The position numbers and the translations under genes were made by a program. Under the pieces are notes generated by a model. It was not told the origin of the DNA. It was given only the letters and a program-made list of their open reading frames with translations, and did not search any database. Shown piece after piece: positions 1 to 64,000 of a stretch of DNA of 64,000 bases. This DNA is from Alphaproteobacteria bacterium (lineage in GTDB: Bacteria; Pseudomonadota; Alphaproteobacteria; Rs-D84): contig JAFURB010000017.1 of assembly GCA_017472065.1 (NCBI GenBank), positions 5,887 through 69,886 of the forward strand, given 5' to 3'. Within the stretch, counting starts at the first letter, position 1; every line of letters starts with the position of its first letter.

Positions 1-2815
1 CACACGCGACAATATAGTATCTGAAAAAAACATAACAATTCCTGAAAATGGACTAAACCTGCCAATTGCAACCGATGTACCAGGTACATATTTTGTACAA
101 ATTATTGATACAGGTGGCAAAATATTATCTAACATCAAATACTTTGTCGCAGACAGCACCAACACATCCATGTCAACGACCACAAACGCAGAACTGGAAA
201 TCAAATTAAATTCAAACAAATATGCACCAGGTGATAAAATCTTGGTTAATATTGTTGCACCATACAGTGGTCACGGCCTTATCACGATTGAACGCGATCA
301 GGTATATGGATACAAATGGTTTACAATATCTGGCACTGCATCAACCCAGGAAATCGTATTACCATCTGATTTCGAAGGTACCGGATACATAAACGTATCA
401 TTTGTCCGCGACATAAATTCACGCGACATATTCACCGCACCATACACATATGCCGTCGCCCCATTTAGTACAGATGTATCAAATCGAACAATTGATGTTA
501 AATTATCTGCACCTGAAATAATCCGTGATAACAAATTAACTATTGAATACGAAACAAATAAGTCCGGACGTATTATGATTTTCGCCATTGACGAAGGTAT
601 ATTGCAGGTTGCGAAATATAAAACCCCCAACCCATTAAAATACTTTTTCAAGAAATCTGCACTGGCGGTGGAAACGTTCCAGATATTATCGCTGTTATTA
701 CCTGAATATAAAATTCTGCGCGAATTTGCCAAGACTGGTGGTGGCGATTATGCCGGTTCTGAATCAGAACTATCCGCGGCATTGGTAAATCCATTTTCGC
801 GTCGCACATCTGCGCCTGTTGCATTCTATTCTGGCATATTGGACACATCTGCGAACATACCTGCAAATGTGACATTTAATATCCCAGAAACATTTAACGG
901 CGCATTGCGGATATTTGCCGTTACCACAAACGATAATTCAATGGGTGGCGCAGAAACCACCACAACGGTACAAAGCCCATTGGTCATATCCACATCCGCC
1001 CCAACATTTGTTGCACCAAACGACATGTTCAATGTTAACACAGTTATAACAAACATGACCAATATAGGTGAATCTGCAAATATCCAGGTTGATGCAGTCG
1101 TGTCCAACAACCTGATTCTGGAATCAGATGCCAGCATCCAAGAACCCGTTGCCACAGATGCCCAGCACCTGTTTACATTTCGCGCCCAGGCAACTGATAA
1201 CCTGGGCGGTGGCGATATAACCATAAACGCCATGGCATTAAACGACAACGGCATGGCATTAATTAACCGTGCAATGACATCTGACATATCTGTACGACCG
1301 GTAACGCCATTTATATACAAAACAACCGCCGGCGTATTATCAGACACAGACACAAAAATTTCTGATTTCTATGTTGATTTATTTACTGATAAATCACAAA
1401 AAAATCTGTACATTTCCACAACGCCATTTATTTATGCGCGCCCACTGTTTAATTATCTGGCAAACTATGATTACCCATGCACCGAACAACTGGTATCGGG
1501 CGCGATTCCATACGCCACCGCCCCAGATAATTCAATCATGGGAACCAACTATGACATATCCGTTAAAAAGGTTGCAGATACCATAAACACACTAAAAAAT
1601 CGCCAGACCCAGGACGGTGCATTTGCATTATGGCCAAATACAAAAACATCTGCAAACACACCTGTATCCCCAGACACAGTATATTTAACCGCATATGTTG
1701 TAAACTTTTTGAATATGGCCCAATCAAATGGATTTATGGTGCCTGATAACATGCTGGGGCGTGCGCTGGATTTCTTGCGTGATTTTGCATCCAATACAAT
1801 AACAGACGACGAACACGCGCGTGCATTTGCCTATGCAATATATACCATCACATCAAACGGATATGTAACAACGGCATATATTGATAAATTCCAAGAATAC
1901 GCAGACAAAAACATGCGCGACTGGCAAACAACAATATCTGGTCCATACATCGCCGCCAGTTACAAGATGATGAAGCAAATAGACCGTGCGAACAAGTTAT
2001 CGAACATGTACCAAATGTCTAAGTCCAAGAAGTTCAAGTATTCAACAATGTTCACCAACAATGTCGCAGACGATGCCGCATACCTGTACATATCAAACAA
2101 ATACTTTGATATGCCGATTGAAAACATTGGCACTGCGATACATGAATACATAAATTCTGGCAACTATGATGCATACACCGCCGCCAGGGTATTTATGGCA
2201 CTGGCCGGCGCGCGTTCTGGTATGGCAACACCATCAAACATCACCATACAATCAGGTGACACAACATTGCCCCACGCTATTACCGATGGCATACTAACAG
2301 TATCAATACCAACAGATGTCAAAAAATTAAAAATCAAATGCCCATCATGCCATGATATGGCCCTGTACTATGCGATATCCCAACAAGGATTTGCGCGTCA
2401 TATATCAGATACATCAAACGGCATTGAAATCACACGTGAATACTTTGATGAATCTGGCAATCGTGTAACAACCGCGATGTTGGGCGATATTGTTAATGTA
2501 AAAATTACTGTCCGTGCCCGCAATACGAACTATATGCCAAATGTCGCAATTGTTGATTTGTTACCTGGTGGTTTTGTTGCCGAAGATATATCTGGCACAG
2601 ACCTAGAATTTTCTGAAATTCGTGAAGACCGGGTTGTAATATACACCAACCTGACGCGCCAAGAATCTGTATTCACATATCGCGCCCAGGTAACATCTGG
2701 CGGAACATTTGCGATTGCCCCAATACACGCAATGTCCATGTACAACCCGTCCATATCGGCCACAGACACACCATCTGCCAACATATTCCAGGTATTCAAT
2801 GCGCCAAATGAATAA
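1..2815 (+). CDS. alpha-2-macroglobulin family protein (5' end outside window; about 937 codons visible)
   Basis: Frame of ORF 170..2815 stays open back to base 2, so the gene is cut by the window edge. Thioester motif C-T-E-Q (YPCTEQLVS) at 1478..1489. Stop overlaps the start of the downstream pbpC-like gene. Confidence 0.8.
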   Translation, partial: TRDNIVSEKNITIPENGLNLPIATDVPGTYFVQIIDTGGKILSNIKYFVADSTNTSMSTTTNAELEIKLNSNKYAPGDKILVNIVAPYSGHGLITIERDQVYGYKWFTISGTASTQEIVLPSDFEGTGYINVSFVRDINSRDIFTAPYTYAVAPFSTDVSNRTIDVKLSAPEIIRDNKLTIEYETNKSGRIMIFAIDEGILQVAKYKTPNPLKYFFKKSALAVETFQILSLLLPEYKILREFAKTGGGDYAGSESELSAALVNPFSRRTSAPVAFYSGILDTSANIPANVTFNIPETFNGALRIFAVTTNDNSMGGAETTTTVQSPLVISTSAPTFVAPNDMFNVNTVITNMTNIGESANIQVDAVVSNNLILESDASIQEPVATDAQHLFTFRAQATDNLGGGDITINAMALNDNGMALINRAMTSDISVRPVTPFIYKTTAGVLSDTDTKISDFYVDLFTDKSQKNLYISTTPFIYARPLFNYLANYDYPCTEQLVSGAIPYATAPDNSIMGTNYDISVKKVADTINTLKNRQTQDGAFALWPNTKTSANTPVSPDTVYLTAYVVNFLNMAQSNGFMVPDNMLGRALDFLRDFASNTITDDEHARAFAYAIYTITSNGYVTTAYIDKFQEYADKNMRDWQTTISGPYIAASYKMMKQIDRANKLSNMYQMSKSKKFKYSTMFTNNVADDAAYLYISNKYFDMPIENIGTAIHEYINSGNYDAYTAARVFMALAGARSGMATPSNITIQSGDTTLPHAITDGILTVSIPTDVKKLKIKCPSCHDMALYYAISQQGFARHISDTSNGIEITREYFDESGNRVTTAMLGDIVNVKITVRARNTNYMPNVAIVDLLPGGFVAEDISGTDLEFSEIREDRVVIYTNLTRQESVFTYRAQVTSGGTFAIAPIHAMSMYNPSISATDTPSANIFQVFNAPNE

Positions 2816-5177
2816 GATTTTTAACCACATAAAATCATATTACAATCGGCATAAACGGCTATGTAACATTGTTGGAATCATCGTTATTGTTTATATGACA
2901 ATACGCGTATTTTTTACACCACCCTTGCTATCGGGCATAGATTTTTCACACGCATACTATGATCGTAATGGCAACCTGATGCGATTAACATTATCCAGCG
3001 ATGATAAATTTAGACTATTTACCCCGATTGATAAAATCAGTCCAGACCTGATACGCGCCACTGTTTTATACGAAGATAAATACTTTTATACCCACCCAGG
3101 CATCAATCCAATATCATTAATACGGGCCACACGCAATTATGTGTCTGGCAACCCTGACACCCCGGGCGCATCCACAATCACAATGCAGGTTGCCCGACTA
3201 AAATACAATTTAGACACAAAAAATCTAAAAGAAAAACTGGTACAAATTGCCGCGGCAATTTACATTGACATGTTTTATTCCAAGGCTGAAATTATGGAGG
3301 CCTATTTGAATCTTGCCCCATATGGTGGCAATATCGAAGGGGCCGCCGCCGCATCATTAATATACTTTCAACGCCCTGTCCACGACATATCAACAATTGA
3401 ATCCATTACACTGTCAACAATTCCCCAGAATCCGCGCAAACGCGGTCTGAACACCCCGGACGGCATGGCCACAATGGCCAAGATGCGAACAAATCTTGTT
3501 GATCGCTGGGTTGCTAAATACCCAGACGACGAAAAATTAACAACATTAAACACGATGCCACTAAACATATATGGCATCCGTGATTTACCATTTGATGCGC
3601 CACATTTTATAAACCACGAAATTCGCACCCCACAAACAAGCCAATATACAGTAACCACAACATTGGACATAGAATTACAAAAACGCATGGAACGAACGAT
3701 GCGCGCACAAATAGACAACCGCAAGGCATACGGCATACATAATGCCGCCGCAATATTAGTTAACTATAAAACAATGGATGTTCTGGCACACATTGGTTCT
3801 GTTGACTATTTTGATAAATCCATATACGGTCAAAACGATGGTGTTCATGCCCGACGCAGTCCCGGTTCAACATTAAAGCCATTAATATACGCCACCGCGA
3901 TTGATATGGGTCATATACACTCTATGACATTACTAAAAGATTCCCCGATTAATTTTGGTGTATATGCCCCAGAAAATTCAGACAGTGGTTTTTATGGCCC
4001 TGTATTGGCACGTGATGCACTGACCCACTCGCGCAATATACCTGCGATACACCTGGTCCAGAAAATTGGCATAAATAATTTTTACAGAATACTAAACAAA
4101 TCGGGCGTATCTGGGTTAAAGCATCCATCACACTATGGTATATCAATCGCCCTTGGCGGGGCCGAGGTTTCAATGTTCGAACTGGCCGACATTTACGCAA
4201 CGATGGCCAACCTGGGCCACCGATATGAAATTCGCACCCACCTGAATACACCACAAAAAACAATCGACAAAATTCTGTCCCCGGAATCATTTTTCATGAC
4301 ACTGGATATGCTGGCCCGACAAGACGACACAAAAAAACACATCCCATTTACCACCGCCAAGAAAAATAATATCCGCCATTATTGGAAGACCGGCACATCA
4401 TCATCGTTCCGCGATGCATGGACCGCCGGGATATTTGGGGACTATGTATTAATCGTATGGGTTGGTAATTTTGACGGCACCCCAAACAATGCGTTCAGTG
4501 GCGCCCGCACCGCGGTCCCGATATATTTTGCACTGGCCGACACAATTGCCCAATACAATTTAGATATTGGCACCCCGGTAACAAACAACAATTTCATGCG
4601 CGATGATTTGAACATTACAACTGTTGACATGTGTGACAAGGTTGGCGGCATCGCCGGCCCACACTGTCCCAGAACAATTTCTGCATATTTCATCCCAGGT
4701 GTTTCCCCCATTGACACATCCCCAATATATCGTGCGGTTGCAATTGATAACGCCACTGGTCGTCGCGCATGCACAAACAATCCGCGCACCACCCATTACC
4801 AGGTTTACGAATTCTGGGATGCAGAATTTCTGGACATGTTTCGACGCGCCGGCATTACACGCAACACCCCACCACCATTTATGCCGGGATGCGATTTAGA
4901 TAATATCCATGATACAACAAACACCCCATACATCGTATCACCCGCCGCCGACACAAAAACCGTTATCGTATCAGACGATGACTTTGCCCCCATATCATTT
5001 ATGGCTGTGTCGCAAAACCCATCTGTAAAAATTTTCTGGTTTCTAGATGATAAAGTACTGGGAACGACAAAATCAGGCGAAACATTAATCCACAATACCC
5101 CAATCGGCACACATACCGTCCGCATATCAACCGACGACGGCACCGGCACATCATCAGATTTTACAGTAACAAAATAA
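2808..5177 (+). CDS. pbpC: penicillin-binding protein 1C (bifunctional transglycosylase/transpeptidase)
   Basis: GT51 motif RATVLYEDKYFYTHPGINP. Transpeptidase motifs STLK, SRN, KTGT. ATG at 2808 (ATGAATAA overlap with the upstream stop) preferred over the ORF-track start 2709. Confidence 0.85.
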   Translation: MNKIFNHIKSYYNRHKRLCNIVGIIVIVYMTIRVFFTPPLLSGIDFSHAYYDRNGNLMRLTLSSDDKFRLFTPIDKISPDLIRATVLYEDKYFYTHPGINPISLIRATRNYVSGNPDTPGASTITMQVARLKYNLDTKNLKEKLVQIAAAIYIDMFYSKAEIMEAYLNLAPYGGNIEGAAAASLIYFQRPVHDISTIESITLSTIPQNPRKRGLNTPDGMATMAKMRTNLVDRWVAKYPDDEKLTTLNTMPLNIYGIRDLPFDAPHFINHEIRTPQTSQYTVTTTLDIELQKRMERTMRAQIDNRKAYGIHNAAAILVNYKTMDVLAHIGSVDYFDKSIYGQNDGVHARRSPGSTLKPLIYATAIDMGHIHSMTLLKDSPINFGVYAPENSDSGFYGPVLARDALTHSRNIPAIHLVQKIGINNFYRILNKSGVSGLKHPSHYGISIALGGAEVSMFELADIYATMANLGHRYEIRTHLNTPQKTIDKILSPESFFMTLDMLARQDDTKKHIPFTTAKKNNIRHYWKTGTSSSFRDAWTAGIFGDYVLIVWVGNFDGTPNNAFSGARTAVPIYFALADTIAQYNLDIGTPVTNNNFMRDDLNITTVDMCDKVGGIAGPHCPRTISAYFIPGVSPIDTSPIYRAVAIDNATGRRACTNNPRTTHYQVYEFWDAEFLDMFRRAGITRNTPPPFMPGCDLDNIHDTTNTPYIVSPAADTKTVIVSDDDFAPISFMAVSQNPSVKIFWFLDDKVLGTTKSGETLIHNTPIGTHTVRISTDDGTGTSSDFTVTK

Positions 5178-5187
5178 ACAAAACCTA

Positions 5188-5215
5188 TTGACAATCAATA
5201 TTTTTGTACTATATT
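5188..5215 (+). promoter_or_regulatory. sigma70-type promoter TTGACA-N16-TATATT
   Basis: ctaTTGACAatcaatatttttgtacTATATTatc. Confidence 0.5.
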
Positions 5216-5248
5216 ATCATACAATAATAACAAATCCCAGGGGACACC

Positions 5249-5620
5249 ATGAACAAGAAAACACCCAAAATACATGTTGCAGGCACAACTATATACCTGT
5301 TTGATTCTATAATCACCCAGGATATATTACACATAAATCGCCTGAACGCAGCGATTAAGATTGCGATTGAAAACGCAAAATCCGCAAACAATAAAACCTT
5401 AACAATATATGTTGATTGCCCAGACACGGTTATTGACGAACGTTTTCAGCCAACATTGACCGCCATATACAATGCGGCCCAATCTGGCATCAATTTAAGC
5501 ATATGCAACGCATCAAACCAAGAATCAACATATGTACGCGTTTTGGAATCGATTAGCGAACTATCAAAAACACCCGAACCATCAAACAGTCCATTTCGCA
5601 AATATATGAAACAGCATTAA
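5249..5620 (+). CDS. hypothetical protein (123 aa)
   Basis: ORF with an AGGGGA RBS, preceded by a TTGACA-N16-TATATT promoter and followed by a stem-loop terminator. No motif recognised. Confidence 0.6.
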   Translation: MNKKTPKIHVAGTTIYLFDSIITQDILHINRLNAAIKIAIENAKSANNKTLTIYVDCPDTVIDERFQPTLTAIYNAAQSGINLSICNASNQESTYVRVLESISELSKTPEPSNSPFRKYMKQH

Positions 5621-5646
5621 AAAACGGGGTCACCCCCGTTTTTTTA
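5619..5646. terminator. bidirectional intrinsic terminator
   Basis: A6-acgggg-tcac-ccccgt-T7; lies between convergent genes. Confidence 0.75.
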
Positions 5647-7071
5647 TTTTTTATCTGCCTTTGAATTATTCTCTGCTTTTGATTTATCATCGGCCAATGC
5701 ATCTGTGGGACTAACATTTGCACGCGATTGCATTTTTGACATTGCAATAACCATATCCATCGCGCGTTGCAATTGATAATCCAACGCATCTTTTTCTTCA
5801 TCGGTTAATTCTTCTGTTTTTTCATCAGATTCCGCATCGTCATCATCAGTTTTCTTTTTATCTTTTTTCTTTGCCTGATCATTTTTCAAAGAATTCTTAA
5901 ACGATGCTTCGGAATACATGCTTTCCTTTTTTTCCAGAACTTCTACCTTGGAATGTAAAACCTCTACATCGGGGGTAATACCTTCGTTCTGAATAGACCG
6001 TCCCGACGGCGTATAATAACGTGCAATCGTGATATGAATTGCCGTTCCATCCCCCAGTGGTTTTTGTTGCTGAACACTGCCCTTGCCGAACGATTGTGAC
6101 CCCATAACCAATCCGCGCCCATTATCCTGAATTGCGCCGGCAACAATTTCCGACGCCGATGCCGACCCATGGTTGATCAGCACCACAACTGGTTTTCCAT
6201 TTGTTAAATCGCCGGGCTTGGCGAAATTTCTTTCAATATCGGCTTTGTCTTTGCCACGGGTTGAAACAATTTCCCCCCCATCCAAGAACGCATCCGACAC
6301 ATCAATCGCCGCGGTTAAATATCCACCTGGATTATTACGCACATCCAGAACATATCCCGCCACCTTTTTCTTTTCTAATTCTGTGATTGCCTTTTTCAAA
6401 TCGCGTGCAGTTGTCACACCGAAATCAGAAATTCTGATGTATCCAATTTTTGGGGTATCTTTATCATCTGGGTCGGCATCCGCCATTGTTTTTACATCAT
6501 GTTTTACCGATTCCACCTTGATAATTGCGCGTTTCAAGGTCAGATTTTTTTCTTCGCCATCTGATATAATGGTTAACTTTACCTTGGTCCCGGGGCGCCC
6601 CTTCATCTTTTTTACCGCCTGATTTAATGTTAAATCAAACACCTGTTCACCATCAATATGTGTGATATAGTCCCCGGCCTTAATCCCTGCTTTATCTGCC
6701 GGGGTATCGTCAATTGGTGAAATGACACGCACCGCGCCACGATCACTGGTAATTTGAATCCCCAGTCCCCCAAATTCACCATGCGATTTATCATTAAATT
6801 CTTTGAAATCATCCGCCGACAAATACGAAGAGTGCGGATCCAACGCCCCCAACATACCGTTCATGGCGGCTTCTAACATCTTTTTTTCATCGGCTTCTTC
6901 GACAAAGTTATCGCGAGCCACCTCGAAAACCATGGCCAGTTTTTTCAGTTCTTCATAAATCTGTTCATCCGTCAGATGAACAACAGGCTCTTCCTTTTTT
7001 TTGTTTTTCGGTGCCGCATCCACCACCATCGGCATTGCCAGCATTGTCAAAATCATAAGTTTTTTCAACAT
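5644..7071 (-). CDS. ctpA: carboxy-terminal processing peptidase (S41 family, PDZ domain) with K/D/E-rich C-terminal tail
   Basis: PDZ-like ADKAGIKAGDYITHIDG. S41 motifs GSASASEI and GKGSVQ. Signal peptide MLKKLMILTMLAMPMVVDA from ATG 7071 with an AAAGGA RBS; the ORF-track start 7131 is rejected. Confidence 0.85.
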   Translation of the reverse strand: MLKKLMILTMLAMPMVVDAAPKNKKKEEPVVHLTDEQIYEELKKLAMVFEVARDNFVEEADEKKMLEAAMNGMLGALDPHSSYLSADDFKEFNDKSHGEFGGLGIQITSDRGAVRVISPIDDTPADKAGIKAGDYITHIDGEQVFDLTLNQAVKKMKGRPGTKVKLTIISDGEEKNLTLKRAIIKVESVKHDVKTMADADPDDKDTPKIGYIRISDFGVTTARDLKKAITELEKKKVAGYVLDVRNNPGGYLTAAIDVSDAFLDGGEIVSTRGKDKADIERNFAKPGDLTNGKPVVVLINHGSASASEIVAGAIQDNGRGLVMGSQSFGKGSVQQQKPLGDGTAIHITIARYYTPSGRSIQNEGITPDVEVLHSKVEVLEKKESMYSEASFKNSLKNDQAKKKDKKKTDDDDAESDEKTEELTDEEKDALDYQLQRAMDMVIAMSKMQSRANVSPTDALADDKSKAENNSKADKK

Positions 7072-7159
7072 ACAACATATCCTTTCGTTCTTAATATCCC
7101 CCAGGATAACCCAAATCCGCCCCGCATTCAACCCGATTTTATATAAAACACCCTAATAC

Positions 7160-7187
7160 TTGACATTTTATATTTTTGTACTACAAT
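7160..7187 (+). promoter_or_regulatory. sigma70-type promoter TTGACA-N16-TACAAT
   Basis: acTTGACAttttatatttttgtacTACAATtcaaattATG. Confidence 0.5.
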
Positions 7188-7194
7188 TCAAATT

Positions 7195-8244
7195 ATGAAA
7201 GATATCAGTACTGTAAATTTTATAAAGATACCGCTTGATAATCCAAACATACTGGAACACCCAACCAGTATGGATTTGTCACGCCCGTGCATATTGATAT
7301 TAGGTGGCGAAAACACAAATACACAAGAGTGGGCACGAAATTACTGTATTACAATTGCAAAAACACTGTACTTAAATGGTATTCAAGATGGCTTAGATAT
7401 ATATTCCGCCTGTTATAAATTACGTGATCGCAACAGCGACTTGGATCGCTTAAACCTGTTTCGTGAATTTCGCGACACCAAAAGCCTATTTGATTACGGT
7501 AACGGTTTAACAATGACCGATATCACATATATGAACCAATCTTATCCGTTAAGCAACACATACCCCAATTATATATATGATGTTCTTAACTTTGCATTTA
7601 TTCCCCGCTTGATTGGACGTAACGAGCAAATGATACAAACAAAGAAAATCAAAGAAAATTTCAGAAATATGATAGTGTACACACATTGTCATGGTACATA
7701 TGTGTTGCGAATGATAGAAAAATATCTAAACCAAGAATCTAACAAATTCACATACAGTTTACAAGATATGTACGAAATAGAAAAAAGCATACTGGCAATA
7801 AACCACGCACCATTTGCACCACTGGAACAATGCAAATTTTCCGCTCTGTCATTTACCAGCGCATCTGATTCGCAGATAAATTATTACAATGAACTCAGTT
7901 ACTATATGCGAATATCACCAGAAAGTTTCAAGCCAGCATTTTTTGGACCAAAATTCGGCAATGTGATGATAACAAGCCAAATAAAAGAAGATATAACCAA
8001 AGAACACAGTCAGGTCGGTCTTAGTGGCGACCCCAGAGATGAACATATGCTAACAGAAAACGGACAAATATTATTCGCCACAGAACGCAACGCATTACTA
8101 GAAGGAACGCGCGCTATGCTTGCGGGAAAACCGATTCCAGCAATACCCAAACTAATACACACACCCGACGACGAGTTTGATTTCAATTATTTCAAAGCTC
8201 TTGGTCAGCAAATATGCATAAAACTGGGTATAAAAACACGTTAA
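7195..8244 (+). CDS. hypothetical cytoplasmic protein (349 aa), apparently leaderless mRNA
   Basis: Long ORF. TTGACA-N16-TACAAT promoter ends 7 nt before the ATG. No signal peptide and no motif recognised. Confidence 0.65.
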   Translation: MKDISTVNFIKIPLDNPNILEHPTSMDLSRPCILILGGENTNTQEWARNYCITIAKTLYLNGIQDGLDIYSACYKLRDRNSDLDRLNLFREFRDTKSLFDYGNGLTMTDITYMNQSYPLSNTYPNYIYDVLNFAFIPRLIGRNEQMIQTKKIKENFRNMIVYTHCHGTYVLRMIEKYLNQESNKFTYSLQDMYEIEKSILAINHAPFAPLEQCKFSALSFTSASDSQINYYNELSYYMRISPESFKPAFFGPKFGNVMITSQIKEDITKEHSQVGLSGDPRDEHMLTENGQILFATERNALLEGTRAMLAGKPIPAIPKLIHTPDDEFDFNYFKALGQQICIKLGIKTR

Positions 8245-8410
8245 CACAGGATAACATCTTATTCATGGTCGTGAAACATATATCGCAGATTTTGGGCCAG
8301 ATTTCGTTATAAACGCCCATTGCCACCGGCATTGAAAACAACGCGAACAAGGTTGCATTTATGCGAAACCAAATCGAAACATTTAGAAATATAGAACGCC
8401 AGTTCACAAA

Positions 8411-8437
8411 ATAATCCCGGCATCACCGGGATTTTTT
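8411..8437. terminator. bidirectional intrinsic terminator
   Basis: atcccgg-catca-ccgggat followed by T8. Confidence 0.7.
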
Positions 8438-9301
8438 TTACAACAAACCAAACTTAGTTATATAATTAAATGATATTCCAATAATGAAATTACTGCCATA
8501 AACATCAACCCCACGGGCGCGGGCGCGACGATATTGTACATATGGCCCCATCGTCAAATCACCCCACAGGTTTGTATCCAAACGCGCAACCGCACTTAAA
8601 TCACGTTCCAAATCAGTTGGCACATATAACGAATAACTTAGATATTCACGATAGTATCCATTTGACGAAAATTTTACACCATCACGAATCTGGTATTCCA
8701 ATCGCCAACCAATTTCCGCCGCCAATTTTGATGTCTTTTCGTCGGCATATGTAAAATCATATTCATACACACCGGTCAAATAAAGACTCTTAATAACCTT
8801 GTTATCAAACAACGACAAACCAGCATTGGCACGAACAATATTTTGACGCGGCGCATCACCGGATGCGATAAATTCTGTGTCATATGCGGCACGAACCGTC
8901 GGACCAAATTTGAACCCAGAAAATTCCCAACATCCATATTCCAAATTACTGGACAATAAAATATCGTCTGCATTTTCACTGGATGTAACCTCGCCTTCGG
9001 CTGGCTTCAGTTTTGTTTCCCCATATTCCATAAACAGCGAATTATCCCACTGGAAACGATTTTTCTTGTATTCCAACGCGGTATCAAAAACACCCTTGAT
9101 AAAATCCTGGCTGTCCGCGTTCAGGGCCGAAACCGGCGAATCCTTGTATTCTATGGCATGACGAACCTGGGTTTGGGACAATTCCAAACCAATACGACGC
9201 ACGGATAAAACCAGACTGTCCGCATCCGCCGAATTTGCTTCATCCGCAAACGATACACACGGCAACATTGCCGCAAATAAAATAAACGACACTTTTTTCA
9301 T
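8438..9301 (-). CDS. putative outer-membrane beta-barrel protein
   Basis: Signal peptide MKKVSFILFAAMLPCVSFA. Alternating amphipathic strands rich in Y/F/G. ATG 9301 with an AGGGG RBS preferred over GTG 9307. Confidence 0.6.
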   Translation of the reverse strand: MKKVSFILFAAMLPCVSFADEANSADADSLVLSVRRIGLELSQTQVRHAIEYKDSPVSALNADSQDFIKGVFDTALEYKKNRFQWDNSLFMEYGETKLKPAEGEVTSSENADDILLSSNLEYGCWEFSGFKFGPTVRAAYDTEFIASGDAPRQNIVRANAGLSLFDNKVIKSLYLTGVYEYDFTYADEKTSKLAAEIGWRLEYQIRDGVKFSSNGYYREYLSYSLYVPTDLERDLSAVARLDTNLWGDLTMGPYVQYRRARARGVDVYGSNFIIGISFNYITKFGLL

Positions 9302-9324
9302 AAACACACCCCTAAGTATTTAAC

Positions 9325-9939
9325 CTATTTCCAAATACGCAATGCACCATCCATATTTGAATAATGCCATCCCGCTTCACGCACCGCAATTGTAAACGCG
9401 CCACGCGACGACATTGGCAAATCAACCATTAAACGATTACCTTGAACATTACGAATCGCAATATTGATATTTTCACGTCCCGCAATCTGATTTAATTCAA
9501 TCCAGTTTTCAATCGGATTTTTCATTTCAGCCCACACAACAAACCGATTCGTATCATCGCCACTGGGCAACCAATTCTGTATGGCATTTTCCGCCATCCA
9601 CGCACGCGCCGCCACATCATCAATGACCATAGTAATTTTTGCAGAATATGTCGTATCAGATGTTTGTTCCCCGTCAATTTCAGTTGATGCAATCAAAGAA
9701 TTCAACGCATCATTGTCCATCGCCCCCAGAACCGTCACCAACGCACCACGGTCCGAATATTGTCCCAAAACATCGGAAATGATTTGACGACGCGCCTCGG
9801 CCATGGCCATATTCTTGGCCGCAGCGGCGGTTTCACTGGTTATATTAATTGATGCAGAACCGCGCAAATCCACGGCAAATGCCGTGGACACAAAAATCGC
9901 GCAAAATACACTAAACAGCCATTTCATGTTGCGTATCAT
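9325..9939 (-). CDS. exported hypothetical protein (204 aa)
   Basis: N-terminal signal peptide (WLFSVFCAIFVSTAFA). Tightly spaced between two OMP genes on the same strand. Confidence 0.6.
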   Translation of the reverse strand: MIRNMKWLFSVFCAIFVSTAFAVDLRGSASINITSETAAAAKNMAMAEARRQIISDVLGQYSDRGALVTVLGAMDNDALNSLIASTEIDGEQTSDTTYSAKITMVIDDVAARAWMAENAIQNWLPSGDDTNRFVVWAEMKNPIENWIELNQIAGRENINIAIRNVQGNRLMVDLPMSSRGAFTIAVREAGWHYSNMDGALRIWK

Positions 9940-9945
9940 AACACC

Positions 9946-11526
9946 CTAGAATTTAATATTCAACCCAACACGAACCCCCAACGACTTAAAGAAGGAATCA
10001 ATTTCATCATCAATTGTATCCTTCCACCCATTGGAACGAACCTGATTAATATAAACCGCATCTGGATCTGGGGCATATTCTATGCCATCCTGAACAAAAC
10101 CATTTAACATATAGTTTTCACCATATTCCACCCCAAATTCAGCATTATACCCGGCCAACAAAGAATCATACAGCGCCTGATAATATTCTGGATTCAGATA
10201 TGTTGTCGCATCTGCACCACCAACACTGTAATAATCATATGTGATACCCAGTGTCAACGCAACTTTATCCGTCAGTGCTGTGCGCCAATTCGCCCCCAGT
10301 CCCAGGTGGAACGCACTGCCAAATCCCGCTTCGTCTTCAATTGATTTTGGATGTTGCCACTCGCTACGATATGGTTGATCGGCGGTTGCATTATACGATG
10401 GCAATCCTAATTCCACGCGGGCCGTTACTGCATTATTTTGATTAATATCATACAGCATATCAAACGCCAAATATGGCCCCGTCCATGTTACTTCATAAGA
10501 GTGACTAATATCTGATTGATGGAAATAAAATGACTCCATTGTATCCACATAGTCCCCATTTGCATTATCCAATGGGATACCAACAACATCCGCATAACTG
10601 TCACCGTTTATATCAATATATTCAAACTGTCCAAATGTATATTGAACCACGGTATCATCACCAGAACCCAAAACCTTAAAGAACGCAATTGCAGGCCAAC
10701 ACTGGGTCATACCACCATCGGTAATACACCCGTTATTTCCATCAATTGTATCAATTTTCATACCGTAATTATTAGATGTTTCCACCTTATACTTCAAATG
10801 TCGCCAACCAATCGATGGTGTAATTTTAACCTTGCCCCAGGTAAAGAAATCCTTTAATCCAATTCCTGCACGCAATCCCAACATATCACCATCTTTGCTT
10901 TCACCAACCGACAGCGCATGCCCATATTCCATATAAGAAACATCTTTATCTGTATCATCTGGCCATATGGCAACTTCGAACCCGCCATTGGTAACATCGT
11001 CGTCAATCATCGTGCCATTACCCATCTGAATACCATATTCCAATCCGGCTTCCAGTGTTAATGCGGTATTACCTGCCATAAAGTCATATCCAGCATTTAT
11101 ATCAAAAACACCCCACGACAAATTATCATAACGCAATATAGATCCTGCACTAGCCATATCAAATTGCCACATACCCGTTTTATATGACAAGCCTGTATCT
11201 ACATGAAACCCATTTGATTTATTGGCCGCGACCGGCTGTTGCGCCGACGAACGATTTTGTTGGGCCACATTACGGGCATTTTGCCCATATCGATTTGCAT
11301 ATGACGAATACCCCGTTGTGTTATAGCCTGCCGAACTATACCGTGCCTGATTATATGCCGACACACCCGATGTACTGCGTGTTGCCGTATTTGAAAACGC
11401 CGATGAATTATAACGTGTCTGGGGCGACTGATATGTACCATTATAATATGTTCCCGCCGCATTTACCGCAACCGGCATCAAGACCAGCAAAGAACATCCA
11501 CACAAAATTTTTGACCACTTTTTCAT
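9946..11526 (-). CDS. outer-membrane beta-barrel protein (526 aa) with S/Y/N/R/Q-rich N-terminal low-complexity region
   Basis: Signal peptide MKKWSKILCGCSLLVLMPVAVNA. C-terminal ...VRVGLNIKF with terminal Phe, typical of OMPs. Confidence 0.7.
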   Translation of the reverse strand: MKKWSKILCGCSLLVLMPVAVNAAGTYYNGTYQSPQTRYNSSAFSNTATRSTSGVSAYNQARYSSAGYNTTGYSSYANRYGQNARNVAQQNRSSAQQPVAANKSNGFHVDTGLSYKTGMWQFDMASAGSILRYDNLSWGVFDINAGYDFMAGNTALTLEAGLEYGIQMGNGTMIDDDVTNGGFEVAIWPDDTDKDVSYMEYGHALSVGESKDGDMLGLRAGIGLKDFFTWGKVKITPSIGWRHLKYKVETSNNYGMKIDTIDGNNGCITDGGMTQCWPAIAFFKVLGSGDDTVVQYTFGQFEYIDINGDSYADVVGIPLDNANGDYVDTMESFYFHQSDISHSYEVTWTGPYLAFDMLYDINQNNAVTARVELGLPSYNATADQPYRSEWQHPKSIEDEAGFGSAFHLGLGANWRTALTDKVALTLGITYDYYSVGGADATTYLNPEYYQALYDSLLAGYNAEFGVEYGENYMLNGFVQDGIEYAPDPDAVYINQVRSNGWKDTIDDEIDSFFKSLGVRVGLNIKF

Positions 11527-11621
11527 ATTAAACCCTTTCCCTTTAGAATTTATATCAAATAAATTATATCATAAAAAGGTTGAAAAAAAAATCTGTTATT
11601 GCAAAAATGTGACAACCTTTT

Positions 11622-11707
11622 GCGGCCATGGCGGAATTGGTAGACGCGCAGCACTAAGGATGCTGTGGACAAAATCCTTGGGGGTTCGATTCCCCCTGGC
11701 CGCACCA
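11622..11707 (+). tRNA. tRNA-Leu, anticodon AAG (A34)
   Basis: Cloverleaf GCGGCCA/TGGCCGC acceptor, long variable arm, GGTTCGATTCC T-arm, encoded CCA. Anticodon stem CAGCA/TGCTG with loop CTAAGGA, anticodon at 11656..11658. Confidence 0.85.
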
Positions 11708-11709
11708 TT

Positions 11710-11737
11710 TCATATCTCATATCTCATATCTCATATT
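11710..11737. repeat. heptanucleotide tandem repeat (TCATATC) about 4 copies
   Basis: tcatatc tcatatc tcatatc tcatatt, starting 2 nt after the tRNA-Leu 3' end and upstream of giant Cys-rich gene A. Confidence 0.8.
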
Positions 11738-11784
11738 TCGCTTGCCCCGATTTTCTGAAATTTGCTACACTATCACACATAAGG

Positions 11785-14700
11785 ATGAAGGGAATTAAGA
11801 TAATTTTTGCCGTATGCCTTGCGTTGCTTGGGATTAGTGACGCGTGGGCCACGGATTCTGATGACGCAGTACGCGCCGCTACGCGTCGTGGTGAAACAAA
11901 TACGGTTACATCTGCACGCAAAAAAACTAATACCCCGGCGGTTTCATCAAATGTAAATGCGGTCACACGCGTTACAAATGCAACCGCAAAACAGGCACAA
12001 ACAATGCGCGAACGCGCAACAACACCCCGCACTGGCAATAATGTGTTAACACGCACATCAACGCCACAAAATAATAAACAGGTATCTGCCCGCACAGCAA
12101 CCAACATATCGTCACGCGCAACGACAACCGATGGCACAAAAAAAACAACCACATCACGACACGCATCGCCTGCGCGCGCCGCGACACGCACACCAACAAC
12201 CACCATCCGAACCAGCACGGCTGCACGCAACGCATCGCGTCGCACATCAATCGCACGCAGTGCCACAACCGACACCGCAAATCTGCGTGATGTGGTAATG
12301 AACGCAAATCACAAAGAATGTCGCGATGTCTTTTACAATTGTATGGATGAATTCTGCGCGAACAAAGACAGTCAACTAAAACGTTGTGCATGTTCGTCAC
12401 GCCTGCATGAATTTGACGGCATAAAAAAACAATTGGCCGTCGTCGAAGATAAAATGTTGGATTTTTCCCAACGTCTTTTAACGGTCAGTATGGATGCCGA
12501 AGATGCGGCCGCCCTGAACATCGCCACCGAAGGGGAACTGGCATTTAACCAAAAAGATACATCCGAATCAAAAAAATTATTGGATGAAATTGCAAAGAAA
12601 TTAAACACTAAATTTGATGACGATTCATTTGACAGAAACCTGACCGCAATATCATTGTCCTTGAACGAAGATGCGGCATTTGACAATGTTGATTCTTTGA
12701 TGGGGGCATCTACGACATTAAAGACCGGCACTGAATTACATGCGGCGGCCCTGCCGGTGTGTCGCGAAATGGCGGCCGAGGTTTGCACCCCCGACCAACT
12801 GGCCATTGCCGAAAGCGGTTATAAAATGATGATTGAACAAGACTGTAATACGGTAAAAAAATCGTATCAATCCCAAACAGATGCCGCCCGCACCAAGGTT
12901 ATGGAAAGCAGCGCGTTACTGGACATGTCGCGCCTAAACACATACCAAGATAGAAATTCAGACGACATATTAACATGCAAACGCAAAATGCTGGATATGT
13001 TAAGTGACACATCGGTCTGTGGTAAAAACCTGGCAAAGTGCTTGGATACAACGGGGCAATATATCAACCCATCAACCGGCGATGCGTTTTTAACCACCAA
13101 TTTGGCAAATCTAAGTACACTTATTAAACGACCAGATGCAAATAACACATGGACCAGCATGCCTGGCAACGAACGTTTTGTGCAACACTTAAATTCAAAA
13201 AAGACATATCTGGAACCTGCGATGGAACATTGCCAAGACATTGCAGATTCTGTGTGGGACGATTTTATCGAAGATGCGTTGGCACAAATAAAACTGGCCC
13301 AGGATGCCAAACTAGAAGAAGTTCGCCAATCATGCACCACACTTACCACACAATGTTTATCTGACACTGCTAAATCATTAACAGATTTTGATGCACGCGC
13401 CCTGTCAACATTTGGTGTTATCGCAGATATGACTGTAAACGCCATGTGTGCTGATGTAAAAACTGCATGTACTGCATTACTGGAAACAACCGGTGGCGGC
13501 ACAGATTGGGCGGGTGGCATGACAGAAATCGCCACCGACACAACATATGAGACAATAATTCAGACATGCCGCGAGGTTGGCCGTGCATGCATTGTTCAAA
13601 ATTGCCGTTCCATTTCTGGCAACTTTGGTCTGTGTGAAAACATTGAAACATCCGTTAATCGCAAGGCAATTATTCGTGGCACATCCTGCTGGGACGATGT
13701 TTTGAAATGCGTTGCCGATGCCGGCGCCGATTCGATTGAAAAAATTACAGCGCAATTGTCATCACGCAAAATCATCCCCGGTCCAGAAAACATTATCAAC
13801 GACGGCGATGAAATTATATCAACAACAACACCGCTTTATTCATTTTATAGTGAACTCTACGACATAACCATTGATGGTAAAAAATATGCTGCCCTGTCAA
13901 GCGACATCAGTGGCAACGGATACGATATTGCCAACTGCAGAATTTCTGGTGTAACCGTCACGGACGATAACGGTAATGAAACAAAATATGAACCAATGCG
14001 TTGTGTATACGACATGTGTGTTGCCAAGGGACAATGTGCCACAACCTATAATGACACATCAACCAAATGCAAAACATGTCGCATTGCCGAACGTATTTGG
14101 GGACATTGCGAAATGGATCCAATAACCCAATTACCTGGTGCAGACGAACACAATCAAATCTTGGCCCCATCTAATCGTGACGAAACAACATTATTATATT
14201 GGTTTGCACTAAATACCGGCACGGAAAATATGGCTGACTCTTGTCGCGACACATCATGCGGCCCCGGCGAAATGTTTAGCGCCACAAAAAATCAATGTAT
14301 CTCTGTCGAAGCAATCAGTAACGATGGCACCGAATGCGAATCCAGAAATCGTATCGCCGTCCCAGGTGCCCAGACAAATTGTTGCAGTGCAACATCAAAA
14401 GATTCGTGGGGCAATTGCTGTGGTGGTGTATTAAAAACACAAATCGCAGGATTCGATGCATCTATAACAGATTCGTATTTTGCCACACTGGACAAAACAC
14501 AAACAACAAACAACAACTACAAGATATGTATCCCAAGTGAGACACAAATCAATTTTGTTGTACAATTTGCCCCATCGGATACCACATATTATACGCTTGG
14601 TCGAAATATACTTGTATGTCTGGGTGATTTATCTGATGGTGGCGATACAAGTGGTGCGTTCCCATCGGGCGACACAATTGAATGTAACGGTCAATACATG

Positions 14701-14919
14701 GTTATAAACCTAGATTCTGGCATGTATTATGCCCCAACCCCATCTGCCCCGTCACCAAACATGTCATACAAAATTGATAATGGTTCGACAACATGCACCC
14801 TTGGGTATGACACATCAACCAACACATGGACATGGACACAAAGTGGTACCGGCGAAACATCATGCACGACATCAATGCCATCCGCAAATGATGGTTGGGG
14901 ACTAATGATACAATACTAG
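11785..14919 (+). CDS. giant secreted cysteine-rich protein, paralog A (1044 aa)
   Basis: Signal peptide MKGIKIIFAVCLALLGISDAWA. T/S/R/A-rich spacer. Signature CRDVFYNCMDEFCANKDSQLKRCACSS at 12319..12393. The ORF-track start 11665 lies inside the tRNA and is rejected. Confidence 0.8.
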   Translation: MKGIKIIFAVCLALLGISDAWATDSDDAVRAATRRGETNTVTSARKKTNTPAVSSNVNAVTRVTNATAKQAQTMRERATTPRTGNNVLTRTSTPQNNKQVSARTATNISSRATTTDGTKKTTTSRHASPARAATRTPTTTIRTSTAARNASRRTSIARSATTDTANLRDVVMNANHKECRDVFYNCMDEFCANKDSQLKRCACSSRLHEFDGIKKQLAVVEDKMLDFSQRLLTVSMDAEDAAALNIATEGELAFNQKDTSESKKLLDEIAKKLNTKFDDDSFDRNLTAISLSLNEDAAFDNVDSLMGASTTLKTGTELHAAALPVCREMAAEVCTPDQLAIAESGYKMMIEQDCNTVKKSYQSQTDAARTKVMESSALLDMSRLNTYQDRNSDDILTCKRKMLDMLSDTSVCGKNLAKCLDTTGQYINPSTGDAFLTTNLANLSTLIKRPDANNTWTSMPGNERFVQHLNSKKTYLEPAMEHCQDIADSVWDDFIEDALAQIKLAQDAKLEEVRQSCTTLTTQCLSDTAKSLTDFDARALSTFGVIADMTVNAMCADVKTACTALLETTGGGTDWAGGMTEIATDTTYETIIQTCREVGRACIVQNCRSISGNFGLCENIETSVNRKAIIRGTSCWDDVLKCVADAGADSIEKITAQLSSRKIIPGPENIINDGDEIISTTTPLYSFYSELYDITIDGKKYAALSSDISGNGYDIANCRISGVTVTDDNGNETKYEPMRCVYDMCVAKGQCATTYNDTSTKCKTCRIAERIWGHCEMDPITQLPGADEHNQILAPSNRDETTLLYWFALNTGTENMADSCRDTSCGPGEMFSATKNQCISVEAISNDGTECESRNRIAVPGAQTNCCSATSKDSWGNCCGGVLKTQIAGFDASITDSYFATLDKTQTTNNNYKICIPSETQINFVVQFAPSDTTYYTLGRNILVCLGDLSDGGDTSGAFPSGDTIECNGQYMVINLDSGMYYAPTPSAPSPNMSYKIDNGSTTCTLGYDTSTNTWTWTQSGTGETSCTTSMPSANDGWGLMIQY

Positions 14920-14927
14920 GACACAAA

Positions 14928-16298
14928 ATGAAGCATTTAACATACGCAACTATTTTTGTACTGATGACAATGCAACCGTTGATGGCAGCAACCAATACAT
15001 CTTGCGAAAGCATTAACACAGAACACAACAGTTGTGCAAGTATCGCAGGCTGTATGGCCGACCAAGAAAATCCTGGCACATGTATGGCATGTCCAGCTGG
15101 TAAATACGGTGCCGGGTGTACAAAATCATGCACCGCACATTACACATATAATTCTGGATGCGACGGGTGTGAATGGGGATACACAGGCGAAGGTTTTATA
15201 GATAACACTTGCTCTTGGTATGCGAATTGTCCTGCTGGATACTATTGGTCTGATGATTCTGGATGCCAGCCATGCGCTTCTGATGAATTTACACCAGACA
15301 AAACCGAAGTTGAATATTGGGGCGAAGAAATCACAAACACAGGCTACGTTTCATGCCAGAAATGCGGTGCATACTCAACAGGTATAAAACGCTACAATAC
15401 CAGCGATTCTGGTGGATGCAAATGCAACTTGGGATACCATGTACCAAATTCCAGGGAAGATGATAAAGAAACCTACACCGGTGAAGATTGTGTTCCCGCT
15501 ACATACCGAATCAGAATTTATAAAAATCATCCAGAGAATGAAAATGACGACGAATACATCACACTGTACGTGCGTTATGGAAAAAACGGCTTTGTCCAAG
15601 GCACCCCAACCGACGACAACAACCGTGATTCTTGGTTTGAATCAGCCTCTAAAACAAACGTCGTGCCAAATATTGATGATGGTACAAATTATAAATACCA
15701 AATAAATGAATACACAGACACCAAATGCGGTGTTGACGACTGTCCAGAAGACCCCACACTAATGCCTGGTGATGTTTATTCCGCACCCATCACGGACTTT
15801 ACAAGCGATACAGATTTGTATGCATGCTATAAGACAAAAACATATTCCATTATGTATCTCAGTGACCCCCAATCAACTGGCACACACCAAATTAGTCAAC
15901 TTACATATAACACACCACTACAATCAGCCATGGATATAGAAGATGTTTATGAACACGCCCCACATTTTTACGATCGGTGGGATGGAAAAATATTTTCGCA
16001 TTGGTCATGCCATGCATCAACATGTGATGACACAGAAATACACCCCGGCGATCCAATTCCAGAACCAAACGCCCCATACCCACAAACCCAATTAATCGCG
16101 GTTTTGAAAGACTGCGGTACTGGAAAGTATTGCAAAAACAATGAAGAAGATTACTGTCCCGCCGGCACAACAACCCTAATCACAACCGCGACCAGCGAAG
16201 CAGCATGCAAATTAACCAACAAAACAAAGTTCAAAGATAATACAGACCTGATTTTTAGTTTACCTATTTCAGATTCTACAACGATTTCTATAAAATAA
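14928..16298 (+). CDS. secreted cysteine-rich repeat protein (456 aa), partner of paralog A
   Basis: Starts 8 nt after the stop of A. Signal peptide MKHLTYATIFVLMTMQPLMA. Motifs CMACPAGKYGAGC, NCPAGYYW, CQKCGAYSTG, CPAGTTTLITTATSEAAC. F-x-x-W repeat resembling Listeria-Bacteroides-type repeats. Confidence 0.75.
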   Translation: MKHLTYATIFVLMTMQPLMAATNTSCESINTEHNSCASIAGCMADQENPGTCMACPAGKYGAGCTKSCTAHYTYNSGCDGCEWGYTGEGFIDNTCSWYANCPAGYYWSDDSGCQPCASDEFTPDKTEVEYWGEEITNTGYVSCQKCGAYSTGIKRYNTSDSGGCKCNLGYHVPNSREDDKETYTGEDCVPATYRIRIYKNHPENENDDEYITLYVRYGKNGFVQGTPTDDNNRDSWFESASKTNVVPNIDDGTNYKYQINEYTDTKCGVDDCPEDPTLMPGDVYSAPITDFTSDTDLYACYKTKTYSIMYLSDPQSTGTHQISQLTYNTPLQSAMDIEDVYEHAPHFYDRWDGKIFSHWSCHASTCDDTEIHPGDPIPEPNAPYPQTQLIAVLKDCGTGKYCKNNEEDYCPAGTTTLITTATSEAACKLTNKTKFKDNTDLIFSLPISDSTTISIK

Positions 16299-16325
16299 AT
16301 CCCACATTTTGTGGGATTTTTTTTC
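16299..16325. terminator. bidirectional intrinsic terminator
   Basis: atcccac-atttt-gtgggat followed by T8; lies between convergent genes. Confidence 0.75.
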
Positions 16326-16326
16326 G

Positions 16327-16848
16327 TTAAAACAATCTAATCGTTTCAATTGCGCTTTTTATTGCCTGCATCTGCAGCGGCCCAAATCGCCCCAGAACCC
16401 AATCCGCTGGATTCATCGGCAAATCAAAATCACGTGGATGACCGATACCAATTCTTATTCGTTTATAGTCACGCCCGATATTTGCATCAATTGATTTTAT
16501 ACCGTTATGACCGGCACTGCCACCACCAGTCTTTTCGCGTATATTTCCAATTGCCAAATCCATATCATCATGAATTACGATAACATTTTCAACTGGCACC
16601 TTGTAAAATGTCATCAATGCCAATACCGCAACCCCACTGTTATTCATATATGTTTGCGGTTTAACAAAAATCACACGCACCCCGTCCATATTCGTCGCAT
16701 ACACGTGTGCATTTTTTTCCTTTTTCCATGTTGCATCATCACCGGCCAAATAATCCACCGCCATAAATCCAACATTGTGACGCGTGTTCGTATATTCCGT
16801 CCCGGGATTACCCAGTCCAACGACCAAAATCGGTTTATTTTCTTGCAT
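16327..16848 (-). CDS. pth: peptidyl-tRNA hydrolase
   Basis: LVVGLGNPGTEYTNTRHNVGFM N-terminal signature; size 173 aa. Confidence 0.9.
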   Translation of the reverse strand: MQENKPILVVGLGNPGTEYTNTRHNVGFMAVDYLAGDDATWKKEKNAHVYATNMDGVRVIFVKPQTYMNNSGVAVLALMTFYKVPVENVIVIHDDMDLAIGNIREKTGGGSAGHNGIKSIDANIGRDYKRIRIGIGHPRDFDLPMNPADWVLGRFGPLQMQAIKSAIETIRLF

Positions 16849-16895
16849 ATCAATAACTCTTTTTTTTATTATAATATCACAGAAAGGAGCAAAAT

Positions 16896-17447
16896 ATGAA
16901 AATAAAATCCATCGCTTTTCTTAGCACGGCCACAATCATGATGATGACAGGCCACGCAAACGCCAATTTATTATTTGATATTTATGGTGGCGCGACCATG
17001 GGTGTTGGCGCATCTGCGCGATTATTGGACGACCATTTCTATGACCACGGCGCACAAAGTTATGGCGCGTTATTTGGTGTTGACCTGCCCCTGTTCCGGG
17101 TCGAAGCCGAATATAACTACCTGAGCGGTCATGACACAAAAATCAATCTGGGCATGGTAAATGCATATTTCAAGATTCCAACCCCGGTATTAAAGCCATA
17201 TTTTGGTGCTGGTATTGGTACAACATTTGATTCTAAATTTGAACCATCGGTCGGTTCTGCGATTACGATGGACGATGTCATCACATACCAAGGTATGTTG
17301 GGATTAACCCTGGATTTACCAGTTATTCCGGTCAAATTCGACATCGAAGGTCGCATTTTATACGCCAACAATGTGTACAAAGTTATCGATGATGCCGTCG
17401 ATGTTATGCATTATGATGCGCGTGTAAAACTGCGCTATATATTCTAA
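16896..17447 (+). CDS. small outer-membrane beta-barrel protein (8-strand OmpA-like/Omp25-like)
   Basis: Signal peptide ending HANA. Ends RVKLRYIF. AAAGGAG RBS. Confidence 0.65.
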   Translation: MKIKSIAFLSTATIMMMTGHANANLLFDIYGGATMGVGASARLLDDHFYDHGAQSYGALFGVDLPLFRVEAEYNYLSGHDTKINLGMVNAYFKIPTPVLKPYFGAGIGTTFDSKFEPSVGSAITMDDVITYQGMLGLTLDLPVIPVKFDIEGRILYANNVYKVIDDAVDVMHYDARVKLRYIF

Positions 17448-17473
17448 GGGCTTGGTATTATTCGGGGTAAAAT

Positions 17474-20242
17474 ATGCTGACGTTAATTGATGGCAATTCA
17501 TTGTTATTTCGTGCTTATTACGGTGTACACAGTCGCCTGACACGAACCGACGGTACGCCAACCGGCGCTGTTTATGGTTTTTTGAACATGATTTTGCCTA
17601 TTTTATCTGCCGCAAAGACAGACGATAAATTCGTGTGCATCTTTGATGCATCGCGCACTACATTTCGTATGGATATTTACCCCGAATACAAAGCCAACAG
17701 AAGTGAGACACCTGCGGACTTGATATCGCAATCATTATTGGTGCGCGAATGCCTGGCTGCATTGGGCATGCCGGTTCTATGCATCCCCGGGGTCGAAGCA
17801 GACGATGTCATCGCAACATTGGCGAAAAATAACTGCAATACCCCCCGCGCCACCCGAATAATCACCAGTGACAAAGACTTGATGCAACTGGTATCGGACT
17901 GTGTATTTTTATACGACGGGATGAAGGGCATTGAAATACACACCCCCCAGGTTCTGGAAAAATTTGGTGTTCGCCCAGACCAGGTTATTGATGTTCAATC
18001 CCTTATGGGCGATTCATCTGATAATGTTCCAGGCGTCCCTGGGATTGGTCCCAAAAAAGCCACCGAATTAATCAACCAATTCGGCAATCTGGATAATTTG
18101 TATGCAAACCTGAACGATGTAAAAAATGAACGCATACGCGGTCTGTTACGCGACAACCGCGAAATGGCATATATTTCCAAACAATTGGTTACATTAAAAT
18201 CAGATGTTGATTTAGACAAATTAACTATTAACCCATTTGTGTTTAATACACCAGGCGCACTGGATTTTGTAAAAAATAAAATAGAAAGCAATTCTTTGGC
18301 GACAAAAATCGAAAAATTGTTTCCAATTGAAAAATTCAGCCCCACAACCGACATATTTTCATACAAAAAATCTGTGTGTGATGTACCACCCCAACCGACC
18401 ACATTACCCACACCACCGAAACGCGAAATAACATACGAAACAATAACAACACCCGACGAACTTGATAAATTCTTGGGGCGCGTATCGGGTGCAATTGCGA
18501 TTGATACCGAAACCACCGGACTAAATCCAATGACCGACAAAATTGTTGGCATATGTATCGCGGCCGATGACACACATGGGGCATATATTCCAATTCGTCA
18601 TCGTTCAACCGCCAACGATTTGTTTGGTGGTGATGTACCTGCCCCGAACCAGTTATCAATTGACACGGTATATAAAAAAATCTGGCCAATATTTACCAAC
18701 ACAAACATTGTAAAGGTTGGACACAACCTGAAATACGATTTTCACATCATGGAAAACGAAGGCTGGGACACAACAAAAATCCGCCCATTTGATGACACGA
18801 TGCTGTTGTCATACATATTGCACGGAACATTGCATGGGCATGGCTTGGATGAACTGGCACTGAAATATTTGAACCATGAAAATATTAAATTTGCATCCCT
18901 GTTCGCGCCAAAAACGCGCGATGCCGACATGCATTTTGACATGTTGCCGATTGATGCAGCAACCCCATATGCCGCCGAAGATGCTGTAATAACAATGGCA
19001 CTTTATAGCCACATGCGTCCACAACTGGATTCAAATGACAAACTGCACCAATTGTATGAAACATGTGATTTGCCATTGATGCCAATTTTGATGAAAATGG
19101 AACGCAATGGTGTAATGGTCGACCGAAACAAGTTACAACAATTATCCACTATCTTTCATGACCAGTTAACAACACTGCAAAATGAAATCTGGGAACTAGC
19201 CGGTCACGAATTTAATATCGCCAGTCCAAAACAACTGGGCACCATTTTATACGATGAAATGGGATTACCAGCGAACAAAAAACGTTCCACCGATGCAGAT
19301 TCATTAAACGAACTGATTGACAACCATCCAATTATCGAAAAAATACTAAATTGGCGCTCTATTGCAAAGCTAGCCGGAACATACGCAGACGCATTACCGC
19401 GCCAAATTGCAGCCGACGGCCGTATTCATACCACATATCTGCAAACCAGTACCAACACCGGCCGCCTGTCCAGTCGCGATCCAAACCTGCAAAATATTCC
19501 AATAAAGACCAAATTGGGCGAAGAGATTCGCAAATGCTTTGTTGCGCCAACGGGTCGCACCCTGATATCGGTTGATTATTCCCAGATTCAGTTGCGTCTG
19601 CTGGCTGATGTTGCAAACATCGCTACTTTCCGTGAAACATTTATCGCCGGCACCGACATTCACGAACAAACCGCCCGTAAAATTTTTGACATTGCATCTG
19701 ATGCGCCCGTACCGCGTGATTTGCGCCGTGCGGCCAAGACGGTCAACTTTTCAATCATATATGGAATTTCATCATTTGGTCTGGCTGGACAATTGGGAAC
19801 ATCGCGCGCCGCAGCCCAGAATATAATCAACACATATATGTCTGGCTTACCCGAAATCCAGGAATATATCGATGCAACAAAACAGTTTGCATCAGAAAAT
19901 GCATGTGTTTATACCCCATGGGGTCGTCGCATAGAATTGCCAGAGGCACGCAACCCCCGCATGCGCGCATACGCGATGCGTGCGGCAATCAACGCCCCAA
20001 TCCAGGGATTCGAAGCAGATCTGATGCGGCGCACAATGGTTGAAATCGATAAAAATATAATCCAACCGAATTCAAACCAAATCCGCATGATTATGCAGGT
20101 TCATGATGAAATCGTATTTGAATGCAACACAGAATCCGCCGACACATTTGCGAAACAAATTAAATCTGCCATGGAAAATGTCACCAAGTTATCCGTACCA
20201 TTGGTGGCCGAATATGTAATTGCACCGGTCTGGGGGAAATAA
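17474..20242 (+). CDS. polA: DNA polymerase I
   Basis: 5'-nuclease N-terminus MLTLIDGNSLLFRAYYG. 3'-5' exo region. Pol motifs DYSQIQLRLLA and QVHDEIVFE. Confidence 0.95.
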   Translation: MLTLIDGNSLLFRAYYGVHSRLTRTDGTPTGAVYGFLNMILPILSAAKTDDKFVCIFDASRTTFRMDIYPEYKANRSETPADLISQSLLVRECLAALGMPVLCIPGVEADDVIATLAKNNCNTPRATRIITSDKDLMQLVSDCVFLYDGMKGIEIHTPQVLEKFGVRPDQVIDVQSLMGDSSDNVPGVPGIGPKKATELINQFGNLDNLYANLNDVKNERIRGLLRDNREMAYISKQLVTLKSDVDLDKLTINPFVFNTPGALDFVKNKIESNSLATKIEKLFPIEKFSPTTDIFSYKKSVCDVPPQPTTLPTPPKREITYETITTPDELDKFLGRVSGAIAIDTETTGLNPMTDKIVGICIAADDTHGAYIPIRHRSTANDLFGGDVPAPNQLSIDTVYKKIWPIFTNTNIVKVGHNLKYDFHIMENEGWDTTKIRPFDDTMLLSYILHGTLHGHGLDELALKYLNHENIKFASLFAPKTRDADMHFDMLPIDAATPYAAEDAVITMALYSHMRPQLDSNDKLHQLYETCDLPLMPILMKMERNGVMVDRNKLQQLSTIFHDQLTTLQNEIWELAGHEFNIASPKQLGTILYDEMGLPANKKRSTDADSLNELIDNHPIIEKILNWRSIAKLAGTYADALPRQIAADGRIHTTYLQTSTNTGRLSSRDPNLQNIPIKTKLGEEIRKCFVAPTGRTLISVDYSQIQLRLLADVANIATFRETFIAGTDIHEQTARKIFDIASDAPVPRDLRRAAKTVNFSIIYGISSFGLAGQLGTSRAAAQNIINTYMSGLPEIQEYIDATKQFASENACVYTPWGRRIELPEARNPRMRAYAMRAAINAPIQGFEADLMRRTMVEIDKNIIQPNSNQIRMIMQVHDEIVFECNTESADTFAKQIKSAMENVTKLSVPLVAEYVIAPVWGK

Positions 20243-20305
20243 TTTTTCTTTACCATTTTTTACAATAACGATTTGAAATTAGTGCAAATAAACCTAAAAA
20301 ACAAT

Positions 20306-20335
20306 GTCGAAAACAAACGGTGATTTGTTTTCGAC
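20306..20335. terminator. 12-bp perfect hairpin (gtcgaaaacaaa-cggtga-tttgttttcgac), part of duplicated upstream module copy 1
   Basis: Perfect inverted repeat. The T-tract (attgtttttt) follows on the minus strand. It may also end polA transcription. Confidence 0.5.
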
Positions 20336-20348
20336 TTCCTTTACACGC

Positions 20349-20415
20349 ATTTTATCCCAGTTTTTAGCCCCCTGTCAACCCGATTTTATGCCGAATCCAA
20401 AGGACCGTTTTCCTA
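20349..20415. promoter_or_regulatory. conserved upstream module copy 1 (about 67 nt, near-identical to 41527..41593 reverse-complemented)
   Basis: attttatcccagtttttagccccctgtcaacccgattttatgccgaatccaaaggaccgttttccta. On the minus strand it contains TTGACA (20373..20378), an 18-nt spacer and TAAAAT (20349..20354). Confidence 0.6.
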
Positions 20416-20445
20416 TCAATGTAAAAAATTCAGAAAGGGGGAAAA

Positions 20446-21228
20446 ATGAAGAAATTATTGTTATTTAGTTGCTTATTACTAATCTCATTATCGGCAAATG
20501 GCGCCACATCTGTAACATTATATGTTGCTGCAAACTGTGCAACCACCTCTAATAGTGCTGCCCAGGGTTTTTGTGACGGAACCTACTCTGCTTGTTCTTC
20601 ATCGGGACCAAATGTAGTCGCTGGTACCTCATATTCCAGCTATATTAACTGTGGTCGTATTTATAGTGAATCACTTGGCAGATACGCAATTCTATGTTTT
20701 GATGCCAATACCACTGATAGCACTGCTTCCACGAAATTATGCAATTGGTTTGCGGGCGATGGTGGTTGCAACGATAATTACCTGGGTACAACACCAACAG
20801 GTGTGTCATTTATGGGCAGTGCAATTGGCAAAACTGTCACGGTATACCCCGATCAAATAGAATGTTGCCAAACATGTACTGGATATACATATACAACATA
20901 TTTAAGTGGATCTGTAGAGAGACAGCAAAAAAACACCTGTTCAACTGATGGTACATGTGCAGGTTCAACCGTAGCCGCGTATGGTTCTTATTACTGCGAT
21001 AATGGATATTATAGCGCCAATGGCACCGCAACGGTCAACAACACATCCAATCCAAACAACCTGCAATGCACATCATGCGCCAATCTGCAAAGTGGATTGA
21101 CCCAAGATGACGTGTCCAGCCCCCAGAAATCAACATCACCAACCGATTGTTATATTCCATCTGGACATCCATTGACTGATTCTTTGGGTACATATGAATA
21201 TACCAGCAATTGCAATTATTCATCATAA
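20446..21228 (+). CDS. secreted cysteine-rich protein (260 aa)
   Basis: Signal peptide MKKLLLFSCLLLISLSANGA. GGGGGA RBS. Many Cys (CTSCANLQSG, CDNGYYSANG). C-terminus homologous to that of 40514..41506. Confidence 0.75.
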   Translation: MKKLLLFSCLLLISLSANGATSVTLYVAANCATTSNSAAQGFCDGTYSACSSSGPNVVAGTSYSSYINCGRIYSESLGRYAILCFDANTTDSTASTKLCNWFAGDGGCNDNYLGTTPTGVSFMGSAIGKTVTVYPDQIECCQTCTGYTYTTYLSGSVERQQKNTCSTDGTCAGSTVAAYGSYYCDNGYYSANGTATVNNTSNPNNLQCTSCANLQSGLTQDDVSSPQKSTSPTDCYIPSGHPLTDSLGTYEYTSNCNYSS

Positions 21229-21232
21229 ATAT

Positions 21233-21268
21233 AAAAATCCCCCCAGGAAGGAATGGGGGGGATTTTTC
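21233..21268. terminator. bidirectional intrinsic terminator
   Basis: atcccccc-aggaaggaat-ggggggat flanked by A- and T-tracts; lies between convergent genes. Confidence 0.7.
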
Positions 21269-21289
21269 AGCCAATGCGACAAGTGGGTT

Positions 21290-22561
21290 CTATGCCGCTT
21301 TTTTGGCATCTGCCAAGATTTCAACCGGTGGCTTTTTTCCACAAACCACATCTGCATCGATAACGATTTCAACCAAATCTTCGTTATCTGGTGCATCAAA
21401 CATCGGTTGCATCAAAACACGTTCCAGAATACCGCGCAGACCGCGTGCGCCTGTTTTACGCGCAACGGCCATCTTCGCAATTTCACGCAATCCGTCATCA
21501 GTTATGGTCAATTTAACATCGTCCATTTCCAGCATTGCTACAAACTGCTTTACAACTGCATTTTTCGGTTCTGTTAAAATTTTCACCAACGCATCTTCGT
21601 CCAATTCGCGCAGTGTCGTAATCACCGGCAAACGCCCAACCAGTTCTGGGATAATTCCAAATTTCACCAAATCTTCGGGTTGAACATCGCTAATATAACT
21701 TTTTTCTTCGCGTTCTTTTTTGGATTCTACATTTGCCCCAAATCCAATTCCACGGCGTGCAGACGAACGATTTGCAATAATCTTGTTTAATCCATCAAAC
21801 GCCCCGCCACAGATAAACAGAATCTTGCTGGTATCTAATTGCACGGTTGCTTCGCCTGGGTGTTTGCGCCCTGCGCCACCGGCTGGAACATTTGCAACGG
21901 TGCCTTCGATTAATTTTAATAATGCCTGTTGAACCCCTTCGCCGGAAACATCACGGGTCAGCGATGGATTTTCAGATTTTCGTGAAATCTTGTCAATTTC
22001 GTCGATATAGATAATTCCACGCGATGCACGTTCCACATCAAAATTGGCATTTTGCAGCAAACGCGTCAAAACACTTTCCACATCGTCGCCGACATATCCA
22101 GCCTCGGTCAATGTGGTTGCATCTGCGATTGCGAACGGCACATCTAAAATGCGCGCCAATGTCTGGGCAAACAATGTTTTACCGGTACCCGTTGAACCGA
22201 CCAACAAAACATTAGACTTTTGAATTTCAACATTTGATGCAGATGCCACACTGTGCCGTTTATAGTGATTATAAACCGCCACCGACAGTGTGCGTTTTGC
22301 TTCGTCCTGGCCAATGATATAATCGTTCAAGAAATTATATATCTGGCGCGGGGTTGGCAACTTTGCCGCATCACGATTAATTTCATTTTTAACATCATCA
22401 GCCATGATATCATTGCACAGGTTAATACACTCGTCACAGATGCACACATTGCGTCCACTGACCAGTTTTTTAACCTCGTACACGGCCTTGCCACAGAAAC
22501 TACAGAATTGATTATTATTTTCTGCCTGTGTTGGTGTTGATGTTACTTTATCGTCACTCAT
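21290..22561 (-). CDS. clpX: ATP-dependent Clp protease ATP-binding subunit ClpX
   Basis: N-terminal zinc finger CSFCGK...CICDEC. Walker A GSTGTGKT. Confidence 0.95.
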
Positions 22562-22575
22562 CGTACTAAATCCAA

Positions 22576-23163
22576 TTACTTACGTTCCAAAATACCGTCG
22601 ATTAAACCGAAATCTTTTGCCTCTTGCGGACACATCCAGTTATCGCGTTCCATTGCCTCGAACAGTTCTTTTTCTTTTTTACCTGTAAACTCGGCCATCT
22701 GTTTAATCAATGTCTTTTTATTTTTCTGATACTGGGTCAGGCGAATTTCCATATCTGTGATCTGCCCTTCTGCGCCGGCCAATGGCTGATGAATCATGAT
22801 CTGTGTATTTGGCAATACGAAACGTTTGCCCTTTTCACCGGCGGCCAACAAAACAGACCCCATTGATGCAACCAGTCCCATACCAATTGTTGATACCGGT
22901 GCCTTGATATATTGCATAGTATCCATAATTGCCCAACCGGCGGAAACATCACCACCCGGCGAATTTATATACATTGAAATTTCCGCATTTGGATTTTCAG
23001 ATTCCAAGAACAGCAACTGGGCCACAATACTGTTTGCCATCGTGGGCTCAATCTCTCCGCCCACCACAATAATACGATCACGCAACAGCCGGGAATAAAT
23101 ATCAAACGAACGTTCCCCGCGTGGTGATTCTTCGATAACCATTGGTATTAATGCCATAACCAA
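22576..23163 (-). CDS. clpP: ATP-dependent Clp protease proteolytic subunit
   Basis: [31 protein letters not shown] (catalytic Ser) and MIHQP (His). Confidence 0.95.
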
Positions 23164-23397
23164 TTTCCTTTTTTGTTCACAAGTTAAAGTATATCACACA
23201 AAAACCCGATTCGCGAATTTTACAATATATATATAATGTTTTTATATTTTTTCAACCCTATACACAATTGACAAAAAACACACATCCCGTACAGACATTA
23301 TAAAAAGCACTTGATTTTTGTGAAAAATTGTTCATAATTGGACACGTTCCTGCTAATAACAATGGTGTTATTGGCTATTAAGACCAAAGGAAATAAA

Positions 23398-23736
23398 ATG
23401 GCTTACTACGAAAGTGTCTTGGTTTTCCGCCAGGACCTGACCGAACCGCAGGTAAAAGAAAAAGCGGCTAAATTTAGCGAAATCATCAAAGAATTGGGCG
23501 GTGATGTAAAATCCACAGAATTCTGGGGTTTGAAAAACTTGGCCTATATCATTCGTAAAAACCGCAAGGCACACTATGTCATGCTGAATATCGAATTAGA
23601 TGGTTCACAAATCAACGAATTGGAACGTCGCGCCCGTATTGACGAAGACGTTATCCGTTTCTTGAATGTCCGTGTTGACGAATTGTCATCAACACCTTCT
23701 ATCATGATGAAAAAGAATACAGAGGAGGCAGAATAA
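23398..23736 (+). CDS. rpsF: 30S ribosomal protein S6
   Basis: [14 protein letters not shown]... from ATG 23398 with an AAAGGA RBS; the ORF-track start 23338 is rejected. Confidence 0.9.
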
Positions 23737-23963
23737 TGGCAGTCCGTGCAGCAATTTATCGTAAAAAATCTAACCCATTAAAGGGCAAGGTTATCGATTA
23801 CAAAGATATCAAAACATTGTCACATTATATCACAGAACGTGGTAAAATCGTGCCATCACGCATCAGCGGTGTTTCCCAGAAAGATCAACGCGCATTGGCG
23901 ACTGCCATCAAACGCGCACGTCATTTGGGCTTGATGCCGTTCGTTCGCAACAATTTGGGTTAA
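23736..23963 (+). CDS. rpsR: 30S ribosomal protein S18
   Basis: [39 protein letters not shown]; ATAATG overlap with rpsF. Confidence 0.9.
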
Positions 23964-23994
23964 TCCCTAACTTATAAAACAATAAGGACAGATT

Positions 23995-24594
23995 ATGAAA
24001 GTTATCTTGACAGAAAAAATTAACAAACTGGGTAATATCGGCGACACAGTCGAAGTAAAGACAGGTTTTGCACGTAACTATCTGTTACCAAACGGCAAAG
24101 CAATGCGTTTCACACGTGAAAACGTTGCCCTGTTCGAAGCAAAGAAAGCCGAATTGACAGCCCGCCAAGAAGCGGCCAAGAAATCAGCAGAATCAAATGT
24201 TGATGCAGTTAAAAATGCAAAACTGCACATGATTCGCCAGGCTGGTGACACAGGCCAATTGTATGGTTCTGTATCAACACGTGACATCGCACGCATGTTA
24301 AAAGAAGTTGCCGGTGTTTCTGTTGAATCCGCCCAGGTTATGTTGGGTGCGCCAATTAAATCTGTTGGTGCGTTTGACACAAAAATCGCATTACATGCAG
24401 ATGTTATCGTTCCGGTTAAGATTTATGTCGCTCAAACCCAGGACGAAATCGATGCATTGGTTGCAGGTAAAACTTTGACATTCGGCACCAAAAAGGTTGA
24501 AGAAGTCGAAGAAGCCCCAGCAGCAGAAGCAGCAACTGAAGAAGTTGCCGCCGAAGATGTTGCCGAAGCAACCACTACAACAGATGCAGAATAA
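23995..24594 (+). CDS. rplI: 50S ribosomal protein L9 with acidic C-terminal extension
   Basis: MKVILTEKINKLGNIGDTVEVKTGFARNYLLPNGKA. Confidence 0.9.
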   Translation: MKVILTEKINKLGNIGDTVEVKTGFARNYLLPNGKAMRFTRENVALFEAKKAELTARQEAAKKSAESNVDAVKNAKLHMIRQAGDTGQLYGSVSTRDIARMLKEVAGVSVESAQVMLGAPIKSVGAFDTKIALHADVIVPVKIYVAQTQDEIDALVAGKTLTFGTKKVEEVEEAPAAEAATEEVAAEDVAEATTTTDAE

Positions 24595-24617
24595 TTTTTC
24601 TGTAAATCAAATAAAAA

Positions 24618-24641
24618 ATCCCGGCAACGCCGGGATTTTTA
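24618..24641 (+). terminator. intrinsic terminator after rplI
   Basis: atcccggc-aac-gccgggat followed by T5. Confidence 0.75.
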
Positions 24642-24661
24642 TTAAACAGAATAGTTTAGAT

Positions 24662-24719
24662 AAAAACGAAACCGATGGCGAAGTGTACAAACGCTACATG
24701 AGCCATCGGTTTCGTTTTT
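24662..24719. terminator. long hairpin (about 17-bp stem, 22-nt loop) downstream of clpB
   Basis: aaaacgaaaccgatggc ... gccatcggtttcgtttt with T-tracts on both strands. Confidence 0.65.
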
Positions 24720-24743
24720 AGATGAATTATTATATTTAATTTT

Positions 24744-26801
24744 TTACCCGACAGTTAATTCTTTGCCTTTTACATCGATAAAGACGGTACTGCCTTCGCC
24801 AATTGTCCCGTTCAGGATTAAATCAGCCACCTTGTCTTCGACCGCGGTTGTAATTAATCGTTTTAATGGACGCGCACCGAACACGGCATCATATCCATTA
24901 TCCCCCAACCACTTAATCGCCTTGTCAGTGATATTCAGTTCAATTCTGTGTTCTGCCAAACGTTTTTCCAGTCCACGCAATTGGATTTTGACAATCCCTG
25001 ACATAACATCTTTGCCCAACGGGTTAAAGAATACGATTTCATCGATTCGATTTATAAATTCAGGACGGAAATTGTGCTTTACCGCATCCATATCCGGCAG
25101 GTTGCTGGTCATGATAATAATTGTGTTGGTAAAATTCACAACATGTCCCTGGCCATCGGTCAAGCGCCCATCATCCAGAATCTGCAAAAATACATTAAAC
25201 ACATCTGGATTTGCCTTTTCGATTTCATCGAATAATAAAACCTGGTACGGGCGACGGCGCACACTTTCGGTCAGCACCCCACCCTGTTCATATCCGACAT
25301 ATCCTGGGGGACTGCCAATCAGGCGTGAAACAGAATGTGGTTCCATATATTCACTCATATCGATTCGCGTCATTGCCGTATCGTCATTAAACAGATATTC
25401 TGCCAGGGCCTTTGCGACCTCGGTCTTGCCAACGCCGGTGGGGCCTAAGAACATAAAACTGCCCGATGGGCGGCGCGGATCGGATAATCCCGCACGGGAA
25501 CGGCGAATCGCACGCGCAACAACCCCCAATGCATGATCTTGGCCAACGACGCGTTTACGCAATTCATCTTCGATATTTAGTAATTTTGACTGTTCTTCGA
25601 TACTTAATCTGTCTGCCGGTACACCAGTCCATTTACTGACAACCGCCGCAATATGTTCTGGTAACACAGTCTTATATTCGCGCGATTCCGCGTTCATTTT
25701 TGCAATTTCTTCTTCCAATTCTGGAATTTTGCCATATTGCAATGCCGATGCCTTTTCATAGTCACCATTTCGCATGGCGGTTGCAACCTCGGCCTTGGCC
25801 GCATCCAGTGCCGCCATCGCATCCGACAGCCCACGCATCTTTTGCTGATCCGCGCGCCACGCAGCGGTTTGCGTTGCCGATTCGTTTTCTAATTCCGCAA
25901 TCAGTTTTTCTAAATCTTTCAGTCGTTTTTTCGATTCGTCATCTTTTTCTTTTTTCAACGCCTGTTGTTCTATTTTCAGTTGCATTAAATGTCTGTCAAC
26001 TTCATCCAGACGTTCTGGCTTTGATGCGATTTCGATTCGAACACGGGCCGCCGCTTCGTCGATTAAGTCAATTGCCTTGTCCGGCAAGAAACGATCTGTA
26101 ATATACCGATTCGATAACTTTACCGCCGACACCAGCGCACTGTCCGCGATTCGCACCCCATGATGGCCTTCGTACTTTTCTTTTAATCCACGCAGGATTG
26201 AAATCGTATCATCAACGGTCGGTTCATCAACATAGACCGGTTGAAAACGACGCGCCAACGCTGGATCTTTTTCAATATATTGACGATATTCATCCAATGT
26301 TGTCGCACCCAAACAATGTAATTCCCCACGTGCCAACATCGGCTTTAACAGGTTTCCGGCATCCATACTGCCTTCACCTTTGCCGGCACCAACCAATGTG
26401 TGTAATTCATCAATAAACAGAATAATTTCACCATTTGAATCTTTGACGGCTTTCAAGATTGCCTTTAATCGGCCCTCGAATTGGCCACGATACATTGCAC
26501 CCGCCATCAACGCCCCCATATCCAGGGACAATAACTTTTTCTTTTGCAGATTTTCCGGCACATCACCCATAATAATGCGCGTAGCCAGCCCTTCGATAAT
26601 GGCGGTTTTACCCACCCCCGGATTACCAATCAAAACCGGGTTATTTTTGGTTCTGCGTGTTAAAACCTGAACCGTGCGTCGAATTTCATCTTCGCGCCCG
26701 ATAACAGGGTCTAATTTTCCATCCGCCGCCAGTTTTGTAAAATCCGTTGTATAACGTTCAATTGCCTGCTGGGGCGTTTCTTGCATTTCTTCTGGATTCA
26801 T
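24744..26801 (-). CDS. clpB: ClpB-type disaggregase lacking the N-terminal domain (685 aa)
   Basis: Two AAA+ modules ([16 protein letters not shown]) with a coiled-coil middle domain. The first Walker A Lys is at residue 65. Confidence 0.9.
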
Positions 26802-26833
26802 TTTGTATCCTTTTATTTTTTCTTTTACCCCTT

Positions 26834-26861
26834 ATATAGTGCCAAAAATCCCCCTTTCAAG
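26834..26861 (-). promoter_or_regulatory. candidate RpoH (sigma32)-type promoter of clpB
   Basis: Minus strand reads CTTGAAA-N15-CTATAT, about 30 nt upstream of the clpB ATG. Confidence 0.4.
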
Positions 26862-26937
26862 ACACAGGAACCAATCCCCCACCCCCACTTGCACCATGCA
26901 TAAAATTATACTATGCTGAAGTTATACGGGGGTGCAT

Positions 26938-28383
26938 ATGACAAATTTTTCCACATCTGATATTCAACAAATCGAATCGCATGGCCTGACGATTGATACA
27001 ATAAACAAACAATTAACAGACTTTCAAAATGGCTTTCCATATTCAAATATTGTATCTGCGTGTATCATTGGCAACGGCGCATTTAATTATGACGACCAAA
27101 TGGATAAATACATCGATATTTACAACCACGATTGCAATAAATACCGCATTGTAAAATTTGTACCTGCATCCGGTGCCGCCACCCGTATGTTCAAAGATTT
27201 ATTTGAATATTTATCCACGGGCCAAATGAATAAAACGACCCAAAACGTCCTGGATAACATTGAAAAATTTGCGTTTTGGGATGATTTGAAAAAAATATTG
27301 CCAAACAACGCAACCGACACTGATAAAATCAAATACCTGGTCACAGAAATCGGTCTTAATTATGGCAACAAACCCAAGGGATTATTACAGTTCCACAAAT
27401 ACCAAAACGAATCGCGCACCGCCATCGCCGAACATTTAATCGAAGGTGCGCTGTACGCACGCGCAAATGATACAGTCCGGATTCATTTCACCGTATCCCC
27501 CGAACACATGAACGGATTTCAAGAATTATTAGATAACCTGGTTCCAACATACGAAACAAAATTTGGCATCAAATACGAAATTTCTATGTCCACCCAGAAA
27601 AAACATACCGACACAATCGCGGTGAACATGGACAACACACCATTTCGCAACGAAGATGGCACATTACTGTTTCGACCGGCCGGCCACGGCGCATTAATTG
27701 CAAACCTGAACGATATTGACGCGGACATAGTCTTTATAAAAAACATTGATAATGTATGCCCAGATCATATGCGCGCCGACACCGTCACATATAAAAAATT
27801 AATCGGTGGCATCTTGATTGATATAAAAAATAAAATATTCGAATATTTACATGCACTGGATTCTGGTACCGCAGATATCAATGAAATATCTAAATTTGTA
27901 AAAGATACCCTGAATATCACATTGCACAGCACACCAACCACCGATACATTGTACGCGATATTAAACCGCCCAATTCGCATATGCGGTATTATCAAGAATA
28001 CCGGTGCACCCGGTGGCGGTCCGTTCTTGGTCCGCGATGCCAGTGGTCTGATAAGTCCGCAAATCGTTGAACCGGGTCAAATTGCGCCTGAAAAAATATC
28101 TATTCTGCACGATGGCGAATATTTCAGTCCAACCGACATCGCATGCTATATACGCGATTACCGCGGTTGTAAATTTAACTTGATTGAACATGTGGATGAA
28201 ACCGCCGGATTTATCAGCACTAAATCCAAAAATGGTCGCGATCTGCGCGCTATGGAACGTCCGGGTCTGTGGAACGGTGCAATGGCAAAATGGAACACAA
28301 TATTTGTCATAACACCATGCACCACATTTACCCCGGCCAAGACGATTATCGATTTAATAACGCCCGACCATTTGGCAAAATAA
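26938..28383 (+). CDS. DUF4301-like protein (sugar-nucleotidyltransferase-like)
   Basis: N-terminus SDIQQIESHGLTIDTINKQLTDFQNGFPY and KFVPASGAATRMFKDLF resemble my memory of the DUF4301 family. ATG 26938 with a GGGGG RBS preferred over GTG 26932. Confidence 0.5.
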   Translation: MTNFSTSDIQQIESHGLTIDTINKQLTDFQNGFPYSNIVSACIIGNGAFNYDDQMDKYIDIYNHDCNKYRIVKFVPASGAATRMFKDLFEYLSTGQMNKTTQNVLDNIEKFAFWDDLKKILPNNATDTDKIKYLVTEIGLNYGNKPKGLLQFHKYQNESRTAIAEHLIEGALYARANDTVRIHFTVSPEHMNGFQELLDNLVPTYETKFGIKYEISMSTQKKHTDTIAVNMDNTPFRNEDGTLLFRPAGHGALIANLNDIDADIVFIKNIDNVCPDHMRADTVTYKKLIGGILIDIKNKIFEYLHALDSGTADINEISKFVKDTLNITLHSTPTTDTLYAILNRPIRICGIIKNTGAPGGGPFLVRDASGLISPQIVEPGQIAPEKISILHDGEYFSPTDIACYIRDYRGCKFNLIEHVDETAGFISTKSKNGRDLRAMERPGLWNGAMAKWNTIFVITPCTTFTPAKTIIDLITPDHLAK

Positions 28384-28463
28384 GAAAAAAGTGAAAAGAT
28401 TACTTGACTTTTCTGTATTTTTGTTATAAATTTAGGCACGCTATTAATCAAAGGTAAAGTATT

Positions 28464-28832
28464 ATGCCACGTATATGTAAAGTTACAGGTAAGAAAACAG
28501 AAGTTGGGATGAACGTTTCTCACTCTGAACGTCATACAAAACGTACATTCTTGCCAAATCTGCAAAAATTAAAGTTCCACAGTGAAATCTTGGGCCGTGA
28601 TTTTTCATTGCGTATTTCGACCGCTGGTCTGCGTACATTGACAAAGCATGGCGGTTTGGACGGTTATGTAATGTCTAAACCAGTTTCCCGTTTGACAGAC
28701 GAAATGGCTGCAATCAAGAAAGCCATTGAAAAGAAAATTGGCAAAGCGGAAAAACCAGCCAAAAAACCAGCGCACAAAGCGAATCGCAGTGCACGCCTGG
28801 TAAAAAAAGTTGAAGCAAAGAAAGCCGCTTAA
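28464..28832 (+). CDS. rpmB: 50S ribosomal protein L28 with K/A-rich C-terminal extension
   Basis: MPRICKVTGKKTEVGMNVSHSERHTKRTFLPNLQ. Confidence 0.9.
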   Translation: MPRICKVTGKKTEVGMNVSHSERHTKRTFLPNLQKLKFHSEILGRDFSLRISTAGLRTLTKHGGLDGYVMSKPVSRLTDEMAAIKKAIEKKIGKAEKPAKKPAHKANRSARLVKKVEAKKAA

Positions 28833-28854
28833 ATTTTGCGACTTTTGATGTGAC

Positions 28855-28939
28855 GGCCCCGTGGCGGAATTGGTAGACGCGCTTGACTCAAAATCAAGTT
28901 CAGCAATGAGTGTCGGTTCGAGTCCGACCAGGGCCACCA
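28855..28939 (+). tRNA. tRNA-Leu (CAA)
   Basis: GGCGGAATTGGTAGACGC D-arm, anticodon loop CTCAAAA, long variable arm, CGGTTCGAGTCCGAC T-arm, encoded CCA. One C-A mismatch in the acceptor stem. Confidence 0.85.
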
Positions 28940-28945
28940 GATAAA

Positions 28946-28976
28946 TAAAAAATATCCCCTTGTGGGATATTTTTTA
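28946..28976 (+). terminator. intrinsic terminator after tRNA-Leu
   Basis: atatccc-cttgt-gggatat followed by T6. Confidence 0.7.
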
Positions 28977-29036
28977 TTTATATTGTCATTTCTGGGCGGA
29001 CGAAGAACCGACCGGTTAGGGGCCGTCAACAACCAT

Positions 29037-29062
29037 ATAAAAAAACCGCCCAAAAGGGCGGG
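29037..29062 (-). terminator. intrinsic terminator of the TM2-domain gene
   Basis: ccgccc-aaaa-gggcgg with the T-tract on the minus strand. Confidence 0.7.
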
Positions 29063-29067
29063 ATTGT

Positions 29068-29379
29068 TTATCTAAATATCTTTTTCGGTTCATTAATATT
29101 AACAATACCAACAATAAAGTCTATCAATGCCCAGATGCAAACAATAATACCTGGAATTATTAACAACCACCCAATTGTCCCCATCAATAACATCGCAACA
29201 CCTTCGCCGGAACGGCCCGCATAGAATTTATGCACACCCCATGTCCCCAAGAAAAACGCCAGCAAAACATACGCAACCATTGACTTTTCCGAACTTGCCC
29301 CCTGGTACCCACATTTTGGGCATGCCTTGGCCCGATCTGAATGTTTTGCACCACAATCACGACAGTAAATCATCGCCAT
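29068..29379 (-). CDS. TM2 domain membrane protein with N-terminal zinc-ribbon
   Basis: CRDCG...CPKCG zinc ribbon, then GTWGVHKFYAGRSGEG TM2 signature. ATG 29379 has an AAGGA RBS. Confidence 0.75.
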   Translation of the reverse strand: MAMIYCRDCGAKHSDRAKACPKCGYQGASSEKSMVAYVLLAFFLGTWGVHKFYAGRSGEGVAMLLMGTIGWLLIIPGIIVCIWALIDFIVGIVNINEPKKIFR

Positions 29380-29439
29380 ATCAAAATCCTTTTTGTTAAA
29401 AACATACAAATTATAACCTAAATCCGTCTTTAATCCTAC

Positions 29440-29468
29440 AAAAAAATCCCCCGATTGGGGGATTTTTC
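29440..29468. terminator. bidirectional intrinsic terminator downstream of rpsU
   Basis: A6-atccccc-gatt-gggggat-T5. Confidence 0.7.
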
Positions 29469-29472
29469 TGAA

Positions 29473-29679
29473 TTAGAATCCGAAAACCATACGCTGTTTC
29501 GATTGACGTTTCTTTTCGTTGCGAACGGCTTCTTCCTTCAAACGTTTGCGTTTTGTTGTTGGTTTTTCATAACGCTGACGTTCCTTCATTTCGCGGTACA
29601 GACCCTCTTTCTGAGATTTACGTTTTGCAACGCGCAGTGCCTGTTCAACGTTATTATCGCGAACCAGAACTTTCACCAT
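29473..29679 (-). CDS. rpsU: 30S ribosomal protein S21
   Basis: [41 protein letters not shown]. Confidence 0.9.
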
Positions 29680-29754
29680 ATGTATTCACCCCCTTTAACG
29701 CATTTTTTTGTTTTTATTGTAAAAGGGGATTTACATCCCCCTTTCCCTTTGTCT

Positions 29755-29830
29755 TGGTGGAGCCAATCAGACTCGAACTGACGACCCCCTGCTTGCAAAG
29801 CAGGTGCTCTACCAACTGAGCTATGACCCC
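29755..29830 (-). tRNA. tRNA-Ala (UGC)
   Basis: GGGGTCATAGCTCAGTTGGTAGAGC, anticodon loop TTTGCAA, G3:U70 pair, encoded CCA. Confidence 0.9.
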
Positions 29831-29914
29831 AAAACTTTGCACTTTCTTTCCTGAAAGCGAACGAATTTTATACATTATTTACACAAATGTCAACAGAAAA
29901 TTGCACTTTATTTA

Positions 29915-29943
29915 TTGACAAATATTTTTTTGTCTCCTAGAAT
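29915..29943 (+). promoter_or_regulatory. sigma70-type promoter TTGACA-N17-TAGAAT
   Basis: The -10 element ends 9 nt before ATG 29953, giving a near-leaderless transcript. Confidence 0.5.
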
Positions 29944-29952
29944 TACAACATT

Positions 29953-30903
29953 ATGCATTCAAGATATCAAATTCCGGCAAATTTTTACGAACTTTTGCCA
30001 GAATTAAAAGATAAAACTTTTAAGTGGCGCCTGGAATACAGTTCGCGTTCCGAAAACGCGACCATTGGCTATATTACCCATTATAGCCCCATTATGGACA
30101 ATGATAAAAAGCCCAACGGAAATATTATATTGGCACCGGGCCTGGCCAGCAATGCCGACATTGAACCAATGCAGTCTATTACATATTGGGCATTAACCAA
30201 ACGGTTCAATGTGTATGCAATAACGACCTTTCTGGGTGATTTCAAGCCTGAAATCACACATGAATTGGCCACACAAAATACATTTTCAGAATTTATCACC
30301 CTTATGGATATGGGCATCGATATTATCGAAGAACAATGTCACAATCAATGGACATGCCTTATTGGTCATTCTGTTGGTGCCACGGGTGCAATTGAAATAT
30401 TCAACAAGCGTATCAAGGATAAAAAGTCACCGCGTCTGTCCGCTGTAATTCTATTTGCACCATACACAACACCCCAATGGCACGAATATATAAAATCAGT
30501 TTATAAAAATCGCAACTGTCCCCCGGACATAACCGACCAAGAATTTAATAAAACACCAATGGGAATAATCAGCCCACACGACATTTGGTACAGCAAACAA
30601 AAACGCCACATAACAATATATCCAACATTTTACGACGATGCAGACAATGCAGAATTCAGGCCAGATTTAATGGCGCAATATAATGTTCCGTTTACAATTG
30701 TGGGTGGCGGCCGCGATAAAAAGTCCCCTGTGGAAATGCTACGCAATATTCACAGCACCCTGGCATCTGGTCCAAACGGACATTTATTCAAATATGTTGA
30801 ATTTCCAAACAGCAAACACTCGTTCATTGACCAGCATCGCGATTATAATGCGATAATAAACCTAATCAAATCCCAGCACATAAAAAAGCCACGCACCAAA
30901 TAA
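29953..30903 (+). CDS. alpha/beta hydrolase
   Basis: Nucleophile elbow LIGHSVGATG (G-H-S-x-G); size 316 aa. Confidence 0.7.
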   Translation: MHSRYQIPANFYELLPELKDKTFKWRLEYSSRSENATIGYITHYSPIMDNDKKPNGNIILAPGLASNADIEPMQSITYWALTKRFNVYAITTFLGDFKPEITHELATQNTFSEFITLMDMGIDIIEEQCHNQWTCLIGHSVGATGAIEIFNKRIKDKKSPRLSAVILFAPYTTPQWHEYIKSVYKNRNCPPDITDQEFNKTPMGIISPHDIWYSKQKRHITIYPTFYDDADNAEFRPDLMAQYNVPFTIVGGGRDKKSPVEMLRNIHSTLASGPNGHLFKYVEFPNSKHSFIDQHRDYNAIINLIKSQHIKKPRTK

Positions 30904-30944
30904 CACTGGACAGATTTTTACCCACAACCTATAATAGAATCACT

Positions 30945-32774
30945 ATGGCAAAGAAAAAAAATTTTATTGAAAAGATTAAATCTTTAATCAAAGGTGACCG
31001 TGACAACGGTCGCATTAAATGGTCTCTTTATGGTCGTGTATGGCGTGAAATCGGTCAACCATATCTGAAATGGTTAATCGCGGGCGTTATATTTACTATT
31101 CTTGCCGCCAGTGCCGAGGCATACACCATCACCTTGGTTCAACAGGTGGTGGACCAGGCATTTATTAACAAAAGCATGACCGCTATTTATTTCCTGGGGG
31201 CCCAGGTAATTATCGCATTTGGTGCCAAGGGCGCATTTACATATGCCAAGGCCCTGATTATGTCCAAGGGCGGACTGTTGGCACATGCCAATCTGCAGAA
31301 AAAGATTTACAATCACATGACACACATGAATCTGGCACGGTTCTATGGCGATGGGATTGGAAAAAATCTGAACTATTTTACAGTACAATCAAATGCGGTA
31401 TTAAGTTTGGTAACCAGCACTGTTATCAAGGTGGTTCAAAATGTCGCAACATTGGCCATGACATTGGCATTGATGTTCTATTATGCCCCCCAGATGTGCG
31501 TGGTGTTACTGTTTCTAACACCTGCAATTATGATACCAATGGTGTTAATTATGCGTAAACGTCGCAAATTATCCCGTCAATCATTTGGTATTGCAAATGA
31601 TGTCGCCCAACAATTAAACCAAACATTACACGGCATCAAAACGATCCAGGCATTTGCCAACGAAGAACGCGAAGCCAAAAATTTTGAAACAGTACTGAAC
31701 AATTCTGTTGTTAATTCATATAAAAGCACCCAGGCCAATTCACTGCGTTCACCATTAATGGAATTTATGATTTCAATCGGACTGTGCATTGCAATGATTA
31801 TGGGTGGACATTTTATTGCCAGTGGTGCCATAACAACCGGTGATTTCACAGCATTTTTATTGGCATTAACCGCGGCATACAAACCTGCAAAAAGCATCAC
31901 CAACACCGGCGATACATTACAGCACGGATTACTGGCCGCAGAAATATTGTTCGCATTTCTGGACAGCAAACCAGACATCACCGATGCCGATGACGCCATT
32001 GAATTAAAATCACAAAAATTATCTGTGGCATTTGACAATGTATCGTTTGAATACAACCCCGGTGAACCTGTACTGCAAAACATCAATCTAAATATCCCGG
32101 CGGGTCGGGTATGCGCCCTGGTTGGTCCATCGGGTGGTGGAAAAACAACAATGTTTAACCTGTTGGAACGGTTCTATGAACCACAATTTGGTAAAATTAC
32201 AATCAACCGTCGCGACATTCGCAAATACACACTGAAGTCACTGCGTCAAAACATAGCCGAAGTTTCCCAGGATGTATTCTTGTTCAATGGCACAATTGCC
32301 GACAATATAAAATACGGCCATGCCGACGCAACCGATGAAATGGTAATGGCGGCGGCCCGTGCCGCCAACGCACACGATTTCATCATGGAATTCCCAGATG
32401 GGTACAACACATGTGTTGGGGAACGCGGCGGTCTGCTATCTGGCGGTCAAAAACAGCGAATCGCAATCGCCCGTGCAATATTAAAAGATGCACCAATCCT
32501 GTTACTGGACGAAGCAACATCCGCACTGGACACACAAAGTGAAAAATTAATCCAAGGCGCATTAAAAGATTTAATGCATGGTCGCACAACATTTGTGATT
32601 GCCCACCGTCTGTCCACGATTTTAGATGCCGACATAATCTGTGTAATCAAAGACGGTCGTATCGTCGAAATGGGAACGGATGCCGAATTGTGCGCGCTGG
32701 ACGGGGAATACAAACGTCTGCGTGATATTCAGTTCAAAACCAAATCAACAAAACGCGCACAGTCCAAGAAATAA
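30945..32774 (+). CDS. ABC transporter permease/ATPase, MsbA-like exporter
   Basis: Six-TM N-terminal half. Walker A GPSGGGKTT, signature LSGGQKQRIAIARA, Walker B ILLLDEATSALD. Confidence 0.85.
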   Translation: MAKKKNFIEKIKSLIKGDRDNGRIKWSLYGRVWREIGQPYLKWLIAGVIFTILAASAEAYTITLVQQVVDQAFINKSMTAIYFLGAQVIIAFGAKGAFTYAKALIMSKGGLLAHANLQKKIYNHMTHMNLARFYGDGIGKNLNYFTVQSNAVLSLVTSTVIKVVQNVATLAMTLALMFYYAPQMCVVLLFLTPAIMIPMVLIMRKRRKLSRQSFGIANDVAQQLNQTLHGIKTIQAFANEEREAKNFETVLNNSVVNSYKSTQANSLRSPLMEFMISIGLCIAMIMGGHFIASGAITTGDFTAFLLALTAAYKPAKSITNTGDTLQHGLLAAEILFAFLDSKPDITDADDAIELKSQKLSVAFDNVSFEYNPGEPVLQNINLNIPAGRVCALVGPSGGGKTTMFNLLERFYEPQFGKITINRRDIRKYTLKSLRQNIAEVSQDVFLFNGTIADNIKYGHADATDEMVMAAARAANAHDFIMEFPDGYNTCVGERGGLLSGGQKQRIAIARAILKDAPILLLDEATSALDTQSEKLIQGALKDLMHGRTTFVIAHRLSTILDADIICVIKDGRIVEMGTDAELCALDGEYKRLRDIQFKTKSTKRAQSKK

Positions 32775-32789
32775 AATTGATATGTCCCA

Positions 32790-33161
32790 ATGATAAAGCA
32801 ATTAACCGAACACGACATATGCGAAATGATTGGATGCGAATTTTCACCTGATGAAAATTCCACCCGAAGACGCGTGCGTTCTGAACTGCATTTATCCACA
32901 CGGATTCCACACACCGCCCCCACCCCACCAAATCACGCAACACTAGACCTGCATCAATATACCGAAGAACAAGCCTGGTCGGCAATAATGGAATTAGCAA
33001 CATCTGGTACACGCACCGCAAACATCATCACCGGGGCCAGTGGCATACTGCGCCAAAAATTTCCACAATGGGCAACCAACAGCATTCTGGCCCCATATAT
33101 AGTATCTTTTTCACCCATTAATAACGGCAGTTTTTCTGTAAAATTCAAAAAGCACCCCTAG
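32790..33161 (+). CDS. Smr domain protein
   Basis: LDLHQYTEEQAWSAI...NIITGASGILRQ resembles the Smr/MutS2 C-terminal domain. Confidence 0.6.
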   Translation: MIKQLTEHDICEMIGCEFSPDENSTRRRVRSELHLSTRIPHTAPTPPNHATLDLHQYTEEQAWSAIMELATSGTRTANIITGASGILRQKFPQWATNSILAPYIVSFSPINNGSFSVKFKKHP

Positions 33162-34189
33162 TACGACGAACACCACCCCGTACATCCCGGGAAATTTTCT
33201 TGTAGTGCCTGGTTATCCCCTGCAAATGGTTTTAAGCGCTTGCTGGTGATACCAGATTTGAAACAATAATTTGCGCCCAAATAATTTGTACCACGCGTTG
33301 ATGCGGCAACCGCGGAATTTGAATCAACAATCGGTGCAACATATGCCCCCAGTGGATCCACCTTAATATCGTCAAAACGCAATTCATAATGCAGATGTGC
33401 GCCACCACTGTTCCCGGTATTTCCAGCCTTGCCAATTAATTGTCCCTGGGAAACCTGTTGACCCTTTTTTACATCTATTTTGCTAAGGTGTGCGTACACG
33501 GTCGTCGCTGTTTTATCCGTACTGCTGAACGCGTGTTGAATTTTTACCACATTTCCATACCCACCATTTTTGCCAGCTTCTATAACAACCCCGTCGGCGG
33601 TGGCATATAATGGTGTCCCCTGTGATGCCTTGATATCCAGTCCCCTATGATACCTTGACCCCGTTCCATTTGATGTCCGCGGTGGTCTTCTTTCGCCGAA
33701 ATCAGAACCAACCTTAACATTGCCACCAACAGGTGGTCTAAAAAATGTACTGACAGCCGAACCTGGTGCTGTTGTCTGGGGCACAGATTGTGCCGGTGGT
33801 CGTTGCGGTAATGTTATACCACCTGCCAATGGTGGTGTCTGTTGATTTGTTGTGGCGGGCTGTGGTTGCGCGGGCTGTGGTTGTGATTGTGCCTGCACCT
33901 GCTGTTCTTGTACAATTGCCTGTTGCAGTTGATTTGATGCCTGGGCCATTAATTGTTCTTCTTCGGCCAATGTAATTCCCTGATATGCACATCCTGAAAC
34001 GCATCGACCATTTTCATCGTATTCCACACCAACATCATCATATCCATCGGCTAAAACCTCTAGTCTGCTGGTAAAAGATAAATCAGAAAAAGTACCTGGA
34101 AATTTCTGTGCCTGCAGAAATCCCGCCGCCCCAGCATTTTCAACCATTAAATAAATCGTCGGTAAAAATAGCGCGCCATACCACTTCAT
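33158..34189 (-). CDS. M23 family metallopeptidase with Q/P-rich linker
   Basis: HRGLDIKASQGTPLYATADGVV and GNSGGAHLHYELR; signal peptide. Confidence 0.85.
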   Translation of the reverse strand: MKWYGALFLPTIYLMVENAGAAGFLQAQKFPGTFSDLSFTSRLEVLADGYDDVGVEYDENGRCVSGCAYQGITLAEEEQLMAQASNQLQQAIVQEQQVQAQSQPQPAQPQPATTNQQTPPLAGGITLPQRPPAQSVPQTTAPGSAVSTFFRPPVGGNVKVGSDFGERRPPRTSNGTGSRYHRGLDIKASQGTPLYATADGVVIEAGKNGGYGNVVKIQHAFSSTDKTATTVYAHLSKIDVKKGQQVSQGQLIGKAGNTGNSGGAHLHYELRFDDIKVDPLGAYVAPIVDSNSAVAASTRGTNYLGANYCFKSGITSKRLKPFAGDNQALQENFPGCTGWCSSY

Positions 34190-34219
34190 AAATGAAAGTA
34201 TATCATAAAAAACGCTTAA

Positions 34220-35332
34220 TTAAAAAATAACTTTGACATTAAATGCCGCGGTCTGGGCCAGATAGTCTGAACGCACATCTAATTTATATTCCAACCCCAT
34301 GCCCAAGAAACTATAAAACACATCTAACCCCACTGCCCCCGACAAAGAAAATTCACTTGGGGTTACAATTGGTATCATATATTGTCCACCCCCGACAACA
34401 TTTACATGCATATCATCGGTACCATTGCTGATAAAATCGTATCCCGCCCCCATGGAAATCCGCGGTCGCAGTGCAAACCCCAGGCTAACAAAATCCGCTG
34501 CCATATGGGCGCGCGCACCAACCGTCATTGTATTATACCACCACCGTCCAAATTCCTGGGCGGCATCATCGGTATGCTTTTCAGACATAATTCGTGAATA
34601 TCGCATAAACAATTGCGGAACAACACTAAATCTATTTCGACGCATTTGAATCCCGGTATTTATTTGCCCGGATATAAAGTCAACATCATATGCCGCCGAA
34701 TTTTCCACCCCGGCGATTACCTTGTCTAATTCCCAGTTTATCCGCCCACCATTTATCCCCACATTAATAAAAGCACCCGATTTACCCATGTATTTAGAAA
34801 ACAATGTCACACTGTTGCCTGTACCATCAACATCAACAACCGTATCCCGGCTGTTCAAATCAGAATATGTGTACGACATCCCAATGGCCAAACCATCACT
34901 GACAAATCCATACCCATGCATGGATGCGCCCTGACGACGCATTTTGAAAAAGTCATTATTGTTTGAATCAAACTTGTCATATACGGCAAAAACATCTGCA
35001 TCCAGATTAATTGGTGCCGCCCTTTCCCGCCGTCCTGGCAACGGCACATTAACCGCATCATATGAATTAGAAATCATTGACAGTGTTTCAAACATATTCA
35101 TACCGGTATCATTGTATGCCAACTGCGACACCATATTGTAAAAAGCCCCAATATTATTTTCCCGTGCATCATCGATATTGGCGGCAATTACCGCCCCTGT
35201 GACTGATTTAGACAACACATCTCCCCATGCATTTTGTGCGGCAACCAGATATTCGCGCCCCGCCCATGCGTTACCATCACCAATCAGAACACATCCGGCC
35301 CCAACCACAAAAAATTTACAGAATTTTTTCAT
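34220..35332 (-). CDS. autotransporter-type outer-membrane beta-barrel protein (short passenger)
   Basis: Signal peptide MKKFCKFFVVGAGCVLIGDGNAWA. Beta-domain-like strands. Ends AAFNVKVIF. Confidence 0.7.
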   Translation of the reverse strand: MKKFCKFFVVGAGCVLIGDGNAWAGREYLVAAQNAWGDVLSKSVTGAVIAANIDDARENNIGAFYNMVSQLAYNDTGMNMFETLSMISNSYDAVNVPLPGRRERAAPINLDADVFAVYDKFDSNNNDFFKMRRQGASMHGYGFVSDGLAIGMSYTYSDLNSRDTVVDVDGTGNSVTLFSKYMGKSGAFINVGINGGRINWELDKVIAGVENSAAYDVDFISGQINTGIQMRRNRFSVVPQLFMRYSRIMSEKHTDDAAQEFGRWWYNTMTVGARAHMAADFVSLGFALRPRISMGAGYDFISNGTDDMHVNVVGGGQYMIPIVTPSEFSLSGAVGLDVFYSFLGMGLEYKLDVRSDYLAQTAAFNVKVIF

Positions 35333-35419
35333 AACATATTCCAACTTTTTATGTTAATAATCATACCATCACGCATATATCACATGCACCAGGAACCATT
35401 TGCTAAGGGGATACAAACA

Positions 35420-36001
35420 ATGGCAACACTACATTTTCATTATGGCGTTATGAGCAGTTCTAAATCCGCCCGCCTAATTATCAATGCGTACAATTACAAT
35501 CAAAACGGCATCCAGACCCAGGTTATTAAACCATCATTTGACACACGATTTTCATCAGACACGGTCAAATCCCGGATTGGAATTGAAACACCGGCGATTG
35601 CCATGCCAAATTTAGATAATTTCACACCTGCGCCGAACACGCGTGTACTGCTGGTGGACGAAGTTCAGTTTTTTTCGCCATCTGATATTGATAAACTGGT
35701 TCGAATCGCCGACGACATGAATATCCCAGTTATGTGCTATGGTTTAATGAGTGACAGTAACGAACAAATGTTCCCTGCATCCAAACGGTTGATAGAGGTT
35801 GGTGCCGAATTACACCTGCACGAATCCAGTTGTCAAATAAATGGATGCATGGAATTGGCAACGCATCACCTGCGCTTTGACAAAGACGGCCACGTCATCC
35901 GCGCGGGCGATCAATTCGCCCTGGGGGATTCAAACTATAAATCCGTCTGCCGCGAACACTATAACATGCCGTACCACGGCATAGGTCAAAAAACCAAATA
36001 A
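35420..36001 (+). CDS. tdk: thymidine kinase (E. coli type)
   Basis: MATLHFHYGVMSSSKSARLI... aligns by eye to E. coli Tdk YYSAMNAGKST. C-terminal Cys cluster CQINGC...CREHY. The ORF-track start 35234 is rejected. Confidence 0.8.
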   Translation: MATLHFHYGVMSSSKSARLIINAYNYNQNGIQTQVIKPSFDTRFSSDTVKSRIGIETPAIAMPNLDNFTPAPNTRVLLVDEVQFFSPSDIDKLVRIADDMNIPVMCYGLMSDSNEQMFPASKRLIEVGAELHLHESSCQINGCMELATHHLRFDKDGHVIRAGDQFALGDSNYKSVCREHYNMPYHGIGQKTK

Positions 36002-36020
36002 CAAACACACAAATAAAAAA

Positions 36021-36040
36021 CCGACCAATTGGTCGGTTTC
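36021..36040 (+). terminator. intrinsic terminator after tdk
   Basis: ccgacc-aatt-ggtcgg followed by TTTC. Confidence 0.6.
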
Positions 36041-36047
36041 AAATTCG

Positions 36048-36124
36048 TGGCGCATCCAGAAGGATTCGAACCCTCAGTCTTCTGATCCGTAGTCAGATGC
36101 TTTATCCAGTTAAGCTATGGATGC
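36048..36124 (-). tRNA. tRNA-Arg (ACG)
   Basis: GCATCCATAGCTTAACTGGATAAAGC, anticodon loop CTACGGA, GGTTCGAATCC T-loop, encoded CCA. Confidence 0.9.
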
Positions 36125-36201
36125 AACGGATTGTTATTTTATATCATTTTATTCCAAATGCAAGCAAAAATAATATTTTTATACACATAAAAATTTTCAT
36201 A

Positions 36202-36230
36202 TTGAAAACTATTACATTTTTTAATAGCAT
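36202..36230 (+). promoter_or_regulatory. sigma70-type promoter TTGAAA-N17-TAGCAT
   Basis: Lies in an AT-rich spacer upstream of the structured leader. Confidence 0.4.
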
Positions 36231-36236
36231 TATTTA

Positions 36237-36466
36237 CGAACTAACAGGGATGTTGGTTCGGGGCCTTCATAAGCCCGGTTCATTCGGTGCGGTTTGCATC
36301 GTTAAGTCCGATTATGGTGCGGATTGCACCGTTATTTGCCCTGGCACACGTTGGTCGGGGGGCCGTTGGTATATATAATACGGGGAACCGAAAAACCAAC
36401 GGGATCAATAATGAACTGATTTTATGAACTCCCCGACCGCCAAGATTTTCCCTGGTGGTTTTTTTA
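36237..36466 (+). promoter_or_regulatory. candidate structured 5' leader / riboswitch-like RNA ending in an intrinsic terminator
   Basis: Nested helices ggtcgggg (36353..36360)/ccccgacc (36431..36438) and ccgttggt (36363..36370)/accaacgg (36395..36402). Twin hairpins ggtgcggtttgcatc and ggtgcggattgcacc. Terminator accgcca-N10-tggtggt followed by T7 (36436..36466). Confidence 0.45.
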
Positions 36467-36485
36467 TATACAACTGGGGGAAAAA

Positions 36486-37283
36486 ATGAAAAAAATAATA
36501 GCCACCATAGCCATGTGCGCCTTATCAAGTTCGGCGATTGCTGATTTTCTGACAGGCACAGATAATCGCTGTTTTATAGATACTAGCGGTTGGAACGAAT
36601 CTTGGTTTTGCGGTAAATCCGATGACAAATGTGCCGACAAAAAAGCGACTGGCGGGTACCGTAATCCGCATTATTTATATCACGGCGAATATTTTACAAA
36701 AGATTCGACCAGATATTATTGCTGCAACGGCACAACTGATGAAATCGGCAGATTTGTCAAAGCATCTAGCTTTAACAAAACAGAAACCATCACCGTACAA
36801 CTAGACGGTGGCGGAAAATGTAACTATAGCCGCAAAACAGACATTTGTGGCAATATCATCAAAGACGAGAAATGCACCACACCCGATAAATGCCCTGCCC
36901 AAACAATACTACGCAATGGACAATGTGTCACACCATGCATTGATGGATATGTATTTGAAAGCGCAACATTAAATCGATGTATTGAATGCCCAGATTCACA
37001 AACCCAAGGCATCCAAGGCATCGGCTATGACAAAAAATGCATACGATGTAAATCCACAGAAATCCTGAACAAAGATACATGGAAATGCGAAGATCCAGAA
37101 GCCCAAAAGAAACAATTACAAAAAGATGTTGCCACTGGTAAAAAAATAGCTATATCTCGTGGAATAATGGAACAGTGCTGGCAGTGCCCAGATTCTAATT
37201 TATATAAAGATTGTGTAAAAAGCCTGGCCAAACAGCAAGAACTATCAGATGCCATAAAAACAAAATGTAAAATCAGTGAATAA
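36486..37283 (+). CDS. secreted cysteine-rich protein (265 aa)
   Basis: Signal peptide MKKIIATIAMCALSSSAIA. GGGGGA RBS. Motifs CIECPDSQTQG, CIRCKSTE, CWQCPDSN. Confidence 0.75.
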   Translation: MKKIIATIAMCALSSSAIADFLTGTDNRCFIDTSGWNESWFCGKSDDKCADKKATGGYRNPHYLYHGEYFTKDSTRYYCCNGTTDEIGRFVKASSFNKTETITVQLDGGGKCNYSRKTDICGNIIKDEKCTTPDKCPAQTILRNGQCVTPCIDGYVFESATLNRCIECPDSQTQGIQGIGYDKKCIRCKSTEILNKDTWKCEDPEAQKKQLQKDVATGKKIAISRGIMEQCWQCPDSNLYKDCVKSLAKQQELSDAIKTKCKISE

Positions 37284-37290
37284 AAAATCC

Positions 37291-37326
37291 AAGGTCGGGT
37301 TCAAAATATGCCCGACCTTTTTTCTT
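37291..37326 (+). terminator. intrinsic terminator
   Basis: aaggtcggg-N11-cccgacctt followed by a T-tract. Confidence 0.7.
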
Positions 37327-37350
37327 TTGTTGAACACAAATAGATTTCTA

Positions 37351-37599
37351 TTACCGTACCAAATGTGGGCATTTGAATTGACTGATACAGCCCAACGCCC
37401 TGTCATACGATGCACAAATTGCACATGCCGATGACGGACTGCGAACCTCGGCCGAAACATCAGACATACTTGCCACATCTTGAGCAGCAGAATCTGCCGC
37501 CGCATCAACAGCCAGCGCACTATCCATTGCCGATCTGTGCCAAACCTTATTAGCGGCAACCGGCGCATTATCTTCGATAATATGACTTTCAATATACAT
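37351..37599 (-). CDS. small hypothetical protein (82 aa) with Cys-containing C-terminus
   Basis: AAGGA RBS 7 nt upstream of the ATG. Consensus promoter TTGACA-N16-TATATT on the minus strand (37632..37659). Confidence 0.5.
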   Translation of the reverse strand: MYIESHIIEDNAPVAANKVWHRSAMDSALAVDAAADSAAQDVASMSDVSAEVRSPSSACAICASYDRALGCISQFKCPHLVR

Positions 37600-37631
37600 A
37601 ATAAATCCTTTGTTTTATTTCTGTTGACAAA

Positions 37632-37659
37632 AATATAGCGCAATATTTTATTTTGTCAA
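37632..37659 (-). promoter_or_regulatory. sigma70-type promoter TTGACA-N16-TATATT
   Basis: Minus strand reads gcTTGACAaaataaaatattgcgcTATATTtttg. Confidence 0.5.
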
Positions 37660-37737
37660 GCATTTTTGTGTTTTTTATTTTCGCCTTTATATAAATCAAA
37701 TTCCCATAACATTTCCATTTGATGCTTTTCCCAACAA

Positions 37738-37760
37738 AAAACCCGCCATGTGGCGGGATA
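37738..37760 (-). terminator. intrinsic terminator of the ppiD-like gene
   Basis: cccgcc-atgt-ggcggg with T6 on the minus strand. Confidence 0.7.
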
Positions 37761-37763
37761 TTA

Positions 37764-39179
37764 TTATTTTGCGAACACACGCTTGTACACTTTTTCATTT
37801 ATGCGTACTGGATATTCACGAACCAAGAACGAATTATAATCATCCATTAATGCGCGCGACGATGCATCCTTTAATTCCTTGGTTAATGCATCCATTTTCT
37901 TGGTATCAACAGATGGCATCTTTTCCCCATTTACACGCAATACATAAAACGCCTTGTCCCCCGGGACAATTGTATTTGTTTCAACTGGGTTATTAAATGC
38001 CGCGTTCAACACCGCAACCGGCGCGCCCGATGCACGTGAAACATTTGCCGCGGATTTTTTGCCCACAAATTTACCATCTTTGTTCAAATCGACCAAGATT
38101 TCATTTGCACGAACATATGCCTGCTTTTTCTGTTCCGCGCGTTTCCAGTCCGCTACCAAATCTTTTTTAACAGATTCAAATTCCTGGGCATGTTCTGGTG
38201 CGATATTGTCAACACGCGCGATTACAAAACCACGTGGTGTTTCAATCATTTCGCTTTCCAAACCTGCATCCATATCAAACAGTGTCGCAATCATTTTATC
38301 TGTCAAGATTTCATCGTTTGGACGCTTATCGACACTGAACGGCTTTAACGCAACATATTTTGCATTATGCTTTTTCGCAGTGCTTTCAAATGTTTCACCG
38401 GCGATAATATCATCTTCGACCTTAATCGCGGTTTCATATGCCGCATCATATTCATCTGGCTTGGACATATCAGCCGGCACCAAGACATATGATATTGTTC
38501 TAAATTCTGGAACAATACGCGGATTCTGTGCATAGAACGAACGCAATTGTTCATCTGATGGATTTGCAACCTTGAAATCATCATATTCAATTGTTGCATA
38601 TTCGATATCACGTGTTGCATATCGTGCATTATATGCCGCCCGTACTGCAAACGCTGGCACATCCATCGGCGCAGAAACCGCACCCAACACCATCGAACGC
38701 AGAACTTGGGATCGCAGGATTGCCGCAAACTGTGCCTCTGTATATCCGGAATTATTCAATACATAGTCAAACAGATATGTAGAAAACTGACCATTTTCCT
38801 GAAATTCTGGGAAAGAACGGATTTCGCGTGCGATTCGTGCATCCGACACCGCAAACCCCAAATCATCGGCACGATTTTCTGCCATGCGTTGCGTGGTCAG
38901 GTTTGATAACACGCGTGCCGCCAATTGATCTGCGACAATTGGGTCGGTATAAACTGCGCGTTGTTCTTCACGGCTCATCGCGGCCATTTCACGATTGCGT
39001 TCCATTGAAAACTGCTGATATGTGATTTCACCATTTCCAACATGAATCAGTGTGTTATCACCGGCAAAATTGCCAAAAATCCACTCGGCAACACCCCAGC
39101 CCACAAATGAAAACGCCAACAAAGTAATTAAAAATTTCGCCAACGGTTTTTCCGCTGCATTACGTAAATATTCTAGCAT
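37764..39179 (-). CDS. PpiD-like membrane-anchored periplasmic chaperone
   Basis: MLEYLRNAAEKPLAKFLITLLAFSFVGWGV N-terminal anchor. Architecture resembles E. coli PpiD. ATG 39179 preferred over the ORF-track start 39248. Confidence 0.7.
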   Translation of the reverse strand: MLEYLRNAAEKPLAKFLITLLAFSFVGWGVAEWIFGNFAGDNTLIHVGNGEITYQQFSMERNREMAAMSREEQRAVYTDPIVADQLAARVLSNLTTQRMAENRADDLGFAVSDARIAREIRSFPEFQENGQFSTYLFDYVLNNSGYTEAQFAAILRSQVLRSMVLGAVSAPMDVPAFAVRAAYNARYATRDIEYATIEYDDFKVANPSDEQLRSFYAQNPRIVPEFRTISYVLVPADMSKPDEYDAAYETAIKVEDDIIAGETFESTAKKHNAKYVALKPFSVDKRPNDEILTDKMIATLFDMDAGLESEMIETPRGFVIARVDNIAPEHAQEFESVKKDLVADWKRAEQKKQAYVRANEILVDLNKDGKFVGKKSAANVSRASGAPVAVLNAAFNNPVETNTIVPGDKAFYVLRVNGEKMPSVDTKKMDALTKELKDASSRALMDDYNSFLVREYPVRINEKVYKRVFAK

Positions 39180-39247
39180 TTTGTCCCCTTTTGCGTTACC
39201 ATAGCAAAACAAAATACGAAAAATCAACGAAAAAAAGGGGAATTTCA

Positions 39248-39952
39248 ATGAAAATTATTGCAGGAAACTGGAAAATGAACGGTTCGCGTGCCGCATTGGT
39301 TGAAATGGTCACCGGATTGCAAGAAATTGAAACAAATAACACGATTATTCTGTGTGTTCCATATACTATGCTGGGACTGACCACGGGTCGCGTTGCGATT
39401 GGCGCCCAGGATGTAAGTGCCCACACCCACGGCGCATACACCGGCGAAGTATCCGCGCAAATGATTGCAGACACCGGTGCAAAATATGTAATCGTCGGTC
39501 ACAGTGAACGTCGCCAATATCACGAAGAAAGTAACAGCATCGTTCGCGACAAAGCGACACGTGCCCTGGCAAATGGATTGATTCCAATTATCTGTGTTGG
39601 CGAAACAATGGATGAAAAACAGGCCGGCAAAACAATGGCTGTTATCGAATCGGGTGTACGCGAATCTGTCCCATCAGATGTCAGCACCCCTATCATCATC
39701 GCATACGAACCGCGTTGGGCAATTGGCGCAGGTCTGACACCAACAGAATCAGAAATCGCCGATGCACACGCATTAATTGCCAAAACATTGGCCGACATGG
39801 GCCTGGCCGGGACACCAATATTATATGGCGCATCGGTCAAGGGAACAAATGCCGCCGAAATTATGTCTATTCCAAACGTAGATGGCGTATTGGTTGGTGG
39901 CGCATCCTTGAAATGCGACGATTTCATACCTATAATAACCAGTGTTAAATAA
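39248..39952 (+). CDS. tpiA: triosephosphate isomerase
   Basis: MKIIAGNWKMNGS, VGHSERR, AYEPRWAIG. Confidence 0.95.
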   Translation: MKIIAGNWKMNGSRAALVEMVTGLQEIETNNTIILCVPYTMLGLTTGRVAIGAQDVSAHTHGAYTGEVSAQMIADTGAKYVIVGHSERRQYHEESNSIVRDKATRALANGLIPIICVGETMDEKQAGKTMAVIESGVRESVPSDVSTPIIIAYEPRWAIGAGLTPTESEIADAHALIAKTLADMGLAGTPILYGASVKGTNAAEIMSIPNVDGVLVGGASLKCDDFIPIITSVK

Positions 39953-39981
39953 TTCTATACTTGTAACAAAATGGAATTGAT

Positions 39982-40488
39982 ATGCACAAAGAAGAAGATA
40001 AATCTGTTGAAATAGAATCTGTATCGGTTGATGAAACACCAGCCAACGAAAACAACATCAATGTTGATATTGAAAAGTTACAAAATCAATTGGCTGAAAT
40101 GAACGACAAATACCTGCGTATGGCGGCGGAATTGGAAAACACCCGTCGCCGTGCGGCATTGGATGCCGAATCACGTGCGCGCAACCGCGCCATGGGGGTT
40201 GCCGAAAAAATATTGCCAGTAATGGATGCAATTGATGCCGCCTTGAAACACAGCCCCGATGATGACGGCATAAAATCAATGGCACGCGCCATGGAATCTG
40301 CATTTGCACAAATCGGTATCGTAAAAATAGAATCTATTGGCGAACAATTAAATCCAATGTTTCACAACGCGATTCAAGTTGTCGATATGCCCGATAAAAC
40401 AACCAACACAATTGTTGATGAAATGCAAACTGGATATATGTTTGGTGATACATTACTGCGAACCGCAATGGTGGTTGTTGCAAAATAA
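39982..40488 (+). CDS. grpE: nucleotide exchange factor GrpE
   Basis: Coiled-coil DKYLRMAAELENTRRR and C-terminal beta domain. Confidence 0.9.
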   Translation: MHKEEDKSVEIESVSVDETPANENNINVDIEKLQNQLAEMNDKYLRMAAELENTRRRAALDAESRARNRAMGVAEKILPVMDAIDAALKHSPDDDGIKSMARAMESAFAQIGIVKIESIGEQLNPMFHNAIQVVDMPDKTTNTIVDEMQTGYMFGDTLLRTAMVVVAK

Positions 40489-40518
40489 AAAACCGGCAAT
40501 GCCGGTTATTTTTTTATT
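40487..40518. terminator. bidirectional intrinsic terminator
   Basis: A6-aaccggc-aat-gccggtt-aT7; lies between convergent genes. Confidence 0.75.
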
Positions 40519-41506
40519 TTACATACGAACAGTTACCGGTTAATTCAAATGTCCCCGTTGAATCATAAAATGTACCCGGTTTCAGATAGCATTCTGTTAT
40601 TGCCGTCGCCCCCGATGTGGCGGTTGTTCCATATGTATATGATGTAAGTTCTGAATTTAGCCATCCAAGTGTTGATGAATTTGGACAACGTGTACATGTG
40701 CTGGTACTGCCATTTGAATAATATCCGCTACTGCATTCCCATGCACAACTGTTTTCGGTGGTGTATTGGGCGCCGGTGGGCGCACTGGTGCATGCGGTAC
40801 ACCCCTCGTTATTGGCACCGGTTGCCGTACCATAATAGCCCACCCCACATGAATACCCAGTTGAAGTACACGCCGTCCTTGCATCATTCACAACATAACC
40901 ACTTTGACATGCAACAACAACACAACGCGTACCATATCCATCAACCCCCTTATAATTACTGCAATATTTAGATGTCAAATATGAAGCCTGCACCCCTGTC
41001 GAACCATTACAACCACTGGTCGCTGTACTAGAATCTTCAAGACAATAAATCTGACCATCAATTGTTGCACTAAATGTACGACATTGGTTGGTTGAACTGC
41101 ACAATTCATAAGATGAATCACCACCACCGGATGACCCACCACCGGATGACCCAGTGGTACATGTCGAATAATCCGCCGCACCACTAACACACGAACATTC
41201 ACCATTTGTCTTTGATGTATCTGGATTGTTGGAACATTTGCACGAGACACACGCACATTGATTATACAAGTAATATGTACCAGAAGAACCAGTGGCCGTA
41301 TCACTGGCTGTAGTCAGATCCGGTTGTGTTGACGGACATGTGGTACACGAACACGCATTGCCCGATACATGGGTAGACTCCTCGGAATATGCACTGCATA
41401 TTACATCCGGGAATAGGTTTTTACACGCCGTATCATGCGTGCCAGCTATCACATTGCCCGCCATAAATAAATTACACATCAAACCAAAAATTAAGATTTT
41501 TTTCAT
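40514..41506 (-). CDS. secreted cysteine-rich repeat protein (330 aa)
   Basis: Signal peptide MKKILIFGLMCNLFMAGNVIA from ATG 41506 (GGGGGAGG RBS). CTACTSAPTGAQY, CSSGYYSNGSTSTCTRCPNSS. The ORF-track N-terminal extension to 41638 is a read-through of the conserved upstream module. Confidence 0.75.
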   Translation of the reverse strand: MKKILIFGLMCNLFMAGNVIAGTHDTACKNLFPDVICSAYSEESTHVSGNACSCTTCPSTQPDLTTASDTATGSSGTYYLYNQCACVSCKCSNNPDTSKTNGECSCVSGAADYSTCTTGSSGGGSSGGGDSSYELCSSTNQCRTFSATIDGQIYCLEDSSTATSGCNGSTGVQASYLTSKYCSNYKGVDGYGTRCVVVACQSGYVVNDARTACTSTGYSCGVGYYGTATGANNEGCTACTSAPTGAQYTTENSCAWECSSGYYSNGSTSTCTRCPNSSTLGWLNSELTSYTYGTTATSGATAITECYLKPGTFYDSTGTFELTGNCSYVK

Positions 41507-41526
41507 GTTGCCTCCCCCAATTTTTT

Positions 41527-41593
41527 TAGGAAAACGGTCCTTTGGTTTCGGCATAAAATCGGGTTGACAGGTGGCTAAAAACTGGGATAAAAT
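41527..41593. promoter_or_regulatory. conserved upstream module copy 2 (reverse complement of 20349..20415, 2 mismatches seen)
   Basis: The plus strand contains TTGACA (41564..41569), an 18-nt spacer and TAAAAT (41588..41593), pointing away from the Cys-rich gene. Confidence 0.6.
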
Positions 41594-41606
41594 ACCATTG
41601 CAAGAT

Positions 41607-41636
41607 GTCGAAAACAAATCACCGTTTTTTTTCGGC
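41607..41636 (+). terminator. hairpin of module copy 2 (gtcgaaaacaaa-tcaccg-ttttttttcggc) followed by a T-tract
   Basis: Same 5' arm and loop as copy 1. The 3' arm is diverged (one G.U and one mismatch). Followed by attattttttt. Confidence 0.45.
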
Positions 41637-41728
41637 ATTATTTTTTTGCGTTTTTACAACTGTTTTCAATGCATTAACAAGAAAAAACACATTTTGCTTT
41701 TTTTTGATAAGATAAATAAAAGTTTATA

Positions 41729-42005
41729 TCAAAGTTCAAAGTGCAAAGTTCAAAGTGCAATTGTGGAAAAATTAAACACTATCGTCATACCGGCGAAGGC
41801 CGGTATCCACTGTGTTGTTCTTAATTTCGAAACTGGGTGGAATACAATGGACCCCGGCCTAGCATCACCCACAAAATTTTTAATTTTGCAGGCCTCGAAC
41901 GCCGGGGTGACGGCTTTAAGAGTTTCTTAGATAAACTTTCATTTATCAAAGTATTAATTAATAGAATCCACAATTGCACTTTGAACTTTGCACTCTGAAC
42001 TTTGA
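41729..42005. repeat. MITE-like element with 38-bp terminal inverted repeats
   Basis: Left arm tcaaagttcaaagtgcaaagttcaaagtgcaattgtgg (41729..41766). Right arm 41968..42005 is its reverse complement with 1 mismatch. Arms are built of heptamer repeats. Interior has GC-rich palindromes (ataccggc-gaa-gccggtat; ccccggc...gccgggg). Confidence 0.55.
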
Positions 42006-42036
42006 AAAAAAATCCCTGCAATTGCGGGGATTTTTT
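42004..42036. terminator. bidirectional intrinsic terminator downstream of nrdG
   Basis: A8-atccctgc-aatt-gcggggat-T6. Confidence 0.7.
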
Positions 42037-42736
42037 ATTCACGCCATGTAACAGATTGAAACATAGAATTTATTTTTTCACGCATCGCACCGTCATTAAA
42101 AAACTGTTCCCGTGATGCAGAATCTGTTTTGTGTGCCGCATCTTCGAAATGTGGAATATATTTTTGAATTGCGATATCCGATACTCCACGTTCGTTTAAT
42201 ATTTCTGCAATTTTAATTAAATCTGATTTATCGATAAAACGCGGATCGCATGTGATTCGAACCTCAAAATCTTTGCCGGTTGCCAACCACACATCCAATG
42301 ATTTTATCATATTGTCATATGCAATATGTTGTCCGGTCAGGTCCGGATATTTTTCACGCATCGCTTTGAAATCCAACCCAATCCAATCAACCAAATCCGC
42401 CGCACGGCGCAATGTGTCTGGATAAAAACCATTGGTGTGCAAACCGATTTTGAATCCAATTTCCCGAACACGACGCATATATTCGATTGTTGCATCGCCC
42501 TGCATCAATGCTTCACCACCGGAAAAAACGACCGCTTCCAGTTTGCCGACACGCGATTGCAACCAATCAAACACGCGTTCGGGATCATATTCGCCATCAT
42601 GTGGGGTTAATAAATGGGGATTGGAACAATACGCACACCGCAATGGACATCCAACCAAGAACAGCACAGCCGCCAATTTCCCAGGATAATCGATTGTAGT
42701 GAAAGAAACCAATCCCCCAATTTGTACAGATTTCAT
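42035..42736 (-). CDS. nrdG: anaerobic ribonucleoside-triphosphate reductase activating protein (radical SAM)
   Basis: GCPLRCAYCSNPHL (CxxxCxxC); lies downstream of nrdD. Confidence 0.85.
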   Translation of the reverse strand: MKSVQIGGLVSFTTIDYPGKLAAVLFLVGCPLRCAYCSNPHLLTPHDGEYDPERVFDWLQSRVGKLEAVVFSGGEALMQGDATIEYMRRVREIGFKIGLHTNGFYPDTLRRAADLVDWIGLDFKAMREKYPDLTGQHIAYDNMIKSLDVWLATGKDFEVRITCDPRFIDKSDLIKIAEILNERGVSDIAIQKYIPHFEDAAHKTDSASREQFFNDGAMREKINSMFQSVTWRE

Positions 42737-42746
42737 GATCTTAAAC

Positions 42747-42926
42747 TTACGCCGCTTTCTTTAACAGTTCAGCATGTCTGCAACCCGTGGTCAAGCAGTT
42801 TGATTCAGTAAATGTTTTACGTTCACAGAATTCAGAATATTTGCCAATATTAAAGTTTGATACAGGGCGAATAAAACCCATTGATCTTGAAAATACTTCG
42901 CAACGTGTTCTTTGGCAGTCTGTCAT
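42747..42926 (-). CDS. stand-alone glycyl-radical peptide of class III RNR (59 aa), not in the ORF track
   Basis: My translation: MTDCQRTRCEVFSRSMGFIRPVSNFNIGKYSEFCERKTFTESNCLTTGCRHAELLKKAA. It matches the NrdD C-terminal glycyl-radical region (compare EVYSRVVGY..PV..WN.GK..EF..R). GGGAGGA RBS. 10 nt upstream of nrdG. Confidence 0.7.
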   Translation of the reverse strand: MTDCQRTRCEVFSRSMGFIRPVSNFNIGKYSEFCERKTFTESNCLTTGCRHAELLKKAA

Positions 42927-42977
42927 AGTGTGTTCCTCCCTTTCTTTTTTTGCTGACTGTTTAATTGTTGTTTATTC

Positions 42978-45002
42978 TTATGCCTGATTTGCGCCGTTTT
43001 CTGCGTCACATTTCGGACAGAATTCATGTTTCCCCGGTAAATATCCGTGCTTTGGACAAATTGAAAATGTTGGTGTTAATGTCATATACGGCACCTTGTA
43101 ATTTTCAAATATCGTACGGACAATTTTCTGGGCGGCATCACCACTGGATACCGGTTCACCCATATACAGGTGCAACATCGTTCCACCAGTATATTTACGT
43201 TGTAACTCTTCCTGGTGTTCCAGGGCGACAAATGGGTCGTCGGTAAAGTTCACAGGTAACTGGGTTGAATTTGTGTAATATGGTGCGTCATGTGTTCCCG
43301 CCGTGATAATATCTGGGAAATTTTTGACGTCTGTTTTTGCGAATCGATATGAACATCCTTCGGCTGGGGTTGCTTCCAGATTATACAAGTTTCCGGTCTG
43401 TTCCTGGAAATTCGCCAGGTTTTCACGGATGAAATCCATAACATCCAGAACCAATTTTTTACCGAATACCGTTGCAATATTTTCTGCACCGTTTGTAAAG
43501 TTCAATACCATTTCATTTGCGCCATTAACACCGATGGTTGAAAAGTGATGATTCCAATCCCCCAGATAACGGCGTGTAAATGGATACAAACCACGTTCCA
43601 TATTTTTGGTGATAATCTTGCGCTTGATTTCCAGACTGTCGCGGCCCAAATCCAGTAACCGTTTCAGTTCACGGAACAATCCGTCACGGTCACCCTTGTG
43701 TATATATCCCAGGCGCGCCAAGTTAATTGTTACAACACCGATTGATCCCGTCTTTTCTGCCGAACCAAACAGTCCACCACCACGCTTTAACAATTCGCGT
43801 ACATCCAAACGCAAACGACAGCACATTGAACGAACATCGGTCGGATTCAAATCAGAATTCAAGAAATTCTGGAAATTTGGAATTCCATATTTTGCCGCTA
43901 ATTCAAACAACGGCTTTACATTTGGATGATTCCATGGGAAATCCGGTGTAATATTATATGTTGGAATTGGGAATGTAAATGGACGCCCCAATGCATCACC
44001 TTCGGTCATGACTTCGATGAACGCCTTGTTAATCATGTCCATTTCCGCCTGTAAATCGCCGTATGTGAAATCAACCTGTTTGCGGCCAATAAATGGACGC
44101 TGTTCGCGCAAATCGGTTGGGCATGTCCAATCAAATGTGAAATTGATAAATGGTGTCTGGGTTCCCCAACGACATGGCACACCACAATTGAACACCAATG
44201 TCTGCATTGCGTTTTTAACATCTGCATATGATAAATTATCAACACGAACATACGGTGCCAGGTATGTATCAACCGATGAAAATGCCTGGGCGCCTGCAAA
44301 TTCGTTCTGCAATGTCCCCAAGAAATTTACCATATGTGAAATCGCGGTTGCCATATGCTTGGCCGGTTCACAATGTAGGTATCCTGGGACACCGTTAAAT
44401 CCTTCGTACAATAATTCACGCAATGACCAACCTGCACAATATCCGGTCAACCATCCTAAATCATGCACATGAATTGCAGCATTTTTGTGCGCCTCTGCCA
44501 CGGCACGTGGATACAGATTCAACCAATATTCCGCCGTCACGCGTTCAGATGTACGCAAAATTAAACCACCAATCGAGTAACCAACATTTGCATTTTCTTT
44601 GATACGCCAATTTGAACCACCAACATAGCCTTCGATAATATCAACGGCATCAACCATCGATTCGCGAATTTCCGTGCGTTTCTGGCGATAAATAATATAT
44701 GATTCGGCTGTCTTATATGCGCCATTATCCATCAGTGTTTTGATAACCGTATCCTGGATTGATTCAACCGATGGTGTGCGCTGTGCATATTCTTCGCCCA
44801 GTGTATCCAGCACTGATTGTGTCATAGATACTATTTGTTCATGGCTTAATTCCGTTGTGACATCAACCGCGCGTTTAATTGCACTATAAATCTTTAGCGC
44901 ATTAAAGGGCACTGTTTCGCCACCGCGTTTCTGCACGGCAACCAATTTAGTTGTAAAACTTGGTGTGATTTCAATTTTTGTTTCAATCTGTGTTTCTGAC
45001 AT
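42978..45002 (-). CDS. nrdD: anaerobic ribonucleoside-triphosphate reductase large polypeptide, ends before the glycyl-radical motif
   Basis: ATP-cone VQKRGGETVPFNALKI; class III RNR body. C-terminus ends at the Zn motif ICPKHGYLPGKHEFCPKCD. Confidence 0.9.
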   Translation of the reverse strand: MSETQIETKIEITPSFTTKLVAVQKRGGETVPFNALKIYSAIKRAVDVTTELSHEQIVSMTQSVLDTLGEEYAQRTPSVESIQDTVIKTLMDNGAYKTAESYIIYRQKRTEIRESMVDAVDIIEGYVGGSNWRIKENANVGYSIGGLILRTSERVTAEYWLNLYPRAVAEAHKNAAIHVHDLGWLTGYCAGWSLRELLYEGFNGVPGYLHCEPAKHMATAISHMVNFLGTLQNEFAGAQAFSSVDTYLAPYVRVDNLSYADVKNAMQTLVFNCGVPCRWGTQTPFINFTFDWTCPTDLREQRPFIGRKQVDFTYGDLQAEMDMINKAFIEVMTEGDALGRPFTFPIPTYNITPDFPWNHPNVKPLFELAAKYGIPNFQNFLNSDLNPTDVRSMCCRLRLDVRELLKRGGGLFGSAEKTGSIGVVTINLARLGYIHKGDRDGLFRELKRLLDLGRDSLEIKRKIITKNMERGLYPFTRRYLGDWNHHFSTIGVNGANEMVLNFTNGAENIATVFGKKLVLDVMDFIRENLANFQEQTGNLYNLEATPAEGCSYRFAKTDVKNFPDIITAGTHDAPYYTNSTQLPVNFTDDPFVALEHQEELQRKYTGGTMLHLYMGEPVSSGDAAQKIVRTIFENYKVPYMTLTPTFSICPKHGYLPGKHEFCPKCDAENGANQA

Positions 45003-45025
45003 TTTACTACTCCGATACTCTTAAA

Positions 45026-45041
45026 ACACAATATATAGTGA
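45026..45041. promoter_or_regulatory. putative NrdR box 1
   Basis: acacaatatatagtga, a 16-bp AT-core palindrome-like site 24 nt upstream of the nrdD ATG. Confidence 0.5.
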
Positions 45042-45057
45042 TTATTTGTTCGATTTG

Positions 45058-45073
45058 ATAACAATATATAGTT
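45058..45073. promoter_or_regulatory. putative NrdR box 2
   Basis: ataacaatatatagtt, starting 32 bp after box 1 (about three helical turns). Confidence 0.45.
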
Positions 45074-45429
45074 TTTAGAGTTTATAAACAATCTATAAAA
45101 CGCAATTTTTTTTGTATTTTTTGCTTTACTTTTGAAAAGGCATATTTTCTGCATGTTACAGGCGTATAACAGAATCGGGCCTGTCATACGAATTTATGTT
45201 TTGTATCAATAAATTGCATTTTTTTACCTGGGAACTGATTCGGTATTTTGATAAAAACACAAAATATTGATTACAAAAAGCGAATCATACACTATATATA
45301 GACCCAACCAAAAGACACATTTACCTAAAATAGGTTGTTTTTCCCATTAAAAACGGCTACATTGTTGTTATGTCCGGTGGTAATAATGCCCCGGAACAAA
45401 CCTTAACATAAAAATAAAAGAGCATTATT

Positions 45430-47019
45430 ATGATTAAAAACATATATGAAATGCTGCATCAGGCCTGCGAAAAGAACAAAGACCGTATTTTCTTTGTCCG
45501 CGAAAATGAAACCTATGCAGATTTGTTAAGAAAGGTAAAGCAACGTGCCGTCACATTGGCAAAACGCTTTGGTATCAAAAAAGGCGATACGGTTGCACTG
45601 CTGTCGGGTAATACACCGGACTTTGTGCGTTCGTATTTTGCCATTGCATCCCAGGGCGCACGTGTTTTGATGCTGGACACAGGACTACAGACAACCGAAC
45701 ACATTAATATGATTAAGCGTACGGATTGTAAACTGGTTCTGGCACAGAAACATTATTTCATTGATGACGAATCCATCAAGATGGCTGATATCGAATCGAT
45801 TGATGACACAGATGAAAACGAATTCGTCATGGCCGATGTCGAACGCAGTGATGTTGCACAATTATCATTTACATCGGGTTCAACTGGCAATCCCAAGGTT
45901 GTTGGGTTAACACACAATAACCTATTATCATTATGTGATGGGGCACAATTTTATAAAGATGTGATTTTACCAGGATACACATTTTATGGATTCTTGCCGC
46001 TGTATCATATATATGGTGTGGTAATTAATATTATTGTGCCGGTATGCTTGCATGGAAAACTGCTGTTACAGCCGGTATTAAAACCCCAAGAATTCTTAAA
46101 AGATTTCAAACAGTATAAACCAGAAGTTATCCCCGCCGTTCCACGCATTTGGGAAGTATTCTATAAGAAAATCGTTGATGCAGCCCGTGCAAAACACGCC
46201 TGGACATTGATGCGCGTTGTTGTGTCACTGCGTCATGTATTGCGTGCAATTGGTTTGGGTGGTGTTGTAAAAAAAGTAACAAAACCAATCCACGATTTAT
46301 TTGGTGGTAATACTAAGGTTCTGGTTTCAGCCGGCGCAACATTAAAGCCATCGATTCGCAAATTCTATGAAAGATTGGGATTTGTTGTTGGTGACTGCTA
46401 TGGTTTGACCGAAACGACGGGCCCGGGCAACTTTAACTTTGCATTTCGTCGTGCCAATGGTCAAATGTATTATGCCGGTCCATTGTTGGGTAATGAATTA
46501 AAGATTCACAACCCGAACAAAGAAGGCATTGGTGAAATCTGGATTCGCGGAAACATGGTTATGCCTGGCTATATCGATAACGATGCCGCCAACGCAGATG
46601 CATTCGAAGACGGTTGGTTCAAAACCGGCGATATTGGTACATTGGATAAAAAAGGCCGTTTGATTGTAAAGGGACGTCAAAAACAGGTTATCGTTCTGGA
46701 CAGTGGTAAAAACGTTTATCCAGACGAACTGGAAGACCTTTATATGCAAAACGACGAAATCCTGGCCGCGGCGGTATTTGAATATGTGATTAAGGGGAAA
46801 ACAGTCCCATACGGTGTATTCCAGGTAAAACCAGGCACCACCATTGAACGCGTTGATTTCTTGATTAAGAAATCTAATCTGGCAATTGCCCAATATAAAT
46901 GGGTGCGTGATTTTGCCATCACCGAAGAAGAATTGCCACAAACATCCGCCAAGAAAATCAAGCACTTCGCTGTACGCGACATGCTGGATCATGGTGCGTT
47001 CACACGCGCAACCAAATAA
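45430..47019 (+). CDS. AMP-dependent synthetase / long-chain fatty-acid--CoA ligase
   Basis: AMP-binding motif SFTSGSTGNPKVVGLTH, GWFKTGDIG and C-terminal SAKKIKH. Confidence 0.8.
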   Translation: MIKNIYEMLHQACEKNKDRIFFVRENETYADLLRKVKQRAVTLAKRFGIKKGDTVALLSGNTPDFVRSYFAIASQGARVLMLDTGLQTTEHINMIKRTDCKLVLAQKHYFIDDESIKMADIESIDDTDENEFVMADVERSDVAQLSFTSGSTGNPKVVGLTHNNLLSLCDGAQFYKDVILPGYTFYGFLPLYHIYGVVINIIVPVCLHGKLLLQPVLKPQEFLKDFKQYKPEVIPAVPRIWEVFYKKIVDAARAKHAWTLMRVVVSLRHVLRAIGLGGVVKKVTKPIHDLFGGNTKVLVSAGATLKPSIRKFYERLGFVVGDCYGLTETTGPGNFNFAFRRANGQMYYAGPLLGNELKIHNPNKEGIGEIWIRGNMVMPGYIDNDAANADAFEDGWFKTGDIGTLDKKGRLIVKGRQKQVIVLDSGKNVYPDELEDLYMQNDEILAAAVFEYVIKGKTVPYGVFQVKPGTTIERVDFLIKKSNLAIAQYKWVRDFAITEEELPQTSAKKIKHFAVRDMLDHGAFTRATK

Positions 47020-47044
47020 TTGGATTGGCAATTTAGTACACAAA

Positions 47045-47072
47045 CAGACCAAGATTTTTTATTCTTGGTCTG
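47045..47072 (+). terminator. hairpin after the CoA ligase gene
   Basis: cagaccaaga-N8-tcttggtctg, with only a weak T-tract. Confidence 0.45.
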
Positions 47073-47080
47073 CTTATATA

Positions 47081-47109
47081 TTGACAAAACATTATTTATG
47101 TACTATATA
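47081..47109 (+). promoter_or_regulatory. sigma70-type promoter TTGACA-N17-TATATA
   Basis: Shares the tgtacTATAT -10 context with promoters at 5188, 7160 and 49567. Confidence 0.5.
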
Positions 47110-47135
47110 CAATAGTGTGAGTATTGGGGGTGAAA

Positions 47136-47681
47136 ATGAAAAAGGTAAAAAAGGGACGCCTGCAAAAGGCCAAAGAATTAAAAGATGCCCGTGCAATAAT
47201 GTTGCGCGCGATGATTTCGCGTGGTCGTGTCGCATCCGCATCATTGCCCCGTTTGTATGAAGCACTGCGGGCAATGGATGCGTATGAAATGACTAATCGC
47301 GTATCTGGGCTGGATAAACCCGACGCAGACGAAGATACTGCCGACACACTGCGCGCTAAAATAGAAAATGCACAAACAGATGTCGCCAATGCCGACAAAG
47401 CGGCGACCGAATTAAAAGAAATCGAACGATTCTATCGCGCATACCATATTGTTATGAATATGCCGCGTCTGAAAGATTTGCGGGCGCGCCTTAATGTTGC
47501 AAAATACTGGACCGAACAATGGCAAGAAAGAATTAACAGCCTTGCTTTAGAATCTAATATGGATATTGATGAACAATTCCAAGAAAAAGATTATCTGGAA
47601 CAAGAATATGCCAAGGCCATCGACCAGGTTAACCAGATTCAATCCCAAATAAACGAAATAACAAACGGCAAACACATGTAA
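47136..47681 (+). CDS. hypothetical coiled-coil protein (181 aa)
   Basis: ATG 47136 with a GGGGG RBS (the ORF-track start 47124 is TTG). Charged, helical-looking sequence. Confidence 0.55.
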   Translation: MKKVKKGRLQKAKELKDARAIMLRAMISRGRVASASLPRLYEALRAMDAYEMTNRVSGLDKPDADEDTADTLRAKIENAQTDVANADKAATELKEIERFYRAYHIVMNMPRLKDLRARLNVAKYWTEQWQERINSLALESNMDIDEQFQEKDYLEQEYAKAIDQVNQIQSQINEITNGKHM

Positions 47682-47682
47682 A

Positions 47683-47746
47683 AATCCCCCATCCGGGCCC
47701 CGTGCAAACAAATGTTTGCGTGGGCGGACATTCGGGGGATTTTTTT
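47683..47746. terminator. composite bidirectional terminator containing a palindromic repeat
   Basis: Outer aatccccc ... gggggatt stem with flanking A/T tracts. Inner palindrome cgtgcaaacaaatgtttgcgtg (47701..47722). Confidence 0.6.
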
Positions 47747-48917
47747 ATTCTGCCAATATTGCAATTCCAGGCAAATTGCGCCCTTCTATAAATTCCAGGA
47801 ACGCCCCACCCCCGGTCGATACATATGTCACATCATCTTTGACACCACATGCGGTCAATGCCGCAACCGTGTCACCACCACCGACAATGCTTTCCAACTT
47901 ACCTGCGCGTGTTTGTTCTGCAATGGCATTTGCAATCGCAAACGAACCATACGACCACACAGGCGTCCATTCTGCCATACCAACCGTTCCGTTCCATATA
48001 ACCGTCGCAGATTTTTTTATTTCATTAACATCGCGTTCGGTCGTTGCAATACCCGCATCAATGATTATGTCATCATCTTCTATCTGGGTAAAATCTTTGT
48101 TTACGCGTTCCGCATCGCGGGCAAATTCTTTGGCAACGCCTTTGTCCAATGGCAACAAAACTGTACAGTTCTGTTCACGCGCATATTGCAAAATTTCCAG
48201 CGCAACATCTTTTTGATCGGCTTCATACAACGAATTACCAACATTGCCACCGGTCGCATAATTAAATGTGGTCCCCAGCGCACCACCAATAATCAGTTTA
48301 TCAGATAATTTTGCCAATGCCTTTAACACACCAATTTTGGTTGAAACCTTGCTGCCGGCAACAATGGACAACAATGGTCGTTTTGGATTTTCCATAACTG
48401 CGCTAAGATGTTCAATCTCAGACGCCAACAAATCCCCCGCATATGACGGCAAAATTTCTGCGACACCAACGGTACTGGCATGGGCGCGATGTGACACGGC
48501 AAACGCATCATTTACGAACGCATCGAATCCACGGGCCAAATCTGATGCAAATGCGATATCATTTTTTTCTTCGCCCGCATAGAAACGAACATTTTCCAAT
48601 AACACAACATCACCATCATGCATATCGCGCATAAAATCTTTGTCCAGACAATCTGGGATTAATTTTACCCCCATATAATCTGCAACTGGTTTTAATGAAT
48701 ACGCCATGTTGCGTTCCCCCTTGGGCCGCCCCAAATGAGCACAAATCGCGATTCGTGCCCCCATATCGCGCAATTTATTAATTGTCGGCATACTTTGTTC
48801 AATGCGAAACGCATCTGTTATCTGTCCATCTACAATCTGGACATTAAAATCATCACGCAGCAACACATATTTTCCACGTAAATCCAATCCATTAATCGTA
48901 CGCAATTTCATTTTCAA
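47745..48917 (-). CDS. pgk: phosphoglycerate kinase
   Basis: LLRDDFNV, HLGRPKG, STGGGAFLEF. Confidence 0.95.
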   Translation of the reverse strand: MKMKLRTINGLDLRGKYVLLRDDFNVQIVDGQITDAFRIEQSMPTINKLRDMGARIAICAHLGRPKGERNMAYSLKPVADYMGVKLIPDCLDKDFMRDMHDGDVVLLENVRFYAGEEKNDIAFASDLARGFDAFVNDAFAVSHRAHASTVGVAEILPSYAGDLLASEIEHLSAVMENPKRPLLSIVAGSKVSTKIGVLKALAKLSDKLIIGGALGTTFNYATGGNVGNSLYEADQKDVALEILQYAREQNCTVLLPLDKGVAKEFARDAERVNKDFTQIEDDDIIIDAGIATTERDVNEIKKSATVIWNGTVGMAEWTPVWSYGSFAIANAIAEQTRAGKLESIVGGGDTVAALTACGVKDDVTYVSTGGGAFLEFIEGRNLPGIAILAE

Positions 48918-49515
48918 TCCTTTTCTTTATTGGCCCAAAACTTTTTCGATGATGCACCGTTATACCATATTTTTCAATTGCCTGTAAATGCGATTTTGTC
49001 GGATATCCTGCATTTTTATCCCACCCATATTCCGGGAATTGTCGTGCCAAATCCGCCATAATCCTGTCACGTGTTTCTTTGGCAACGATGGATGCGGCCG
49101 CAATTGACATGGATTTAGAATCCCCCTTTACCACCGGCATCCCCGTTAAATTATTTGGCACCCGATTACCATCCACCAAGCAATATGCGTTTTCAATCCC
49201 CAAATTTTCCACCGCGCGTTCCATTGCCCGCATAGATGCCCACAGAATATTTAATTCATCAATCTCGGTGGGACTGCACATCCCAACCGCCCACCGTGTA
49301 TTCTGGGTTATCCAGTCATACGCACACGCGCGTTGGGGTGCGGTCATTTGTTTTGAATCACGAATAATTACCGGCACATCAATGTCGTACGACGGAAATA
49401 TAACCGCCGCCGCCACCACCGGCCCACATAATGGACCACGTCCGGCCTCGTCCAGGCCAATTATCACCCTGGCCCCAGATGCAGCCTCTATTGAAAAATC
49501 AGGATTTAATTTCAT
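48892..49515 (-). CDS. rnhB: ribonuclease HII
   Basis: IIGLDEAGRGPLCGPVVAAAV and DSKQMT motifs. ATG 49515 preferred. 3' end overlaps the pgk start. Confidence 0.9.
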   Translation of the reverse strand: MKLNPDFSIEAASGARVIIGLDEAGRGPLCGPVVAAAVIFPSYDIDVPVIIRDSKQMTAPQRACAYDWITQNTRWAVGMCSPTEIDELNILWASMRAMERAVENLGIENAYCLVDGNRVPNNLTGMPVVKGDSKSMSIAAASIVAKETRDRIMADLARQFPEYGWDKNAGYPTKSHLQAIEKYGITVHHRKSFGPIKKRIENEIAYD

Positions 49516-49566
49516 AACACCCCCCAGGATATCAATTTTTTTCCACAAATAAAATACTTTTTACTA

Positions 49567-49594
49567 TTGACATTTTAATTTTTTGTACTATATT
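49567..49594 (+). promoter_or_regulatory. sigma70-type promoter TTGACA-N16-TATATT
   Basis: ctaTTGACAttttaattttttgtacTATATTaatg. Confidence 0.5.
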
Positions 49595-49640
49595 AATGTG
49601 TGACAGGGTTGAACAACAAGATAACAAAAAGGAAGAAAAA

Positions 49641-49949
49641 ATGGAAAACAAGAAACAAAAAGATTTGAAACGTGAAATGAATTTTTATTTGGCAATGGCA
49701 AAAGTGAACAAGGCGGCTAGCATGGCGGTTTATTATATAAGCTTGGCAACGCCGGTTGCGTTTTTAGGCAAAGCATTTACCGAAAAAACATTTGGTGCTG
49801 GCCTGGAAACAGCATTGGCTGGTGTGGTCATGGGCGCGATTGGTGTTGGTGCCGCCGCCGTTATTCGCCAGATGAATCCTCAAATCTTGCGTGATTATGT
49901 TGAAACACGCAATGAATTAAATGCCATGAATTCGCAAAAGGTAAAATAA
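49641..49949 (+). CDS. small membrane protein (102 aa)
   Basis: AAGGAAG RBS; two hydrophobic segments. Confidence 0.5.
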   Translation: MENKKQKDLKREMNFYLAMAKVNKAASMAVYYISLATPVAFLGKAFTEKTFGAGLETALAGVVMGAIGVGAAAVIRQMNPQILRDYVETRNELNAMNSQKVK

Positions 49950-50212
49950 TGTCAAATTTCAGCCCAAATTATAACGGAAATCAAAAACCAGGCAATAATT
50001 TGGGCCAATTCATATTGATGGCATTTATTACACTGAACGGTATATCAACGGGTAACGTTATTCGCACAGGTCGCGACATCGCCACCAATGGCGCAGATTC
50101 AAATACAATAATTGCCTTGATGTTATATCTGGGGTGCACAATATACACCGCACAGCGCGCCATCGAAATATACAAGAAAATTCACAAAAACGATAACGAC
50201 AAATCCCGTTAA
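49949..50212 (+). CDS. small membrane protein (87 aa)
   Basis: ATAATG-coupled to the upstream ORF; two hydrophobic segments. Confidence 0.5.
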   Translation: MSNFSPNYNGNQKPGNNLGQFILMAFITLNGISTGNVIRTGRDIATNGADSNTIIALMLYLGCTIYTAQRAIEIYKKIHKNDNDKSR

Positions 50213-51102
50213 ATTCGTGATATTACCATATCAACATCCGCATCCGTTGGGGTGCGGTTTATTATTACATCTGGCTTAAATTGGGTACGAAACCATGTGC
50301 GTTGCCGTTTGGCATATTGGTTTGTCTTGTTAATCCAGTCCGTAATTGCCACATCACGGGTTTCTGTACCACGCATAATTGCAACCGCCTGGGCGGCACC
50401 AATTGCCCGTCGCACATCCCAATTTGATTCAATTATTCTGGTGGCCTCGACCAATGCACCGTTATCAACCATTTCATGGATACGCGTTGCAATTCGTGAC
50501 CGCAATAAATCACTGTCCGGATTGATTAAAATCCTAACTGCATCTGGGGCAACAGCACCAACGCGTGGCGCATTTTGAAATTCTGTAATATGCCGCCCTG
50601 TTTCCAAGAAAACTTCGACCGCACGCGCAACACGTTGTGGATCCGTTGCATGGAATCCATCTGGCAACATTTCGCGCGCCACCATAATATCCGCGGCAAC
50701 CATTTCACGCGCACGCATACGATTTTCATCACTTATATCCGGCATCGGCGCAATACCATTTATAACTGCATTTATATAGTATCCTGTTCCACCAACAAAA
50801 ATCGGCACCCGTCCCGCACCACATGCCGCATCATATTCATCACGCGCCATACGAATATAATCACCAACACTAATCTGGTCCGTTAATGGCAGCACCGAAA
50901 ACAAGCGATACGGCACCCCATCGATATTATCGGTAATTTCACACCCAGCAAATGGACTGGCCGAAATATTTTCAATACCGCGATATATTTGAACACTGTC
51001 ACAATTAATAATTGTACCATTAATACGACGCGCCAAATCATGGGCAAAACCTGATTTTCCCGATGCGGTTGGACCTGTGATAATATATGCCGTCTGTACC
51101 AT
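50209..51102 (-). CDS. miaA: tRNA dimethylallyltransferase
   Basis: IITGPTASGKS P-loop and DSVQIYRG. Confidence 0.9.
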   Translation of the reverse strand: MVQTAYIITGPTASGKSGFAHDLARRINGTIINCDSVQIYRGIENISASPFAGCEITDNIDGVPYRLFSVLPLTDQISVGDYIRMARDEYDAACGAGRVPIFVGGTGYYINAVINGIAPMPDISDENRMRAREMVAADIMVAREMLPDGFHATDPQRVARAVEVFLETGRHITEFQNAPRVGAVAPDAVRILINPDSDLLRSRIATRIHEMVDNGALVEATRIIESNWDVRRAIGAAQAVAIMRGTETRDVAITDWINKTNQYAKRQRTWFRTQFKPDVIINRTPTDADVDMVISRI

Positions 51103-51194
51103 TTTAATGGATTATATCCCATAATAAATACTTGTAAATCTAAAAATTATGGTGCTAAAATAAACCCGTCCAATAAAAAAGAAAGGAAATATAT

Positions 51195-52196
51195 ATGTCA
51201 AAAGTAAGAGTAGCAATAAACGGTTTCGGTCGTATTGGTCGCTTGGTATTACGCGCTGCGCTGGAATCAGGACGTGAAGACATCGAATTTGTCGCTGTTA
51301 ACGATTTAGCCCCGGCTGAACAAAATGCATATTTATTAAAATATGATTCTGTACACGGAAATTTACCAATGGATGTAACACTGGATGGCGAATACATCAA
51401 CGTTGGGGGCCAGCATATAAAATGCATCGCCGAACGCGACCCATCAAAATTACCATGGGGCGAATTAAATATTGATGTTGTTATGGAATGCACAGGCATC
51501 TTTACCGCCGCGGACAAGGCGCGCGTTCACCTGGATGCAGGCGCGAAACGCGTATTGGTATCTGCACCATCTGCGGGCGCAGATAAAACAATCGTATATG
51601 GTGTAAACCAAGATACATTGACACCGGACGATTTAATTGTATCAAACGCATCATGCACAACGAACTGCCTGGCACCCGTGGTCAAGGTATTAAATGACAC
51701 ATTTGGTGTTATATCTGGATGGATGACAACGGTTCACGCATACACCGGGGACCAGCAGTTATTGGATAAAAATCACAAAGATTTCCGTCGCGCACGTGCC
51801 GCGGCCCTGTCCATGATTCCAACCAGCACCGGTGCCGCCAAGGCAATTGGATTGGTATTACCAGAATTAGCCGGCAAATTAGATGGCATGGCAATTCGCG
51901 TACCAACCCCAGATGTATCGGTTGTTGAATTGGTTGCGAATTTGGAAAAAGACGCAACGGTTGATGCCATCAATGCTGCAATGAAATCGGCCGAATCCAA
52001 AACATTTGGATACAACGATTTGCCATTGGTATCAATTGACTTTACCCACGATTCACACAGTTCCATTTTCGATGCTGGCCAGACCAAGGTCCTGGGCGAC
52101 AAATTGGTTCATGTAACCGCATGGTATGACAACGAATGGGGTTTCTCGAACCGCATGGGCGATACCGCGGTCGCAATGGGCAAATTAATCAAATAA
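51195..52196 (+). CDS. gap: glyceraldehyde-3-phosphate dehydrogenase
   Basis: INGFGRIGR, SNASCTTNCLAP, WYDNEWG. Confidence 0.95.
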   Translation: MSKVRVAINGFGRIGRLVLRAALESGREDIEFVAVNDLAPAEQNAYLLKYDSVHGNLPMDVTLDGEYINVGGQHIKCIAERDPSKLPWGELNIDVVMECTGIFTAADKARVHLDAGAKRVLVSAPSAGADKTIVYGVNQDTLTPDDLIVSNASCTTNCLAPVVKVLNDTFGVISGWMTTVHAYTGDQQLLDKNHKDFRRARAAALSMIPTSTGAAKAIGLVLPELAGKLDGMAIRVPTPDVSVVELVANLEKDATVDAINAAMKSAESKTFGYNDLPLVSIDFTHDSHSSIFDAGQTKVLGDKLVHVTAWYDNEWGFSNRMGDTAVAMGKLIK

Positions 52197-52222
52197 AAAT
52201 CCCCCGTTTGGGGGATTTTTTT
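52195..52222 (+). terminator. intrinsic terminator after gap
   Basis: atccccc-gttt-gggggat followed by T7; same core as 53994..54024. Confidence 0.8.
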
Positions 52223-52247
52223 ATAAAGATACAGTTTATCTTTATAT

Positions 52248-52276
52248 TTGCATAAGTAAGAATAATTCGTTATAAT
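52248..52276 (+). promoter_or_regulatory. sigma70-type promoter TTGCAT-N17-TATAAT
   Basis: atatTTGCATaagtaagaataattcgtTATAATttat. Confidence 0.5.
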
Positions 52277-52282
52277 TTATAT

Positions 52283-52515
52283 GTTGTAACCGATGGTTAT
52301 GATGGGGTGTAGAGACCCGTTGCACTAAGCGTCTGTGGAACAGTATCCAATGACGCGCCAATTGGCGTGTTTTTTAACATTTGTTTCGCAGATGAAAAAA
52401 CTCCTGATGTTTATCGTCAGGAGGGTTTGCGAATATATTGAATAAGCGACACAATTCTTAGTGATTGTCTCTAACCTCCTGACCACTCGAATATTTTCAG
52501 TGGTTTTTATTTTCG
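52283..52515 (+). promoter_or_regulatory. long 5' leader with two intrinsic-terminator-like hairpins and alternative pairings
   Basis: Terminator 1 is acgcgcc-aatt-ggcgtgt followed by T6 (52353..52376). Hairpin ctcctga-N9-tcaggag (52401..52423). cctcctga (52475..52482) is complementary to tcaggagg (52417..52424). Terminator 2 is accact-N11-agtggt followed by T5 (52481..52515). Confidence 0.45.
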
Positions 52516-52541
52516 ACCTATGACCAAAGCCAAAGGAAGGG

Positions 52542-53891
52542 ATGACAATGAAAAATAAATTATTTTTAACATCACTGGTTGCGATGACGGTTGCGTGCCC
52601 GTTGTCCAGTGTTCATGCAGAATCATTTCCATCAGATTCATTGATGCAGGAAAACAAGACATATGAATCGGCGGCAACATATTCAAACATGGGTGCATAT
52701 GACGGCGATGTGACCGCTGTGGCGGAATATGCCGACACATTGTACCAAATTGCGGCGGGAACATATCTGCCCGCGGCCAGCGAGGGCATAACCGCATCGT
52801 GTCCTGCCAACAGTTATTGCGCGGGACAAACTGATGTAAAATACAACGAAACAATCGACCAAGGATTAACATCCTGTCCGTCGGGATACCCAAATTCATC
52901 AACGGGCGCCAGTGCACAAACCCAATGTTATACGGCATGCACGGTATCGGCTGCGAACATCGCGCATGCAACGGCGGTGTCTGGCAACGATTATTATGGC
53001 ACGGGTGCGGATACATGTGCGGCGACCGCATGCGAAAACGGATACCACGTATTAAAAGACAACTTCATGATTGTTGACACAACACCATTAATACCCATTG
53101 ATTATGCTAAATCGGGTGACGGATACGCGTATGTAGATAACTATCTCCAGATTCAGAACAAAAATTTACCAGATTCTGGTTTGACCGAACGCTTTACATG
53201 GGCAGTGAATTTTGATTCTGGTACGGTATATGGGCGCGCTACTTATCAGAACTATGATAAAACCGGTGCCGTGGCAGCATTTGCCGATGTGTCAAGTGTT
53301 AGGAATGGCGAAATGGCGGTTGAAGAATACAAATCAAAACTAACGGACATCATTGGCGCGACCAAGGCGACATATATGGCGAACCTGGTAAAAGGGCTGA
53401 TTGATGGCAGCAAAACTGATCAAGACCTAACAGAAGCTCGCTATATTCTGTTTCCCGATGAAATTGATACAAATTACAACTCAGGTAGTTCTATGAATGC
53501 TTATTGCTATTGTCAAATGACCGGGTATAAACCACAAGGTGGCGAATTAAGTTCTATCACAGACACCCCATGGGTATTCAACACAACGTGCACCAATCAC
53601 AATACTTGCACACTAACATGTATAAAATTCTGTGCAGAAACAGTATATGGCTCTTATGGAGAAAACAACGATATTTTTCGTGCTGCTTTATTTGGCGCAA
53701 AGAGTTTTGTTGAAGGAGGCACATGCGAGGCTAATGAAATTAGCATCACATGGACAGACGCCACGCCAGATGACATTGCCGCGAATAACGCCGGCATGTG
53801 TACATACGGCGGTGATATTCGCACACCGGTCAAGGCCGCAACCATCCCAGGTAAGACATTCAAGGGATGGAAGTTCAGCAAAGTGAATTAA
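52542..53891 (+). CDS. secreted cysteine-rich repeat protein (449 aa)
   Basis: Signal peptide (MT)MKNKLFLTSLVAMTVACPLSSVHA. CPANSYCAG, CPSGYPNSSTGASAQTQCY. C-terminal ...GKTFKGWKF repeat-like end. Confidence 0.75.
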   Translation: MTMKNKLFLTSLVAMTVACPLSSVHAESFPSDSLMQENKTYESAATYSNMGAYDGDVTAVAEYADTLYQIAAGTYLPAASEGITASCPANSYCAGQTDVKYNETIDQGLTSCPSGYPNSSTGASAQTQCYTACTVSAANIAHATAVSGNDYYGTGADTCAATACENGYHVLKDNFMIVDTTPLIPIDYAKSGDGYAYVDNYLQIQNKNLPDSGLTERFTWAVNFDSGTVYGRATYQNYDKTGAVAAFADVSSVRNGEMAVEEYKSKLTDIIGATKATYMANLVKGLIDGSKTDQDLTEARYILFPDEIDTNYNSGSSMNAYCYCQMTGYKPQGGELSSITDTPWVFNTTCTNHNTCTLTCIKFCAETVYGSYGENNDIFRAALFGAKSFVEGGTCEANEISITWTDATPDDIAANNAGMCTYGGDIRTPVKAATIPGKTFKGWKFSKVN

Positions 53892-53914
53892 TATCACTTT
53901 TACCGACCCGCCCC

Positions 53915-53936
53915 CACGCAAACAGATGTTTGCGTG
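53915..53936. repeat. 22-bp palindrome cacgcaaacagatgtttgcgtg (second copy of the 47701..47722 element)
   Basis: Perfect 9-bp arms. Lies in a convergent intergenic region, as does the other copy. Confidence 0.6.
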
Positions 53937-53993
53937 GGTGAAACCAAGCGGGGATAACAATCCTTGCAAACAAAAAACAAAAACACTAACCAC

Positions 53994-54024
53994 TAAAAAA
54001 ATCCCCCGTTTGGGGGATTTTTTT
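53994..54024. terminator. bidirectional intrinsic terminator
   Basis: A7-atccccc-gttt-gggggat-T7. Confidence 0.8.
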
Positions 54025-56566
54025 ACATCTGGATATCTTCGCACTTTTCAACCGGTGCAGATTCTTCACAATTCATCTCGTTCTTGGCACCAATTCCCAA
54101 GAATCCCTTCTTGCTGACTGATGTGCAGTTTTTCGTAACAGTCGATACACAATAATGACAAATACGTGTATCACGGTTAAATATTGACCACATTTCACGT
54201 GTGCCACCCGGCAAATCAATTTTAACCTTGTTTGAACCCAGGCCTGTAAACGAACTGACTGCTTCACTAAACTTTGATGCACCGGCGGTTCCATCCATGG
54301 ATGCAGCCCCACTTGTACTGCCCGAACCGCGACCACCTTGGGCCAACAAACTGTTATCCAGTCCCGCACCAACATCATAACTGATTGCGTATGGTGCCGT
54401 CAGCGGTGTATCCGCCGTCACCGCCCCCAATGTCGCCCCACCTGATACCGGCATCATTTGACACATATACTGGGCAATATCCGCAGATGCATCCTTGGAC
54501 GCATCAGAAATCACCGCATTTAATTTAGCATTATAGTTATCTTGGGCCTGGCGCAGGGCCGATGTTGCAATCTGCATTTTCAATTGATTCAACAAATTCG
54601 GGAAACGACCTGTGGTCTTGGCACCTTTTTTACCTGTAATTTGTGATAAATCACGACCATTGACACAGTATTGAATTTCCGGATCCATTTCAATCATTTC
54701 AATTGTGCGATTGATTGTTCCCGCAATATTGTTCAATTCTTCTTCGATCGCAGAAATAATTCCGTCTGCATTGGCAACATCCTTGTTCTTTTCACGAACC
54801 GTTGCAATATAGTCTGCAACACCAATCTGACCTGGTTTTAACGCATCGCCATCATCCGTCACACTGGTTGATGCCATCCCCATTTTAATCGAACCAAATG
54901 AAATCATACCTGTTACACGATACACATTTCCATCTTTTTGTGAACGAATACTGCCCGTGCCGATGGTATCATCAGATGCAAAACGGTTACAGTCGGTTGT
55001 AGAACCACAAACCTCGGCCATTTTGGCATCAACTAAGTTCTGGCAATTATCCAATGCCGAATTATCAATATTCAAATACAATCCCATCAACATCGAATCC
55101 AAATCATCCATCGAGAATTTTGGATTATTCGCCTTGCACACGACTAAACTATCAATCGGACAAATATCATGGATATAGTTATAATCCATACCGATACAAT
55201 TTTGGAAATTTTCACCACAACGTGTATCCGCGGTAAAACAATCCTTAACTTCCTGGGTACACGCATCGACACGCATTGCCGCCAGTTTATCAACAACATA
55301 TCCCCAAATCAGCGGTTCCATGCGTTCACATCGATCAATTTCCACCTTGCAGAAACTGCGTGCCATATCCGGACGCGACAAACATGCATCCATCGTATCG
55401 ACACCCTTGCCAACGATATCATCTTTACACGCCGTCTGGATACAATCAGAAATATCAGTCAAACAAGACTGACGCATTTTTGATTCAACCGCGCTTTCTG
55501 CGACACGAATTGTCGGCGCCGCTTCGCGCAGAAACGCCGGCCAAACATTATTACGCACCGCCACACATTGGTCCAACACGCGTTCGCAAATTATACGCTT
55601 CGCGTTCAGCATTTCCATCGTTGATGCCGTAATATCATAGACATCAACAGTTGCAACCGTGGTACCCGCTGTACTTTCTGCGGCATTATTCTGCATATTC
55701 TCTGATGCGATTGTGGAAACACAATTTTCCCAGTTTTCACCACACGCATCTTCTGTACGCATACACTTCTTAAATTCGACCATACATTGCCCCAGATCGA
55801 ATTTATTCGCACTTTCAAAACTTTCTTTTAGTGCGGTACGAACATCAGATTCCGCATTTGCCATCGCCAGGTCAGCCTCGGCTGATTTGGTTGCGATAAC
55901 ATTTTCAAATGCTTTACAGTCCGACACAATCTGGCGCGAATACATCTGGCGCAACAATTCCAAATCAGATGAACACGACTGTGGCACCTGTTCTACGCAC
56001 AATTCTTCGGCAGCGCGGAACAACGCATCACCGGACAAATCCGCGATTGAATCAGATTCATCTTCGAAAACTTCATCTTCTTCGTATGATGTTTCAAACA
56101 TCGCCAACAAATCAGCGCGTTTTTTCGCCTTGGTATCTGTTTCTTCTAAATCATCGACACTTACAACATTTCCATTTTCGTCATATTGACGCGTTCCTTT
56201 GAAAATAATATCTGCATCTGCGCCGGCTTTAACCTTTTCAACCTCTACTGTTGCGACACGTTCGGCCTCGGCCAATTTTGATTGAATATCTGCAAACTTT
56301 TTTTCGAATTCGATTGATTTATCACTGCACGCACAACTGCCACCATTTGTGTTATCCGTGATACAAAACTGGTCCATGCACCCATAAAATGCATCATAAC
56401 ATTCCTGGTCATAAAGGCCGGTTGCCGCAACCTTAGTACGGACCGTTGTGCCTTTTTGAATTGCCGATTGTTTTGTTGTCTTTTTTGCAGCCGCCGCCAA
56501 TGCATCACCAGAATACAAAGACAGAACAGCAACCAAGGCCCCACACAGTGTGCTAAATTTTTTCAT
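54023..56566 (-). CDS. giant secreted cysteine-rich protein, paralog B (847 aa)
   Basis: Signal peptide MKKFSTLCGALVAVLSLYSGDALA. Signature CYDAFYGCMDQFCITDNTNGGSCACSD (56327..56401). Ends ...CEESAPVEKCEDIQM. Confidence 0.8.
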   Translation of the reverse strand: MKKFSTLCGALVAVLSLYSGDALAAAAKKTTKQSAIQKGTTVRTKVAATGLYDQECYDAFYGCMDQFCITDNTNGGSCACSDKSIEFEKKFADIQSKLAEAERVATVEVEKVKAGADADIIFKGTRQYDENGNVVSVDDLEETDTKAKKRADLLAMFETSYEEDEVFEDESDSIADLSGDALFRAAEELCVEQVPQSCSSDLELLRQMYSRQIVSDCKAFENVIATKSAEADLAMANAESDVRTALKESFESANKFDLGQCMVEFKKCMRTEDACGENWENCVSTIASENMQNNAAESTAGTTVATVDVYDITASTMEMLNAKRIICERVLDQCVAVRNNVWPAFLREAAPTIRVAESAVESKMRQSCLTDISDCIQTACKDDIVGKGVDTMDACLSRPDMARSFCKVEIDRCERMEPLIWGYVVDKLAAMRVDACTQEVKDCFTADTRCGENFQNCIGMDYNYIHDICPIDSLVVCKANNPKFSMDDLDSMLMGLYLNIDNSALDNCQNLVDAKMAEVCGSTTDCNRFASDDTIGTGSIRSQKDGNVYRVTGMISFGSIKMGMASTSVTDDGDALKPGQIGVADYIATVREKNKDVANADGIISAIEEELNNIAGTINRTIEMIEMDPEIQYCVNGRDLSQITGKKGAKTTGRFPNLLNQLKMQIATSALRQAQDNYNAKLNAVISDASKDASADIAQYMCQMMPVSGGATLGAVTADTPLTAPYAISYDVGAGLDNSLLAQGGRGSGSTSGAASMDGTAGASKFSEAVSSFTGLGSNKVKIDLPGGTREMWSIFNRDTRICHYCVSTVTKNCTSVSKKGFLGIGAKNEMNCEESAPVEKCEDIQM

Positions 56567-56591
56567 GCTTCTCTCCCCTTATATGCCAAGA

Positions 56592-58730
56592 TTACATATT
56601 AACATCTTCGCATGATTCAATTTCCTGGCAAAACTCTTGTTCGCCACCCGACAGCGCGCCACCAACACCGGCACCAACCGCACCAACAATACCACCAATC
56701 GCAGTTCCCCACCCGGCATTAATCATTGTTCCCGCCGCCGCGCCACCAGACAAACCGCCCGCCGCCGCTTTCAGTGCAGATGTCGCCTTGGATTCTCCAC
56801 CTGTTTCACAAACCTGTTGCATACGACAAACATGACAGTTACGCAAATCTGGTTCAAACACAACACTGCGGATATAACTGTAATTCTTGTCCGACTTGTC
56901 TGGTGTTTCCACCTTGTATGTGTTATAACAATTTGCTTCTGCTTCTTCTAAATCCTGTTGCCGTGACAATTCTGCAATTTTTGTTTCCAATGCACGCAAC
57001 GCACGATTTTCTGCACCGATACGCGCAATCATTTTGGCCGAATTAAATACAGAATCCCCCAAACTGCGACGACCTGCTGGTTTTTGACTATCCATACACG
57101 CGGCAACTGTGACATCTTTTTCAAACTGCTTAAAGAAATCATCAACGGCTGTTATCGAATTATCACGCACCGTTGCCCGCAAGGCCGCAAATCCAGATTC
57201 ATCTGATGGCAATTCCATTAACGATTCAACCGTCGAATCTGACGGCAAACATGCCATATCTGTTCCACAAACCTTACCCAACTGTTCGCCAAAATAGTTC
57301 ACACATCCCTGCATCAACTGATAGTCCATCTGTAACAACGCCGCCTGAACAATTATGTCAAATTGGCTTTCATTTTTACACGACGGGAACATATTCTGGG
57401 GACACAATGCCACAATCTCAGATGTCTTTTTCCCGACACATTCTGGTGAATTAAAGTTTTCACCACATTTGTCACGCAAACACGCATCAATATCATTTTG
57501 ACAGAATTGTGTACGCAGATAGAACAATTTATCATTTACAACCGTTTTTAATCCTGGAATCAAAGAATCACACTCGTCAATAATCGGACAAATACCAGCC
57601 GCAACATTAACATCTGACAAACACGCAGAATTTGTTTCCGTAGAACAACTGTCTTCCAAACAAACCTGAATTTGGGCCAGACATGTCTGGCGACGATATT
57701 TATCTGCATATTTGGCGGCATCAACCAATATCGCTTCTGATTCCGCTTCCCAATCTTTTAATACATATTCCCGCACCGCCATACACTGTTCCAGAACATT
57801 TTCACATGCATTTGCACGACGTCCCAACAAATCTGCATCTAAACAGTTTTCAAAGTTCGAACCACAACCACCCTTGTCCGCGATACACGACTTATACGCC
57901 AACAAACACTCGCCCTGGTTGTACTTGTTTGTTGTATCCAGCATTTCCAATCTCGCTTTGCGTACTGCGGCCTCGGCCGTGCGCTTATTGGCCTGGGCAT
58001 TAGTTTTTTGTTCATTCAAATACAAACTGTACGCCTTACAGTCGGCCGTAACCTGGCGCTGATACAGCATTTCTTCCATATCCGCCTTTTTGCCACAGGC
58101 TTCTAATTCTGCGCTGCAAAAATCTGCCGCCATAGAATACAAACCATCACCGATATAAACATCAGAATCCAGTTCTTCTTCGTCATAGTCATTATTTAAC
58201 CACTCAGAAAAACTTAACCCCGATACCCGCGAACTTTTTTTGGCCGCCTCGCTTTCACCAAACACCAACTTCGCCTTGGCCCCTAATTGCTCGCGTTCAA
58301 CCCCTTCGGTGTAAAGTTTATCGGCCTCTTCTTGAATTTTTTGAATTTCCTGTATTAAATCTTTGGATTTTTCAATATTAGATGAACACGCGCAACGATA
58401 TCCTTCGGATTCATCCAGCAAACAAAATTCATCCATACATGCACGATACGCTTCGCGACAATTTTCATTAACCTCTGGCGCGGGGGTATCATCTTCGCTA
58501 CCATCGTCACCTGGTTTTTCAACATCAGGCTTTTGTTCTGGCACCGTCACTTCGTTCTTTACAGGGACCGACACAGAAATATTTCCATTTGAATACGCAG
58601 ACAATGTCGGCATACGCGCCGCAACATTTGAACCACGATTAACACCGACACGCGCCGTTTCATCGCGCGATGCAGCCATCGCAATTCCCGGAATTACACA
58701 TAACAATGTTGCTAAAATTCTTATTTTCAT
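56592..58730 (-). CDS. giant secreted cysteine-rich protein, paralog C (712 aa) with C-terminal glycine-zipper segment
   Basis: Signal peptide MKIRILATLLCVIPGIAMA from ATG 58730. Signature CREAYRACMDEFCLLDESEGYRCACSS (58386..58460). GWGTAIGGIVGAVGAGVGGALSGG (56643..56714). Ends ...CQEIESCEDVNM. Confidence 0.8.
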   Translation of the reverse strand: MKIRILATLLCVIPGIAMAASRDETARVGVNRGSNVAARMPTLSAYSNGNISVSVPVKNEVTVPEQKPDVEKPGDDGSEDDTPAPEVNENCREAYRACMDEFCLLDESEGYRCACSSNIEKSKDLIQEIQKIQEEADKLYTEGVEREQLGAKAKLVFGESEAAKKSSRVSGLSFSEWLNNDYDEEELDSDVYIGDGLYSMAADFCSAELEACGKKADMEEMLYQRQVTADCKAYSLYLNEQKTNAQANKRTAEAAVRKARLEMLDTTNKYNQGECLLAYKSCIADKGGCGSNFENCLDADLLGRRANACENVLEQCMAVREYVLKDWEAESEAILVDAAKYADKYRRQTCLAQIQVCLEDSCSTETNSACLSDVNVAAGICPIIDECDSLIPGLKTVVNDKLFYLRTQFCQNDIDACLRDKCGENFNSPECVGKKTSEIVALCPQNMFPSCKNESQFDIIVQAALLQMDYQLMQGCVNYFGEQLGKVCGTDMACLPSDSTVESLMELPSDESGFAALRATVRDNSITAVDDFFKQFEKDVTVAACMDSQKPAGRRSLGDSVFNSAKMIARIGAENRALRALETKIAELSRQQDLEEAEANCYNTYKVETPDKSDKNYSYIRSVVFEPDLRNCHVCRMQQVCETGGESKATSALKAAAGGLSGGAAAGTMINAGWGTAIGGIVGAVGAGVGGALSGGEQEFCQEIESCEDVNM

Positions 58731-58863
58731 GATAATCCACCCTACAATAGTTTTAGTTAATTTTATCAAACATTTAGACTTGGCACAAGAAAAATAAAAA
58801 ATTCTTGCAATTTGTCCCGGGGGGCAATATCATTACCAACGGAAAAAAAACCAAGGATTTTAC

Positions 58864-59112
58864 ATGGCAAAAGATGATGTAATCGTTTTCAGTGGCACCG
58901 TCGAAGATAAATTACCCAACACAATGTTCCGGGTAAAACTTGAAAACGGCCACGAAATTTTGGCAACCGTATGCGGCAAAATGCGTAAGGCACGCATTTG
59001 GGTCAACGTCGGTGAACGTGTACGCGTTGAAATGACCCCATACGATTTGGACAAGGGACGCATTACGTTCGTTGAACGCAATCGCCCAACACCAGACCAA
59101 TCAAATCAATAA
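58864..59112 (+). CDS. infA: translation initiation factor IF-1 (with short C-terminal extension)
   Basis: [42 protein letters not shown]. Confidence 0.95.
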
Positions 59113-59141
59113 AAAAATCCCGCACAACGCGGGATTTTTTA
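59111..59141 (+). terminator. intrinsic terminator after infA
   Basis: atcccgc-acaac-gcgggat followed by T6. Confidence 0.8.
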
Positions 59142-59187
59142 TTAGTATTTTTTTACATATTTTGATATCATACACATTGTATAAATA

Positions 59188-62067
59188 ATGAAACGGATTT
59201 TGATTTTTATCATGACGTATATCGTCAGTGTCGGTATTGCCGACGCTGCTGTTCGTGATACCAATGCAATATCACGAAAATCAGCATCAACAAACAATTC
59301 TGTTGTATCGCGCACCAATACCACACAACGAACAAACGCCCGCACAACAACATCGCGAGCAACTGTATCTCGTCAACCCGATAAAAACACATCCCGCACA
59401 ACTACATCGCGTTCGCAATCCAACGTACGCACCGGGACCACATCACGCGCCGCGCGTGCAACAACTACATCACGCGCCGCCACCATGACACCGCGCACAT
59501 CAAATACAAAGGTTTCACGTTCTGCCACAAACATATCCCGCCCTGCCCGTGCGGCATCAATTACCGCATCACAATCACAGACATTTGGTACGGGATACAA
59601 CGCGTGTCGCGATGCATACTTTACATGCATGGACCAATTTTGTGCCACACAAAACGAATCGTACCGTCGCTGCACATGTTCATCACGACTGAACCAGATT
59701 AAATCCCGTGAAAACCTGTTATCACAGACGGCTGAACAATTACAAGATTTCAAAGACTTTAACCTTAGTGTGATTGATAAATCCGCCGCCGAGGTCAAGG
59801 CAATGATAAACGCCACATCGGGTGAATACATCGCATCATCATCCAGCGACAGATCTGAATCCGCGAAACAGTTATCCAGTATCGGTTCTATCCTGTCCCA
59901 GGCAAAATCAAAATCATTATCCACCGCCGGCACTGTGGATATTGGTGGTGACATTAAACAGATTTGGCAAACAACCGATCTTGCCAACGGGGCAGATATC
60001 GCGAACCTGACGGGTGAATCATTATACAATGCGGTCCATGCCCAGTGCAGTCAAATGGTGGCGGAAACATGTGAATCTAAATCAACCCTGAACATGGTGG
60101 TTTCTGCGTACGGTATGTATATCGAAAACGATTGCACCACCCTGTCAAACAGTTTGGATTCCAAAACCAATGCAGCCAAGGGTTCTGTGCGTGACACCGA
60201 ACGTGAAATGCACAACGCACGCCTTGACAACTATGATGCCCACAATTCAACATCTATTAATGATTGTGTTGCCCTGGTACGCGCAGACATAACGGCCAAC
60301 ACAGCATGCGGACCTGACTATGTACACTGTCTGGATGTAACCGGTCGATATCTAAATCGTGAAACGGGCGAACCAATTTACACATCTGAATTCTATCAAT
60401 TAAACGGCCAGATTTCATTATCTGGCAACATCCTTACCAACCAGACCAACCGCATGATTGTTGCCGAATTGAACCGCATGCGTAGTTTTGCAAATCTTAG
60501 TCTGGATACATGCCGCGATTTGGCCGACGATGTATGGGACGAATTCGTCCGCCAGGCCATAACTGAAATATACCAGGGCCAACAAGAACGCATCCGTACG
60601 GTCAAAAACGAATGCTTGGATGTTGTAAACGCGTGTTATGATGAAAAGAATCAGTCATTAAAAGACTTTAGCAATGTCAAAGAACAATTATTATTGGGCC
60701 AGCGCCTTGAACTATCCGAAGAACTATGTCGTGAAAAATTAGATGCCTGTTCCAATCTTTACGGTGGCGGTTCTGACGGCCTGCAAGAATTGCTGGTCGC
60801 GATGCACGAACTGACCGATTCCAAGATTGCCAAACAATGTCGCGTAACCCTGCAAGAATACGCGCGCGACATCTGTGCAGTCCCCAGCAACGACACCCTG
60901 CACGCATATCCATATTCATGCCGCGTATATGCCCCTGGCGAACAAAAGTATGCCCAAATCTACGCATGTAACCAACAGTTATGGTCAACCGAAACCGGAA
61001 ATTATTCATCCAGTTACATCCCACCCACAAATGACGGTAACGGTGGTTCTGGGTCAACACCGGGCATACCAACTGTATCTAATTATTCATGTCCAGCACT
61101 GCTTAGATACACCAGTTGTGCCGAAGGATATTACATGACACTGAACGGTGTATACAACAATGGCGAACCACAAATCGGCAATCAATGTACACCGTGTCCC
61201 GATGGATATACATGCGCCGGCGGCACCGCAGACAAGAAATCAATCGAACCAGACACACCCGAAAATCCGGACTCTGACACACCTGCCACAGACCTGGACA
61301 AATACGGACACGACTGCGGCGACTATGCGGGCAGTTTGTACCAACGCCTTGTTCGCTATGCAATCCAAACATGTATTCGCCCATCTGATGCGAACAGTTC
61401 GGATTACTCTTTATCCATTGATGTTTTACAAGATGTAAATGCCGTTATGGATTCAATCCGTGTTGACATGGGCAAATCATTGGCATACGAATGTGAACGT
61501 CTGGGTGGCACATGGGTTGACGCAATGTGGATTGATAACATCGACAAAGGTGAATGCAATGATCAAGTATGCATCCCAGATATAAAAGGTGCAGATAATA
61601 TCCACGACAAGACAGGCGACACACTGTACAAAAAATTCTATGATGAAACAGGCGCAAATACAAAATGGGGATATTGCAAACCAGACAATGGCACCAGCAA
61701 TGGCACTGGTTCCAACGGCGGCGATTCTGGCGGCAACAGTGGTGGCAGTTCTTTGGCCTGTACAGAAGGCGAAACATATACAATTACACTGGACAACACA
61801 ACAAACAGCGATTGTTGCCCAGAATCAGGCATATCAACCACCTCCCAAGAAGTTAGCGTTGTATGTGGCGAATTTCCAAAACTGTCGGTGATACGCGCAA
61901 CATGCACAACAAACCCCAATTGCGTATTAAGTTATTATTCAGATAACAAAACCGACCCATCTGACCCGGCCGCCATATACTTTAGCAGTAACGGAGAATC
62001 TCCTTCAATATACGGAAATGCCGCACTTAAAACAATCTATTCATATTGGGGTGAAATAGAAGATTAA
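59188..62067 (+). CDS. giant secreted cysteine-rich protein, paralog D (959 aa)
   Basis: Signal peptide MKRILIFIMTYIVSVGIADA. TTTSR-type repeats. Signature CRDAYFTCMDQFCATQNESYRRCTCSS (59605..59679). Collinear with paralog A. Confidence 0.8.
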   Translation: MKRILIFIMTYIVSVGIADAAVRDTNAISRKSASTNNSVVSRTNTTQRTNARTTTSRATVSRQPDKNTSRTTTSRSQSNVRTGTTSRAARATTTSRAATMTPRTSNTKVSRSATNISRPARAASITASQSQTFGTGYNACRDAYFTCMDQFCATQNESYRRCTCSSRLNQIKSRENLLSQTAEQLQDFKDFNLSVIDKSAAEVKAMINATSGEYIASSSSDRSESAKQLSSIGSILSQAKSKSLSTAGTVDIGGDIKQIWQTTDLANGADIANLTGESLYNAVHAQCSQMVAETCESKSTLNMVVSAYGMYIENDCTTLSNSLDSKTNAAKGSVRDTEREMHNARLDNYDAHNSTSINDCVALVRADITANTACGPDYVHCLDVTGRYLNRETGEPIYTSEFYQLNGQISLSGNILTNQTNRMIVAELNRMRSFANLSLDTCRDLADDVWDEFVRQAITEIYQGQQERIRTVKNECLDVVNACYDEKNQSLKDFSNVKEQLLLGQRLELSEELCREKLDACSNLYGGGSDGLQELLVAMHELTDSKIAKQCRVTLQEYARDICAVPSNDTLHAYPYSCRVYAPGEQKYAQIYACNQQLWSTETGNYSSSYIPPTNDGNGGSGSTPGIPTVSNYSCPALLRYTSCAEGYYMTLNGVYNNGEPQIGNQCTPCPDGYTCAGGTADKKSIEPDTPENPDSDTPATDLDKYGHDCGDYAGSLYQRLVRYAIQTCIRPSDANSSDYSLSIDVLQDVNAVMDSIRVDMGKSLAYECERLGGTWVDAMWIDNIDKGECNDQVCIPDIKGADNIHDKTGDTLYKKFYDETGANTKWGYCKPDNGTSNGTGSNGGDSGGNSGGSSLACTEGETYTITLDNTTNSDCCPESGISTTSQEVSVVCGEFPKLSVIRATCTTNPNCVLSYYSDNKTDPSDPAAIYFSSNGESPSIYGNAALKTIYSYWGEIED

Positions 62068-62123
62068 CACAATTGCGTAACAACAAAAAAAATGATAAAA
62101 TAAAACATACCATGGAAAAAAAT

Positions 62124-62825
62124 ATGAAACAGAAATTTATACTATCATTGATGTTAATACCATTTGCAACCGCATCACATGCGGCAATAAACTGGTGGGA
62201 ACAGGCAACCGTTTGTCGCCTGGATCCATCCAAATGTTACAGCAATATGGGCATCGGATATGCAATTGACGAATGGGACAGTGATGCGGACTGTCGCGGG
62301 AAAAAGATTATTTGTGGCGCGGCATTAAAACCACAATCAGACAACGATTGGTCTATGTCAAAATACGACATAAAAAGTCGCAATGGCATCAATCCAGACT
62401 TTGACATCGATGTATTAAATGGCACATGTTTTGGTGCGCGCAAAACCGTATCCAATGGTTCCCAGGCATATTATAACAATGTTCTGGTCAATGTGTTCTG
62501 TCCTGGGGTTCTGGAAAACTTTTACGATTACGACGAAATTGAAAATGTTGAAACAGGTTCTATCTTGACCAAATCCGAACAACCACGTTGTGATAAATTG
62601 GCAACATATGGATATGTAAATGTCAAGAACGGTCGCTGCTATGGCAAACAATATTCTGAATCAGAATACTACATTGATTGTTCGCGCGGCGACAATGATG
62701 TACGTTTGGTTATCTTAAACGGTGCCGAATACACAGATCACAATGACAACAGCCCACGCACCCCCAACGATGCGGATGCTATATTTGACGAAATGCTTAA
62801 AATTGCTGCTGATTTACGAAAATAA
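62124..62825 (+). CDS. secreted cysteine-containing protein (233 aa), partner of paralog D
   Basis: Signal peptide MKQKFILSLMLIPFATASHA. Starts about 56 nt after the stop of D. ATG 62112 is an alternative start. Confidence 0.65.
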   Translation: MKQKFILSLMLIPFATASHAAINWWEQATVCRLDPSKCYSNMGIGYAIDEWDSDADCRGKKIICGAALKPQSDNDWSMSKYDIKSRNGINPDFDIDVLNGTCFGARKTVSNGSQAYYNNVLVNVFCPGVLENFYDYDEIENVETGSILTKSEQPRCDKLATYGYVNVKNGRCYGKQYSESEYYIDCSRGDNDVRLVILNGAEYTDHNDNSPRTPNDADAIFDEMLKIAADLRK

Positions 62826-62827
62826 AA

Positions 62828-62853
62828 CACCCGCCACCTGGCGGGACTTTTTA
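62828..62853 (+). terminator. intrinsic terminator
   Basis: cccgcc-acct-ggcggg followed by acTTTTT. Confidence 0.65.
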
Positions 62854-62869
62854 TAACTGCACACTGCAC

Positions 62870-62902
62870 TCAAAAAAAATCCCCGCAATTGCGGGGATTT
62901 TT
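62870..62902 (-). terminator. intrinsic terminator of the autotransporter gene
   Basis: A8-atccccgc-aatt-gcggggat-T5; nearly identical to the terminator at 42004..42036. Confidence 0.7.
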
Positions 62903-62903
62903 C

Positions 62904-64000
62904 TTAGAAATCATATCTGAACTTTAACAAACCTGTTTGCGATGTATAATCTTGGTGCAAATCCAGTTCATAGTTCAATGATACTTCTAATCCACGATAT
63001 TCCGCAGTCAGCCCGATTCCAAATTCACCCCCCAGGCGGCTCAGACGATCGACATCCACATAATATGCCGACGCACCCGGCACAACAACCGTTGCCGTCG
63101 CATCATCGGACAAGAAATCATATGTCATCGCGGCACGCATTGTTGGACTGAATTTAACCGCAGAATCCGATTCGATTGTAAATGCATATTTCAAGCCTGC
63201 AACCCCGGACAAGAAATCTGCATCCATACCTGCGATTTCACGGTTCATGACATCAACATGATCTTCCTGGGAAACATGCAGATAGCGCATCCCAAATTCT
63301 GGTGTAACACCATTTGCAAAATCATAACCGAACATTGCCTGGGCGCCATATGATTTAGTTTCATATTCATCGTTCAACAGATATCCAAATACCATTGACG
63401 CATCGGCATAGTCTGATTTTGTATAATTCAATGTTGCGTTTACATACCATGCGGCTGGCTTATACTGAGCATACATGAATATAGAATTATTTTCTACATC
63501 CATATTGCGCCCATCGGCATGGATATCAGAATTACTGAACGCATAACCACCACCGATTGTTAACACATTGTCAATCAATGTATCGCCACCGATTGCAAAC
63601 CCACGCGTATAACCATGGAATTTGTCTGCGAATTTAGACTTGTTAAACATACCCTGGGTCCAAACACCGGCACCGGTTACATCGCCACCGGCACGTCCCG
63701 TCGCACCGCCACCAATTGCAGACATACGGCCGGCCGCCATTGTGACAACCTGGTTCTGGACAGATGCCGCCACCGATTGAGATACCGGTTTTGTATCTGG
63801 GTTTGCCTTGGCCATTTCTTTTTCAACCAATGCAATATCGCCATTGTTTAACGCGGCTTGGGCGCGCAAAGAAACCTGTTGAATTGTTGCATCTGTTGAT
63901 GCGGCCAGACCTGACACAGCACCTGCGGCGGCAATCGATGCACCGGTATCCGCGGCAATCGACTGGGCATCACGTGTGGTCAATGTAGCCTTTGTATTAT
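62904..64000 (-). CDS. autotransporter beta-domain protein (5' part outside window)
   Basis: Frame remains open to the right window edge. Beta-barrel region GVWTQGMFNKSKF...GFAIGGD... ends LLKFRYDF. Confidence 0.75.
   Translation of the reverse strand, partial: NTKATLTTRDAQSIAADTGASIAAAGAVSGLAASTDATIQQVSLRAQAALNNGDIALVEKEMAKANPDTKPVSQSVAASVQNQVVTMAAGRMSAIGGGATGRAGGDVTGAGVWTQGMFNKSKFADKFHGYTRGFAIGGDTLIDNVLTIGGGYAFSNSDIHADGRNMDVENNSIFMYAQYKPAAWYVNATLNYTKSDYADASMVFGYLLNDEYETKSYGAQAMFGYDFANGVTPEFGMRYLHVSQEDHVDVMNREIAGMDADFLSGVAGLKYAFTIESDSAVKFSPTMRAAMTYDFLSDDATATVVVPGASAYYVDVDRLSRLGGEFGIGLTAEYRGLEVSLNYELDLHQDYTSQTGLLKFRYDF

Follow-up and report, generated by a model that had tools for sequence, protein, structure and literature searches.

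Two adjacent genes on the minus strand of the window (the whole stretch of 64,000 nucleotides analysed here), C and, downstream of it, B, were found to encode exported, cysteine-rich proteins with a common C-terminal ending, [IV]-E-x-C-E-D-[IV]-x-M (Table 1). This ending probably constitutes the closing strand of a small disulfide-stapled beta-sheet built around a variable membrane-hairpin loop, and the evidence so far points to a feature that is mainly structural. The proposal draws on observed or computed properties of these proteins, namely their paralogy, conservation and distribution, the covariation of their cysteines, their predicted strands and the length classes of their loops.

Table 1. 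Features of the C-B gene pair and of the C-terminal modules of its products (positions are those of the window).
Feature	Position	Strand	Details
Gene B	54023-56566	minus	847 aa, exported, Cys-rich; 37 Cys, one within the signal peptide
Gene C	56592-58730	minus	712 aa, exported, Cys-rich; 37 Cys, one within the signal peptide
C-B spacer	56567-56591	minus	25 nt, TCTTGGCATATAAGGGGAGAGAAGC; includes Shine-Dalgarno-like AAGGGGAG
Intrinsic terminator-like hairpin, TCCCCCAAACGGGGG then T-run	54003-54017	minus	directly 3' of B
C putative signal peptide, MKIRILATLLCVIPGIAMA followed by A	58674-58730	minus	read from sequence; probable cleavage between AMA and A
B putative signal peptide, MKKFSTLCGALVAVLSLYSGDALA followed by A	56495-56566	minus	read from sequence; probable cleavage before the A
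C predicted strand 1 (617-626) and strand 2 (631-644)	56799-56882	minus	AlphaFold2, block pLDDT mostly 74-94
C predicted strand 2, NCHVCRMQQVCETG			C1 = Cys632, C2 = Cys635, C3 = Cys641
C loop insert, residues 645-697	56640-56798	minus	Gly/Ala-rich helix, turn NAGW, glycine zipper; between covarying C3 and C4
Glycine zipper, GWGTAIGGIVGAVGAGVGGALSGG	56643-56714	minus	C residues 673-696
C predicted terminal strand, QEFCQEIESCEDVNM, residues 698-712	56595-56639	minus	C4 = Cys701, C5 = Cys707; the reported motif
B C-terminal module, residues 787-847	54026-54208	minus	C1 803, C2 806, C3 814, C4 833, C5 842
B terminal VEKCEDIQM	54026-54052	minus	end conserved in 120 orthologs

The C-terminus of B reads ...NCEESAPVEKCEDIQM and that of C ...EQEFCQEIESCEDVNM, with the stop codon of the latter located at 56592-56594. 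Translation of C most likely starts from the ATG at 58730 (MKIRIL...), which matches the starts of its orthologs and their length of 703-755 aa; an upstream TTG (58769) given in the list of open reading frames was disfavoured as a start, since the orthologs begin with MKIRIL. Kyte-Doolittle 19-residue maxima at the N-termini were 1.96 for C and 1.67 for B, and both mature proteins contain 36 cysteines, an even number. B and C are predicted to form one operon of paralogs, as had been suggested by the sequence-only reading, and this is supported by the Shine-Dalgarno-like AAGGGGAG within their 25-nt spacer, with no terminator-like site found in the C-B interval. The order autotransporter, D', D, infA, C, B was identified as a conserved neighbourhood, and the adjoining gene at 62904-63998 is a true autotransporter (PF03797 match, E 2.5e-30).

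Comparison of B with C using BLASTP showed 26% identity over 485 residues (E 1e-49), and judged by their sequences the two are old paralogs, in keeping with their earlier description as tandem paralogs that share the C-E-D-[IV]-x-M end. Genes A (52542-53891) and D (59188-62067), described in the same reading as lacking this end, were confirmed by their sequences to be without it; D is a remoter paralog of B and C, and no relationship between A and D could be detected by BLASTP. The signature C-x6-C-M-D-x-F-C...C-x-C-S was found to be common to B, C and D, and the hallmarks of this 'CMDxFC' family (a signal peptide, the signature and a helical body with conserved cysteine columns) were present. 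About 9 paralogs of the family are encoded by the source genome, and genomes of the order each have about ten large ones with approximately 36 cysteines apiece. A search with the family profile returned 919 clusters at 50% identity, and 18 invariant cysteine columns were identified in a 117-sequence alignment. The family is present throughout the order Rs-D84 and was not found in about 250 other alphaproteobacterial genera. When A, B, C, D and D' were scanned against Pfam and NCBIfam, no match above cut-off was obtained; a sequence profile search of the PDB gave a single chance coiled-coil match (E 0.014), and comparison of the confident model of C with the PDB using Foldseek gave zero matches at E <= 0.001. 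The family corresponds to no known domain and to no solved fold, and this cysteine-rich exported family of Rs-D84 is undescribed and without an accession.

The ending was found to be kept across 240 orthologs. All 120 C orthologs possess [DE][FY]CQ[EQ]IE[SF]CED[IV]NM as their final residues, and CEDI-x-M closes 118 of the 120 B orthologs, with the remaining two carrying a conservative substitution at the E. Every one of the 240 retrieved sequences terminates exactly after the Met, an observation compatible with an extra role for the free terminus. In Candidatus Enterousia (order Rs-D84), C followed by B occurs in tandem at no fewer than 69 of 80 species loci, and the pair has been retained in 9 or more of the family's genera, with B being single-copy in 164 of 201 genomes of an order-wide sample (all family f1). 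Among the ORFs of the source genome, B and C are the only ones ending in CEDxxM. A DNA pattern for CED[IV]xM followed by a stop matched 106 of 121 family genomes, nearly always with two sites per genome that lie approximately 2.5 kb apart on the same strand; the reversed control of this degenerate pattern gave one match in 121 genomes.

A looser form of the ending, [DETQNS][IVLF]x[MF] (also given as [DE]-[IV]-x-[MF]), was identified at the end of 45 of the 150 best distant family representatives, compared with 3 of 595 unrelated ORFs (>= 200 aa) of the source genome. In approximately 15 of about 60 motif-bearing representatives, 1-39 residues follow the motif, and a free C-terminus is thus unnecessary family-wide. 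In a congener, the C-terminal module of B was found to be swapped as an invertible cassette, the two alternative cassettes having different loops and both retaining CEDIVM.

That the resemblance between the two ends is trivial, being a leftover of recent duplication or the product of a DNA-level constraint (coupling signals at the C end and a terminator at the B end), might be suggested by the adjacency of the genes, with the end of C lying 25 nt before the start of B and the stop of B just ahead of the terminator. Such an origin is scarcely credible, as a recent duplication is refuted by the 26% identity of B and C and by the family-wide distribution of the pair in 9 or more genera. The codons of the motif were found to vary synonymously (TGT/TGC, GAA/GAG, GAT/GAC and ATA/ATT/ATC/GTT/GTG/GTA) with the peptide remaining fixed, and a constraint on the final codons at the DNA level was rejected on this ground. 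This pattern of codon use supports the view that the ending is under selection at the protein level. The ending is present in orthologs and is not confined to recent duplicates, the tandem being conserved across the genus and the family and the looser form occurring on distant members.

The module that closes these proteins is proposed to run in the order strand 1, strand 2 (C1-x2-C2-x5-8-C3), variable loop and terminal strand (C4-x5-8-C5-E-D-[IV]-x-M). In a set of 51 diverse representatives that could be parsed (from clusters at 50% identity, with counts that ignore phylogeny), C2 and C5, the latter being the Cys of CED, were both present in 26, both absent in 23 and discordant in 2 (Fisher 3e-12), with at least one of the discordant cases (P0282) being a parsing error. 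C3 and C4 behaved likewise, with both present in 46, neither in 4 and a single discordant case (Fisher 2e-5). Cross pairs among the module cysteines of these 51 representatives showed no significant association, and no partner cysteine was identified for C1. The cysteine of the motif covaries with one located 35-72 residues upstream.

Structure prediction of C with AlphaFold2 (117-sequence alignment) gave a mean pLDDT of 80, with the helical body mostly above 90 and strands at residues 617-626, 631-644 and 698-711. The last of these had a pLDDT of 84-92 and is invariant or nearly so among the 120 orthologs. The residue numbers of Cys635 and Cys707 and those of Cys641 and Cys701 both sum to 1342, the exact register of antiparallel neighbours, and the terminal strand of C is predicted to lie beside the CHxC strand with both cysteine pairs in register. 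The proposed strand pairing and S-S distances derive from secondary structure, register and covariation only. The model of B (22-sequence alignment) had a pLDDT of 56, with four strands of low confidence at 787-846. In some relatives with a membrane-like insert, P0305 among them, only C4 and C5 were seen near the end, suggesting that the tail may persist in these proteins without the full CHxC partner strand.

From these features we infer the formation of two disulfides, one nested within the other, with C2-C5 on the outside and C3-C4 on the inside. Together they would fasten the terminal strand to strand 2 and hold the loop closed at its base. Given the proposed C2-C5 disulfide, the cysteine of CED would serve as a structural staple, and the F/I/V/M side chains that alternate along the tail would line one side of the terminal strand.

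The loop would then be the variable, functional part of the module. Loops between C3 and C4 were found to measure 7-20 aa in the B-like class, with no hydrophobic stretch, and 54-59 aa in the C-like class, which contains the glycine zipper and has a 15-residue Kyte-Doolittle maximum of 1.6-2.0. Other relatives possess loops of 139-188 aa with two hydrophobic helices (Kyte-Doolittle 2.3-3.1) joined at a P-V-V-G-W turn, which matches the [AP]-G-W-G turn of C. Translated into the proposed architecture, the loop would hold a short polar segment in B, a glycine-zipper hairpin of about 53 residues in C and two clearly hydrophobic helices in remoter relatives.

The glycine-rich run of C (GWGTAIGGIVGAVGAGVGGALSGG) lies where the sequence-only reading had placed it and repeats the small-x3-small (GxxxG) pattern along a hydrophobic stretch that is some 20-25 residues long, with a [PG]-x-W-G-[TA]-x-I-G-G core that is conserved in C orthologs and C-like representatives. 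Its interpretation as a membrane segment is plausible in that the same loop holds two strongly hydrophobic helices in relatives. Against this, the insert was modelled with a pLDDT of about 35, the 19-residue hydrophobicity of the zipper (1.5) is under that of a typical membrane helix, and no zipper HMM was matched. The isolated 91-aa tail of C gave no match in Pfam up to E = 10, isolated tails searched with the same limit likewise gave no match and no glycine-zipper domain, and the best zipper match, to YiaD_Gzip_OmpA of NCBIfam, had an E of 0.49 and 10.1 bits versus a cut-off of 175. The polar G/S/T-rich stretch of B, which had been put in the same place as the zipper, is instead a low-confidence linker that precedes strand 1 of the module. 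The counterpart of the zipper in B is an 18-residue loop (TSVSKKGFLGIGAKNEMN) between Cys814 and Cys833, which is short and polar and includes KKGFLGIGAK, and the last 120 residues of B are without a hydrophobic segment (19-residue Kyte-Doolittle maximum 0.3).

The insert of C is proposed to be a membrane-inserting helical hairpin. With the ends of the loop pinned together, the insert would exit and re-enter on the same side of the membrane, whichever membrane this may be, and could act as a re-entrant or hairpin anchor that retains the body of the protein, with its many disulfides, in the periplasm or envelope. Any anchoring role would fall to this loop insert and not to the final six residues. 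The role suggested for the pair is that of co-transcribed helical, disulfide-rich envelope proteins, of which C would be the membrane-tethered and B the untethered member. SlyB/Pcp and the Rickettsia 17-kDa antigen (PF05433, PF13488, PF13441) are similar to C in that a Gly/Ala helix, a turn and a zipper of the G-x3-G type form a hairpin (about 45-53 residues in C) of an exported envelope protein with both ends on the same membrane side. They differ from C, which has no HMM match and no lipobox, and in which the hairpin is not free-standing but sits in the loop of a disulfide-closed beta-module that ends a 700-aa helical protein.

It is possible, if unlikely, that the terminal edge strand docks the proteins by beta-augmentation, either B to C or the two of them to a partner in the envelope, for instance a barrel of the outer membrane or a PDZ-domain protein that recognises C-termini of the hydrophobic-x-hydrophobic type, and that the shared ending is an assembly interface beyond its use as an internal staple. 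Co-conservation of the pair (at least 69 of 80 species loci) and its predicted co-transcription would be in line with docking, as would the identical nine-residue pattern at the ends of B and C despite 26% overall identity and its agreement with a hydrophobic-x-hydrophobic-COOH pattern ([IV]-x-M). The exchange of the module by an invertible cassette in the congener also suggests an exposed interaction surface. However, covariation and the monomer model account for the conserved residues without a partner, and the extensions found past the motif in the family argue against the need for a free carboxylate. A broader proposal, which we consider quite unlikely, is that the CED-I-x-M module is a membrane-proximal assembly element, with an edge strand that docks B on anchored C, or both on an outer-membrane partner. 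It would thereby build a disulfide-stabilised envelope or contact structure of the partner-dependent, reduced-genome Rs-D84, with the loop as an exposed, diversifying face that is switched by DNA inversion in some species. Were this so, the ending would after all represent a novel type of tag, used at the C-terminus for assembly or targeting.

The ending had originally been suggested as a possible new sorting or anchoring signal; read in this way, it would send B, C and their looser relatives to the outer membrane or surface upon recognition by an envelope machine. This is very unlikely, even though each B and C ortholog stops right after the Met, the loose end is found in 45 of 150 family representatives versus 3 of 595 unrelated ORFs, and both B cassettes of the congener keep CEDIVM with differing loops. 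The lineage also has one secretin gene, and an outer-membrane route may thus exist. Nevertheless, the strict ending occurs nearly always twice per genome, on C and B, and is therefore not a multi-cargo tag; the two carriers belong to the same family, no unrelated cargo was found, and a general cargo tag was ruled out by this count. Furthermore, the motif cysteine covaries with an upstream cysteine, the model integrates the tail as a strand into a sheet (pLDDT approximately 90) and about 15 representatives continue beyond the motif. Searches for PF04203 (Sortase) and PF09721 (Exosortase_EpsH) found neither in any of 13 genomes, with controls being positive, and no candidate processing enzyme was identified in the conserved neighbourhood.

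The LPXTG/sortase, PEP-CTERM/exosortase, GlyGly-CTERM/rhombosortase and MYXO-CTERM systems resemble B and C in that Sec-exported proteins end in a short peptide that is conserved, and C alone in that a hydrophobic segment adjoins this peptide. The layout of C is opposite to that of these tripartite signals, however, with the hydrophobic segment before the motif and a tail (EQEFCQEIESCEDVNM) that is acidic rather than basic and has no basic cluster, while B has no such segment. Two carriers per genome and the lack of a sortase or exosortase gene are further dissimilarities. Should the ending nonetheless turn out to serve as a tag for targeting or assembly, this tag would be new.

Proteins with an outer-membrane beta-signal or a YadA_anchor resemble B and C in that 3-4 strands at the C-terminus come after a helical body and that hydrophobic residues alternate up to the last position. 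In B and C this last residue is Met (Phe in some relatives) and not a near-invariant aromatic, one strand face carries Cys and Glu/Asp, and the strands are predicted to be disulfide-linked. Neither B nor C matched the Autotransporter (PF03797) and YadA_anchor HMMs in the same search that identified the adjoining autotransporter. An anchor of this type was rejected on account of the acidic/Cys face, the terminal Met and the missing HMM match.

Variant-specific surface proteins of Giardia possess a membrane helix and an invariant CRGKA tail, with the remainder being variable, and cysteine-rich envelope proteins of Chlamydia have been proposed to act as a peptidoglycan substitute. These surface proteins and chlamydial OmcB/OmcA are, as is the family of B and C, lineage-specific, expanded, exported and very cysteine-rich. 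They show no sequence or HMM relation and no fold match to the B/C family, in which the body is helical and not a beta-helix or CXXC-repeat fold. Between 3 and 5 transpeptidase-domain genes were found per genome; the family is therefore not a peptidoglycan substitute, and a Chlamydia-like envelope devoid of peptidoglycan was rejected as its rationale.

Bacteria of Candidatus Enterousia and its order, Rs-D84, occur widely in the gut and are uncultured; their genomes measure less than 1 Mb, and they have no respiratory chain (PMC12306168). The papers found on Enterousia were genome surveys only, and PMC12306168 makes no mention of cysteine, secretion or surface proteins. A gene for a DsbA-like thioredoxin-fold protein was identified in 11 of 13 relatives, with DsbB and VKOR being absent from all 13 genomes checked, and how an anaerobe makes disulfides in such numbers with a DsbA-like protein and neither DsbB nor VKOR presents a puzzle. 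The proposed anatomy of the module offers testable handles in its two nested disulfides, its closing strand, and a loop whose extent varies between a short turn and a membrane hairpin of two helices; these indicate the residues to mutate, the member expected to be membrane-bound and the segment likely to be exposed. Several percent of the coding capacity of each of these small genomes is spent on this family, and the C-B pair is found in almost every species.

Genes C and B, adjacent on the minus strand of the window, encode paralogous proteins (26% identity across 485 residues, BLASTP E 1e-49), each with a typical Sec signal peptide (read by eye) and 36 cysteines in its mature form. The ATG is most likely the start of C, since most C orthologs begin at it (N-terminus MKIRIL) and span 98% of the mechanical ORF, which starts at a TTG (58769) located 13 codons further upstream. 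Between the two genes lie 25 nt (TCTTGGCATATAAGGGGAGAGAAGC, including AAGGGGAG) and no terminator-like site, with a terminator-like hairpin being located 3' of B. Gene D was identified as a more distant paralog that does not carry the ending shared by B (...NCEESAPVEKCEDIQM) and C (...EQEFCQEIESCEDVNM). Gene A, encoding an exported, cysteine-containing protein and convergent with B, is probably outside this protein family; its relation to D was undetectable with BLASTP, scans of Pfam and NCBIfam gave no match, and it was not found near B in related loci.

Coordinates of genes and elements in the window and in related sequences
Feature	Position	Strand	Remarks
Gene A	52542-53891	plus	
Hairpin 3' of B	54003-54017		terminator-like
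Gene B	54023-56566	minus	847 aa
Gene C	56592-58730	minus	712 aa; likely ATG start at 58730; stop codon 56592-56594
Glycine-zipper run of C	56643-56714	minus	residues 673-696
infA	58864-59112		essential gene
Gene D	59188-62067		
Autotransporter beta-domain gene	62904-63998	minus	PF03797, E 2.5e-30; runs off window end
Inverted-repeat arms, congener G038	L096 (G038:C2:52000-61000), 4938-5310 and 6019-6391		flank C-terminal cassettes of B ortholog
Secretin-domain gene, own genome outside window	G000:C16:134274-134774		single; frame ~550 aa

The near-identical ending C-E-D-[IV]-x-M, first noticed in a sequence-only reading, was confirmed to be real, selected and lineage-wide. All 120 C orthologs (73-100% identity) were found to terminate in [DE][FY]CQ[EQ]IE[SF]CED[IV]NM and 118 of 120 B orthologs (70-100% identity) in CEDI-x-M, usually preceded by C-x2-S-x-P-[VI]-E-K, with a conservative change at E in the other two. 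Within each ortholog set the end was about as conserved as the protein core, without itself being an extreme outlier, and clearly more conserved than the 100-200 residues before it. The last 75 residues of B were present in single copy, always to the last residue, in 164 of the 201 Rs-D84 genomes sampled, all 164 belonging to the window's own family (9 genera). A degenerate DNA pattern for the motif plus stop codon matched in 106 of 121 genomes of that family, almost always exactly twice per genome, ~2.5 kb apart on the same strand, compared to one match for the reversed control pattern (121 genomes). Matched motif codons varied at synonymous positions, so it is the peptide that is under selection. 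The ending is thus not private to a recent duplication, but within a genome it marks B and C only, and no other ORF of the window's own genome was found to carry it.

A looser form of the motif, [DETQNS][IVLF]x[MF], was identified as the exact end of 45 of the best 150 representatives of the family clustered at 50% identity (e.g. CTDIQF, CSDIQM, SQSIKM, TEDIKM), and was followed by 1-39 extra residues in approximately 15 more (e.g. ...TETIQM-AKTK, ...CEDIQM-GSGAV...); the same pattern ends 3 of 595 unrelated ORFs of at least 200 aa in the window's own genome. These loose and extended forms indicate that the ending is an old trait shared across a large family branch, and that it is not the physical C-terminus in some branches.

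Alignment of ends on the motif revealed a module with five cysteines, C1-x2-C2-x5-8-C3, a loop, and C4-x4-10-C5-x-[DE]-[IV]-x-[MF], where C5 is the cysteine of CED. Among 51 parsable diverse representatives, C2 and C5 were found to covary (both present in 26, neither in 23, discordant in 2, at least one of which, P0282, is a parsing error; Fisher p 3e-12), as were C3 and C4 (46, 4 and 1, respectively; Fisher p 2e-5), these being raw counts, uncorrected for phylogeny, with losses in several C-like and B-like subfamilies. The cross pairs were not significantly associated in this set. The AlphaFold2 model of C (117-sequence alignment, mean pLDDT 80) has an all-helical body, mostly above 90, and ends in three long strands (residues 617-626, 631-644 and 698-711), the last of which corresponds to the reported motif (pLDDT 84-92). 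In C the cysteines lie at 632, 635, 641, 701 and 707, so that C2+C5 and C3+C4 both sum to 1342, the register expected for an antiparallel pairing of strand 2 with the last strand. One face of the last strand carries F700, I704, V710 and M712, and the opposite face C701, E703, E705, C707 and D709. From covariation, register and predicted strands we infer two nested disulfides, C2-C5 and C3-C4. The ending is best explained, with somewhat better than even probability, as the strand that closes a C-terminal beta module and is stapled to it by disulfides; the loop of this module would form a membrane hairpin in C and not in B. Such a module would represent a new version of known kinds of element, in a family without known relatives. 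The terminal strand could also act as a docking edge, by which B would bind C or an envelope partner; this is compatible with these data and was judged rather unlikely.

The glycine-zipper run of C (GWGTAIGGIVGAVGAGVGGALSGG) sits in the C3-C4 loop, which was found to differ in length and character among relatives. Loops of 7-20 aa (B-like and others; 18 aa in B, TSVSKKGFLGIGAKNEMN) are without a hydrophobic stretch (15-residue Kyte-Doolittle maximum not applicable or <0.1), C-like loops of 54-59 aa possess a Gly/Ala helix, a [PA]-G-W-G turn and the glycine zipper (1.6-2.0), and loops of 139-188 aa possess two strongly hydrophobic segments with a P-V-V-G-W turn between them (2.3-3.1). A similar two-segment stretch directly precedes the module in other subfamilies. 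Were C3-C4 a disulfide, the ends of the insert would be pinned together, and the insert would therefore have to be a hairpin, entering and leaving the membrane on the side of the disulfide-rich body. The proposal that the run of C is a membrane segment is supported by these loop classes, but its AlphaFold2 confidence is ~35, Pfam and NCBIfam scans gave no glycine-zipper HMM match, and its 19-residue hydrophobicity is just 1.5. The G/S/T-rich stretch of B, previously placed at the position of the zipper, was instead found to be a low-confidence linker preceding strand 1 in the AlphaFold2 model of B.

C-terminal sorting signals of known type consist of three parts (motif, helix and basic tail), occur on many cargo proteins and are accompanied by a sorting enzyme. 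The suggestion that the ending is such a signal fared poorly: in C the hydrophobic segment precedes the motif instead of following it and the tail is acidic, B lacks a hydrophobic segment, and only two proteins per genome carry the ending. Neither sortase nor exosortase was detected in any of 13 genomes, in which controls were positive, and the conserved neighbourhood contains no candidate enzyme. A secretin-domain gene was identified in 12 of the 13 genomes checked, so that transport across the outer membrane may occur. A sorting signal was considered unlikely.

The B ortholog of G038, a member of the same genus, was found to have two alternative 3' cassettes surrounded by 373-nt inverted repeats (99% complementary), which are absent from the window. 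The active cassette encodes a WFHNNRN-type loop and the silent one a GFLGIG-type loop like that of the window's B, these being the two variants among B orthologs, while both retain the five cysteines and the CEDIVM end. This arrangement resembles a switch that exchanges the C-terminal module by inversion. As the cassettes differ in the loop and share the end, the loop region is apparently a surface that is switched and probably exposed, with the closing strand fixed.

Candidatus Enterousia, a genus of the alphaproteobacterial order Rs-D84, comprises uncultured gut bacteria that have genomes of <1 Mb and neither a TCA cycle nor a respiratory chain (PMC12306168). The assembly that includes the window measures 834 kb and is ~80% complete. 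The B/C family is undescribed and restricted to Rs-D84. It matched nothing in Pfam or NCBIfam, and nothing in the PDB by sequence or by fold, and a profile search of ~250 other alphaproteobacterial genera was negative. Searching 1.84 billion proteins with a profile built from B and C orthologs retrieved 919 clusters at 50% identity. Within Rs-D84, matching stretches numbered 9-17 per genome in the window's own family and 0-5 in the other families; a local profile search identified ~9 paralogs in the window's own genome. Replacement of peptidoglycan by this family was ruled out, as transpeptidase-domain genes are present.

Each genome of these anaerobes encodes ~10 exported proteins with ~36 cysteines each, despite DsbB and VKOR being found in none of the 13 genomes checked. 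A DsbA-like thioredoxin-fold gene (frames of ~280-300 aa) was identified in 11 of 13 relatives (including G499, G056 and G108) and not in the window's own, ~80% complete, assembly.

Most of 80 Enterousia species loci share the order autotransporter, D', D, infA, C, B, with the C-then-B tandem in at least 69, and infA lies in the middle, with the C-B and D-D' units diverging on either side of it. The autotransporter gene lies beside this cysteine-rich block and is syntenic with it in many species.
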